Assembly (NCBI RefSeq): GCF_000143415.4
Contig: NW_003314320.1
Location: forward strand, 308,586-372,585
Direction of reading: 5' to 3'
Length of the DNA stretch: 64,000 bases
Source: Selaginella moellendorffii
Lineage: Eukaryota > Plantae > Lycopodiophyta
Below are positions 1-64,000 of the stretch, piece by piece (position 1 is the stretch's first letter; every line of letters starts with the position of its first letter). The notes under the pieces are model-generated. The model had not been told where the DNA came from, ran no database searches, and saw nothing but the letters and a program-made list of their open reading frames with translations. Both the position numbers and the translations under genes were made by a program.

Positions 1-2849
1 CATTCTCCGTGCGAACATCGTTGTAACAAGGAATGCAAAAGTAGTGTCGAGTTTCACGAACCGCTGTTGTATAGTAGAGTGCGTTTCGCTTCACTCGTAT
101 CCCGCAGCTCGTGCAATAAATAGGTGGTGGATCGAAGAAAAGCTTCTCAACTGCACACAATCTACAAGCGTGCTCGTTTGCCTGAAGTTCCATGGCCTGG
201 TTCTTCTCTGCTTTGGACTTGCTCTGCTAAGAAAATGAATGAGCACGAGAAAGAAACTCTAGTGATTCCTCACGTACCTGGCCAACCCACTGTCTTAAGC
301 TCACAATGTGTTGCTTGATTTGCTCGATGGTGAAGATCTCTGTTAGCGAGACGCCAACTATTTTCGGCTTTCCTCCTTTGCCAATCCTTGGACCAGACTC
401 GTGCTTAACAATCGCGTTCCCGGGATGCTTCACGTCACTTGCTACAGGCTCCGGCTTCACGTTCCGGACGCCACCACCATGAGGTGCTTCAGCCTTCACA
501 GCTTTGATAACCTCTTTCGACTCGACCTTGACGGGTCCATCACCATTCTCCATAGTAGTAGAGTCTGGCGACGCCACCTTGGGCCGTTTCAGAGGTGGCT
601 GGCCACCATCTTTAGAACCCGGAGGAGATCCCATCTGGTCTGCTGGCGGAGGGTGAGTTTGCTTTAAGATGGCCTGCCGGACAGGTCCACAAACCGGGCA
701 TCTAGCGTCACGACACGACTGATGGTGTGTGAGCAACTTCATCGAGGCACTGCACCGCGGATATTGGCACTCACGATCCCGGCATTTGGACATGTGACTT
801 AGCAGCTGGCGAGCAGTTTGGCAGTGAGGACTGCATATGCACTGTCCACCCGCGGCGGAGCATTTCGTTGCATGACGGAGAAAAAGTAGCCAGCGCTGCT
901 GCTTGAGGTACTGCTGAGCACGAGTACTGCTGATCACTGGCTGGGGTCCCGTTCCAGAGCCGTTGCTTTCAGGCTGGGCAGCCGCTCCTCCCGGAGTTGA
1001 TACCATAGACGACGGACTTCCTTGTTCCTGCTTCAAAACGGCAGGAGCAGGCTGTGGTGATTGTTGGTGCTCGGTCACTTGCACGCTCTCGTTCACCGGC
1101 TCCGGCTTCGGTTGTAAGGTCTCACTATTCGGAGTTTGTAACTGTTTCTGTGTCTCCGGGAACACGACATGATTCTCGTTGGCGATGTTTTTCACCTCCC
1201 TCTCTTGCGCCTGCCATGTTTGCTGAACCTGCGGGGACGGTTTTTGATCCGACTGCTCCATCTGAACAACAGGTCCCGGGACAACATTCTGGACGTCTAA
1301 TGAGGTCTTGGTTAAGTCAGAGAGTTGCTGGAACGTTGTTCCCTGATCTTGCTGTTGCGGCTGCTGCTGTTGTGCGGCTTGTTGCCTTTGCTGCAGCTGC
1401 TGCATTTGTTGCTGCAATTGCTTCTGGTGATGCTGTTGCTGCTGCTGCATTCGCTGTTGCTGTAAGCTCATCGCCACCCCTTGCTGTTGACTCGAAGATT
1501 TCGCAAGTTGAGGATTAATTGCGTTTAGAGCAACTCCATTGTTCACAAGGCCACCTGTTGTTGATGGAGTATACAAGTTACCCCCAGGTCCAGCCAAGTC
1601 CGCAGCATTCATGGCATAGCTGCCATTGGAAACGGCGGAGCTCAGCGCTACATAACGAACTCGTCAGTAAAAACACATCGCTGGACAGGAAAGAGCTAGC
1701 TTACTTTGCATCCGTTGTTGTTGGTTCAAACGCTGTTGCTGTTGTAGCATATACTGAGCTTGAGCTTGATTCGGGTAATCGTGCACTGCAACGTTTCCGT
1801 TCGCTAGGTGAGAACGATTCATCACCATACCATTCGCTAGTCCGTTTGCTGTCTTCACTTGAGAAGCACCGTTCATATGAGCACGAAGGATATGACCATT
1901 GGAAGCCGCGAGCTGCTGCGGTTGCACGGAAGCCATCGAGATGTCGCTGACTTTAGGGAAGTTCGACACACTGGGCGACTGCTGTGGCATGCTGAGACCC
2001 GGCGTCGGCATCATCTGCATTCCCCCAGCTGAAAATCCTGTACTGGAGGCAAGTTGTCCATCGTGAATCATCCTCATACCGTTGACAGGCATCCCACTAG
2101 GCATCAAGTTCCCATTGGCAAACATCCCTGTCGAAGTTTGAACGCCATTGGCGACGAAGTTCATGTTTGCATTCCCGGTGGGCATCATACTTCCGTTCGT
2201 AGAGATCCCCATCTTGTTGCCAAGTCCAGGAGTTGGCATCATCGTCGAGCTGGCCCTGGCGGTACCATTACCATGACCCCCAACCGGGATCATGGTGTTC
2301 GAGTAACCAGGAGTAGGGACAAGGTTGCCACCCATGCCTGGAGTTGGTACCATGCCACCTCCACCGTTCACAGAGACCGCGGTCCCAGAAGACCTCGTGA
2401 GATCCTCTATAGAAGTTACTCGCGGCTGCTGGTTGACAAATCGATGAGTTGCAACTTGGAGACGATGCTCCAACGTTCGCACGTCAGCATAATCTTCCTG
2501 TTCATCAGAGGTAACCATGAGATCGAAAGGCAAAAAGACAAACAAAAGCAAAGATCACACAGAACCTTAGAAGTAGCATCATTGTACAAAGCCTGCTCCA
2601 CATTCGATACCAAGTCAGGGATTTTCTGCTGCCACTCTGGAGGCAATTGGTGTTTACATTTCTGAAAAATCTGTGCTCTGGAAAACGAAAACACAATCGT
2701 TAGTTCAAGAGATACAGTGAAAAACACGCTTACATTTTTTCTATGACCTTCCTACGCAAAGCCAAATCGTTACCCCATGGATTCGAAGGTAACGACGTCT
2801 TATCCTGCAAAGTGATGCACTGCCCAGATAGCTGTGCCTGGGCCTGCAT
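1..2849 (-). CDS. HAC1: CBP/p300-type histone acetyltransferase HAC1-like, 5' portion (multi-exon; gene runs off the left edge)
   Basis: Start [10 protein letters not shown] (ATG 2849) resembles plant HAC N-termini. KIX-like exon ([18 protein letters not shown]...[14 protein letters not shown]), polyQ linker and TAZ zinc finger ([14 protein letters not shown]...CPVCGPVR). Conserved [26 protein letters not shown] spliced to [10 protein letters not shown]...[22 protein letters not shown]. Confidence 0.93.
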
Positions 2850-4132
2850 CTTCCTTAGCCAATTCCAATGTAGCTTCTCTTAAGTCCCAGCCCAGTCCAT
2901 ACTCCTCCCGGCCAATCAAACGACCAATCCCAATGCAATGGATCCTCACATCCAGAAGCTAGAATCCCGAAATTCCGCTCCTGGATCCATGGCCCGCTCC
3001 CAAAGCCGCCAGCACCCAATTCGAAATCCGATCATCCCCCAGCTCATGCAATCCAATTCAAACCTGGCGCTGGCCGGCAGCGTGCTCGATCGCGGCTGCT
3101 GCTGCTGCTGCTGCTCAACCCTAAACCTCTATCGAATTAGATTACCGGCATCCTCCGTGCTCGGCCTCTGGGACGAGCTCACTGTCCTACAAACCCTAAC
3201 CCCAGCGCGTCCCTGCCAAACCCCTACTCCTCGATCTAGCTCCAATTCCGTGGCGTCGCGGCGTGGCGGGCAACGCCCTGTCAATCGAAACCCTAATTAT
3301 GGAAGGAGAATCCAGAAAGTGAAGCCTATGGGAGCATACTTCCAAGACCATTGCCTTTCAAACCCCCATCTTATACTCCACAGTAAGGGTAGTTCACCCA
3401 TACATTCCGGCTAGATATCCAATCGGGGCCGCTCATCAGGTGGGACAAACTCACGGAAAGAATCTCACGGCCGTTAACGGCCCTCACATTCCGGTCAGAT
3501 ACAGCATCCGGGCCGTCTCCATGGCAACTAGAAACATTCTCCTCTTTACATCTGTTATGTTTAAGAATGAATGTCGATCCATTTCGTCACTTTGAGCCCA
3601 CCATCTGGTCCAATTTTCCAAAATCCTTGGAACCTTAGGCTTGCTCGCTCATAGAAGCTCATCGTCTGTCAACCCAGCTCCCTGGCTTTGAAGCTCTTGG
3701 AGAACCTGAAACAAGTGAAGTTCTCCTCATGGAAAATCCTTGAAAGCTTCTTTGAGCCTCAACTCTTCAGCGTTTCTAGAACTCCGAGAGCTTGTTCTGG
3801 CATGCTAGTGATAATAAATGAGAAGAGCAAATGAATGAGTATTTGTGAGACTACTTGGCTAATTGTACTTGGTGTTTAAGAATATGTCCAATGAAAGCTC
3901 CATTAACTTTCCTAGATTCCTTTCTAATCCTTTATCAGGTTATTCCTTCACCATGACTCAGAAGGTTTAGGCATGGTTGGAAAGTAAATAAATTTCATAG
4001 TTAAAGTATGTGTCTTTAAGCATGAAAAAGTACAAATAGGGAGGCATCATGTTGTGATGTAGTTTTGTGGTGCTTGTGTAAGAAGTAAAGGTAACTTTAG
4101 TGATCTATAAAACAAGTAATATGGATAATTGG

Positions 4133-4762
4133 TTTGTTTAAGCAAAACCTGTAGAGAATATATTTAGAATATGCTTAAATATTCTAGGATATTTTACCAT
4201 CTAACAGTTGTTATTCATTTAGATTAATCTTGTATTTATAATTTATAAATATAATTATAATTTATAAACTTTCCTAAACACCTCCTAGTACATTATTTTT
4301 TATTTTACCATCTAATGGTTATTATGCAATCATATTAATCTTGATTTAAAAATTATAAACATGTTTATAATTATTTATTAATTGGATTATTCAATAATTT
4401 GCTGTGCATTACATGCAACAATGCTTAGTTTGCTTAATAGTTCTTATTTAGTATTTTTGAATAATTCAATTGATCAATATTGATAAATATGTTTATATTT
4501 TATAAAACAAGATTACTCTTATTTCATATTAACCATTAGATGGTAGAATAAGAAATAATATACTAGGAAGTGTTTAGGAAAGTTTGTAATTATAAACATA
4601 TTTATAAATTATAAATACAAGATTAATCTAAATGAATAACAACCATTAGATGGTAGAATATCCTAGAATATCCAAGAATATTTTAAGTATATCCACTACC
4701 ATCCTACAGGTTTTGCTTAAACAAATAAAAAATACTAAATAAAAACTATTAAGCAAGCTAAG
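4133..4762. mobile_element. AT-rich foldback / MITE-like compound inverted repeat
   Basis: Perfect 22-bp inverted ends (tttgtttaagcaaaacctgtag 4133-4154 / ctacaggttttgcttaaacaaa 4704-4725). Arms stay alignable inward to about 4392 and 4459. A second ~35-bp inverted pair lies at 4424-4458 / 4728-4762. Confidence 0.8.
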
Positions 4763-4949
4763 TGATGAGCAGTAAATAGTTTTATTTATTGTGTTGTCTC
4801 TATATCAATTAGTGATCTTGGCATAGTACCTATAAAATAGTACTAACGCTACTCACATGCTACAGAAGAAAGTGTATCCTTAAAGATAAATATGTCCCAT
4901 TGCAAGGATTCATCATTTATCAAAGTTTATAAAGTGACAGGAATTGTTA

Positions 4950-7100
4950 CCAACAACACCAACAATAGAGTATAGTTCTAGTCAAGGTGAAACAAGTTTA
5001 GGATGATGTTAGGTAGTAATATTCAAAAGATAGACCAAATCACCCTCCAAAAACTTATTGCTATTGATAGACTTTATTGTTACGCATTGCTACAATATGG
5101 TGACCTAATAACTGATCATACTGTTATATGAGTTAGTCATCCAAGGGAATTACTATAAAAGTTGGCAATCCAAATTGGACAAATAAAACCACTTTGACAT
5201 AGTAGAGAAGTCCAAAGGAAATAGCATTTATTGTTACTTTGTAAGATGTGTGAAAGGCCCAAAGACTTGAAAATAAATGTATCAATCAAGCTCTTGGATG
5301 AATTTCCACGATTATCTTCTTCAAGACCTAATTTTCTTACTCTGCATCACATGAGACTTTTGCCTTCTTTACTAACTAAAGTCTTGGAGCACTAAAAAAA
5401 CTCTTAAATGTTGGTTAATAGTATCTTACATATGAACTAACTTCACCATATGGCAAATATGTAAGATTGCTGTCACTTTCTACCTTATGAATATAATGTT
5501 GACCAAGTAACTTCCCTTAAGGAATGAAAAACTTGCACTTTATGGGATTGGGCTGGATGATATAGAAATGGCATTGCTGGAAGATGGTTTGTAAGTCTTC
5601 AACATGTATTGCTAATAAATCATGAATTTTGCCTTTTACAACTTGATGCTCCAATCCTCTATGGATCTACATGGAAAACTTTTATAACTTTATTGGAATG
5701 TCACTAATGAATTTATGAGATCAACAGTTGTATGTCTAGATTTTCTTCACACTTAGCTTATAACTATTAAATCCATCCATAAAAGATTAAATCTTATAAC
5801 TAACTACAACATTGAGAATGTTATCGATAAATAGTGTTGAAAAGTATTTATGTAACATATCTTTGTTAAGGTCTTTAAAATCCATGCAAACTCAGATATT
5901 ACTATTTGCCTTCCTCACTGAGATGATTCAGTTTACTAGGTATCAACTAAGAAAATAAACTTGACGTCCATAAGTCATAATTTTAACTTTGACGACTAAC
6001 ACTAGTATTGAACTCAAATGTTGTGGAGCTTGTTGCATTAAATGAGCATCATCATGGAAGGGGATATAATACATAATAGCATTTGGAAAGACTCCTCACA
6101 AATTCCTATAATGCCATATAAAGATGTCTTTATTCAAAGCAAAGGTGGTAGAGATGGCTTCATCCTTAATGAGGATGAGTTGTGGTGAGGAATTAGATGT
6201 AGCTAGATCGAGCTCAATAAAGTTGGTGTTCACCACAAATGCAACCATTTTGGTCTCCACCAAATTGACAAGGCAATTATGATGAAAGCTTGTTCTTATT
6301 GAGTGTCTATTGTGCAAAGAAGGCAATAAACCCCTACTTTACCAAGGCAAAAACAACTATATTTTACTCTCTAGAGATATACTAAAGTGTTTAAGAACCA
6401 TTGAAGCTCTTCATGTAGTGAATGAAGTTGCAAGCTCTTGAGTAGAAATCCACCATGGATGTGTTGGCATGATAAATTCAAGTCTATCTTAAGTTTTAGA
6501 TCATGACCAAGAGCTTTCTAGATGCTAACTATAAATTCTTTATACTCGACTTCATTAGAAAACTTTGCAACAATCAAAGTAAATGCAAGATATAGCAATT
6601 GTTCAGTTGAGAAAAGTGTAAAGCCAATGCCTCCACAACTCATATTGTGGCTATAAGCTCCAACTATGAAGAGAAAGTGATTTTTTTCTGGCCATTGATT
6701 ATATTCTTCTAGTCAGAAGTATCCAATAGTGAGCAAGGCAATATAATATATTGATCCCTACTTCTAAAGGGTTTTTGTGAAGGAAAGTTGCTGGAAATAA
6801 TGGCAACCATGCTTCAACCTATGATAGTCTAAAACTCATAACCAAGGTACTCAAGATTGGCAGTGGTCTGGAGTTAGTCCAAGAGGACCTAAACCTCATC
6901 TTGAGTTCTCTCACCCAATTGAAACACCATGAAGGAGGTGGTACATCCTCTGGTCAAGGTCATAATAAACTTCTATTGGTTCTGCTAGAGTTTGATGAAG
7001 ATATCAATGTCCAACAGCATTGTAGAGTGTCCCCACACATTCTCCTTCATCACCCTAATATCTTAATATGTGTGAGTATGGAATTTCTCTAACTAGATTC
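4950..7100 (-). mobile_element. Heavily decayed Ty1/copia-like pol remnant
   Basis: Minus-strand fragments resemble copia motifs in the expected order: IWHYRNL (~6110; cf. GAG-pre-integrase LWHxRLGH), AIHVEDL (~5600; cf. RT LYVDD) and an NKS-containing RNase H-like fragment (~5070). Many stops; boundaries uncertain. Confidence 0.4.
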
Positions 7101-9894
7101 ATCCAAAGAGTTGCATGAAAACTTGATAACCAAAAAATCTATTATAGTCTAAACCTCCTATAGCAAAGAAGACTTGACAGCATTTGTATAGCAAGGTTTT
7201 GGATTGAGTTGGCTTTATAAAAAATCACCAAATATAGATCCTTCCCCATCACTCTAGTAATTAACCATTCCAAGAATCTTTTCTAGCTACTTGAAAGTAG
7301 TGGATTAGGAATTGGATCATTGAGTAATCCCTCCATACTAAGATTGCTTTATTATAGAGCATTTGAAGCTTATAATATTCCCTCGGGATGAAGAACTTTA
7401 AGGATTTATTCTCTAGCTGCTTGAGGTACTATGTGATGCTTACAATGCACATCATGGTATTGAAGCTCTTATAAAGGCCCAAGGAATGGATCATAGTTGA
7501 GATCTTTGAAGAAATTCTTTTGTATTAGAATTTTTAATAGAAGATGGCTCTTCGAGGACTGGGACCTTAACATTGACTAAGACAACTTGGGAAATTTATT
7601 TTTATTATCTCTGATCTTTGTGTTGATTGTAATGCAAGTTTTGTCTTTGTAGTTTTATAATATATATCAAAATCTAAGACAATGAAATTAGCTTCAAGAA
7701 GTCATAAAAAATTTCCTTCTATTTCAAATTATTTAGTAAGAATCAAGTATAAATTATTTTTTAAAAAAAATAAAACTAAACCATAGTGCAATGGATTTTC
7801 AACTTGTCTAGTAAAACTACAAAGTTTTCTAACCTAACAAACTTCTAGAGTACTCATCCCTTATGAAAAGAGAAGAGATTAGATGTGGCACACCATATCT
7901 AATATCAGGGCCTGATAATTCTTACCCAACTATCTAAAATAAAAAGGCAGTCAACATGTATAATGAAAGAAACATATTTTTAACAAAGTTCTTTTTTAGA
8001 TACTTTATAAACCAACCTCTAGGATTTATATTCAACTCGTCTTAAGGCCTTCTTATATGGGCAAAAGTTGTCCTAGTTCTAGGTTTTTCAAAGAGCAACT
8101 TCAATCAACATTTACATAGTATAAGAAAGAAATATATAACTCACTCTCATCTTGTGTCTTTGTTGTTAGTTACACTATATGGTGGTCCTTCCCTCCATCC
8201 AAAGTTAAGGTGATAACAAAAATAGCTCCAAGAGATTTCGTTATTGTTGCACATAGCCTGTGTAAAAGTCACTATGCTACATTGTACAATCCAGAAAAAA
8301 GTTTACACTTGATTCACATCCTTTTAAAAAAAATTAGAATAGGCTGATAAAGTGATCACATATGAAGAATTTACACTGGAAATAACCTGTTTATGATCTC
8401 TTGAAATATGAAGAATTTCAGCAATGTAAAATTATGAAAACATTATAATTACTGTATTTCGAGGTGGTAATACTGAAGGCTACTTGCCATTGTCTAGATG
8501 AAAGTTTAGTTAGCAAAGTGTTACTCAAATATTAAGTGTAAAAAATTACACTATACTTAGGCATCTTGTCATTTCTACAAAGGCTTTGTGATGGACTTTC
8601 TACAGGAGCATTCCTGAGAGGCTGGAAGAAAAAGATTATAACAATGAAAGAGCTTGCAATTGAATTTTCATTGCAACTTTCAGTCATTTTAAATCCATTA
8701 CAACCTCTGGCTTTTGGCGTATTGCAAACTACTGTCTTAGTTGTGTGCAAGTTTCTTGGCCCATGCAAAGTTGATCCTGAGGCTATACTGATGTACATCC
8801 TGAAAATAAAACATAACATAACATCAGAAAATGATCTTGAATTCAAACCTCGTCATCTTCTTCATCAACAGAAATCTTGGCATCTGCAAAATCTCATATA
8901 TTCAAGCCACATATACAAACATAGAGAAACTGTTAGAAAAATAAACATTAGAAGAGTAACTTTACAAATCATATCTCAATGTGGAACAAAAGATTTCAAT
9001 CACCACGTGGAAGCAGCAAGCCCTTGCGTCTTTGATTGAGGCTCTTGATACTCAACATCACTCCCACCGTCTCCACCATGTTGAACTTCCTTGACAACTC
9101 CAGTACCTATAAGCTGGCATTTCTGGTGGTAAACTTGTGGCTTCCTCATACGAGCCTTTGCACAGTCTCTCGACGAAATGATTGAAATCAGAAAGCTTGC
9201 CATGAACATCTTCACCATTGTCTCGCCCAGCCTGTAATTCCGTGGCATGTAATATCTCTTCTCAACCTTCGCAAAATTCCGCCGCTGGTTCTTAAGATTC
9301 ATAGTGCATCCTTCCTCGCAATGTGAGCAGCATGGGCCTTTCCAGGTTTGAAGTGAACATCCAAGAAATTTAGAAGGGTTTTGTAGACTTCTCTGCGAAT
9401 TGCTCAAGCCACTGATCCTCAAATCCTGGACTTCAAAGCCCACTTCCCACAAAGGCCTAGCTTGGGGCATATCTTACAAGCATCGAGGACCTTGGATCTA
9501 ACATTTTTTATTCCATAAACCTTGTAACAATCCTCTATCGAAGGTTTAACACCATGAACTGTGGTTATGGATTTTCGGCGGTCATTCATCCCAGATTATT
9601 TTGCTGGACGAGGAGGAACAGTTTCTCATCTGGCTCTCTTCTGCTCAGGCGGCTTCTTGCATTTACATCTGGTGTTGAATCTCATCTGTTGCTGGGAACA
9701 TTGTGTTGCAATGATCTCCACTTCTGAGACCGGAGGCTCCCAAAAAGTATAAATCGTCAAATTACAAGGATTTCAACCTGAAAACAACTCCTTTCCAGTT
9801 CCATGTAGTTCCTAACGCGGCGGCCAATAGCAGGCTAACAACAGTGGCATTAAATTTATAATTTCCTTAAATGTAGTCTTCGTTCCTAGGGTTT

Positions 9895-11829
9895 TTGGCC
9901 ATGGCGAAACGGCAGCGCGAGCATGTCGACCTTGCTCCTGGGAAGCGGAGGCCGGATTTGGGCAGTGAGATAGTCCCGCGGCCACGGCTGTTTGCTGCGG
10001 GCCACGCAATCCATCCAGCCACGAATTTCTTTGTGGAATGGAGCGACATAGACAGGCTCGAGGGCTATCTCCGGAACTCAAGGTGGCTGCTCATCACGGG
10101 GCCGTGGCAATCCGGGAAGTCATCGCTCATGTACGGGCTTGCCGATCGCATGAGTGCGCAGGACTTGGTGCCCGTGGTGACTGTGTTGAACCCTCAAGTG
10201 GTGGGAGCAGCCAACAAGCATGCCGTTGAAGACGACGCTACCGTTGCTTTCATCCGCGAGATGGCTATGTCTCTGGCTCTGGGGAGCAAAGGCAGGCTCG
10301 AGTACGATGGAACTCCCGGCGTCATGGGACTTCTCAAGATGCTGGCTTCTCCCGGCAAGGAGATAGTGTGGTTCATCGACGAGGCAGCGCTTCTGAACGA
10401 GATCACCTGGCCGGGAGTGCTGCTTGCGTTTCTGTCCGCGTTGAGGACGTGCAAAGAGAGCTGTGTGTTCAGGGCCGGGGCTTCTGGTCTTTACTGCCTG
10501 CGAAGCTTTGTTCTGGTCGGCACAGACAAGACGAGCTTGCTTTTTCAGCCGAGCCGAGGCAGGCGGATTGCTGCCGAAGGAAGTTCCTATGTTACAGCGA
10601 GCCCAGCCCGAGGTCACGACAGTTACGATCCGTGGAGGGGCCGTCCAATCTCGCCACTCAGCGTTCAGGAGCAGAGGGCATCGGACTTTCTTCTGGTTGG
10701 GGACATCGCCATGATGCTCACTGACTATCAGCGCGAGTTTGGTGTTCAGTTCAGGGAGAACGAGGAACAGGAATGGAGCGCAGCAAATGCGGACAAGGTC
10801 ATCGTAAAGTTGGCCGCCAGCATTCACTCCTTGACGAGCGGTTACAAGGGAATGACCGGCTGCTGCTGCGAGTACATTTCAAGGAAGCAGATCCATACAT
10901 TCACGGAATGGAAGCGTCGGGTTCGACTTGGCTACGTTTCATCGTACGTTTTCTATTCAAAGGTCTACTCAAGGATGACATCCAGCATTCCGGATTATCC
11001 CCAACAAGGCAAGGATGTCATACTCGAGTGTATCCTGACCGGGCAGCCGGCTCTCGTCAGTGTCAACACTATGGACGCGCTTTTGCCGGCTATCAACGAC
11101 GGAGTACTTGTGAGAGAAGGCCCTCGTTCGTTCAGCCTCACCTCCAGCTTGCTGCTGGGTGCGATGTTGGAGGACTGCCATCTTTCTTCCCCCGACGTGC
11201 TGCCTCGTATCGATTCATTTACTCAAGCGCTTCAGATCGCCTTCAGCTACATCAATCACGAGCGCTTGGTGAAGCCAGAAGTCCTCAACGCGAACGGGCA
11301 ACCTTCAGAATACATATGGCAGTCGGAGGTACTTCTCAGCACCAAGTTTGTTCTGGAAAAGGGTTTTCAACAAGGCAAGTACACCGTTCTAGTGGAAGCT
11401 AAGAAGAAGGACAAGAACGGAGATCGGAGAACTCGTCTTAACTTCCTCTACGTCAACTCCATCGCGGAGGGAATGGAAGTGCAGGGCGACGGAGATGAAG
11501 AGTCTATCCGGAAGCACGTACAGAAGACTGAAAAGTATGGTACGCTTCATCAATGCGGCATGCATTATGCATATCTACGGGTGGATGATCGCAAAAAGCA
11601 AGCGGTGGACGTCAAGGCTGTGATAAAGAGGGAGGCCGAGAAGTTGAAGGAGCAGCCAGTTTGCTGGTTTGTGGAGTACAAGCCGCATGACAAAGCATGG
11701 GTCATAGAGCAGCTTATCAAAGGCTCCAAGAACTGGACCAGCATGCAAATTTCAGCCCCTGCGAATCTTCCGGAGTTCATGTTCCAGGCTAGGCGGTCGT
11801 CGGTTTATCCGCCTAATTTGTTGTTCTAG
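9895..11829 (+). CDS. Intronless P-loop NTPase (AAA-like) fused to a C-terminal PD-(D/E)xK restriction-endonuclease-like domain; Crinkler/RHS (CR) effector-like
   Basis: 644-aa intact ORF. Walker A LITGPWQSGKS (10099-10122), Walker B VWFIDEA (~10372), then FLSALR..K, LRSFVLVGT, ISPLSV and IHSLTSGYKG. C-terminus PSEYIWQSEV...VLVEAK...RLNFLY...GMEVQ...SIRKHVQKTEKYG. Confidence 0.8.
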   Translation: MAMAKRQREHVDLAPGKRRPDLGSEIVPRPRLFAAGHAIHPATNFFVEWSDIDRLEGYLRNSRWLLITGPWQSGKSSLMYGLADRMSAQDLVPVVTVLNPQVVGAANKHAVEDDATVAFIREMAMSLALGSKGRLEYDGTPGVMGLLKMLASPGKEIVWFIDEAALLNEITWPGVLLAFLSALRTCKESCVFRAGASGLYCLRSFVLVGTDKTSLLFQPSRGRRIAAEGSSYVTASPARGHDSYDPWRGRPISPLSVQEQRASDFLLVGDIAMMLTDYQREFGVQFRENEEQEWSAANADKVIVKLAASIHSLTSGYKGMTGCCCEYISRKQIHTFTEWKRRVRLGYVSSYVFYSKVYSRMTSSIPDYPQQGKDVILECILTGQPALVSVNTMDALLPAINDGVLVREGPRSFSLTSSLLLGAMLEDCHLSSPDVLPRIDSFTQALQIAFSYINHERLVKPEVLNANGQPSEYIWQSEVLLSTKFVLEKGFQQGKYTVLVEAKKKDKNGDRRTRLNFLYVNSIAEGMEVQGDGDEESIRKHVQKTEKYGTLHQCGMHYAYLRVDDRKKQAVDVKAVIKREAEKLKEQPVCWFVEYKPHDKAWVIEQLIKGSKNWTSMQISAPANLPEFMFQARRSSVYPPNLLF

Positions 11830-14454
11830 ATGCCGAAAGCTTGTCTTGTTTAATTTTTCAATCATTTAGAAAATTCCTAAAGTTAGTTTAGATCGTTATA
11901 ATTTGAGCAGTGATCTTCCACTCATGTTTTTACGTTTTGGTTTTTGCAGGGAGCTGCTGAAGCTCTTTTTTGGGAGAGTCGCTTAAACATCATAGCAGCA
12001 TAAGTTGTATATATATTCCTAAGCTCTTAATATTTGCCACTTTTAAATGTAAAACATTACACTAAAAGTCAAAAACCTTGAAGCTTTTATACTACTATTT
12101 ACATTTTTTATTGTGGATATTTTAAGCCTTTACATTTATTTTTATTTCATTTTGTGAGGTCTAGGTAGATGCCATATAAAGTAGTGGGATTTGGGTTAAT
12201 CAAATATGCAATTTCTATATCTTATAAGGGGTAATTTTGATTTCCTTTTAAATTTATGATTTTGGTTTCAATCTAACTTTGCATCATTTAAATCTCTTTT
12301 AATCTTCTCTTTTACTTTTATTTCTTCTTTTCATTCATCTTTATGGCAAAGTAATATATTTTTCCTTTGGAGGAGCCTCTTCCTCTTTAACTTTAGAATA
12401 GCAATTAGTGCAATTGCTCAATATTATATGGTTGCAATTGAATAATTAAATTTAGTTAATGGCGATGTTTATGCAATGTAACTCTTTGTGCTTTTATTTT
12501 TAATCCTTGTGTTTATTGCCAATCTTTGTATCTAACCAAATTTCTTCAATAGGAGATGATATATATCATTAGTTCAATCACTTGATAGTGATTGCCACTT
12601 ATCATTTTGGAATAATTTCTAATATCTACATAAGTTTCTCACATATATCTTCAAGCCTTCTCCCAAATGTCTTATTTGGATATACTGACAATTATAGCAT
12701 AAACTTTCACTTTCAAAGTTATAGCATGATTTAAGGGTTATTATGCTTTTAAATTCATTATTAAAAATGCTAAAAAGTAGCAAGAGTTTCTATAAGAACT
12801 TACAAGAAAATTGGCAGAATTTTGGGTGGAGTCTTTTATTCTAGAGGATATAGCTAACTACAAAATTCTTATGAAGTTATTCACAAATTAGTTTGATCAT
12901 AGAAAGTCATCAATGGTGGTTGGGGCAACAAATCCCATAAGATTTTAATGAAGTGTTGGCCACAACATTTTCAATTTGATTTGATTTAGCTCCACACAAA
13001 ACAAAAGGCTCTAAAAGCAAACATTAAATTGTATTGATGGAGATTATGCAATTATTAGAAAGTATTGTCTCACAATATGAATCTGAAGTGTTTAAGCCAC
13101 ATATTACAAATATCTTTCTCAAACATTTGCTAAAATTGTAAACACTGCTTTTAGTGAGGTTGCCTGCTCCTTTCCAAGTTGCAATTGATACTTAAAATGT
13201 GTACAAACCTTATTAGAAGCATAAGAAAATCTAGAAAATATAAAATCAAACAAGAGATACACTCCAGCTTGAAACTCCTCACATCCTACATATGTAGAGA
13301 GAAAGATATAAAAAAAGTGGAGAAGATAAGTTTAGGGGATCACTCACTTTCTAAAGCTTTTTGTCATACTCAAAGATATGAGATCCAAGTGTACTTAAAG
13401 AAATGAAGGATTTATAATTTTCATTCACTTGTGCAAAGGAATATGATGCAGATATAGACAAGAAGGCATAATTGTGCCAACACCACCTTATGTTATATTT
13501 GGGGCAGATTAAAGCAACTTCTCTAAGGCTTGATATCATGGTGGGGGAATGTGTGCATTCTATGTTACAAGCGGCTCAGATCACAAAATAGAGTGAGATT
13601 AAATATGCAAGAACAGCCAAAAGAAGCTCTAAAGATGGACATAAAAGTTTTTTGCAAAAACTCTAAAAAATGGAAGATAAATAAGATGGAAGAAGGATTG
13701 TGAAGAAGAAAGAGAAAAAAATCAAAGAAAACTTACTAGAACTTATGAAAGACTTGACAATTTGAAATGCCATAAGTTGTGAAAGAAAGATGAGAACCAA
13801 ATATATTCAATGGCATCAAGTGAAGGTGACAAAGATCACTAGTGTGTGAAAGCTTATGAAACTATGCTATCCACCATGTGCTGATAGAAAAAAATCCAAA
13901 TCTCTTGAAATATTATTCCATCAATAAACCACTCCTCAGATGGCTCTCCACCAAATCTAAATCTAAATACTCACACAAGAAACTTTTCAAATTGATACAA
14001 GAATCTCAAACTTAAACTGTTAGAAGCAAGTCGTGAAGACAAAAGGAGTATAATAAAGAAAGACCTTTGCATTCACTCAATTCTCCACCAAATAAAGTGA
14101 TCTATGACTCATTGGAAAAATCACAGCAGATAAAAATAAGGAATATGTGAGCTGGGCTCCAAATATGTATGAGGAGGAGATCTTAAATAATTGAGCATCG
14201 TTTGTATGGATAAACATTTAACAATCCAACTTCCTAATTAAAATAAATCTTGCACATAAATAGAATATACATAAATATCAACTAAATATGTTAAGCTAGA
14301 AGATAAAATACAGTTAGTGGCCTTCGTTGCATTTTAAAGGCGGGCTATTTAAGCTTTACAAGGGCCAAAGTAAAACAATTTCTTATGCTAGTTTTAATTA
14401 AAGTGGAAAAGGAATAAAGATGAGACCATAGAACCCTAGAAAGTGGGTTTATGT

Positions 14455-16240
14455 ATGGTGAGAGCCAGGAGGCTTGTGCGTGCAACAATTCCCAGGCATG
14501 TTGTCGGTCTACCGTCGCCCGCAACTCCACATTCCCGACGCGTCGCCGTCCAGGTCTTGCGATTTTCTCATTTTTCTTTTCCTTCTTTCAATTTCTTTCC
14601 AGGCTCCAATCGATGGTGGTGAAGCATGTAATGTCTACATCGCTTCGGCGTCACGAATCTATCGCCTCAAGGTGTGATGTTTCCTGTGCTTCCGTTGCCA
14701 TTCATGTTTTTGGTTTCTAGGCCGACTTGCCGTGTTCTAGTGTCTTGGAAGGAAAAGAGGGCTTGCTCGTTCCCTCCGACTCTCGGGTGAGCTTTTCTTT
14801 TTCCTCTTTCATTTCTTAGCTTTGCCAGATTTTGGTTCTTAAGAGCTAGCTTTGCAGATTCTGGAAGCCGAGAAGCTAGAGCATTGTCCACATAGAGCTG
14901 AAGTTCAATGCATTGCACTGTGTGAGCTCGTAGATTTTATTTCCCTTTTGCTGAGATATGGTAGTTCTTTGCAGCCAATCCATCACAAGAGGCACTGCTA
15001 GCATCTGTTGATTCGTATGGCCATCTCATGGTCTCAAAGCTTTCTAAAGGTTGCAAGATTCCCAGAGTTTTGTGTGTCCTTCACGCATTAATTTCTTCGT
15101 TTCAAACTTTGAGAGGATTTTAGGAACATCCTACGCTGTATCTCCTCCTGATCCTGGAGCCGGCGAAGGCGGATGGGCCGGATGCGTCTTCTCTCCTCAT
15201 CAACCATCGCTGGTAAGAATTGATAAAAAAAAGAACCAAGATTTGATGTGAAGAACAATGCAGATAACTGTGGCACGAGGATTTGCCAAGAGCATCGACA
15301 TATATGACAGAGACGTACACGTACGCACCTTCCATACGTAAGTAGTAAAGTTTTCCAAGCTCCTCCTCACTTGCTTGAGTTTGTGTAATTTTCTTCCGTT
15401 TTTTCCTTCTTTTTCTTTTTTTTCTTTTTGTGAAGGCTTCAGTGTCCAACAGCGCTAACATTTCTTCATGGAGCTGCCCCATCTGTTTTAGCAATCAGTG
15501 AGGGTCCACAGGTAGTGAAAAAATATAGAGAAAAGAAGCACTTCTAAGGTTTATTTTTAATTTTTTTCCAGTTAAGTATTTGGGACTTGAGATGCGGGGA
15601 GCAAGGTGGATGTGTGCAGCGTTTCCTGGGTTCCTTCACAGGCGAGAGCTTATACTCTGTTTGTAGCTCTTGGGACAATCTCCTAGGGGCCGCTGGAGCT
15701 GATCGAGCAGTGACAATATTTGACACTCGAAGGTACGTTCTTTGTCCAGGCCAGAGTTTTCTTGCAAGGTTTGTTTTCTCTTTAGATGGATTCCAAGAGC
15801 GAGATGGGTGAATGCTCTCAAATACGAGGTCTGGCTCTTATAAATTCCTAGAGTTGTATGTAGTCTGAGATTGATTATCGAGGCTTTCAGGTAACAGGCA
15901 TCGCTTTTTCGGCCACGAAGCAAAGCTATGTGTTTGCTCATGGTCTCGATTACGAGGTAGCAACAGCTTGTTTGCTGGTTTTGGTAGTAAAATGTTTTGT
16001 TTTTTTTTTTTTGGCCTCGAGGTTGCTGGAGGCGAATGGAATGAAGACGATTTTGAAGGAACTATCAAGCGAAGCTTTGGCTTTCGTGGAGATTCACGCT
16101 GGCTTGGAATGGACAAGGTGATACACTTGAAAGTTTCGTCCACTCTCACAATCTTTTGTTTCTTCTAGTGTCTTGACAAAGATTTTCTGGCTGGATGGAG
16201 TGAAAATGGAAGCATTTTCATAGGAGATTTTGAGAATTAA
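14455..16240 (+). CDS. WD40-repeat-like conserved plant protein (multi-exon)
   Basis: Spliced frame reads MVRARRLVRATIPRHVVGLPSP.../HRAEVQCIAL/LLASVDSYGHL/GEGGWAG/LSIWDLRCGEQGGCVQR/WVNALKYE/GLDYEV/FGFRGDSRWLG/LAGWSENGSIFIGDFEN*. GT-AG introns are mostly 50-100 bp. Confidence 0.82.
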
Positions 16241-16509
16241 AATGTACTCTTTTTTCATCCTTTATGAATTTTACTTTAAAATTAATGCATTTCATCCTTG
16301 AAATAAACCATAAAATTTTACCCTCCTTTTTCGAGGCGAATTTTATAACAAGGAAGGTTACTTGTATTATGTTCATACTTGTACATTGTACTTATATATA
16401 TGTTTAGGATTGATATGGACTAAGCTATATCTAGAAATTATGAGTCTACGTGGACAATGCCACGCGTTTATGACGTGGCACTCCTGCTGATGACGTGGCT
16501 ATTTCTTTC

Positions 16510-16965
16510 CTATCTGGTCGTGGTTCCCAACTGATGGAGATCCTTCTCCATCTTTCTCAATCGATCCTTGATCATCACAAACTCGGCGCGCATCTTCTCC
16601 TCCAGCCCCTCGGAGCTTTCATCCAGCGGCACATCGCTGGGCGCGGGGCGACGCTTGGCCGGGGATGATCTCGCGGACGAGAACCCTACAAAAGCCTTCC
16701 TGCCGCCCGCGGGGGGGCTGGAATTCTCTCCCATTGCCGCCATAGCTGGATGCTGGAGCTTGTGGATGAGTTGCTTGATCCTCTCCACCTCCTTGAGATC
16801 GCTGGCTTTGCGCTGCCGCTGCGTGCCATAGACGTCCCACTCGCATTTTCCCGTGAGCACGCCCTTGCGGATTGGAGCTGGGGGAGATGTCGCGCTGCTG
16901 ATTCCATTGCCCCCAAACACCTTGGGCAGCCGCAGATTACTGCCCAGGGAAAATCCCGCCGGCAT
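16510..16965 (-). CDS. Hypothetical 151-aa intronless protein with C-terminal coiled coil
   Basis: GC-rich ATG-initiated ORF between two genes, with a heptad-like C-terminus (LEEKMRAEFVMIKDRLRKMEKDLHQL). No family recognised. Confidence 0.5.
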   Translation of the reverse strand: MPAGFSLGSNLRLPKVFGGNGISSATSPPAPIRKGVLTGKCEWDVYGTQRQRKASDLKEVERIKQLIHKLQHPAMAAMGENSSPPAGGRKAFVGFSSARSSPAKRRPAPSDVPLDESSEGLEEKMRAEFVMIKDRLRKMEKDLHQLGTTTR

Positions 16966-17155
16966 TTTGATCGATTAAATGCAGTAGAATGGACTAGGAT
17001 CGCTGGGCGCCCATCTCGAGCTCGCAAATGGGACTCTCTTTGGCGCGGAGAACACCAAAAGCCATGGGATTGCCAACGTGGCTGTCACTTTTGACACGTC
17101 ATCGTTTTGTACTTTCCACGTCTAGGGCTTGGGGCTAGTTTTTATTTTGGGCAAA

Positions 17156-19226
17156 ATGGCGGCAAGAGCTCTATTGCGGAGCTCCGGGCGGATCATCCTT
17201 GCGCGCTGCTCCGGGGTAGGCAAATGCTCCCACGATCTTGATTCCATCCATTTTTCTAGAATGCGCACAGGATTACACTGCGGGGCGGAGCTCATCGTGG
17301 TTTTGGATCAAGCGATCGAAATCTTGGTGTGTTTATTTCTTTTGCTACATGCTTTCTGCCGCGAGCTTTAGCGGGATCAGTAGCTGTTCTCGAGAAATTT
17401 CCACTCTACTGGTAATATCTTGCATTTGATCCATCGCGCATCGTTTAGTTTTCGGGATATGGCCACACGGAACTTATACGAAGTGCTTGGATTGGATTCG
17501 AGTGCTAGCACCGATCAAATCAAGAGGGCCTACTACTCGGTCGGTGCCATATTAATTTTTTTAAACTAGTTCTTCGATCTTTTTCCTTAAAAACTTGCAG
17601 CTAGCCAAGCAGTTCCATTCAGATTTGAATAAAGGAGACTCGGAGGCTTGGATTAAAGTTTCAGGAATTACAGTACGCTTATGAAGTAAGTGAGTGGTCT
17701 TTTGTTTCTTCGTTTTTGCAACGTTGCTTGAGTGTTTTGGTCAGATTCTCAAGGACAAGAAGAAGCGAGAAATGTATGACAAGGTATATCCACCAGCCGT
17801 ATTTTGGAGATGGTTTGAAAGCCTTTCCTCCAGATGGGAATGGGTGCTTTCAATGAGCGCGCTAGTAACTGTGCCGATTTTAGTTCGGCAATTCACGAGG
17901 TATTCAAATGCAAATCTCCGAGCATTGTGAAACACCTGACTTACAAAACAAGCACAGCTTATGAGAGCAATGTGGATGCAAAGTAGTCGAGCGGTGAAAG
18001 TAAGTATTTTCATGTTTCGGACTCACACTCATACGTGTTTTCCTTTTTGAAGATAACTCTGTCATTGAGCTTTCGAGAAGCTGCACATGGATGTCAAAAT
18101 CCTGTGTCTTTTTTGGCTTTAGTACGCTGTGGAATGTGCAGTATGGATGATTCCAAATATCTTGGTCTGTGGTTTTAATCTAACAGCTTTTAAGCTTGCA
18201 GATGGCAGTGGAATCCGAGCTGGTGCTAGGCAACAGCCCTGTTCCGAGTGTCGAGGCCTGGGAAAGGTTGAAATGGAGATTTCTAAAATCTAATCGTGAC
18301 GCTGCTCTGTGTGATAGAATGCCCGAAAGCAAGGCCCTTTTATAATTCGTGTGCCGTGCTCAGCTTTTGGGGGATCAGGTTCTCAGGTAGCATGGAAAGT
18401 TGCTATGTTGTTACTGATTTATTACTCTCTTTTTTGCAGAACTTCTGTAATGTTTGTTCTGGTGGAGGTGTTGTCAGGGAGACGAGAACACATGACATGA
18501 GAATTCCACCTGGTATGCTTTGGTTTGTGCATGACAATAGAAAACAACTCCTTTAGGTTTTTTTCCTTCACGATAACCAAACAGTAGACACCGGAATGCG
18601 AATAATTATGCGCAAAGGAGATCCGCTTGGGAGACTTATTGATCTTATACTTTTTTTGAAGGTTTGCCCGTTTGAAAGCATATCCAAGCAACTAATTTTG
18701 TTATGTAGGTCCTGGATGATCCGGTCTTTTGGAGAGAAAGAGAGGACGTCCACATGAACTTGGCGATCGACTTCACAGCGGTACAATTGTTGTCTCTCTT
18801 CAGTATCACTCAAACTCAAATGGTTGAACAGGCAATTCTCGGTGGCGAAGTGTCGGTACCAACACTATCCGGGAATGTTAACACAAAGGTTAGGATCAGA
18901 GCTTCTCAGATTTGACAATCTTTTTTGCAGATTCAACCTGGAACACAGTATGGCGAAGTCCTCGTTTTGAAAGGAAAAGGCTCGTGGTTTTCTTATCTAT
19001 TTATTTCGATATGATATATAAAAACTTATTCCAGGCATTCAGAGGTTCAACTCGGATGTCTCCGGGGATGAATACATCCACTGCCAAGTATAAATTCCAA
19101 AGTAAGTAAACTCCAACTTTCTACCGATCAACAATTCATCGCTGTGACGAAACTTCGCAGGAACATCACACCGACTCAACGCCATTTGCTTCAACAATTC
19201 GTGGACGAGGAAACTAAGCGCAAAAG
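17156..19226 (+). pseudogene. Type-A DnaJ (mitochondrial GFA2/DnaJ1-like), disrupted
   Basis: Transit-peptide-like start MAARALLRSSGR, J-domain (NLYEVLGL...IKRAYYSLAKQFHSD), CxxCxGxG repeats and C-terminal AILGGEVSVPTLSG/IQPGTQ. Lesions: HPD->HSD (17616-17624), 85-nt exon 17601-17685 (frameshift), CxxC->CSAF and an in-frame TAA at 19091-19093. Confidence 0.8.
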
Positions 19227-19281
19227 GTTAGTGTCGATTTCTTTTCTTTCGATCTATACAATGTCGACACCGGGGGAAGTG

Positions 19282-22200
19282 TCATCTGTTTTGGAAATTC
19301 AAGTGCTTGATCCCGAGGGCAAACACCGAGATGCACAGGATAACAATTCCAACGTGAGCCGCCGCCACAACGCCGAGAAAATCGTGGTGGAAGCCAAAGT
19401 AGTCCTCCAGGAAGCTCTTCACGGACTGCATGCCAACACCAGGCACCGCAATGAGCGTCTCCACGTCGCCCAGCTGCGATGTGAGGAGACCGTACAGAGA
19501 CCAGGCAATGGGATTCGCCCAGTAGTACCATCTCCACCACACTGGGATTTTCTGCAAGCAAGAGGATCGTCAAAGACATACATACAAATGGATGGAAGCA
19601 TTGATCCTTACCTTGTACGGAATGACCATGCCCGAGAAGAGGTTCCAGACGAGGTAAAAGGCGCTGGAGATGACGGCGGCGATCTGCTCGTTGGGCGTGA
19701 TAGCAACGGCCATCATTCCATAGAAGGTGAAGATGAGGAAGGAGAAGTAGACGAAGAAGAGGTTCCACATAAACTTGGCGGCCGTCCACTCGAGATTCAC
19801 CGCGGGGTAAGTAATGGCGACGTGTAGCACGGCTTGGAGGAATACGTGAGGAAGCTCAATAATCACCTGGAAGAGATAAAAGTTCCAAGGATTAAAACCA
19901 TGCAAGATGGTAAATATTGCTTAACCTGAGCAATCACGTATGAGAATGCCGAGTAGAGGCCAGCGGCTTTCTCGCGATAGTACACAACGCGCTCAATCTC
20001 TACAACCGATTGTACCGTGGATGCGTTGTTGAGACCAATGCCAAGGACACCAGCGTAGAAGAATCCCAAGAGATTGAGAATGTCCTGCTGGTTATTCCTG
20101 CGCAGTATAGAGATCTTCCATATCGGCAAAAGCTTTCTAGAGAAAAAGTAAAAGAAAAGGAAGGACGAGACAGACCTGTTGGATCCCAGTCGCCAGAACA
20201 TGCTACCAAAGAGCAGCGCGCATGCCAATGTGTAGAACAATCTCACGGCGCAGTACGTTGGATTGCGCCAGTACGACCACTGCTGCTTCCACAGGCACGC
20301 CACACACTGCTCCGTGAACGATCTGGCGAAAGTGCTCGAGAATTCGAGGTCACTGCTGCCTGGAGCCGGGGCTGAGAGCTCCTTTATCATCGCCTCGTTC
20401 CTCCTGAATGTGGAAAAAAGCTCACAACGTGAGAAGTCATATCATCAGAGAAAGTACGTACTGATAAAGAGAAGAATTCCTGTAGTGTTCGGCAAAATCC
20501 ACGCCTATCTGGCTCTCCACTGTCGCGGACGTTACTTCAAGCATCCATGTTGCTGGATTATAACCTTCTTTTATCCTTGGGACACCCTCAAGTGCCTGCA
20601 ATGTAATGTAAAGGGTTGAGTAACACTGAATGTGGATGAAAATGCTTACTTGGAAATAGTCTGTCAATTTTTGAGAATTCTGACCGAGGGGACCTGCGTA
20701 GATTATTCTTCCACCATATTTCATCAACAAAAGCTGCATTACGAAACATCCGGTTGGTCATTTAGAATTCCTGTGTTTTTCATGAAAAGAAACAACTTAC
20801 CTCGTCAAAAGCTTCGAATATGTCAATGCTTGGTTGATGGATTGTGCAGACGACTGTTCTGCCAGTGTTGACAGTATTTCTCACAGTGCGCATGACTATT
20901 GCCGCTGCCCGTGCATCCAGCCCTGTGGTAGGCTCGTCCATAAAAATAATTGAAGGGTTCGCAACCAGCTCCACTGCTATTGTCAGCCTTTTTCTTTGCT
21001 CGGTGGAAAGACCATCCACGCCAGGAAAGCCCACCAGTGCATCTTTCAGAGGAGTAAGTTCCACTAGTTCCATGACCTCTTCTAAGAACATCTGTCAGAG
21101 AAGCAAATTTTTTAGTCTACAAACAAAAACCAAGATATAAATTACCTCTCTGGTTTTTCTGTCAACCACTCGAGGCAGACGAAGCCAAGCAGAGAAAACC
21201 AGTGACTCGTACACGGTCACGTTGGGAGAATGAATGTCTGTCTGTTCGCAGTATCCAGCTACTCTTGCAAACGTTTCTTGCTTCTTCGTGTATCCAGATA
21301 TTCTGATATCACCTTCAATGTATCCACCAGTTTTCCTTCCAGCCAGGACATCCATCAATGTAGTTTTGCCAGCACCGCTGACTCCCACCAGTGCCGTAAG
21401 AACTCCCGGCCTGAATGAACCACTAACATCACGCAGTAGCTGTAACCTTTGCGTGTCTGCGTCTGGCTGCTTCATTGCCTGTTGTTCATTACGCGTTAAG
21501 AAATTCACGTATACAACAAGATAAACTCACCGATGGCAAATCGACGTAATAGTTCACATGATGGAAGGATAGAGCAAGAGGCTGAAACGGTAGCACCATT
21601 CCCCGCTTTGAGATTCCACCCGACTCAATATCCTCAGCATCCCGAATTGACATCTCAATGCCTGAAGCCAGAGCTTAATCAGAGACGAAACGGGTGGCAA
21701 ATAAATGACAACGAATTACCACGACTATGAGAGTAGCGGTTAGAGCTTTTTCCAGAGTACCGACGAGAAATGGTCGCATTCGTCGTTTCTTCTTCCAAAA
21801 CAGCTGCTTGAGGTTTTCCGGGAGCTGAATTTGACGCGGGTCAGCAAACTTTATAACAGAGATACAATTGCAAGTACCTCTCAGATAAGTCATGGCAAGA
21901 ACAAAGATCGCGTTTAGCAAGATCGAGAATCCAAATAGTGCCCCTATCCCGATCCATAGCCAGCTAGAACTGGAAAAGAGTCCACGGGCATGCAAAATTT
22001 CTGTTCCAATACTACCAGTAGAGTTCAGAACGGGCTGCATAAGTGAAATGGCATTTGTGAGATGTAGGGATGCAAACATTCTAGTACACGTACCTTTTGC
22101 CATCTTTCTGCTTCAAACTCGTTCACAGAGATAGCATTTTGGGCGTACATCATAGGTGAAGTCCAATAAGCCCACGTCCACCATGAAGGGATATTGTCTG

Positions 22201-25017
22201 TTCATAGGAAACAGTTAGTTTCCTTGTGAGCATGGCGACGTTGTTACCTCTAGATAGGACAAAGCCTCCCATCACAAAAATAATCAGCAAGGCAAATGAG
22301 CCAAATGTGTTTGCCACAACTCGGGTCCGTCCAAGGGCGGCTAGAGATCGAAAGAGTCCTCCTGACATTAGGTGAGCGAAGACAAGCACAATGAAGTGTT
22401 GCAATACCCTGGTTTCAAAATCCACACTCGTCGGTTGCTCATAGCTGACAAATATGCGTACCTTGTAGCTTCAGGAGCGAAACCGATAACCCAGTAACTT
22501 AGAAGCACCCATATGGCGGGTTCAATGACTGACAATGGTATCCTCAGTACTATGTAAGGAAGGGAATACGCCCAAGCAGGATAGAACATTAAGTCCCGTT
22601 GCTTGTAGAACACGGGAAGTCGTTCAACTGTCATCACAAGCTCCGCCAACCCGTTGAACATTACAGCGAGCACTCCAAAGAATAGAGCTCCCATGTAAAT
22701 ATTTGCATCACCGACGGTGCTATGATGCATTTTGGTGCGCAAAAACACAGTCATTGCTATGCATGCTGTTATTGCAAACTGTATAAAAAAAAAACCCACG
22801 TAAGATCTTGAGAAAAAAGCCCGAATGACAACAACTTGCCTGGACCGTCTTGAAAATGTACACGAAACTATTGCGCTTCATCAGCAATGCTTCTCGTGAC
22901 AGGCAGGCTCTTAGCAACTCCCAGTTGCTCAGCGCGTGATTATAGGTGACTAGTGCACCCGGATGACTGCTAGACTTGTCGAATGGAACTGCAAGGTCTT
23001 GGGAAAGCTGATGGCCAACGCTGAACTTCGAAAATGCCTCCGCGAATTCATCGACAGAAACGTATTGATATGGTTGAGTCCTGTCTGCCCAGTATTGTTG
23101 TTGATCTTTCAATGATGTTACCTGGAAAAAAAAGACCACATTAGCGGGAGTCAAAGCCATATATATATTAAATGGTACCTCCTGGAGAAAATCCGCAACA
23201 CCCTTTCGTTGTGGACACTTGAATCCCATCATAGCAAAGAAGTCTAAAACTCTTTCACGAGGACCCTGGTACACTATCCTACCTTCGGACAGCAGAATAA
23301 CATCGTCAAAGAGCTCAAACGTTTCCGGTGCAGGTTGAAGAAGGGAGACAAGCATGGTAGCATCCATGAGATGAACAGTCTGCCTTAAGCATTTAACAAT
23401 CTGGAAAGTTGTTGAACTGTCCAGCCCGGTGGATATCTCATCCATGAAAAGAGCTCTAGCAGGTCCAACCAACATTTCTCCTGTGCAGGAAGATAAAAAG
23501 TTTCGTTAGGCCAGAGTCATCTTCCCAGTGAAAATGTACCAGTTGTGAGTCTCTTTTTCTGGCCCCCTGAGATACCCCTTCGCATATTGTCCCCGACCAT
23601 AGCGTCCGCACAAAGGTCCAACGCAAGGATCTACACTTAAAAACATACTCGAACTTGGTAAATTTTTAAAGCAAGTAGGTCGTAAAAAACATTTACCTTG
23701 AGAACGTAGTCTGTCACAATATTCGTCTCTTGTCCTTCAACTACAGTTGCCTGTCAAATACGAAGCTGAGTTTAGGCTCCATGGATTTTTTTATTGCTTC
23801 TTGGCAAACCGACCAATACTCACCTTAAGAAAAGCGTCCAATTCGGCGTCGGGCTTTACGCGCATCATAAGTTCCCGTCTCGAGAGCTCCGACAGCATCT
23901 CTGTTAAAGCAGAAGGTTATGAAAATAGAAAACTAAAAAGAAAAGACGACACAGAAAAAGAAACAATACGCACCGTATCTGGTACCCACTCCTTGACAGC
24001 GCCCAGAGAAATCAAGCGTCTCTCTAACTGTCATCTCGGCAGTATGTAAATCATGCTGGCTGATATAAGCTGATGTCTTGTGCGGTACAAATTCGGTCAT
24101 GTCATGCCCATTGTATGTCACCTTACCACGAACCTACAAGAAACATAGTGCCTTTGAAGCACACGAACTCGCTGGATCGTTATTACCTTCAAGGATGGAT
24201 CAAGCCTTCCGGCAAGCGCCAGCAGCAGACTCGTCTTTCCCGAACTAGGTGGACCCAGAAGCAGTGTCATCCTGAAAGGACCGTAAGTTCACTCGTTCTA
24301 GATCTCCGAGAGAAGATATAGAAAAAGAAAAGAACCTGCTGGGCTTAATGACGCCACTAACATCCCGCAAAATGTGAAGCTGCTTCTTCTTGGAGAATGA
24401 AAGGTTGAGAATTTGTAAGATGCTCTACAAGGAAATTTGGAACCAGTGAAGATAATTCGAGCATACATAGGATTCACGACTTACCTCAATTGCGTCGATC
24501 GTGAAATTGTAGAGCGTGGGAAGAGCTCTTCGTCCTATGTGCACCGAGGCTTCCAGGCTCAAGTTTTCAAACCTCACTTCAATTCTTGGCAATTGGATCC
24601 CGACCCTGTGATAGGAAAAATTAATCGCAAAGCCTCGGACAGGGAAAAGAAAAGAACGCAGAGCAATCGCACTTACAAATCGATTCGCTCTCGCAGCTTG
24701 CGCAGCATTCGCTCGTTATCGCGCTCCGCGACCCTGAAAATCCGCTGCACAAGAATGCGCCTTTCCTGCCCCTGGAGCCGAGTGACATCGATCTCATTGT
24801 GCTTGAACTTGCCGGCCTCGTCGTCGTCGGCGGGGCTGGGCAGCAGCGCCGTGCGCATGCGATTGTAAGTCGGCAGCTTCTCCAGCGACGCCCATTTGAA
24901 TGCGTCCTCCTCATCGTACTCCCTGCCGGACTCGATCGAGAAGACGCTGCTGCCGCGGCTCATCGATCGCAAGCTGGAGCCCTTGACAAGAAATATCGAC
25001 CCCGCCGAAGAATCCAT
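19282..25017 (-). CDS. Full-size ABCG / pleiotropic drug resistance (PDR) transporter (multi-exon)
   Basis: N-terminal [18 protein letters not shown]; NBD1 [21 protein letters not shown] and [14 protein letters not shown]; NBD2 [61 protein letters not shown]; ends LNFQNR*. Confidence 0.97.
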
Positions 25018-25667
25018 GGCGATCCGCGCAAGAACTGGCGCTGAATCAGACCTAATCGAGCAGACGCGGCGCCGGCAAGCGATTCAGCTGATCAAGAATC
25101 ATCAAGAACCAGGGCGGCGATCGTCTCGACGAGCCCAAAATATTTTGCCCTGTTCTTTCCAGAGGCAAGGATATATAAGGCCCATAACAACACGGAGGGA
25201 GGGAATGTGTGTGGAGGGTTTTTGAAAGCCAATGGCCGGTAAGCCGCATCTTTCACGTGTAAGGAGTACTCTTACGAGCCGACAATCGATCCGACGGCTG
25301 CCCGTCCACGATAGAAATGCCGAGCTGGCATCCGAGGTGGAGCCCGTCCTAAATGCAAACTCTCTTCGTCAATGCCCGGACAAGCGATCACCTAATAGTC
25401 GTTCGCCACGTCGGATGGGCAGGTTTTGACTTCCCTGGAAAAGTGGGCTTCTGTCTGAAATTTCTAAACAAACAAAACCAACTCCCATGCGTTGGCACCG
25501 GCACTTGGACACGCTTTGGACTTTTTGTTGACTATACTTGAAATTGACTACTTATAGTCAGCGTCAAGGGACCATGAAGGATACACACCAGAGAATGTAA
25601 ATATTTGATCTCACAGATATTGCTTACACGGCCTCATAGCACCCACAATAAAGCATAAGGATTGATA

Positions 25668-27941
25668 TCACCACATGGTTGAGGAGGCGAGAATGTAGGG
25701 CGATGATTTACAAGGGTTTAAACTAATCGCATTCTTTGCGGCGTTTAAGCCAGTCTTCCCATCCCCGTGCATTCTACACGCCGCAAGGAGCGTTGTCCAA
25801 GGCAGCAAGGGATCGTCCCCTTTCTGACGTGGCGCCTGCTGAATCAGCATCCACGCCATATCGAGTATGCCAGCGCGGCCGAGGAGATCCACCACGCACA
25901 TGTAGTGGTCGGAGTCCAAATGCCCGGCAAATCCAGCCACGTACGCGCAGGCATCTTCCACCATGCCAGCGTGGCTAAATGCCGACAGTACGATGGAATG
26001 CGTGGTGGTATCCGGCTCGATCCCCTCCATCCTCATCACCAGCAACATCTCCAGTCCACTTGGGATCATGCTGTTCTGGCAATAGGCCGTCAGCATGGCA
26101 TTCCAGGTTAGCACGTCACGGCACGTCATTGTCTCCATGACAGTCGCGGCCTCCCGCACGCTGCCGCATTTGCCGTACATGTTGATCAGCGAGTTCCTGA
26201 CCGTTAGATCCGCCTGGAGCCCCGCTTTGACGGCCTCTCTGTGGATTAGTCTCCCCTCCAAAGGGTCACTCAAGCTAGCACACGCATCAACCAATGCCGC
26301 TAGTGTCACTTCATCAAATTGGCTGGACTTTAATTCAATTGCCAAGTCACTATGGCCGTTTTGGGCATATGCCGAGACCATCGAATTCAACGAAAGGATA
26401 TTCCTCTGTGGCATTTGCTGGAACATTGTCTTTGCTAGATCTATATGTCCATTCCGGCTATATGCAACGATCATGGTATTCCACGATGATATGCTATGGG
26501 TGGGCATCGCATCGAAAGCACACTTCACATCTTCTAGAGACCCACATCTAGAATACAAACTTACAAGCGCATTTCCTACCAAAACACTACAACCGTAGCC
26601 TTTTCCATTTATACAGTCGTGGAGGATTCTCGCATCTTCAATCTCCACGCAGGAATCTAGTGCTGTGACTAGAGTCACTTCATTGAAGGGCATTCCCTCC
26701 AGATCCATAAGCCGAAAAAGCCTCAGTGCCTCTTGACAGAGGCCATTTTGAGAGAGAGCGCCTAGCAATGCATTCCATGTCACTACATTCTTTTCGACAG
26801 GCATTTTGTCAAAAACTTCCCTGGCTAACGAAACATCTCTCTCCCGGGCATTTGCGGTTATTAGAATATTCCAGGTGGCCGTGTTATACTCGGGCATTAT
26901 GCTAAGAAAACTCCGTGCTTGATCTAAACAACTATTGTGTGCGTATCCACAAAGCATTGCATTCCACAACACTATATCCTTTTCCAGCGCTCTATCAAAC
27001 ACATTCCTAGCCTCAAGCAAATGCCCATTGTGCGAATATGCCACGACCATCGCCGTGCTCAGAGACACACTTTCCTCGCCCCGGAATTGCGAGAATATCG
27101 TTCTTGCTTGAGCGATGTCTCCTCTATCGCCATAGATGCCGATCATTGCATTACAAGACACACAATCCCTCTCCGGCATAGCATCGAAAAGCTCCCTGGC
27201 CTCGTCCAATCGCTCGGGCTCGCGACAGTAGCCAACAATCACGGCATTCCAGGCGATCAAGCTGCGTTGCGGCATTCGATCAAAGAAACTCTTTGCTTTG
27301 TCCAAATGCCCTCTTTGGGCAAGTGCTGTGACGATCGCCGTCCATGTGAGAAGATTCCTTTCTTCCATTCGATCAAAGAAATCAATCGCCTCGTAAAACG
27401 ATCCATTCTCTACATAGGCAGTGAGAATAGCATTTGATGAAACGATAGTTCTATGAGGCATGGTATCAAACACAGACCTCGCGCTCTCACAGTCCCCGGC
27501 AATGGCAAACGCTGTGATCATGACCGTCCACGACACAACGTCGCGCGTGGGCATCCGTTGAAACAGCATCCAGGCCTCGTCGACCATGCCACAGTGGGAA
27601 TATGCAGTGATTACTTCGTTCCAGGTTACAACGTTCCTCTCTCTCATTCCATCGAAGACGCCGCGAGCGCCAGCGAGATTCCCAGCGCGGGCATAGGCGG
27701 CGATGAGGATGTTGGCGGAGAAGACGTTTGGGATCGCGATCTCGTCGAATGCGCGCTTGGCGTTGCGCACGCTGCCGCATCTGCCATACATTTCGATGAT
27801 CAGGTTTCGGAGGAAGAGATCGCGGCGGTGCTCGCTGCCCAGCACGCTGGCCTCGAGCCGGCGGCAGTCGTCCAGATCGCGGCATTGTCTCAAGAGCTGC
27901 GCGTAGCTGGATCGATCGAAGAACAGACTGGAATCGAGCAT
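25668..27941 (-). CDS. PLS-class pentatricopeptide repeat protein with E domain (no DYW)
   Basis: 757-aa intronless ORF with tandem short PPR motifs (FDxMPxRxxVSWxAMI) and HYMCVVDLLGRAG...WTTLLAAC E domain. Confidence 0.95.
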   Translation of the reverse strand: MLDSSLFFDRSSYAQLLRQCRDLDDCRRLEASVLGSEHRRDLFLRNLIIEMYGRCGSVRNAKRAFDEIAIPNVFSANILIAAYARAGNLAGARGVFDGMRERNVVTWNEVITAYSHCGMVDEAWMLFQRMPTRDVVSWTVMITAFAIAGDCESARSVFDTMPHRTIVSSNAILTAYVENGSFYEAIDFFDRMEERNLLTWTAIVTALAQRGHLDKAKSFFDRMPQRSLIAWNAVIVGYCREPERLDEARELFDAMPERDCVSCNAMIGIYGDRGDIAQARTIFSQFRGEESVSLSTAMVVAYSHNGHLLEARNVFDRALEKDIVLWNAMLCGYAHNSCLDQARSFLSIMPEYNTATWNILITANARERDVSLAREVFDKMPVEKNVVTWNALLGALSQNGLCQEALRLFRLMDLEGMPFNEVTLVTALDSCVEIEDARILHDCINGKGYGCSVLVGNALVSLYSRCGSLEDVKCAFDAMPTHSISSWNTMIVAYSRNGHIDLAKTMFQQMPQRNILSLNSMVSAYAQNGHSDLAIELKSSQFDEVTLAALVDACASLSDPLEGRLIHREAVKAGLQADLTVRNSLINMYGKCGSVREAATVMETMTCRDVLTWNAMLTAYCQNSMIPSGLEMLLVMRMEGIEPDTTTHSIVLSAFSHAGMVEDACAYVAGFAGHLDSDHYMCVVDLLGRAGILDMAWMLIQQAPRQKGDDPLLPWTTLLAACRMHGDGKTGLNAAKNAISLNPCKSSPYILASSTMW

Positions 27942-27964
27942 TTGGCGGGCATGGCAAATAGTCT

Positions 27965-30049
27965 ATGCTGGATCGATCAAATTTTAGGGCAAGTGATTCC
28001 TGGATGGCGCTGTGGAGCGCTGCGAGGCGATCCATCCAGAATGTCAGGGCGTTGATACGATCTGGTAAGTCTAGCGCTCTTCTTCCATTCTTTCAAAGCT
28101 ATCAATGCCAGCGCTCTCCACGATCACACAGCAGTGTTCTTGGATTGGAACCGATTTCGCTGGCCGAGATCAGGGAAGCTCGCGGGAAGGATCTCACGAA
28201 GCAGCATTTTTCTGGGAGATTGCTCCAGGGGAAGCTGTGCATCGATGCCGAGGTCAGGGAAGGGATCATTGTTCACGTCGTGGAAGACGAGCAGAGCTTC
28301 CGCTACTACCTCTTCCTTTGCAACTTCGCGAGCTCCTGGTGGACGGAAAAGGAAGCTCGGCAGTGGTTTCCAAGAGATGCGACGGTGGGTATCAGGGATC
28401 CCGTGGTCTCCTTCGCCAAGGATGGTGTTCCATGCATCGAGGTGCTCAACCCAGCTTCGCTAGAGATCTCGGGAATAGAACTGGAAGGCAGTGACGAAGA
28501 CCCGTGGAAAATCGCGATGGTTGCTTTGGAAAACCATGAGTACATTCGCGCAGCGCATCTCTTCACCAACTTTGTTCACGAGAGTTCTGAGAAGGGAGAC
28601 AGGATTGCAGCGCTGTCTTATCGATCAGAGGCTTGGCTGCGAGCAGGACTTCTCGACAAGGCTCTCGAGGATGCCGAGATGGCACTGAAACTCCAGCCGG
28701 AGGGTCCATTCTCCTCCGAGAATCTGCTGAGGAAAGCAAGAGCTCTCTTGAAACTTCATGACTATCGAGCAGCTCTAGAATGCTTTGAGTCGTCTGGTCT
28801 GGCGGACGATACTTCTAGGGAGATGGAAAGATGTAGGAGGTTCTTAGAGCATAGCGAGCAGGGACTTTTCGATCTGGACGAGTACTACTTGAGCAGGGAG
28901 TCGGGAAAATCCACGCCCGAGTGTGGAGAATTTGTCGGTGCTGTGAGAATCGGCATGTCTCCAGATGGGAAAGGAAGGGGACTGTTTGCAACACAGGATG
29001 TAAAGGCCGGGGACGTTTTTTTCTTTTGCCACCCCTTGTCTGCTATGCACGACTCAGAAAAACTCCCGGCAGAGAGTGATCTTCTTGCACAGATGGTCCG
29101 AAACTGCATGGCCTCGGGTAGAAGTTTGGAGCAGCTGGTATCACTTGTAGAGTCCGATGAGATTCCAGAGCTGAATCTCTTCAAGCCGAATACAAACTGG
29201 CAGCAGAGGATCGGATTCATCGACATTCCGGCTTGCGCAAGGAAGACTTCCATCGATTATGGGTACAAGTTCGAGCGGGTGATAGGACTAGAGCGGCGAC
29301 GCGAGTTTCTATCCGGGCTGTGGATTCTCACGGCCTTTGCCAACCATTCGTGTTGTCCGAGCGCCACACAGAAGGCCGTGGGATCTGCCTCGCTCGTGAG
29401 AGCGGCAAGGGACTTGAAAGCGGGCGACGAAGTTACCTTGGCATACCTGGATCCTTTCATGCCGTGGGACGTGAGAAGCAGGCAGACAGAGTCTCGCTGG
29501 GGATTTGAGTGCGCTTGCGAGAGGTGCCACTTCGAGTCGAAGCTCCATTCCGAGAACCGGGATCTCGTAAACTCTGGTATCAAGATGGAAAAGATGCTCG
29601 AGGAGCCGAGCAACTTGGACTTGTTCGAAGTGAGCGAGATGGCATGCACGGTAGAGAAGATGATAAGCAGATGGAAAGGTCCGGATGCTCAGCGGCACAA
29701 GCACTGGATGCGGGCCTCGTACTACAAAGCATACGAAGTCTACCTTCTAAACCGAGAGGAGTTTGAGAAGTTTATAACGAGGCAGGCGCCTCCGTCATGG
29801 GAAGCTATCATGGAGGCTCTTTCCTTCACAGCTCCAGGCTACGAAGGCTTGCTTACTTTGCTAACAGTCTTCGCACAACATAACGGGAACAGCAGCAAAG
29901 CCAGGGAGTTACTCGTCCGGGAGTGCACTTCTTGCTTTGGAAAACTGTGCCGTGGAACAGTGGATTCGATCCTTCAGCGCGAAGCAAGACACTGCGCTCA
30001 AATGTGCTCAAAGCTGAGCGAAAAAGTTGTGGACCTCTCTAACAGGTAG
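27965..30049 (+). CDS. Intronless TPR + SET/post-SET domain protein (SMYD-like lysine methyltransferase)
   Basis: TPR helices (ALSYRSEAWLRAG...ALEDAEMALKLQP), SET motifs GKGRGLFATQDVKAGD, FANHSCCPS and RAARDLKAGDEVTLAY, post-SET WGFECACERC. The true start may be a downstream Met (MALWSAARR). Confidence 0.9.
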   Translation: MLDRSNFRASDSWMALWSAARRSIQNVRALIRSGKSSALLPFFQSYQCQRSPRSHSSVLGLEPISLAEIREARGKDLTKQHFSGRLLQGKLCIDAEVREGIIVHVVEDEQSFRYYLFLCNFASSWWTEKEARQWFPRDATVGIRDPVVSFAKDGVPCIEVLNPASLEISGIELEGSDEDPWKIAMVALENHEYIRAAHLFTNFVHESSEKGDRIAALSYRSEAWLRAGLLDKALEDAEMALKLQPEGPFSSENLLRKARALLKLHDYRAALECFESSGLADDTSREMERCRRFLEHSEQGLFDLDEYYLSRESGKSTPECGEFVGAVRIGMSPDGKGRGLFATQDVKAGDVFFFCHPLSAMHDSEKLPAESDLLAQMVRNCMASGRSLEQLVSLVESDEIPELNLFKPNTNWQQRIGFIDIPACARKTSIDYGYKFERVIGLERRREFLSGLWILTAFANHSCCPSATQKAVGSASLVRAARDLKAGDEVTLAYLDPFMPWDVRSRQTESRWGFECACERCHFESKLHSENRDLVNSGIKMEKMLEEPSNLDLFEVSEMACTVEKMISRWKGPDAQRHKHWMRASYYKAYEVYLLNREEFEKFITRQAPPSWEAIMEALSFTAPGYEGLLTLLTVFAQHNGNSSKARELLVRECTSCFGKLCRGTVDSILQREARHCAQMCSKLSEKVVDLSNR

Positions 30050-30211
30050 CTTTGTGTATTCTGCGACTGGCTATTTGTTTCAAAGCACATACAACAGGGA
30101 TCTGTCTAAGACTTGAAGAGGCCACCACAGTGGTCTTGTGGAAGCGACTGAACTGAAGGAAAAGAAGAGAAGAAAGTGAGTATGTTATCGTTGATCTCAC
30201 AGAGAGACTGC

Positions 30212-30218
30212 TATATAA
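30212..30218 (+). promoter_or_regulatory. Candidate TATA box of the hairpin RNA gene
   Basis: ctATATAAg-type motif (ctatataaga) about 65 bp upstream of the hairpin base, in intergenic DNA. Confidence 0.5.
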
Positions 30219-30279
30219 GAAGATTGAAGTGAAGTGTATTGCAGCAAATCACTGCAAGACTTACAACGAATATGTTTTC

Positions 30280-30424
30280 AAGTGTATTAGAATCGTAGAC
30301 TGTGGTGGTTTCCTCAAGTCTTGCGGAGATCCTGAGAGAAAAAGGCCTTTCTTCTGAGTATGTTGTCATTTAAGAAGGATCTTTGCGAGACATAAGGAAG
30401 CCACCACAGTCTACTAATGCATTT
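30280..30424 (+). ncRNA. Candidate pre-miRNA hairpin
   Basis: 5' arm aagtgtattag-aatc-gtagactgtggtggtttcct-caa-gtcttgcggagatcct (30280-30333) pairs with the 3' arm aggatctttgcgagac-ata-aggaagccaccacagtctac-taatgcattt (30376-30424). Non-Watson-Crick positions in the paired blocks are G:U on the + strand. Confidence 0.7.
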
Positions 30425-30781
30425 GCTGCTGTGGAAGAACCGAGAGCGACTAACCTGTCGTGTTTCTCTTTTCCTTTCCTTCTCCTTATATTCACCTTTG
30501 TTTATACAAAGACAAATTGGATCGACTGACGAAGATTCCACTGTGAAAATTCAATTGTTTCAGAACAGGCTGATGTTCCATTGCATAGATGAAGAGAAAC
30601 CATCAAGGCTAGTTTCTTGGCCTTATCTCTGAGCTTCAAACAAAATGGTCAGACCTGGTCAGTCACACATATAGAGTTCTAGAGCTTTGTTGCTCTACTC
30701 GATCTCAATGTTCTGCTTTGCGCTCAAGCTGACCGATAAAGTTTGTGGATCTCTCTTACAACATTAGTTAATTGAATTACT

Positions 30782-32208
30782 TTATACTGCTATGGCGAGG
30801 AGGAAGAGACCAAATGCCATAGTAAACTTTGTATCCAGCTTGACCAAGCTTTCCACATTAGCATCGCCATTGCTAAACATGAGTAGTTTAAGCAGCTTAA
30901 AATGCATTGGAAACGAGTTCACCATCGCAATGAGCAACACAAAGTGTGAAGAGTTGGACCACAAAAGCTTTGCCTGCATACATATTATCTCTGGTTAGAG
31001 CATTTTTACTTTGTGGTAATTAAAACCATTTTACCAGGAAAATATTTGCTCCCAGCGAGCATGCTCCGGATAAAACTATCCCAAGCTTCCTTCCAAACAT
31101 AACCGGGAGAGTTCTCACACCTGTGACTCGATCCCCATCCACATCTTTCACGTCCATGAGAATCTCACGCCCCAAAATCGAGAAGAAGAGGTAGAGAGTG
31201 GAGGCGTAAGTTCTCATCGGAAAACTTGCAGCATCTCCTACAAAAGAGATGTATTTCATATTATGACTTGAAAAGATCCTTGTGTGATCTATCAATTCAC
31301 CTGTGATTGCCAAGCCTCCAGCGAGAATAGAGCTCGCTACCACAGCTGCCACCACCAAATTCTTCACTATCGTCACCTTCTTGAACAAAGGTGTATAGAT
31401 GAAAGTTATCAAAGCCGAGGTGGCGACCAAAAGCCTCGCATTTAGAGTCTCCAAGTAACAAGCTCCCAGCAAAGCGGCGCCATAGATACATCCACTAGCC
31501 AATGCAACCTTGACGAATCAAACTGCTATTAGAATTCTTAATGAATGTGACTATAATATTCTTACGTGAGCTACTTCCAATTGGCCACTCTCGAGCGCTG
31601 ACTCTCGCTTGTTGAGGGCGTCGGTCCCATTGCTGTGATCGTAGCAATCGTTGGCGAGCATAGAAGCCCCGGCGATGCAAGCGCTGCAAAGAGCGGTCGT
31701 CCACACCAATGGAAGATTGATAAACTCCAGGCTTAAGTTTGCGGTCATCCAGCTCCCTCCCAAGCTCAGCATCAAGGACGGGACAACATCGTCCGGCCTT
31801 GTGAGTGATGCCAGCCCCAAAAACCTGTCAAATCTTATGCAGAGAAGTCGATTGGCATGAGCAGTATCTTTTGGGAAGAGCTACCACTCACCTGAGATTA
31901 GTAGAAATCGGGCTGGAGCTTTTGAAAACATCCTCAGATCTAGCAAAAAAGAGGAACTCTTTGAGAAATCAAATTGATACTTCTCTCTTCACGCATACCG
32001 TTGTCCAGAACTAGAGATTGGCTTTTGTGATCTTTACACGAGTACGGGGAGATCTTTCAATCAAGGAAAGAGTTGACAATGCATTTCATTACCTTGATCC
32101 AGCCAAAATGGGCTTGGAAGTGTCTTGAGCTCTCACAATTGCTGTTCTTTTGATCTTGGGGAGACTTGCATTGAGATTATAAATGTATGACTGGATTGCT
32201 TGATTCAT
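30782..32208 (-). CDS. UbiA-superfamily prenyltransferase, DGGGP-synthase-like (multi-exon, probably plastid-targeted)
   Basis: Asp-rich motifs NDCYDHSNGTDALNK and REILMDVKDVDGDRVTGVRTLP, plus YTPLFKKVTIVKNLVVA and multiple TM helices. Start (MNQAIQ, 32208) inferred. Confidence 0.85.
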
Positions 32209-32269
32209 TGCAGAGAAAGGAAGTGGGAGACACAATGCATTAGTGAGATTAAACAAAACTTTAAACGTG

Positions 32270-32278
32270 AAAAAAAAA
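32270..32278 (-). terminator. RNA polymerase III oligo-T terminator of tRNA-Leu
   Basis: T9 on the minus strand 7 nt downstream of the tRNA 3' end. Confidence 0.8.
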
Positions 32279-32285
32279 TCATATT

Positions 32286-32369
32286 TGTCAGAAGTGGGGT
32301 TCGAACCCACGCCCTCGTAAGAGGACCAGAACTTGAGTCTGGCGCCTTAGACCACTCGGCCATCCTGAC
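32286..32369 (-). tRNA. trnL-CAA: tRNA-Leu (CAA), intronless
   Basis: GTCAGGATGGCCGAGTGGTCTAAGGCGCCAGACTCAAGTTCTGGTCCTCTTACGAGGGCGTGGGTTCGAACCCCACTTCTGACA: A and B boxes, long variable arm, CAA anticodon. Confidence 0.97.
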
Positions 32370-32485
32370 CACTTGTGTGAGATCTCCTCTTGTGTAGCTC
32401 ATAGTGCTTAATGAGAAATAATTTCTAATGGATTGGATGAGGAATTTCTCACAAGACAAGGGATTGGAATTTGGAGGTTCCAGCG

Positions 32486-32937
32486 ATGGCCACGGCCATG
32501 GCGTCTAATCGAGCAGCATTCCTCGCTGGCAGCTCCAGCGCCCTGGCAATTCACGCGCCAACGCGGCCGGCACAGCTCGCTTGCGTTCCATCTATTTCGT
32601 GTTATCCATCTGGTTCGTTCTTGCTCTACAATGCTCTCTCTCTATCTGATCGATTGACGATTGATGGAAACAGTCTACTGTGGAAGGGGCGACAAGCGCA
32701 CAGCCAAAGGGAAGCGATTCAGGCACTCGTTTGGCAATGTAAGCTCCTTTTCTTCTTTCTAGATTCACTGGTTGAGGCCTCCAATCGATCGATTTGCGAT
32801 GCCAGTCGCGGCCCCGGAAGCGCAACAAGGGTCGAGGGCTGCCGCCGACGCCACTGCCTCCCAAGCCAGCTGATTCCACTACCGAAGGATCGCCAGCGCC
32901 GGAGCCAGCACCAGCGGCAATCGCCATGGAAGAGTGA
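32486..32937 (+). CDS. PSRP4: Plastid small-subunit ribosomal protein bTHX / PSRP4 (S31), 3 exons
   Basis: Transit peptide [18 protein letters not shown]; spliced core [22 protein letters not shown]|[11 protein letters not shown] matches the THX signature. Not visible as a single ORF in the track. Confidence 0.92.
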
Positions 32938-33033
32938 TCGAGGTCTCGCTCAAATGTATCATCCAAATTTTTTTCAAAAACATCTCATCCCCTCCAAGAA
33001 CCCTAGGTAGAGTTGTTTCATTCGCGAGAGATT

Positions 33034-34295
33034 ATGGATGCGCTGCTCGATACCGCGGCGCGGGGCGATGCCACGGAGCTGCGAGAGCTGATTCGAGCCG
33101 GCGGGGATGCGAGCTACGCGAATCCATCTACAGGTCTCACGCCGCTCATCGCCGCGGCAAAAGCTGGGCATTCCGAGGTAGTGCGTGTTCTCTTGAATGC
33201 CGGCGCTCCCTGGAACGCGTTGGATCGATCCGGACGCTGCGCTGGAGATTATGCCATGGACGCGGGTCACCAGGATTGCTACGACATCCTTCTTGATGCC
33301 GGTATTGCTCTTCCCTAGGTTTTTCTTGCTCGATTTTGCGATTTCCCTCCCAATGTGATCATGCTTCTCGATGCCACCCTAGATTTTCTTGTTTTCATGG
33401 ATTTCTTGCTCGATTTTGCGATCTCCCTCGGTATTGTTCTTCCCTAGTTTTTCTTGTTTCCATGGATTTCTTGCTCGATTTTGCGATTTCCCTGGCAATG
33501 TGATCGATATATTTCTTTCCTTTTCCTTGAAGGCGTGAAAGCTGAGCTCGTGCTTGGAGCGGCCTCGAGACAAACCACCAAGAACAGCGAATTTTCCAAC
33601 AAGGACTACTTGGAAGCTCGGCTAAGTTTTAGTGAAGGAAAGCTGGTGAACGAGGAGAGTGAGGGCGTTATGATGGCGTGGGAGAGACCTCTTATGGAAG
33701 CTCACGCTAAGGCGGTTTGCTGCGGTGGTGACGACATTCTCAACGTCGGCTTTGGCATGGGACTCGTCGACACTGCGATCCAGAGCTACAATCCATCGTC
33801 TCACACGATCATCGAAGCGCATCCAGATGTTTACGCTCGAATGATCTCCACAGGCTGGAAAGAGAAGGCGAACGTTCGAATTGTCTTCGGGCGATGGCAA
33901 GATGTTATTTCCGAGCTGGGACAGTATGATGGTAAGTTCCATCTCGCATTACTTGCAGCTAAAAATCTTGTTACACAGGGATTTTCTTTGACACTTACGG
34001 GGAGTACTACGAAGATATGCGAGAGTTCCACTCCCAGCTACCAAAACTCTTGAAGCCTGGAGGAATCTACTCCTACTTCAATGGTCTGTGCGGACACAAT
34101 GCGTTCTTTCACGTTGTTTACTGTCAGCTGGTGGCGTTGGAACTTGCACAGATCGGTCTCACCACTCAGTTCATTCCTTTGCCAGTGAGGAGCTGCCTGG
34201 ACGAGAAGACCTGGGAAGGGGTCCGAGAGAAATACTGGCAACTGGATACATACTTTTTGCCTGCTGCACAGGCCGAGGAAGAGACCGACAACTAG
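33034..34295 (+). CDS. RMT2: Ankyrin-repeat protein arginine N-methyltransferase RMT2-like (3 exons)
   Basis: Ankyrin repeats with GAPWNALD; VMMAWERPLMEAHA, ILNVGFGMGLVD, HTIIEAHPDV, FFDTYGEYYED and YSYFNGL. Confidence 0.92.
33301..33505 (+). repeat. Tandem duplications inside RMT2 intron 1
   Basis: ttcttgctcgattttgcgat occurs three times, and the donor-containing ggtattg(c/t)tcttccctag occurs twice (33301 and ~33430). Confidence 0.85.
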
Positions 34296-34413
34296 AAAAT
34301 CTTGAGAAAATCTTGGTAAACATCTTGAGTTTGGAGTTTGGGTAAAATGACCACATTGTTTCTCTCTCTTCTTTTTATCTAGCCTATGGTTCAAGCAAGT
34401 AGACATCCTGCTG

Positions 34414-36669
34414 ATGCGGAAATGGGCAAGTAACATCGTAAGAAAGTCACCACCATCTTCGACAGCCAGAGCTACCAGCAGCAGCAAGATGGGTTGTTTG
34501 AAGCAGCTCCAGAGTGCTCTCGATTTGCTAGACGAGCAAAGCATGGAGATCGATTCGGCTACGTACGCATCACTTCTCCGGCAAGCGGGGGATCACAAGT
34601 CTCTCGACGACGTCAGGCGCATCCACCGGCACCTTGTCGCGAACGGGCAGCTCAAGGCAGTGGACAACACGCTGGTGGAGATGTACGGCAAGTGTGGGAG
34701 TGTGGAAGAAGCCAGAGACGTCTTCAACTCGATAAAGAGAAGCAGCTGCTTTTCGTGGAACCTCATGCTGGGTGCCTACTGCAACAATGGGTTTGGAGAT
34801 CAGGCTCTGGAATTGTTCAAGCAGATGGTTGATGTTCACGGAATCCGCGCAGACAGAGTCACCTTCGTTACAGCTGCTACTGCTTGCTCCTTGGTGGGGA
34901 GTTTGGAAGAAGGTAAGCAGTTTCATTCGCGTTTTTTTGAGAGTGGGCTGGAGTCTAGCTTGATCCTTGACTCTGCGCTCATGAACATGTATGGCAGATG
35001 CGGCAGTGCTGAAGAAGCCAGGAAGATTTTCGACCGGATCCCTGTGAAGAATGTTGTCTGCTGGAACGTGATGATTGCCGCATATGCCCAGAACGGGCAC
35101 TTCTCGGAGGCGCTAGAGCTTTACTATGACATGAACTTGAAGCCGGACAGGGTAACTTTTCTCAACGTTTTACACGCTTGCACTCTTGAAAGCGGACGGC
35201 TTATTCACCAGGACGTTGTCTCTGCAGGGCTCGAGAGGGACAAATTCGTTGGAAATGCACTGGTGAACATGTTTGGGAAGTGTGGGAGCTTGAGCGATGC
35301 AAAGAGAGTGTTTGACAGGATTGCTTTCCGGGACGTGATCTCGTGGAATGCTCTCATGTCAGTTTACATTCAACAGGGACGCAGGAAAGAAGCCTTCGAG
35401 CTTTTCAAGAGAATGGGCGTAGCTCCCGACTCGGTGACATTCACAGTTATTCTGGGGGCATTCAACAGCCGGGAGTCCCTCGAAGATGGCAGACAGGTCC
35501 ACAGACAAATTGTGGACAGTAGAATCACACCTGGGGTCGTTCTCGAGACTGCGCTGCTCAACATGTACGGGAAGTGCGGCAGTGTGGAAGATGCCAGGGC
35601 TGTATTTGAGGGGATGAAACAGCGAAGTGACGTGACATGGAACGCAATGCTTACGGCTTGTTCCCAACTCGGGCATTGCAAAGAGGCCGTAGATCTGTAC
35701 AGGCGAATGAAGAAAGCGGGGCTTCAGCCAAACTCCGTCACGTACTTGAGCCTGCTTCCGGCTTGCTCCAGCATAGAACAGCTCAGGGAAATCCATCAAG
35801 AGCTTGCGGATCAGGGCCTGGAACAGGACGAACAAGTCGGCAACACTCTGATAACAGCCTACAACAAGTTTAGCCTGGAGGACTCCGTCGCGGTGTTTGA
35901 GAGAATGAAGAGGCGGAGCGTCGTCAGCTGGACTTGCATGATCATGGGGATGGTAGAACACGGCTACGGTGGCAGGGCTCTGGATCTCTACAGGGAAATG
36001 GTCGTGGAAGGCGTCAGGCCAGACGCGGTGGCTCTCGTCTGTGCTCTGGACGCGTGCACCAGCGTCGAGAACCTCGCCGAAGGCCGGAAGATTCACAGGC
36101 TTGTGGAGGGGACGACGATGGTCACGGATGTTTTTGTAGCGACGGCCGTGGTAAACATGTACGGCAAGTGTGGGAAGTTCGCAGAGGCGGAAGCGGTGTT
36201 CCAGGGGATGAAGACTACAACGGTGGCGACATGGAACTCGCTGATCGGTGCTTATGCCCAGCACGGCCATGCCACCGATGCTCTCAAGCTCTACGAGAGA
36301 ATGGAGCTGAGTGGGACGCGGCCGGACGGCGTGACGCTGCTGTGCGCGCTGTTTGCTTGCAGCCACCTCGGACTCCTGGATCGAGCGAGAGAGTTTTACT
36401 CGGGCATGGTGGAAGACTACCAGGTTGAGGCTGTCCCGGCTCACTTTGGCTGCTTGGTGGATCTCTTTTGCCGGGCTGGTTGGATCGACGAGGCCGAGGA
36501 GCTGATCGCGAGCATGCCAGTGCGGCCCCATATAAGCGCGTGGACGGCTCTGCTCAATGCGTGTAAAGCTCACAACGATATGGAGCGCGGGGCCTGGGCC
36601 GCGTGCAAAGCGCACGAGTTGGATTCCAGGAGATCTAGCCCGTTTGTGGTGCTATCCGGGTTTTGCTAG
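34414..36669 (+). CDS. PLS-class PPR protein with E domain (no DYW)
   Basis: 751-aa intronless ORF with P-L-S triplets (MYGKCGSVEEAR.., PDxVTF) and HFGCLVDLFCRAG...WTALLNAC E domain. Confidence 0.95.
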   Translation: MRKWASNIVRKSPPSSTARATSSSKMGCLKQLQSALDLLDEQSMEIDSATYASLLRQAGDHKSLDDVRRIHRHLVANGQLKAVDNTLVEMYGKCGSVEEARDVFNSIKRSSCFSWNLMLGAYCNNGFGDQALELFKQMVDVHGIRADRVTFVTAATACSLVGSLEEGKQFHSRFFESGLESSLILDSALMNMYGRCGSAEEARKIFDRIPVKNVVCWNVMIAAYAQNGHFSEALELYYDMNLKPDRVTFLNVLHACTLESGRLIHQDVVSAGLERDKFVGNALVNMFGKCGSLSDAKRVFDRIAFRDVISWNALMSVYIQQGRRKEAFELFKRMGVAPDSVTFTVILGAFNSRESLEDGRQVHRQIVDSRITPGVVLETALLNMYGKCGSVEDARAVFEGMKQRSDVTWNAMLTACSQLGHCKEAVDLYRRMKKAGLQPNSVTYLSLLPACSSIEQLREIHQELADQGLEQDEQVGNTLITAYNKFSLEDSVAVFERMKRRSVVSWTCMIMGMVEHGYGGRALDLYREMVVEGVRPDAVALVCALDACTSVENLAEGRKIHRLVEGTTMVTDVFVATAVVNMYGKCGKFAEAEAVFQGMKTTTVATWNSLIGAYAQHGHATDALKLYERMELSGTRPDGVTLLCALFACSHLGLLDRAREFYSGMVEDYQVEAVPAHFGCLVDLFCRAGWIDEAEELIASMPVRPHISAWTALLNACKAHNDMERGAWAACKAHELDSRRSSPFVVLSGFC

Positions 36670-36959
36670 CGCCGGCAGGGACAGAAACAAGAGGATCAAA
36701 GGAGACAGACAGCCGTTTGCTAGTGACGAAAAAGTTGGTCACCATCGCGACTGTGAGATTTTGCGACTGTAGGCGCTCGATGGATCACTTTGTACATGGA
36801 TTTACATGGTAACGAGCATCTCAGCAAAAAGCCGCAAGAGTTGCAGAAGAAACGGTAGGGCAGGCCCTTGGTCAGCAAAGCTTTTGTCCGAAGCATACGA
36901 CTTCCCGAAGCCCACAGCAGCATTCATTTTTAAAGAACAATCTGAAGATCAATAACTTT

Positions 36960-38020
36960 GATTGGCTTGGACCTTTGCAGTCCAGATTTTCTCTTTTTCT
37001 TGGGTTCAATTATGGTGCCACAACTTTATTCCACAAGAATTTGAAAAAAGTTATACTTTATACTGTCAATTAGCTCCGTTTAAGACAAGATGGTTAAAAA
37101 ATTTCTTGCTTCACCTCTTCATCCTGACAGTGGTTGTCCTCATGCTTAATCTTTTTCTTCTTCTGTTCTTCTTTTTTCTTCCTTATTTCCTGTTTCCTTT
37201 TTCTCTGCAGGAATAACAAAGTAAAAATACTTTAGACAACAAGAAAATTACCAGTTCCTGTTCACGTTGAGTAGCATGTAGTTGCCTATTTTGCTTCTTT
37301 TTGTCATTTTCCAGCATTAAATTGGTGTAGTGCTTTTTCCATGTTTTTAGATCTTGCAGGATTTTAATTTTCCGGGTGTCTTCATCTTTGATATGGTTAT
37401 ACTTCATGTTCAGAAGCTTCAACTTTTCGTTCTCCAGTCTACGTGGCAACACTTCATTGTGAAGCTGCACTTGGTCTTCTAAAGTCTGCATAATAAAAAT
37501 TTGCAGAAAAATTTGAATGTAAGTTTTGAAGAACAAAAATTCTTTACCTGGTATTTCTTGGAAGAGGACTCTTGCTTACTCTTCCTCCCATGTCCATTTC
37601 CAGATTTTAGCATTGTCAACTAGAAAAGAAAAGTATTGAAAAGAAAAAAAAACATACAAAAAACTTACGATTTCACGGTTATGGAATCTGATTCTATGCT
37701 GATTTAAAGATGCTTTGTCGAAAAATTGCTTGTCACAAAATCCCTTCAGGGGGTGTGTAAGGACGTTCTCGAGCTTGCACACGTATGGCTTGTCATCTCC
37801 ATCCTCAAGACACTGCCACTCATCTGCATCACTAAATGTGTCGACATCCTCCTTGGCCGAGGTGACTTTGTGCATCACTAAAAAATTGCCAAAGATGAGT
37901 AACTAAGTTTTAAACCAAAGACCAAAAACTCTTTCACTGTTGTGCATTTTTGAAAAAAAGTAGTGATGAGGGGTGTTTGAGCTTTCTATTTAGGATCTTG
38001 ATCGGTGGCTTTGTGCATCT
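36960..38020 (-). pseudogene. AT-rich C2H2 zinc-finger + coiled-coil gene or pseudogene
   Basis: KPYVCKLENVLTHPLKGFCDKQFFDKASLNQHRIRFH (C2H2 with a long C-C spacer), followed by a coiled-coil exon and a Lys/Arg-rich tail. Short introns; 5' end unclear. Confidence 0.45.
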
Positions 38021-38460
38021 TTAAGTAGATGCCACAAACAAAAGTTGAGAAAAAGACCCTTAATAAGCATCCCTTTTCACCATTGTGTCTTAAAAAAATG
38101 CAGCCTTCCTATCTATATGATTGGGGGTCTTACCCATCTAAATGCCTGAAATGTAGGTTAAATCTTGCAAGTGGCCGATCTCTAGCTCCCTTCCAACACT
38201 GTTGCCCTGGCCTTCTAACAAACTCTATGAAATACCCTTGCCCTAAACCTTATCTCTTGCAGCTAGGGAATAAGGTAATAGTAAATAGTTAATGATGCTT
38301 CAGATTCCTAACGGTTATCTTTTTATAACGGATGAGCCTTATAGATTAGTTTTTAAATATTGGCTTTAGGTATCTAAAGTAGTACATGGTCTTTAATTAC
38401 TAACAACTAAAACATCTTGCTACTTTAATAGATTTTTAAGTTTTCCAAGTTTTCCTAGTC

Positions 38461-39600
38461 TTATGAACCTCCTAGTGCTAGTAGGAAATTCGCCATCTCC
38501 TGAGTAGTTACTGACTGTTGTAAATCGTTGGGCTTGTCATAGTTAGAGGCATTTAGAATTTGTTCAAAAACTCACTTTAACTCCCACATATGCTTCTTCA
38601 TAGTTTATTTTTTGTTTTCATCCATGAAACCCATGGTGTGCAACATGTTATCTGCAGTGTCATTTATACCAACCAATGCTGGTGCTAATGAGAAGTTTTC
38701 AATAAGACTGAATGGCAAGCGATGCTTGACTACCTTAAAGTACAGGAACATTCCAAAAGCATTTGTAAAGCCAAAAGCATTAACAGATGTGAAAAAAAGC
38801 CATTTTGAAAACTTTTAAAGTCTTTGTTTACCCCTTTTTGTAGTAACAGTTTAATAATAACTTGATCACCTACTGCACAAGCCACAACCAAGGGTACTTG
38901 ACCAGTGTGATCTATGTTGTTAAGATTTAATATTTCAGAAATAAGTTTTTTGACCTTTGCTTTCTGGCACTTTGTGATTGCATTGCATAACATATCAATG
39001 ATTTGTTTTACCGTTTTTAGGCAGTGTCTTCGTCCATGCTGAAAAAAAGAATTTAAGAATAGAAGAAATAGCAAAAATAGTAATAATGAACTAAAAATCT
39101 ACTTGTAGTGAATGCCAAGGAAAACTTGTAATCTAGGATCATATAGGAAATATCCAAAAACACTTGACAATGGTTGATGTAGTGGTCAACCTTAATAGTG
39201 TGCTTGCCATCCTTGGAAGCCACTGTAAAAAAGTACTATAAAAAGTCAAATTTCTTTTGATGCTTGGTTGATTCAATGTCAACAATAAGTACAACAAGCT
39301 TAGTTGTTTCTACAAAAACATGTGAAGTAAAACAATGCAGTGAAAAAGCTTACCCTTGCAAATATAATCTCTACATTTTGTTTGAAGAATAGCTAAATCG
39401 TCTGAAGCTAAGAGCTACTCCAAAACCTCCAGCCATTTCTCCTTTTCAAAGAGATATCTATCAGGTATTTCTATTCTGTAAAAAACCAACAGCCCAAAAC
39501 AAAATTAGAGACCAAAAAACCAGAAGCAAAGACAAGAAACTTATTTGTCCAAGTTGTAAATGATGGAACCAAAGTCGGACAGACAATATGTCTTCCAAAT
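38461..39600 (-). pseudogene. Ankyrin-repeat gene remnant truncated by LTR insertion
   Basis: IDHTGQVPLVVACAVGDQVIIKLLLQKGVNKD ankyrin motif and terminal EMANFLLALGGS*. Upstream exons contain in-frame stops and end at the LTR starting 39641. Confidence 0.55.
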
Positions 39601-39640
39601 GTCAAGCTTTAGTAAGCAGAACCATTCTTGAGGAGCTTTT

Positions 39641-41273
39641 TGTGAGACACAAAATCCCTAGGCCCCAAAGTGGAGCCAAAAGGGCACCATGTGGTAGTGG
39701 CCGAAGCGAAAGCCAAACGAGCGTAACATGTTTGGACTAAAAGCTCTGACTTGAAAAGGTCGAGAGTGGGAGTGGAACTCCTAACGAAGGGCTCGAGAAA
39801 CAAGCACGAGGCGAGCCATGAGTGAGTCTCTAGAAAAGGGGACACAAGAGGACTGAAACATGACACGTGGAAGTGTTCAAGATGGAGTCTGAGGTGGAGT
39901 CCGAGATGGAGTCCAAGGTGGAGTTCGAGGTGGAGTCCGAGGTGGACCCGAGATGGACCCCAGATGGAGTCCAAGATGGACCCGAGATTGAGTCCAAGAT
40001 GGACCCGAGATGGACCCGAGATGGAGTCCAAGATGGACCCGAGATGGAGTTCGAGATGGACCCGAGATGGAGTCCAAGATGGACCGAGATGGAGTCCAAG
40101 ATAGAGTCCAAGATGGACCCGAAATGGAGTCCAATAAGGACCCGAGATGGAGTCTGAAGTCGAGACCGAGAGCAAGACCAAGACCAGGACCGAGACCGAG
40201 ACCGGGACCAAGGCCGAGACCGAGCCCAAGCCCGAGTCCGAGTCTGAGTCTGAGTCCAAGTCTGAGTTTGAGTTTGAGAGGGTGAAAGCCCAAAGCGTTC
40301 GTCTCCTAGACCTTAGGGGGTTTGGTGAGCTCCAAAAGTATAGTAGGGAGAGGACTCCAGTGGAGCCAGTTTGGCCAGGAAAGGCCAGTTTGGCCCAGGA
40401 AGGCTGTGCCCAGGTGTTGGGTGACGGGATAACCATTAGGAGATCCAAGGCTAGAGTGAATACGGACTGTCAAGTGGGGTAGCTTGGTGAAATGTTCAAG
40501 AGCCGGCTCTAGTTCCCCTGGGAGATCGAATGGCCGATGCTCCCAATCCAAGTGTGGGTGGCACTACCTACTTGGATACCTGGCGTGGCTCAATAGAACC
40601 TTGCTCTAAGCTTATGGCTAGAGCACCTAAAGGCAGAAGGCGGGGAGAGTACCCATAAGGCCCGCGTAGGGCCACGGTGTTTCGAAATGTTGTCCCAAAG
40701 TCCCAGTCTGTGGAAAGGAAGAGGAGTAGCCCTCTGGTGTGGTGACCAAGAACACAGTCACACAGTGAGGAAGTCCTAGAGGACAGTGGGATTTAGTGGT
40801 CGGGCCCATGGGCCTTGATCCAGTGGCAGTGTTGGCGAATATGGCCAAGGACAGAAAGGGACTTGGTGGAGACCGGAATGGAGATATTGGGGAAGGCTAT
40901 TCTCCATGTCTACGAGCATCCTAAGGATGCTAAGGAGTGGATTTGAGATGACCACTCATGGGCGAATGGCCCAGTCTTGGAGAGATGGGATTGCAATGCA
41001 GGTGGTGTTAGACCACTGATGTGACTAAGGTGAATGAGCGTGGCTTAGCATAACGGGCTCATATGTCGGCGGTACCCTGGGGTGTCGGTCATGGGATCAG
41101 ACATGTGGAGCACTTGGACCAAGTGCAAAGGTTGAGTGGCATGGATGCCATTCTCGGGGCTAGCAAGCCCCAAGTCCTGAATGGGACTTATGGAGGTTGT
41201 GAATGAGACTCCTCTAAGTGGTTGGAGGTGTGGTTAAGTGACTAGAATAGAATGGAAAAATTAGTCGCTTACA
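39641..41273 (+). mobile_element. 5' LTR (~1.63 kb) of an LTR retrotransposon
   Basis: TGTGAG...CTTACA termini, immediately followed by a PBS. Homologous along its length to 44602-46143. Confidence 0.92.
39880..40280 (+). repeat. Minisatellite inside the LTR (gagatggagtccaagatggaccc-type units and gagacc/gagtcc hexamers)
   Basis: Directly visible tandem degenerate units. An equivalent array lies at ~44815-45170 in the second LTR. Confidence 0.9.
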
Positions 41274-41276
41274 ACT

Positions 41277-41288
41277 TGGTATCAGAGC
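41277..41288 (+). other. Primer binding site complementary to initiator tRNA-Met
   Basis: TGGTATCAGAGC 3 nt after the LTR end. Confidence 0.92.
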
Positions 41289-42800
41289 TGTTCCTTAATC
41301 TAACTTTTATTGGTGCTCAAGTATATCACCACTGGTGTTGGCATTGGAAGGTCCTAGAAGTGGGCCTATTTGTGAGGAGTAGCAAGTCGGGAAGACATAG
41401 CTCTCCACTATAGTTTATGTGTGAATTGGTAGGTGAGGTGGTGGATAAAAAAGGGCCAATAATGGAACGACTTTGGGATCTTGGGAATAGTGTAAAGTTT
41501 TCCTCATTGAGTTAAGGATGTGATCCAGATGAGTGTTTGACTCAGCAGACTGGCTAATGTAGTTGTGGTAAACAACTATAGTTGGGATCATGGGAAAGAT
41601 GAAGACTCCAAAATAATAAAGGAGTCACAAGATTACCTTCATATAGTTGAGGCTAGTGCTCATAATTTGAGACCGGAATTGATGACCATGGGAGGTCAAA
41701 TACAGAAGAGGACACAATCCTTGAAATGGTAGCCGGGGCTACCTCTAATAAATGTTGGAACAACCCAAGGAGTTAGGGGTGTACTCAGAAGATGAGTTGG
41801 TATTCTCATCACATGGACAAGTGGTCCCAAGGGGCAAAAGGTTGCCCCAAGAGAACAAATCAAGTGTCGAAGTAACACTTGCAAAGATGGTCCTTGTGAG
41901 CAAGACCTAAATACAAGAAGTTATATTCCAGTGAGTTGGCACCTCAAAAGTAGGACCTCATGGGTCGTCGGATGATAAAGTCCAAAAAGCTGGATGACTC
42001 AAATAGAGTCAAAGAATAATCCTAAAGGATTGATGGAAACATTTGGACTGAGGTGTGTTGTACCCCATGAAAGATGGGGGGGGGGATCATAAGATCCAAG
42101 TATGAGAACAGTAGGTATCTCATGAGTGGCAAAATGTGCCATACTAAAGTCGTGGGAAAGGTGTTCCCAAAAGAAAGCAACTTTGGTGCAAAGTTGTGTG
42201 AGAACACTATGATGAAGTGCTAACGAATAGTTGGCATGAGAAATGACTGTGTTAGTCTTGGCAAAAGACTGAAACACGAGTGCAAGTGTCATAAAGGTAG
42301 GCTCGTGGAGCCGATGGTGTGGAGACACCAAATGTGCCAAGGTGTTATACTTTGAGGTTATGTTGGTGGGTTCATGAGAACCCCTTGCTAAGGGAATCCC
42401 AATGGAAATGGGAATGGCATATCCTAAGCTGGAAGGCATGCAATTGGAGTGTGGTGACCAAGATAATAATGGAGGTGTGGAAGCACAAGCAATGAGTTTT
42501 AGGACTTGACAATTGTGAGGCAACTAAGCAAAAGGTGCAAAATAATCGGTTAAACTGGTAGCACGTAACTACCCAAGACTTCTTAATGGTATAAGGAAGT
42601 TAGATATACCCTTATGGGGGGATAAATTGCTTATGTGCCGATATAGTAAGTAAATGTTGTAAAAGGGAATGCTCATTGCCAAAGAGGCTATCATTGTGAC
42701 ACCTAAACACTCTAGAACACCAGGAGGTGGTGTTTGATGTCGTGAGGGCAATAGATAAGGCCCAAGGGATTAAGTCTCTAGTGAATGATGGATAGAAGGT
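41289..42800 (+). mobile_element. Decayed, truncated internal region of the LTR element
   Basis: Purine-rich, stop-ridden sequence after the PBS. No RT/integrase motifs recognised; superfamily not assigned. Confidence 0.6.
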
Positions 42801-42829
42801 GCTATCTAAATGGATAGAAGGTGCTATTT

Positions 42830-43287
42830 GTCTTTTGTTCTTAGTGTTTTTTCTAATGAATAACTATTAACTATGTCAAGGAAATTATGTTCTTTTGATT
42901 TTTCTCCTTATTCAAAAAAATCCTTGGACATTAGCTATGTTGCAAAGGGATATTTTAACCTCAAAAGTTGCATACGAAAGAGGTTATTTTTCTTAAGCCC
43001 TTATCAATGACAGGGTCAAGAATATTAGATTTGTTTTCTAAAGGCTTTTCTAGTATGCATGAAAGTGGCTATATATCTTCTGTTCTTAGTATTTCTTTTT
43101 AACAAATAACCATTAATTGTGTTATGTTCTTTTGAACATTTTCCTTATTCGAAATAGTCCTTAGACATTATCTACACTATAGAGGGATGTTTTAACCTCA
43201 AAAGTTAGGTATGAAAGAAGTTATTTTTCTTGGGCCCTTACCAATGACTATATCAAGAAGATTATATTTGTTTTCTAAAGGCTTTTC
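42830..43287 (+). repeat. Diverged tandem duplication with ~240-bp period
   Basis: Units ~42830-43050 and ~43076-43287 share tgttcttagt, ccttattc, ttttaacctcaaaagtt and atttgttttctaaaggcttttc. Confidence 0.85.
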
Positions 43288-43964
43288 AACAGTATTATTG
43301 CATGAATTGGTGATTTTGGCCTAAATCTCATTTAGCCAAGGTACTATATGTTAAAAATTGCCAATTCACGTATTTAGGTTTAGGGTTTTTAGTCTGTTTA
43401 GGTTTGAGATTATATAAAACCACCATAAACCTTAGGGTTTAGATAAATTATTCCTTCAAGACCATTTAGCAAATGTACAAAAGATAGTGAGATAACTCCA
43501 ATAAAAAAAGAGTTTAGGATTTAGGGTTTAGAAATAGGAAACCTAAGGTAGATGTAGTAAATTGAATTTTATATTTATAAATTTTTTAATCCAAAAGATA
43601 GAGAGGGTTTTGGGTTTAGGGTCATAACCCTTAAAATTCCGTTTTGTGCTCTAGTTCATTATTTTATTTGGAATATTAAATGGATGGCATAGAGTTTTAG
43701 GGCAATAGAGTAGTTAGGTTTGTAAATCTAAATGAGAGTTATCATCTAGAATAACATATATTTTTAATTTATCTAGAGAAAAGCTTGTTTAGGTGGATGG
43801 AATCCTGACCAGATAGGGGAGTGCGCTGCCTATTAGCTGGCTTTGATCTAGGGCGTTCACAACCACAAATTTCCAGAATGTATCTTTTAAGGGAGTTTGT
43901 GGCTGCTTGGTATGGATACTTAAATTATAGATATAAACAATTGATTAAAAGGTGTGAATTTTAA

Positions 43965-44490
43965 ATTTTCTCTACATTACATCACTCCATTCACTATCAT
44001 AATCAATCGGAACAATTTAAACTAACTTTCTGCCCATGAATCCACTCACTACACTATATTTAGTACTCACTATACCTAATTCATATTTTATCAAATATAC
44101 ATTTATTTATTTAGATATATTTTGACAATATATACCTTGGGTGAATACTCTTAAACAATCTCCTTAAAATATTAGGAACTTTAGGATTTACAATTTAAAG
44201 GTTAATGTTTTTAAGGGGTAATCTTTTTTTCAAAACTATTGGAATAAATAAAAACCTAGTCTAAACCCTAAATTCTAGTTCCCAATATAAGCCCTAGGAT
44301 TTAGAGAGATTATTTAAGACCATTGACACATATAAAGATATTCCTATATAAATAAATATATAATGAGAAATATGATGAAATGTGAATTAGGTAACTATAA
44401 TGATTGCATACTGAATGATAGATGGGCAGAAAATTAATGACTCAAACTAATTATAATAATAAATGGAGTGACATGATATAAAGAAAACTT
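43965..44490. mobile_element. Degenerate inverted-repeat (MITE-like) element
   Basis: Nested complementary blocks tcactccatt/aatggagtga, tttctgcccat/atgggcagaaa and acctaattca/tgaattaggt in mirrored order. Confidence 0.6.
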
Positions 44491-44601
44491 AGAAACCATG
44501 AGATTAAAATTAGGAAATGCATGAGTTCTCAAAAGAGAAGAGTTAGCATAATCTCAAAATGAAAATTAAAGTTTACACTTGTGCTTTTCTTAGTACCATA
44601 T

Positions 44602-46143
44602 TGTGAGACACAAATCCTTAAACCCCAAAGTGGAGCGAAAAGGGTGCCACATAATAGTGGTTGAAGTGGAAATCTAACAAATATAACATGTTTGGACCAA
44701 AAGCTTCAACTTGGAAAGTCGAGAGCAAGAGTGAAACCCTGATCAAAGTGTTTGAGGAATAAGCACAAAGCAATTAATGAATGAGTTTTGCAAAAGGAAC
44801 ACGAGAAAGAGTCTAAAATGGAGTTCAAGAAAGAGTCCGAGATGGAGTCCGAAAAATAGCCCGAGAAGGAGTTCAAGATGGAGTTTGATATGGACCCGAG
44901 CTAGAGACTGAAATGGAGTCCAATATTGATCCGAGATGGACCCGAGATGGAGTCCAAAGTCAAGTCCGAGGTTAAGGCCAAAACCAAGACCGAGATCTAG
45001 ACTAAGGCCGAAGTTGAGATTGAGACTAAGATTGAGATCGAGACCGAGACTAAGGCCGAGGTTGAGATTGAGATTAAGACTGAGACCGAGACCGAGACTA
45101 CGACCAAGACCTAGACCAAGATCGAGATTAAATCCGAATCTGAGACCGAGTCCAAGTCCAAGTTCGAGGGTGGAAGCCCAAAGCGATTGTCTCCCAGATC
45201 CTAGGGGTTTGGTGAGCTCCAAAAGTATAGTAGTGAAGCCAATTTAGCTAGGAAATGTTAGTATGACCAAGGAAAGTTATATCTGAGTGATGATATAACC
45301 ATTAAAGAATCCAAAGCTAAAGTGAACAAAGACAAACAAATGGGGTAACTTGGTAAAATGTTCAAAAGGTAGCATTAACTCCCTTGGGAGATTGAATGGT
45401 TAATGCTCCCAATCCAAGTGTGGGTGGCACTACCTACTTAGAAATTTAGCATGGCTCATTGAAATCTTGCTTTAGTCACATGGCTAGGGCACCCAAAAGC
45501 AAAAAGTAAAGAGAGTACCCATAAGGCTCACATAGGGTCATAGTGTTTTAAAATGTCATCCCAAAGTCCCAGACTATAGAAAAAAAGAGGATCAATCCTC
45601 TTATGTAGTATGACTAAGAATACAGTCACATAGTGAAAAAGTTCCAAAGGTTAATGGGATGTAGTGGTTGGGCCTTTGGGCCCTAACTCAATAGCAGTGT
45701 TGACAAACACAATTGTGGATAGAAAGGAACTTAGTGGGAATTTAAGAAGGGATATTAGGGAAAAATGTTTCCTATATCTCTAGGCATTCTAAGGGTGCTA
45801 AAGTGTGGTTAAGGGATGACAACTCATGAATGGAGGCCCTAGTCTTTGAAAGATAGGACTATGATGCAAATGGTCTTTAACTACCAATGTGACAAGGGTG
45901 AATGGGTATGGGTTTAGTGTAATGGGTTGATATGTTAGTGGTACCTTTAAGTGTTAGTCATGGGATTAGACACGTTGAGCACTTGGACCAAATGCAAAGG
46001 CTGAGTGGCATAAATGCCATTCACAGAGCTATTGTGCGGCCAAATCAAGAATAGAATTTATGGAGGTTATGAGTGAGACTCCTCCAAATGGTTAACGGTG
46101 TGGTTAAATGACTAAAGTAAAATGGAAAAATTAGTCACTTACA
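44602..46143 (+). mobile_element. Solo LTR of the same family (older, AT-shifted)
   Basis: TGTGAG...CTTACA termini, flanked by catat/cacat (near-perfect 5-bp TSD). No PPT before it and no PBS after it. Confidence 0.85.
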
Positions 46144-49100
46144 CACATCCTAGAAAAGAAGAATGTGAAAGCAAAGGGAGAAAAAAAAATGAAGAAAAAA
46201 ACAAGAAAGTGAAAAGAGAAAAGTTTTCACCATATGTAACAGTAATAATGGAAAACATATTAACATATTTATAAAGAATCTAGTGATTGAGTGAAGTAGT
46301 TTTGACTATAAAAAAATACTGTAGTCATTAGAAGTCATAATATGGTGATAGATTGATCGCTCTAATAAGTTGGTGATAGTGCTCGAAACTAGTGAGGAAA
46401 GCCAACCTCAATTTAGGGTTTATGGTTTAAGGTTTAGGGCCATGGTTGGATCTTTATGTGTTAGAACTCACCCTCCACAAAGGTTAGAAGCTACTACTTC
46501 TTCATGGAAACATGTGTGAAAGTTATACAAGAATAAAATAAAGATCTTTTGGCCCATATTATAAAAAACTAGAGAGAAAAGTCAAACCTTAAAAAATAAA
46601 TTTCTAAACTCTTTTTTTATTAGGGAAATACCTATCAATTATCTTGCAACCATCATCAACATATAGTTCATTTGCTAAATGGTCTTGGAGGAATATTCTA
46701 TCTAAGCTCTAGGGTTTAGGTTCATTATTTGAGATGCTGTAAAATCTAAATTCCAAATTCTAGGGTTTATAAGGTAAGTCCTGGTATATAATACAGTCTT
46801 TAATATAATTTTATTATTTTTAAAAGTAATATGAGTTATGGTAAACAAAAGTCCTAAATTGATATCAAGAACATTGCTAGAAGCTAGTGCCCTAGAAAAA
46901 AAGCATTGCCATGGCAATGTTATGCATCAACACATGCACCCAACAAACCCTAAGAAATGAGGGTTAAATGTTTAGAAGTGTTGCTTTTATATGGTCTGTT
47001 GCAACTAAAATTATACCTTCATTTAAACCAATCAATCAATGTGAAGTTTTAAATAAAGTCTTTATACAGGAATATTTAGAGGCTATAAGGCTTGTTACCT
47101 TAGTTTTTTATATTATAACTAATATATATATATACATAAAAAATTGTGTTCTATATGAGTTTTATATTCTAGCATATGAGTTTTCATATTTATAAATTCC
47201 AATGAGTTCATGGTGTTTAGCTTAAGAGAGAAGAGAGCAAGTTTTTTGCTGAAGATTAGATCAAGGCATAATTATGGTCATATGAATGTCATAACTATGG
47301 TATAACTAGGTCATATCTATACATAACTAGTATATCCATAGACATGACCAATTGAGAACTATCCATTAGCTAGTTTGTCCCTTGTACTCTAAAGAGCTAT
47401 TCCTCATTCATAGGACCATATATGCCCAAGGTTGGGTTATGCCTCAAAAATATTATAGCTGAAATATCTCTACCTTGGATACATATGCTTAGAATATGCT
47501 CTGATCTTTAATTACCAATCTCTAGCAAAACTTTATATGCTCCTTAAATAAACAAGAACTTAGTTAATAAGGTTTGGGTTTTAGGATTTAAATATTTCAA
47601 TTTAAACCCTAAACCGTAGCCTATAATACTAGAAACCCTAGTAAGAAATAGTGGCTTGTAAACTATTGCTAAAGTTGGTTTTGTTTTAGCCTTACATGTT
47701 GTGTAAGTTGGATTTTTGAGGTTAGAAGATAGAGAAGGGTCAGCCTATCCACTCAATTTACCAAAAAAACAAACATGTATGTACATTCCTTATGTGCTTT
47801 ATTAACTAATTACAAAAGAATTGGGCAAGATGATCAATCACTTTCAAAAAGGGTCGTGGAGTTGAACATTGCTAATGGAGCGCATCCCCTCCCTAGGTTG
47901 CTCAAATAGGGTTTAGGGTTAAAGAATTAAAATGAATGATTTTCTTGTTGTAAGTCCAAAAACTCTAAGATGTCAAGCTCCAAATGCCTAAACTTGGAAT
48001 CTCCAACTAATGAAAAACACTTGTTATCTGAGATGCACTTTTAAAATCTAGTGTACAACATAACTAAAAGAGCCTCAAAGAGAAGAAGAAATGAAGAGAA
48101 ATGTCACTCTATAGCAATTGAGCGTTTAGGGAATTGAATGGGCTTGTACATTTGATCTCTCTCCATCTTCCGGCCAAACAAGGAACTAAAGAAGAATGAT
48201 ATTTCCATTTGTGAGTCTATAAACCCATATTGTTAGTTCTTTTAGTTGTCCTTATTCTTTGGTTAAGCTAAAGACTAAAGATAGTAAATTATGTGCAATC
48301 ATAACATTTTTTGGGTTTGGAAGTGTCATTTTGTACATTCTTTTTTACATGGACAATGATTTAATGCTATTTGTGAAGTTTGATAAGCTTTCAGAGTTGC
48401 TTCTACTGTTTCTTTTATAGCTTAGCAAGAATAACAAGTGTTGTGCTCACCTCTATGCTCTTGTGCTATAACCACAATAGCCACTTCAAAACCAGCTTGC
48501 CTTCTAGATAATTCCTTGACTATTTTTTATGCCATCCATTGGAAGTATCTATTGTTTACATTCTCTAGTTTTTGTCTTACGGGTGATAAAATTTCACAAA
48601 ACTGGAATGCCTCCTTAATTTTCTTGCTGACAATTGATTTGTGCAAAAATTGATTAGAACAATAGTATCATCCAAGAGAAAGAATAATTCTAGGGCCAAG
48701 ACACAAACAAAAGAAGAAGAAGAAGCAAATAAAAGATAGAAGCAGGAGAAAGAAAGAAAAATAGGAGAAAAGAAGTGGTAATATAGATGTTAAGCTTAAT
48801 TGCAAAGAAGCTTTATGACCATGAAAAAAAAGGAAGAAAAAAGAATATGATGGTCACCTTGATTAAGAGTGAATCTTTATTGCTCCAAGGCAAAGCAAAC
48901 TGTTGGTGCAAGCTGTGATTGATCATTGCCACCACTGCTAGAGCTGATAGTCACTGTTAATTAGGAAAGAATATGAATGAGTTGCTCCTCTAATGGCATG
49001 GCATTTAACAATGAATTAAATCACATTTCAAGTGGCTACCAATAGAATGGACCTAAAATCTAGGAGGGAAGAAGAGAGATTTTCATAAACCAAATCACAT

Positions 49101-50199
49101 TCTATTGCTTTTGAAAGCAATTGATCTCTAACTCTCTTTCAACATTACTGCCTTCACCTTCCAAAAAGCTCTATCAAATGCCCTCACCTTAAATTAGACT
49201 TATCTCCCACCACTAAATGTTACTAAAATAAATTAATGGTAAATAGTTCATAGTATTTGTTATGATTTTTGGCTATAAACTATATCAATAAGCTTTAGCT
49301 TCTTGACAGTTATCTCTTTATAATGGATAAACCTTATAGACTACTTTTCGAACATAGCTCAAAATGCTTATGTATATATCAGTTTTCTTAAACTTTTCTT
49401 TGAAGAACTTATTATAAATTTAGTTATAAACTTTGATATTTTGTAGAAGCACTTCCCATATGAAAAAATCTAAGCTAGAATAGAACTTCAAAATATCCTA
49501 ACTCATCTAAGTTACATTTGTTCTTTTTGCATTTTGCATTTTCCTACATTTAACAATTAGTTTTTAGTTTTTCATTTGGCTTAAAGACTACCTAATCATT
49601 TACTTTCTCATCTATAACTTCATTCTCCATTTTTAACTACAAGTTTTTATCCTTCTTCTTTTGCTCAGGTGCAACAGCAACTTCTTACTCTTCCTTGTCA
49701 TTCTCTTTGACAATTTGGTTTTTATGCCTTTTGAAGAATTTTTTTAGCAACATTTCCTTCTTTATTTCATCATTTTTCTGGACATCTATTTGCAAATAGT
49801 GGTTAGTTTTTAGCTTATCCAAAGACAAGTAACTAATTTAATATAAAACTATATCCTTTGCATTTTTATCTTATTGCATGCAAGTTCTTTTTTGTTGTTC
49901 TTGGTCTTCTCCCTCCACCAAAATTTCTCTTTTTTTTATTCATGCTCATGTTGCACAATATAGAAGAAAAATCAAGAACTAATTTAGACAATAAGAAAAT
50001 TACCACAACATGCCAACCATGAAACCCTATCTCCGGTTGAACTGATTTCAAATCAATAGGCTGTTAAAAAGCAAAGAGAACTTAGAGCGGGGATATCCCT
50101 CATATACTCTGAGCCTAAGCAACTTTGTTTCAAAGTTCCAAGCTCTTCACAAAGTTATCCAAATCTCTCGATGTGAAATGACTCTTCTTCTCTTCACCA

Positions 50200-50660
50200 C
50201 TTTTCCACTGATTTTCCTGCCTTTGCAGCCAAGCTAGAAAGGACCTTGAGCACGAGAATTCAGACAGCGCTGCCTTGCGAGTAGCAGCATCAGCTCCAAA
50301 GTCACGTCTCCCTGGCCATTCTTGGAGTTGGCGAGCATGAGCGCTGTCCAGAGAAAATCTGCGAGAAGCGCTCCAAAGTCACTTCTCCCTGGCCGTTCTT
50401 GGAGTAGCCGTGCTTGAGAGCTGTCCAGAGAAAAACATCGTGGTGCTCCATGGCATCAAACACCCAGCGAGGCTCGTCCGATGTAGCCATACCTCACGTA
50501 CATGCTCGATTTTGTGAGGACGCTTGCATTCCTTCGTCGCTGCTGCTGGAAGCGCCATAGCCTCTCGGCCCGTGGCTCACTTTCGAGAAAGCCAGCGAAA
50601 GTGATGCGTACGTAGCCGAATCGATCTCCATGCTTTGCTCGTCGCGAGCTCTCTTGGAGC
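50200..50660 (-). pseudogene. PPR gene fragment / pseudogene
   Basis: VFDAMEHHDVFLWTALKHGYSKNGQGE motif, frameshifted, with an internal ~75-bp tandem duplication (50292-50435). 50599-50643 is the exact reverse complement of 34531-34575. Confidence 0.8.
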
Positions 50661-51059
50661 AAATTAGTTTCAACTACTTGCCGCTTTCACAGGATCGACT
50701 CGATTCATATCCGCGATGAAGTCCAGCTCGCGATTGGGAAACCATAGTTTTCGACTTGGCCTGGACAAGAGACAGGAAAATAAGAAAGAGAAAAGGAATC
50801 TACAAAAACGTTTGCGCTGTTCTTCCAAGATTCTGCAATGACTAGACTTCATTAGCACCTTCGCTGCCGGAAATGAGACTATGAGACTCCATTCCAAGTT
50901 CCCCGGACTTTTTTTCCCTGCCGGTGATGCTGAGCTGGAAGACAGTTCCAAAGTATCTCAAAGAACACTTCAATCGCGGCATCTGGAAGGAAAATGGACC
51001 TACATATTTTAGGGTTCTTGAGAGAATGCGCTTGAGATGGCCGCGATGACCCCGATCTC

Positions 51060-53663
51060 ATGCTCTGGCGTTGCCGTCTCATCAGCAGATCATGTAAGTC
51101 GTCCTTCTTTCGGAGCTATCGCATTGGAACAAGAAATATCCAGCAGCAGCGATGCGAGCCGGAGAGTGCCAGTGCGCTTCTTGCCGGATTGAAGGCATGC
51201 GCCAGCACAGAGGAGCTCGATTTCGGGAGGAAGATGCACGATCACGCAATCCAGAGTGGGATGATCGCCGACATCTACATCGCCAGCACTCTAGTCGACA
51301 TGTACGCGAAATCTGGAAGCATGGCCGATGCTCGCAGCGTCTTCGAGCACATTTCTTCTCCGAATGTGGTGTCCTGGACGGCACTGATGCTGGGCTATGC
51401 CGAGAACGGGCAAGCTGAGGAGAGCTTGGATTTGTTCCATAGGATGGAATTTACAGGATGCTTGCCAAACTCTCGAGCTTTTGTGGCTGCTATCAAGGCC
51501 TGCTCGTTGCTCTCGGCCAAGGAGGATGGAAAGCTCGTAGATGGAAAGGTCGTCAAGGTAGAGTGTCTGGAGAAAGGCTTGGAGATCTTCTCCAGGGCAG
51601 CGAAAGCTGGCTACGACAGGGATACTTTCGTGGAGAACTGTGCCATCGACATGTTTGCCAAGTGTGGAAGCTTGAGAATGGCTCGCCAGGTTTTCGATAA
51701 GATGGTCACTCGCAGTGTTGTCTCGTGGAACGCACTGATGCTCGGGTACGCGGAGAATGGCGGTGGTGATCTAGCTCTGGAACTTTTGGACTCGATGCGA
51801 GCAGAAGGGATCTGTGAGCCAAACCGAGTTACGATCCTCGCGGCACTTAAAGCTTGCGCGAGCTTGGCGGCGAAGGAAGATGGAAGGCTGGTTGAAGGAG
51901 AGGCTGTGAAGATGAATGCCTTGGAGAAAGGCATGGCTGTTCACTCTGAGGCGCTGAAGATTGGATGCGAGCTCGATACGTTTGTCGGGAACAGTCTGGT
52001 GGATATGTATGCGAGCTGTGGAAGCATTCTGGATGCTCGAAGAGCTTTCGACAGGACAAGGTGGCAGACTGTGGTATCTTGGAACTCGTTGCTGATGGGA
52101 TACGTGGAAAACGGGAAGGCAGGATTGGGTTTGAGGCTCTTCGAGCTCATGCAGCAAGAAGCTCTGTGTTCTCCAAATCGTGTCACCTTTCTCGTTGCAC
52201 TCAAGGCTTGCGCTTGGCTTGCTGCGAACGAGGATGCCACTCAGCTCGACGGAAAGGCTGCTAAACAAGGTGTGCTGGAGAAGGGGAGCGCTATTCACTC
52301 TCAAGCTGCTTCTTATGATTACGAGACAGACAATTTCATAGCCAGCAGCTTGATCGACATGTACACGAACTGTGGAGGCCTGGCACAAGCTCAGAGCGTG
52401 TTTGACAAGCTCCCCGTTCGCTGTCTGGTCACTTGGAACGCCCTGATCCTGGGATATGTTGAAAGCGGTGAAGCCGGCTCATCTTTGGAGCTCTTCATGA
52501 GAATGCGGGAGGATGGCTGCACTCCGGACTCGGTAACTTTCATAGCAGTACTCAAGGCCTGTGCGGGAGTTGCAGCTTTGGAAGCTGGGAAATTTGTATG
52601 TGGAGAGATCTATAAAGCTGGGGTCGAAAAGGAGCACGCCGTGAGCACTGGCATCGTGGACCTTTTTGGGAAATGCGGCAACGTAGATGAAGCGGAAGAA
52701 AGCTTCGTCTCCACGGACGTGCGGAGTACCATAGCCTGGACTGCGTTGCTGGCCGGCTACAGCCGCCAAGGAAATACCAGGTACGCATTCCAGCTCTTTC
52801 AAGCGATGCAGGAAGAGAACGTACTTCCGGACGGTATAACGTTTCTTTGCCTGTTAACAGCGTGCAGCCATGCTGGTCTAGTCGAGAGAGGAAGACGCTA
52901 CTTTGAAGCCATGCGGTCCAGGTACTCGATCGAGCCTGGTATCGAGCACTACCACTGCATGATAGATACTTTGGCACGAACAAACAAGCTCAGCGAGGCG
53001 CTGGATATGGTCAAAGCCATGCCTTACAGGAAAACTCCCGTGGCCTGGATGACGCTCTTGGGGGCATGCAAGAAGTGGAAGAACTTGGAAGTTGGGAAGC
53101 TGGCCTTTGAGTCCCTGATGGAGCTGGACGACCGGGACGTCGCAGGCTACATGCTCATGGGAAGCATCTATGGAAGCTTGGGAATGTGGGAGGAGCAATC
53201 TAAGATCGAGACGATGAGAACGAGTGCTCGGGTTTTACGACGGCAGGGACAGAGCTGGTGGACAGATCCTAGAGGCGTAGTTCACAGGTTCAGTGCGGGT
53301 GATACAAGCCATTATCCTCAAGGGGAGGAGATCAAAGCTTTGCTCAAGAAAACCATGGCGAGGATCAAGAAAGAAGCCGGCTACGTCGCTCATCTCGCTA
53401 GCGTCTCCCACCACAACATTTGTGACGAGGCAAAGGAGGACGCGCTCTGTGGACACAGCGAGAAGCTGGCTCTTGCGTGTGCGCTGCTGAACACTCGTCC
53501 GGGAGGAACAGTGCGCATCATAAAGAACCTCCGGGTTTGTGATGACTGCCATCTCGTCTTCTGCGCGGTCTCCGCCATGGAAGCGAGACGTATACTCTGC
53601 AGAGATTCAAGCAGGTTTCACGTCTTTGGCGATGGCAAGTGCTCCTGTGCCAACTTCTGGTGA
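51060..53663 (+). CDS. PLS-class PPR protein with E and DYW deaminase domains (organellar RNA editing factor)
   Basis: 867-aa intronless ORF with an Arg/Ser-rich transit peptide, PG-box equivalent RRQGQSWW, GHSEKLA, KNLRVCDDCH, and terminal CSCANFW. Confidence 0.96.
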   Translation: MLWRCRLISRSCKSSFFRSYRIGTRNIQQQRCEPESASALLAGLKACASTEELDFGRKMHDHAIQSGMIADIYIASTLVDMYAKSGSMADARSVFEHISSPNVVSWTALMLGYAENGQAEESLDLFHRMEFTGCLPNSRAFVAAIKACSLLSAKEDGKLVDGKVVKVECLEKGLEIFSRAAKAGYDRDTFVENCAIDMFAKCGSLRMARQVFDKMVTRSVVSWNALMLGYAENGGGDLALELLDSMRAEGICEPNRVTILAALKACASLAAKEDGRLVEGEAVKMNALEKGMAVHSEALKIGCELDTFVGNSLVDMYASCGSILDARRAFDRTRWQTVVSWNSLLMGYVENGKAGLGLRLFELMQQEALCSPNRVTFLVALKACAWLAANEDATQLDGKAAKQGVLEKGSAIHSQAASYDYETDNFIASSLIDMYTNCGGLAQAQSVFDKLPVRCLVTWNALILGYVESGEAGSSLELFMRMREDGCTPDSVTFIAVLKACAGVAALEAGKFVCGEIYKAGVEKEHAVSTGIVDLFGKCGNVDEAEESFVSTDVRSTIAWTALLAGYSRQGNTRYAFQLFQAMQEENVLPDGITFLCLLTACSHAGLVERGRRYFEAMRSRYSIEPGIEHYHCMIDTLARTNKLSEALDMVKAMPYRKTPVAWMTLLGACKKWKNLEVGKLAFESLMELDDRDVAGYMLMGSIYGSLGMWEEQSKIETMRTSARVLRRQGQSWWTDPRGVVHRFSAGDTSHYPQGEEIKALLKKTMARIKKEAGYVAHLASVSHHNICDEAKEDALCGHSEKLALACALLNTRPGGTVRIIKNLRVCDDCHLVFCAVSAMEARRILCRDSSRFHVFGDGKCSCANFW

Positions 53664-53865
53664 TGATCAAACGAGAAAGAAGTCTAAAGGAAGTAAAGAA
53701 ATTAAAGGAAGTAACAAAGTTTAAAGGAATAGTTTGGGTACTTATGACTTAAGCTATGAAAAAGCGTTGCATACAAGCTTAAACCCGGTGTATATATTTG
53801 CGTGCTAGGTTTACCAACCACATCAAGCTTCACTTCCCTTTGGTCTGCGTGGTTTATCTATTTCC

Positions 53866-54141
53866 TTGTGCATGGTGATGGCGGCTGCTAGTGAGAAGAA
53901 TCGCAAGAGTTCCAAGGCAAAGAATGGAGTTCGCAGTGAGATCCCGCAGAGGAAGAGCCCGCGGCTGGTGGAGAGGCACAGGAAGATGCGAAGGCTGGCT
54001 GCTGCCATGAGCAAATTGTCTGTCGATGCAGCAGCAGCATCAAATCGGAAGATTATCACCATCAAATCCAGGGCTCTCAGGCAACAAAAAGAGAGAGATC
54101 TTCGCCAAAAGTTGAGACTCAGGAAGAAAATCTGTAAATAA
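53866..54141 (+). CDS. Possible small basic (Lys/Arg-rich) protein
   Basis: Short ORF with coding-like composition between two genes; no recognisable domain. Confidence 0.3.
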   Translation: MCMVMAAASEKNRKSSKAKNGVRSEIPQRKSPRLVERHRKMRRLAAAMSKLSVDAAAASNRKIITIKSRALRQQKERDLRQKLRLRKKICK

Positions 54142-54382
54142 TTTGTAAATAAATTGTCAAGATAAATTGAATTTGTCAATTTCTGGTCGAGTCAATCTTT
54201 GAATGTAAATTGTCAAAATAAATTGAATTGTCCTACAAGCTTTCAGTGGCTTGGATTAGGGCTTTCGATTATCTCTTACTTAGCATGGAAAATAAAATGG
54301 AATGGAATTGGCAAGTGTAGATGGAGATCTCTTCTTGGCTGGCGTGTTTAGGTTGGAGAGCGAATTTAGGGTTGTAGCAGCG

Positions 54383-55755
54383 ATGAAGGGCGAGACGCGC
54401 TCCTCCGGCTCCGAGGAGAGTGCCAAGGAGAACAAGGAGCAAAAGCAGATCGATTCTCAATCCAGTGCTTCCTCGGCGCCAGCGGCGGCAGCAGCGGCGG
54501 CGGCAGCGCCCGCGTCAGCTGGAGTGGCGGCGCCGGGCGGAGCCGCTGCTGGGAACAACAATGCGCGAGCTCGGCAGCCTTTTACGCAGCTGAGCCAGAT
54601 AGAATCCGATTTGGTTCTTGCGCGAACGCTCCAGGAACAAGTAAGTGGGCTTTGTCTCTTTTTTGTGATCCTCTGGGCTTCTCTGATTCTCTTTGCGATG
54701 TATGGGATTGTTCTTCTGGCCTAGGAAAGAGCTTACATGCTTTTGAGAAATGGAGGGGCTTACTATCATGGCTACGAGGATGACTCCGACGAGGATGGTG
54801 AGGAGGAGAGCGATGTTCGAGTCCAGGCTCCTGGATTAAACGCTGACAACAGGACGACCACCATGGATGGCTCCCAGTACGAAAGTGATGAGGCGTTTGC
54901 CAGGGCTTTGCAGGAGAATGAGGAGCGCGAGCACGCGGCTCGTATGATGGCGCTCGCCGGAATCCATGACTGTGAGTTTCGATTGCTTTCCACTCATCTT
55001 GTTTTGGTGCTGAGATGAGTGGGAAATGGCAGTGGGAGACGATGGTGAAGAAGAGGAGGATGAGGAAGGAGAGGAAGATGACGAAGAAGTGGATGAGGAC
55101 GATGTGGATGTACATGAAGACGACGAGGAAGATGATGAGGATGAAGACGAAGATGACGAGGAAGAAGAAGAAGAAGAGGAGGAAGAGGAGGATGGCAGTG
55201 ATGAATCACAGGTATGTAGAGCTTTTTGTTTATTTTGCGAAAAGTTAAGATTCTCGTGGCAGGAGTGGCAAGATGTTGATCCAGACCATATGTCTTACGA
55301 GGTAACATTCCCTCTTTCGTTTCATCCTGTATTCTTAAGTTTCTTTTTCCTTCCACAGGAGCTCGTGGCGCTTGGTGATGCTGTCGGAGTAGAAAGTCGA
55401 GGGCTCTCTTCGGATGCCATAGCCGAGCTTCCAGTAACATCCTACAAGCGTGGTCATACCGGAGGCAGCACCAGCAGTGACAGTGAGCAGTACGTACAAA
55501 GATTTTTGATTTCTTGAGTAACTTCTAGTCTAAACTGGGATCACTTAGGTGTGTGATTTGTCGACACGATTACGAGGAAGACGAGATGCTGTTGACATTG
55601 CCTTGCAAGCACAAGTATCACTCCGAGTGTATCCAGCAATGGCTTCAGATTAACAAGGCAAGTTGTTTCTTTTCTTTCATCCGTGTCTCTGATCCGTGAA
55701 GTTTGTTTTCCTGCAGACTTGCCCTGTTTGCAGTGCTGGAGTCACTGCCTCATAA
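54383..55755 (+). CDS. BBR: RING-H2 E3 ubiquitin ligase BIG BROTHER-related (multi-exon)
   Basis: RQPFTQLSQIESDLVLARTLQEQ|ERAYMLL, DEAFARALQ, acidic tract, VDPDHMSYE|ELVALGDAVGVESRGLS, RING CVICRHDYE...LPCKHKYHSECIQQWLQINK|TCPVC. Confidence 0.93.
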
Positions 55756-55914
55756 AGAATACAATCAGGGAAAAAAAGAATCCAATGTAAAGAACATTAC
55801 ACACAACGTGAAATTCGTCACGGTGTCTCAAAAAATGGTATGTCCTCTAAGACAAATTATTGTTCGTCCTAAGCTCCGAGTCGTCGATGTTTCTGAGTTC
55901 CAAGCAAAGTCAAG

Positions 55915-57187
55915 TCAGGGATTGGCACCGCACTCTGGAGGAACTGGTGAATAGCGCTTGGTATCAGTGCAGTAGTCGTATATGGTGTAGTTTCTCACGA
56001 TGGAGCCGAGATTATCCAGCTGACCAACGTCCAAAACACGGTACTTTTCCTCATCCCACCAGTGATTTCGATTCCCAGAGCTAAAACAAAATCCAGGATC
56101 ACCAGGAGACGAGGAGGGGTCGCAGCCATCGATGGCAAAGTCTTGGAAGGAAGCGATGAAAGGTGCGTAGTTCCAGTTGGTTTTCTCGAGGCCGCCAACT
56201 GTGGCCCATTGCTCTCCGTTCCACATACTCCCAAAGATCCGCATTGGCTGGCTAAACGCGTAGGGGACTCCGAGGTGGCTGTTGTTCCGAAAGACTCGCA
56301 CTGGAGTGTCGTCGACGAAAAATCTGCTCCAAAAAGAAGGAAAGAACCAAAGTAAGTTAAAATTTCTAGCGCTTTGCTTCCAAGAGTGAAAGAACTTCTG
56401 GCAAAAGCAAGGAAAAGATTTCTCTTACATGACTTGGTACTGGTTCCAGAGAACAGAGTACGTGTGATAATCGAGGCTTGGATCAAACCACAGTAGGATT
56501 CGCTGCTCTCTTCCACCGGTTCCATTGACATAGATGTTCGTCTGGAGCGCGTATGGCTGCCCGGATCTGTTGCCCAAGAACTCAAAGTCGAACTCGTCGC
56601 GATTCTCCGTGTGTGACGCCATCTGGACGAGTCAAATCGATCGAGAAACTGTATTAGATCCAATGTTCTTGGAAGACACTGACGGAGATCTTGGAAGAAA
56701 ACTTGATGCTTACATAGAAAGCTGTTACTGTTCCAGCCGAGTCATTGGCGACGAGCTTCATTTGCATCTTGAGATGGCCAAAGAGATAGGATCTCTTAGA
56801 TCCGAATTCGGCCCCTAGGAGATCACGCACAGATCGATCACAAAGGAAGGAAATTCATGAAATAACAGAGTTTCTCTTACCGGATTGCTTGTCGAGCAGA
56901 ATGTCCGCGAGCAGGCCGCCGTTGAGAAGCCGGACGTGATCTCCCGACCAGGAGATGTTGTAATTCTCGTCGAATGTGGCCGCATTGGAGCTCTTCTTGT
57001 GGCGGTGATTCCTGGCGGATGCTCGAGTTGCTCCAACGCTCGCTCCAATCACCACTGCTGCAGTGACAAGAAGAGCGAGAGCCGCGATGGAGAGAAGGAT
57101 TTTGGGTCGTGTGGAAGAGCAGCAGCACCTGCATTCGTCCCTGGAGAGCAGCCATTGCTTGCGAGTGTCTGCTGGATCTGTTGCCAT
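55915..57187 (-). CDS. XTH: Xyloglucan endotransglucosylase/hydrolase (GH16), 4 exons
   Basis: Catalytic [38 protein letters not shown] and [11 protein letters not shown]...PPEC. Confidence 0.96.
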
Positions 57188-57545
57188 TTGCTTTGCTTAA
57201 ACCCTACAAAATCTGCGTTTTGGTGATTTATTTTGGTTATAGTTTGAGGTTATGGAAAGAAAAACTTATTGCTTAAGTTTATCTATAATATTTACCTTTA
57301 GGAATTTCTTTTTTATATATTTTTATCAGCTATAGTTAGTTTAAATATAAATTTAATTAAATTGGTTTATTATACTTAGTTTTATCTGTTTCTCTTTTGC
57401 TATCATAAAAGATTCTATTTTAATAATTCACCAATTGAAATTATTTAATAAGAAGTACAAAGCAAAGCTTCTCAATTTGTATTATACATTTAGAAAACCA
57501 ATCCACACAAAAAACACCAATATTAATACGTACTCCAGTATTATC

Positions 57546-57782
57546 TTAACAGTTAACAACTTGACAATCATCACAAATGCATCTCTTGATATCATTGCAA
57601 GAGCCGCTCTTACAGATCTCACAATTGTTTCCTTCGTTGTTAAAGTGGCACATCTTGCAAAATGTGTGGCAGTGTGATTTAATTGCAGGGTCCTGTGGGC
57701 AGGAATAAAAATTATAACAGTCTTGAGCATTGACTGCCATTGCTAGCACCAAACATAGAATTATAACAATTCCTTTCTTCAT
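57546..57782 (-). CDS. Secreted 12-Cys defensin/macin-like peptide, copy 1
   Basis: Signal peptide MKKGIVIILCLVLAMAVNA; mature QDCYNFYSCPQDPAIKSHCHTFCKMCHFNNEGNNCEICKSGSCNDIKRCICDDCQVVNC; TATAAAA about 45 bp upstream. Confidence 0.85.
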   Translation of the reverse strand: MKKGIVIILCLVLAMAVNAQDCYNFYSCPQDPAIKSHCHTFCKMCHFNNEGNNCEICKSGSCNDIKRCICDDCQVVNC

Positions 57783-58119
57783 CCTGAGACTGCCGGCTAC
57801 TAAGTGATCACATAATTCTTTCATTTTATAGTAAGTAACACGTTAACAAAATATCAAAAATGCTAAGCCAAGCGAGCCGGGAATCTGTAAAGTGGTCTTA
57901 GATTAAAACGGTATTATAAAGCGAGCTTAGATTAAAACGGTATATCGTCCTGCTTTTAGAGAGGAGTAATCTAGATTAATAAAAGGAGTAATTGTCGTCT
58001 TAGCAAGCGTTATGTTCTCTAGAAGGAACAAAACGTCCCTGAAAGACTTACGAGTGAACTGTTTTTATTGATGATGAGTTTACTGGCACGATCGAAGCTC
58101 CGATCGAAGGATGGATCTA

Positions 58120-58383
58120 TCAAGCATAGACGGGGCAATTGGAGCTGCTGCAAGGTCCCTTGCAAGTGCATCGACCATAGGAGCAGCTTCCAGAGTGGCA
58201 CCTCTCGCAGTGCTCGCCGTGGCTCACAAAGTGGCAAAGCTTACAGTAGTCCTTGCACTTGAGGCCACCAAAAAAGCAGGTATACCTCCTGTAACATTTG
58301 GCTTCCTCATGCGCTCCCTCAATCACCATGGCTGCCACAAGAAAGATCGCTGCCAGCATTAAAAGAAACATCACAAACTTCAT
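58120..58383 (-). CDS. Secreted 12-Cys defensin/macin-like peptide, copy 2
   Basis: Signal peptide MKFVMFLLMLAAIFLVAAMVIEG; mature ..KCYRRYTCFFGGLKCKDYCKLCHFVSHGEHCERCHSGSCSYGRCTCKGPCSSSNCPVYA; same Cys spacing as copy 1. Confidence 0.85.
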   Translation of the reverse strand: MKFVMFLLMLAAIFLVAAMVIEGAHEEAKCYRRYTCFFGGLKCKDYCKLCHFVSHGEHCERCHSGSCSYGRCTCKGPCSSSNCPVYA

Positions 58384-58426
58384 TGTCAAGAGCAAGAAAA
58401 CCAAGCAAAGAATGCCTACAAGATGG

Positions 58427-58468
58427 CTCTCTCTCTCTCTCTCTCTCAATATATATATATATATATAT
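58427..58468. repeat. (CT)n(AT)n compound microsatellite upstream of peptide copy 2
   Basis: Direct reading. Confidence 0.9.
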
Positions 58469-58554
58469 GGTGTGCTGCTATAGTAATATTTTCTTTCATT
58501 CATCTCAGGTGAGACGATCTTCAATAATTATATTCTGTACATGTTCTCGAATGG

Positions 58555-60204
58555 TTAGATCTTGGAGTGCTCGCATCTGCTAGACTTGCCCAGAGCCACA
58601 GCGGTCTTGGAGCCCGACTGGCGCCCCAGGTGCTGCGAGATAAACTCTCCAGCAGCGAGAACCAAGCTCAAGTCCACGTTTGTGGAGACGCCCAGCCCGT
58701 TTAGAAGATAGATCACGTCCTCCGTCGCTACGTTCCCAGACGCGCCTTTCGCGTAGGGGCAGCCACCGAGCCCTGACACGGACGAATCCACGGTGCTCAC
58801 TCCCATCTAAAACAAATCCACAGAGCTCATTCCCTACTCGAGAAGAAACGAGAAAAAAGCGAAGAGTGAATTGATCACTCACTTGTAAAGCTACGAGGAT
58901 ATTGGACAAGGCTTGACCATACGTGTCGTGCATGTGTACGGCTAGATTCTCCACTGGAACGACGGACATTACTGCCTCGAGCATCGGCACCAAAGTTCCT
59001 GCCAATCGTTCCAAGCTTTAGATAATAAAAGAGTGATTTTTCCTTACCCGGGGTTCCAACGCCAATCGTATCACCCAGAGAGATTTCGCTGCAACCCATT
59101 CGGTAGAGCTCGCCAGCAACGTATCCAACTTTGTGGGGAGGAACCGGGCCTTCGATCGGGCAGCCTACAACACAAGAGATGTACCTTGAAGAAGGAATGA
59201 TATGCAGTGAGAAAAAATGAAAGCAGAATTCGTTCTCTCTTTTTTTTTGTGAAAGATAAAACGAGCCTCTTAGCTTACCCTCGGACAGAGATGCCGTGCT
59301 GCTTTGCTAGATCACAGACCTGTTTGTAGCGCTCCAGGCTCTCGCTGATGGTGCAATTTATGTTTGCCTTGGAGAATGACTCGGAGGCTGCTGCGAAAAC
59401 TGCTACGTCTCTTGCTCCAGCATCCAGTGCTGCTTGAAAACCCTGAGGTGCAGCATGGATGCTACTAGACCTTATTCTAAGCGAAAGAAAGAAAGAAAGA
59501 AAGAAAGAAATCAAGAGTACCTTGACGTTTGGCGTGAGGACTGGAAACTTGCTCCCTTGGAGAGCTTTGATGGCATGCAAAACCTCCTTGGCATCCGAGA
59601 GCTACAACAAAAGGAAGTTTTCATGTCGTTTACAACAAACTGGCAACAAACTGGAAATTTGTTACCTGTGGAACCCATTTGGGCGAGACAAAGCTGGTGG
59701 CCTCGACGACTTGGAGGCCGGAAGCACAGAGCTTTCGTATAAGCTCAACTTTGATGTGAGTTGGAACAATCTTCTTTTCGTTTTGCAGCCCGTCTCGAGG
59801 CCCGACCTCGACGATCTTCACAAACTCTGGCATGCTACCAAATATCTACATTTTCAAACAAAACGACATGAAGCGTAGAAAAAGAAACATCGAGATATAA
59901 GTTAAAAGTTACCCTTGGCTTTGGACGCTCCGTGCTGAAATAGCGGCTGGAAGAGCGAAACAAGCCTCCGGAAGAAGCCCAGAACCCTTGCTCGCTCGCT
60001 GAAGAAGATGGAAAGCTGAAGGATTGGTACAGTCCCCTTTGTGACGGCCTCCACTGTGAATCATCACTACTGGAAAAGAAAAAAAAAACTAAGCAACTAA
60101 AAACTCGTGCAAAATGGAAGAAAATTTCACCTTGAGTTGCCGAAGCCCTCCCTGGCGAGCAAGCACGGCCTCCAGGCTGCGGAGAAGGAATCGGAGGAAT
60201 CCAT
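58555..60204 (-). CDS. HMGCL: 3-hydroxy-3-methylglutaryl-CoA lyase (multi-exon)
   Basis: [72 protein letters not shown]; C-terminal SKI (PTS1-like). Start inferred. Confidence 0.96.
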
Positions 60205-60448
60205 GGCGGGCGACACACCATGAGAGCCGAGCCACGCCCTGATTGTGGCCTGCGGAGCAGTGATCCTGGGAAGCCGCATCACAAAGACATTCTACTCTCG
60301 CCCTCGATTTGGAGTGTCGCCCTACCCTACCTACCCAAGTCTCGGGATTTCTTATGTCTATACAGTCAATTCTGGAAGAATTTTCATCTCTCTCTTTTTC
60401 TTACATTTGTGCGAATGCCATGAAAAATCAAAAACATTATTAAACGAG

Positions 60449-60660
60449 TACTTGCCCAACAAATGCTGGGTGGTTTACAAAGAGGTTCAATATAAAACTT
60501 TTTTATAAACAATGTTAATTGTAAAAATAGAAAGATCTTGGGGAAGGAAGTGGCTTTAGCATGTGGTGTTTTGAACTTTAATTCCAAATCCACGTGGTGA
60601 TATGCATCTTGATAAAGCCACATAAAGTTGCCCATGAGTGAAAATTGGGTGGGGCAAGTA
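60449..60660. mobile_element. Possible ~210-bp MITE with TA flanks
   Basis: TA-cttgcccaacaaat ... attgggtggggcaag-TA imperfect terminal inverted repeats. Confidence 0.4.
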
Positions 60661-60689
60661 AACTCTAACTTAGTTAAATGTCTGTCTTT

Positions 60690-63600
60690 GGCATTTGGAA
60701 TTTGTTAAATAGTAACCCAAACGAATTGGAAATTATCATCTGAACATTTTGAATGGAATTTATGTATTTAATGGTATTAGTGTGATATGTGGGATAAAGA
60801 TGGTAAATTTTTAAAATTTTCACCATTTCCAATTTTGAGAAGCCATTCAAACCATGATTTATCACTTTTAGCAAGTTGCATATTTGTTTTCAAAGATAAC
60901 TTTCTCAATAATCCCCATAATTTATTCATTCTTATAGAACTTGAAATAATTTATGCCCCATGTCCATGTGGAATGATTGGAAGTGTTTGTTTAAAGTCCC
61001 CGCTAATGACAACAATTATGCCACCAAAAGGTAATAATGTATTTTTTAGGTCTCACAACACTCGATTAACAGTAGTGAATGCATGAGTGTGAACCATATT
61101 TATTTCATCCCATAACAATATGTTAGTAGTTTTGATTTTTATACCTACTTCACTATTAACAGTTATAGTGGAAGTTGATGTTTCATTTATTGGAACAGGA
61201 GGTTTAAAAGTAGTATGTAAAATTCGGCCATTATAAAGTAAAGTACTTGTAATTACTGTCCAAACCATGCTAACAACATTTATTTTTTTCAGTTGTAAAA
61301 TATTTATAAGAATGTTAAGAAGAAATATTTTACCAGTACCACCAGGGCCATCAATGAAAATGTATCGATTATGCTCAGTTGGGTGATCAATAACATTAAG
61401 AATATCATTAAAAATATTTAACTGTTCTTGATTAAATCGAGGAATATTTTGTTCAACATTTTGATATATTTATGTTGAGTTGACAATATTTTCATCATCA
61501 AAATTTTCAAACGTAAAGGTAGATAGTAGTTTTGATTAATTTTGCCATGCATTTTCATTTTAATATTTATATCATGTAAAGCATGTTCATAATGAAAAAT
61601 TAGATTTTTTTGCATGAAATCCTCAAAGAGGAAGTCTTTAAATTTATCCCATAAGAAGTAAGGATCTTTTGGAGTGCAAAAGATACAAAGTAATACAAAT
61701 AATTGTCTTAATTGTGATGGTATTTTAAAAAAGTAAGCATCTTCTAAACATTTTTCCCATTTGGTATCATCAGCTATAATCCCCATTGCATTTGCAACTT
61801 GTTGAAACGTGTCATAATAAATATTGTTAACTGTATTGAGATCTTTGAAAGATGTAACACCTTTTTTATGGAGTAAAATAAGACGTAAATGATATAGTTC
61901 AACATTAGATAGAGACATAGAATATATTCGGGGAATGACATTTCTTGTATGTCAAATTTGCTAGTTATGAGTATGAGCGTTAAATGTATAATATAAAGGG
62001 ATCTCAGGATATGTATATTGTCTAGCATTTGGGTCATTTATATTTAATTCAAACTATTTTGTCAACATCATAGCTCTTTGAAGTGTCATTTGTTCAGAAC
62101 CTTCTATAAAATAAACATTTTGAAATTTTGGAAAATGGATACGGATTATAGGGATCGAACGACTATGCATTTTAAATTTAAAAAGTCTCTATATTGCCTT
62201 TAGAGCAGATTCATAACGTGCTTTATAAAATATTGAAATAAATATTTAATACTTTTTATAGTAGCACAAATTTCAATATTAATATGAGCATTATATTTTT
62301 TACAAAGGTATTTATTATAAGGCACTACCCAACGATTATCAATATAACACCCACTTTTTATATATATACAGCTATTATCAGGTCTATAATAATTTGGATA
62401 TCCATCAACACTAAAAGTAATTTTGTAATTAAATTTTTTCTGATAACCTTTTGAGCAAGTGCCATTTTTCATGCAAAGACTATTAGAATAAAGAGGCTCA
62501 CATGGATCATGTATCATATGAGATGTAATTATTTTAGAAATTTCAAGTTCATTTTGAGGATCAAGCAATTGTGCCGTTATATATTGGTCAATAACATCAT
62601 GGTCTTTAATCTTGTTTTCATAAGATAAAATCCCTAGAAAGTGACAATGTGGAAGGCCTCTTTTTTGAAATTCAATTACATATATAAAAGCAATACAATT
62701 TCCAAAAATATATTTTTTAGTAATATCATTCAAAAATTCTTTAAGCTTGATATGAAATGCTCTAGAAACCAAGTTTGGACGATCCTCAGTGCCTTCATTT
62801 GGATGTAAGTTTTAGCCATTTAGCATTGCATGTAAAAGTAATGAAAAGATTTGGCTTTGAAAAATGAGTAACTATAGCTATTGCATCTTGATAATTTTGT
62901 TGTATTGCTCTAGGGCCACCCCCAAAACTTGAAGGTAAAATAACAATCTTGCCTGGATTTATATTTTCATTAATAGCACAGTTTGCACCATAATCCATAA
63001 GATCAGTATACATTTCAACTTGCAATTGTTTCTAATGAGTGCGATAGTAATTCAAATTATTGCTTTCAACTTTTACATAAGCATCAACTATATATTGTTG
63101 TGTGAGTCTTTCTGCATGTAAAATTAAATTAAAACCAAAGTGTATTGTGTCTCTTATAGATAAATGGTATGCATAATATTGGAGTAATGTAATTCAACAT
63201 CTGGAATTAAAAATATTTTTATGCCAACCTTTGTCACCAAAAGGAAATATTAATGGGTAAACCATTGGATCACAATTATAATCAAGTGTTGAGATACATT
63301 TAGAATTGCTTACAGTTGGATATATACAAATTTCACGACTATGTGGCGGTTCTCCATCATCACTAACAAACACAACAGCATCATTTGTCCGTGGAGCATT
63401 ATAGCGTTGTGGATTAGTTCCTTCAGTTTTTAATAACATGTAAACACCACATATAAGATAACCTAAAAGTGTAGCAAAAAAAATTTCTTCTTGTTCCATT
63501 TCATACATCATTTTGAAAGCTTGAGCATATGGGTTAACATGACAAAGGAGAGCATCAAGATGTTTAAGTAAGTTTGTCTCACGGCTTGAATTAAAAGGGT

Positions 63601-64000
63601 TTTGCTTTCTTATATCTATAGCTTCTAGAGTATCAAGCATATAAAGTTGTCCATAGGTTCAATATTGACCTTCAGAAGGATGTGCTGAAACAATATTATG
63701 ATATATTTGACCATGGATTTTAAAGCAATAAAGACCATGACCTTTTACAATATTAATATTAGAAGACATAGATGCAAAAGCAAGAGCACTATTGTAGTGT
63801 CTAATATTTGTTTTAAAATTAGAGTTCTTATTTTGCTTGTAAAGTGAAAGTAAATCAAATGGTAAAGGTGAAATTGGAGGTAATATAACTTGGTTATTCT
63901 AGCAACACATTGAAGAGTTTTCATCTTTAAAATGCAATGCATTACAAAAAGTACAAACAAATGATAAACTACCAATATTAAAATTTATTATGTTAAAGTC
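60690..64000 (-). mobile_element. Decayed Helitron Rep/Pif1 helicase (frameshifted, 3'-truncated; runs off the right edge)
   Basis: CDPMVYPLIFPFGDKGW, ILPSSFGGGPR..QQNYQDA, LFITFTCN, HUH motif YVIEFQKRGLPHCH, IDNRWVVPYN, FIDGPGGTGK, WDEINM, FGGIIVVISGDFKQTLPII and WLLKIGNG, split across frames. Confidence 0.95.

Follow-up and report, generated by a model that had tools for sequence, protein, structure and literature searches.

Copsin of the mushroom Coprinopsis cinerea is a 57-residue peptide that carries six disulfides and an N-terminal pyroglutamate, displays a plectasin-like helix plus two strands, and binds lipid II (PMC4381204; PMC6461984), a property that it shares with plectasin (PMC6461984; PMC4381204). 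The family to which it belongs is characterised by a 12-Cys pattern within a mature peptide of 57-65 residues (PMC6461984). Binding of lipid II and an effect on Gram-positive bacteria also serve to define this family. In C. cinerea, copsin (CPP1) and CPP2-6 harbour a pro-peptide between the signal peptide and the mature peptide, and in the defensin-like peptides (DLPs) the signal peptide directly abuts the 12-Cys domain (PMC6461984). Among the CS-alpha-beta peptides, those macins that have been characterised contain 8-10 Cys; what defines them may be an additional disulfide, C1-C7, and theromacin also has a C5-C10 bond (Tarr, PMC5116183). In the literature that we searched, copsin-type six-disulfide defensins are described from mushrooms alone, and no paper mentioned copsin-like peptides in plants; Selaginella is an unexpected host. 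Here we describe two neighbouring genes of Selaginella moellendorffii which, on balance, we take to encode copsin-type six-disulfide CS-alpha-beta defensins that are probably antibacterial.

The window, which is the whole 64,000-nucleotide stretch of DNA analysed here, contains two adjoining intronless genes for secreted peptides, called gene 1 and gene 2 in the following (Table 1). Both encoded N-termini look like signal peptides, with a basic n-region and a 12-residue hydrophobic core on the Kyte-Doolittle scale, followed by a cleavage site that obeys the -3/-1 rule. By this rule the gene 1 precursor is predicted to be cleaved after V-N-A, leaving Gln at the N-terminus, and the gene 2 precursor after I-E-G, leaving a residue other than Gln. 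The mature parts are some 60 residues long and have exactly 12 Cys each. Counted from Gln20, the gene 1 product is 59 residues long and acidic (net charge of about -2, pI 5.8), unlike typical cationic defensins; the gene 2 product is basic (net charge of about +6, pI 8.8) and His-rich (4 His). The earlier note on this DNA, which was made from the letters alone, had reported the pair, its signal peptides and its cysteines correctly, and the shared cysteine motif that it wrote out is accurate.

Table 1. Positions of the gene pair and its flanking elements in the window, of the paralogous ORFs on GL377585.1, and scores against the Pfam Defensin_5 profile (gathering cut-off, 25 bits)
Feature	Position	Strand	Description and basis
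Gene 1 coding sequence	57546..57782	-	78 aa and stop, intronless; ORF and translation
Gene 1 predicted signal peptide, aa 1-19	57726..57782	-	hydrophobic core residues 5-16, mean KD 3.44; prediction from the -3/-1 rule
Gene 2 coding sequence	58120..58383	-	87 aa and stop, intronless; ORF and translation
Gene 2 predicted signal peptide, aa 1-23	58315..58383	-	hydrophobic core residues 10-21, mean KD 3.07; prediction from the -3/-1 rule
TATAAAA box	57824..57830	-	48 nt upstream of gene 1 ATG; sequence, putative function
ATTAAA / AATAAT, candidate polyadenylation signals	57440..57449	-	~100 nt past gene 1 stop; sequence, putative function
Two tandem copies of a 27-nt unit	57888..57943	.	89% identical, 105-160 nt upstream of gene 1 ATG; repeat search
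(TA)n(GA)n microsatellite	58425..58468	-	40-85 nt upstream of gene 2 ATG; sequence
AATAAA	58064..58069	-	51 nt past gene 2 stop; sequence, putative function
Paralogue ORF, GL377585.1	L003:4311-4571		86 aa, own stop codon
Paralogue ORF, GL377585.1	L003:10001-10261		86 aa, own stop codon
Paralogue ORF, GL377585.1	L003:18805-19065		86 aa, own stop codon
Defensin_5 score, paralogue	L003:10073-10261		27.8 bits (above cut-off)
Defensin_5 score, gene 1, haplotype-2 allele			24.1 bits
Defensin_5 score, paralogue	L003:4383-4571		23.6 bits
Defensin_5 score, gene 1			23.2 bits, E = 7.3e-5
Defensin_5 score, paralogue	L003:18877-19065		23.0 bits
Defensin_5 score, gene 2			19.1-20.4 bits
Gene 2, haplotype-2 allele	L002:17117-17383		no Defensin_5 match

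BLASTP aligns the two proteins with 37% identity (E = 1e-12). When the columns are sorted by residue, identity is complete for Cys (12/12) and reaches 29% among the 41 columns without Cys (Fisher p = 1e-5); the cysteines have been kept despite diverged loops, as had been noted. The contrast in base composition between the two copies, also pointed out before, is real: gene 1 has a GC content of 0.38 and a GC3 of 0.41, and gene 2 values of 0.51 and 0.62, respectively. The GC3 of gene 2 equals that of an intronless PPR gene nearby, and an AT-rich island surrounds gene 1.

A profile built from the two genes, when searched with HMMER against 1.84e9 representative proteins, gave a single match, EFJ26050.1 (SELMODRAFT_413459; E = 8.9e-12). 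This is a model of 767 residues, of which residues 26-84 match the profile and the first 84 correspond to a paralogue of the window genes. On GL377585.1 we found a triplicated unit, in which each peptide ORF lies upstream of a copy of the gene for HAUS5, an augmin subunit; two HAUS5 GenBank models, including EFJ26050.1, take the peptide ATG as their start and are spliced on to HAUS5. These fusions look like annotation artefacts, since every peptide ORF has a stop codon of its own and, in the copy at L003:10001-10261, AATAAA occurs shortly after the ORF; in this copy, the only one read closely, the ORF is also preceded by a TATAAAT box. The three copies have identical signal peptides and differing mature loops, with dN/dS values of 0.37-0.52. 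Gene 2 is 47-52% identical to them, and is closer to them than to gene 1. N-terminal Gln is predicted for the mature products of gene 1 and of the three GL377585.1 paralogues, and is absent in that of gene 2.

Gene 1 and gene 2 on both haplotypes, together with the three GL377585.1 paralogues, make up a set of 7 sequences from five loci, in which the 12 Cys are invariant, as are K, H, F, G, G-S, R and N. The family thus comprises at least five loci in S. moellendorffii, and the window genes are diverged tandem members of it. Word-based searches that covered 5.8e9 proteins and started from gene 1, from gene 2 or from the 7-sequence alignment retrieved no relative of similar length, and scans of metagenome and prokaryote-genome contigs yielded no relative either. 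A candidate on a metagenome contig (Ga0187773_10017420, L004:142-585) was rejected: this ORF of 147 residues is non-secreted and shares only the 8-residue stretch Y-C-K-S-C-H-F-F, which is a motif coincidence, given that the other cysteines of the family are all missing. Within the window itself, weak tblastn matches away from the gene pair (for example at 692-835) correspond to unrelated Cys/His-rich, zinc-finger-like sequence.

Gene 1 and gene 2 are both intact on the second haplotype, GL377674.1. The alleles of gene 1 differ by 3 synonymous and 3 non-synonymous changes, and those of gene 2 by 4 synonymous and 6 non-synonymous changes and a 3-nt insertion, with allelic dN/dS values of 0.21 and 0.35. 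Between the haplotypes, the two coding sequences show 2.5% and 3.8% substitutions per site, as against 5.2% for the intergenic spacer and 12.5% for the 3' flank. The difference between coding sequence and both non-coding stretches is significant (Fisher p = 8e-5), and that between coding sequence and spacer alone is non-significant (p = 0.20). Gaps between the haplotypes occupy 119 columns in non-coding sequence, as opposed to one in-frame indel in coding sequence. In the haplotype-2 allele of gene 2, a TAC-type triplet adds a Tyr and converts C-x3-C to C-x4-C, and this allele is the only one of the 7 sequences that does not match Defensin_5. Because a canonical fold should not tolerate C-x4-C, gene 2 may be under relaxed constraint; judging from its sequence, the C-x4-C form may be a folding-defective natural allele.

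The cysteine pattern is beyond chance, since neither gene is disrupted on the second haplotype and the same framework recurs in three paralogues, and we consider it very likely that both ORFs are real genes. One could also imagine that they are silent or decaying relics, that is, true descendants of defensin genes that have lost expression. They are indeed unannotated, look-ups of the exact products of four ORF versions returned no transcript-derived protein record, one allele carries an insertion inside CxxxC, and the allelic substitution rate in coding sequence does not fall significantly under that of the spacer. On the other hand, genes for small peptides are routinely overlooked by annotation. 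All copies examined (five loci, of which two were read on both haplotypes; 7 sequences) are intact with 12 Cys, the sole coding indel is in frame, dN/dS lies between 0.21 and 0.52 across comparisons, and core promoter and polyadenylation signals are present. We thus regard decay as very improbable.

When the 7 sequences were compared with Pfam at E <= 10, the sole family matched was Defensin_5 (fungal copsin, PF18251), which recognised 6 of them with E-values ranging from 2.7e-6 to 5.7e-4. One paralogue passes the gathering cut-off of this profile, so that the family as such qualifies through this single member, and both window genes lie just below it. At the same threshold, none of the 7 sequences matched Macin, Gamma-thionin, another defensin family or GASA, and NCBIfam gave no match.

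These results bear on the proposal of the earlier note that the pair has a macin-like framework. In this reading, the peptides would be akin to theromacin, hydramacin and neuromacin, and disulfides particular to macins would reinforce a CS-alpha-beta core. Some similarities exist: C-x3-C-x2-C with an aromatic residue behind it is reminiscent of theromacin, the macins belong to the CS-alpha-beta peptides and have 8-12 Cys (PMC5116183), and theromacin, neuromacin, hydramacin and mytimacins share with the Selaginella peptides the C-x3-C-x2-C helix segment and, as predicted for the latter, extra disulfides beyond the three core bonds. However, the Macin profile was matched by 0/7 sequences at E <= 10, as compared with 6 for Defensin_5. 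Moreover, the characterised macins, with 8-10 Cys, come from animals (PMC5116183) and differ in their N-terminal part, and the C-x3-C-x2-C stretch, which had been likened to the theromacin core, is common across the superfamily and occurs in copsin too. Given the absence of Macin matches, membership of the macins is not supported; the resemblance is one of superfamily, and we judge a macin-type identity to be very improbable.

In their order and core spacing, the cysteines match those of copsin, also in the C-terminal third of the peptide. The Cys spacing of copsin is x6, x7, x3, x2, x6, x2, x4, x7, x1, x3, x2 (PMC4381204), and that of the Selaginella family is x5, x6/x9, x3, x2, x8, x2, x4, x4/x5, x1, x2/x3, x4. 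By eye, and in terms of spacing only, the order of the 12 Cys is the same and the x3, x2, x2, x4 and x1 intervals, which make up C-x3-C-x2-C, C-x2-C-x4-C and C-x-C, are identical, the remaining loops being 1-3 residues apart. The Pfam Defensin_5 model has 39 positions and stops short of the eighth Cys of the Selaginella peptides; the last five Cys thus lie outside the model, and their agreement with copsin is independent of the HMM score. Further points in common are a basic-x-C-H stretch after the helix Cys and, for gene 1 and the GL377585.1 paralogues, the Gln predicted at the mature N-terminus. In addition, the order of signal peptide and 12-Cys domain, with no pro-peptide in between, is that of the C. 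cinerea DLPs. The Selaginella genes differ here from CPP1-6, whose pro-peptide marks the CPP subgroup and not the domain family. Other differences from copsin are that the Selaginella family is hosted by a vascular plant and not by a mushroom, that the post-helix loop is x8 versus x6 and the last loop x4 versus x2, that the loop before C-x-C is shorter, that the gene 1 product is acidic, and that the window genes are sub-threshold for Pfam.

The neighbours of gene 2 and of one paralogue in a protein-language-model space, which we use as leads only, all belong to CS-alpha-beta families (scores of 0.80-0.87) and comprise scorpion toxins, nematode ABF, drosomycin, termicin and plant defensin-like proteins. 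Neither single peptides nor, at E <= 10, the seven-sequence profile retrieved the copsin chain 2MN5 from PDB sequences; the matches obtained, such as those to a hydrogenase, an NMDA receptor and L31, are due to chance. Two AlphaFold2 models calculated from the shallow alignment of 7 sequences had pLDDT values of 47.5 and 50.3, and no helix was predicted. With the low-confidence model of the paralogue, Foldseek ranked 2MN5 second (23 columns, 43% identity, E = 5.9), and with the gene 2 model, likewise of low confidence, it found no match.

The Pfam scores near the cut-off, the failure to retrieve copsin from PDB sequences, the models devoid of helix and the His-rich nature of the gene 2 product (4 His) could all point to a convergent 12-Cys scaffold, which would share only the cysteine pattern with copsin and would adopt another fold or bind metal through Cys/His. 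Such convergence is nonetheless very unlikely in our view: the 12 Cys follow the same order with identical core spacings, several non-Cys residues are common to copsin, and the language-model neighbours are CS-alpha-beta families throughout. Moreover, the oxidising compartment in which secreted peptides fold favours disulfides over metal thiolates. [quoted passage not shown]

Compared with the other cysteine-rich peptides, the family shares the C-x3-C, G-x-C and C-x-C signature with plectasin-type, insect and plant defensins (cis-defensins), which differ in having 6-8 Cys and whose profiles, Gamma-thionin included, are unmatched here. Snakin/GASA peptides are likewise secreted plant peptides with 12 Cys, but they are distinguished by a CC doublet and a different spacing (PMC7168108); the Selaginella peptides have no CC doublet and no GASA match. 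The suggestion that the pair represents an unannotated secreted family of a non-seed plant, bearing the CxxxC / GxC / CxC signature of CS-alpha-beta defensins and falling neither among the 8-Cys plant defensins nor among GASA/snakin, is thus borne out by the profile matches, the number of cysteines and the absence of the doublet.

If the Selaginella peptides are copsin-type defensins, their maturation can be outlined as follows. The signal peptide would direct the precursor into the ER and would then be cleaved, after which the N-terminal Gln of the gene 1 product and of the GL377585.1 paralogues might be converted to pyroglutamate, which copsin also carries. Six disulfides would be formed by the 12 Cys, with the C-x3-C pair of the helix bonded to the C-x-C pair of the strands, and the apoplast would receive a compact, protease-resistant peptide. 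The analogy with copsin and plectasin suggests that the gene 2 product, which is basic, would most likely kill or restrain bacteria by way of the cell-wall precursor lipid II; bound to lipid II, this peptide (+6) would block bacterial wall synthesis, as copsin does. The acidic gene 1 product (-2) would probably have a shifted target or role. Taken separately, the parts of this scheme differ in weight: the case for an antimicrobial function of the peptides is evenly poised, and lipid II is a tentative and rather doubtful candidate for the target.

The acidity of the gene 1 mature peptide (about -2), the variation in the loops of the GL377585.1 copies next to identical signal peptides, and the presence of pollen-coat and defensin-like signalling families among the language-model neighbours would also fit a copsin- or defensin-like fold that is used as a ligand in signalling or recognition, comparable to SCR/SP11 or LURE, and not as an antibiotic. 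We find such a role decidedly unlikely: copsin, the nearest relative that has been characterised, acts as an antibiotic, the products of three of the five loci carry a clear positive charge (+3.7 to +6), and the window shows no sign of a receptor or of a reproductive setting. An antibacterial defensin remains the reading that we prefer.

If confirmed, the presence of copsin-type peptides in Selaginella would extend the known range of a very stable antibiotic scaffold to plants. It would also reveal an overlooked class of antimicrobial peptides in lycophyte immunity, one that escapes annotation and is wrongly fused in GenBank models, and would offer natural variants, including an acidic one, with which recognition of lipid II by this scaffold could be studied. 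Furthermore, it would raise a testable question, namely whether the family was inherited from ancient times or acquired by gene transfer from microbes. It seems unlikely to us that a copsin-type gene reached the Selaginella lineage horizontally, out of a fungus or a bacterium, and then expanded to at least five loci with basic and acidic forms; were this true, a vascular plant would possess a family of antibiotics that targets lipid II and stems from microbes.

The sequences that flank the genes contain several candidate regulatory elements (Table 1). Upstream of gene 1, the position of the TATAAAA box favours the ATG at 57782 over an in-frame upstream ATG at 57824, and the tandem 27-nt units possibly represent the duplication of a cis-regulatory or promoter element. 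Upstream of gene 2, the (TA)n run itself is located 66-85 nt before the ATG and could act as a TATA element. This region aligns poorly between the haplotypes; on GL377674.1, an apparently much longer CT/GA-type tract (L002:17405-17644) is located upstream of the gene 2 allele. The gene calls on scaffold GL377624.1 (GCA_000143415.2) include a PPR protein (PPR-DYW), a RING protein, XTH and HMG-CoA lyase, and the peptide genes sit between the last two, where the annotation is empty. Further along the window, AT-rich ORFs of 148-190 aa are found on the minus strand at 61418-63640, which we take to resemble pieces of a Helitron-type Rep/helicase protein.
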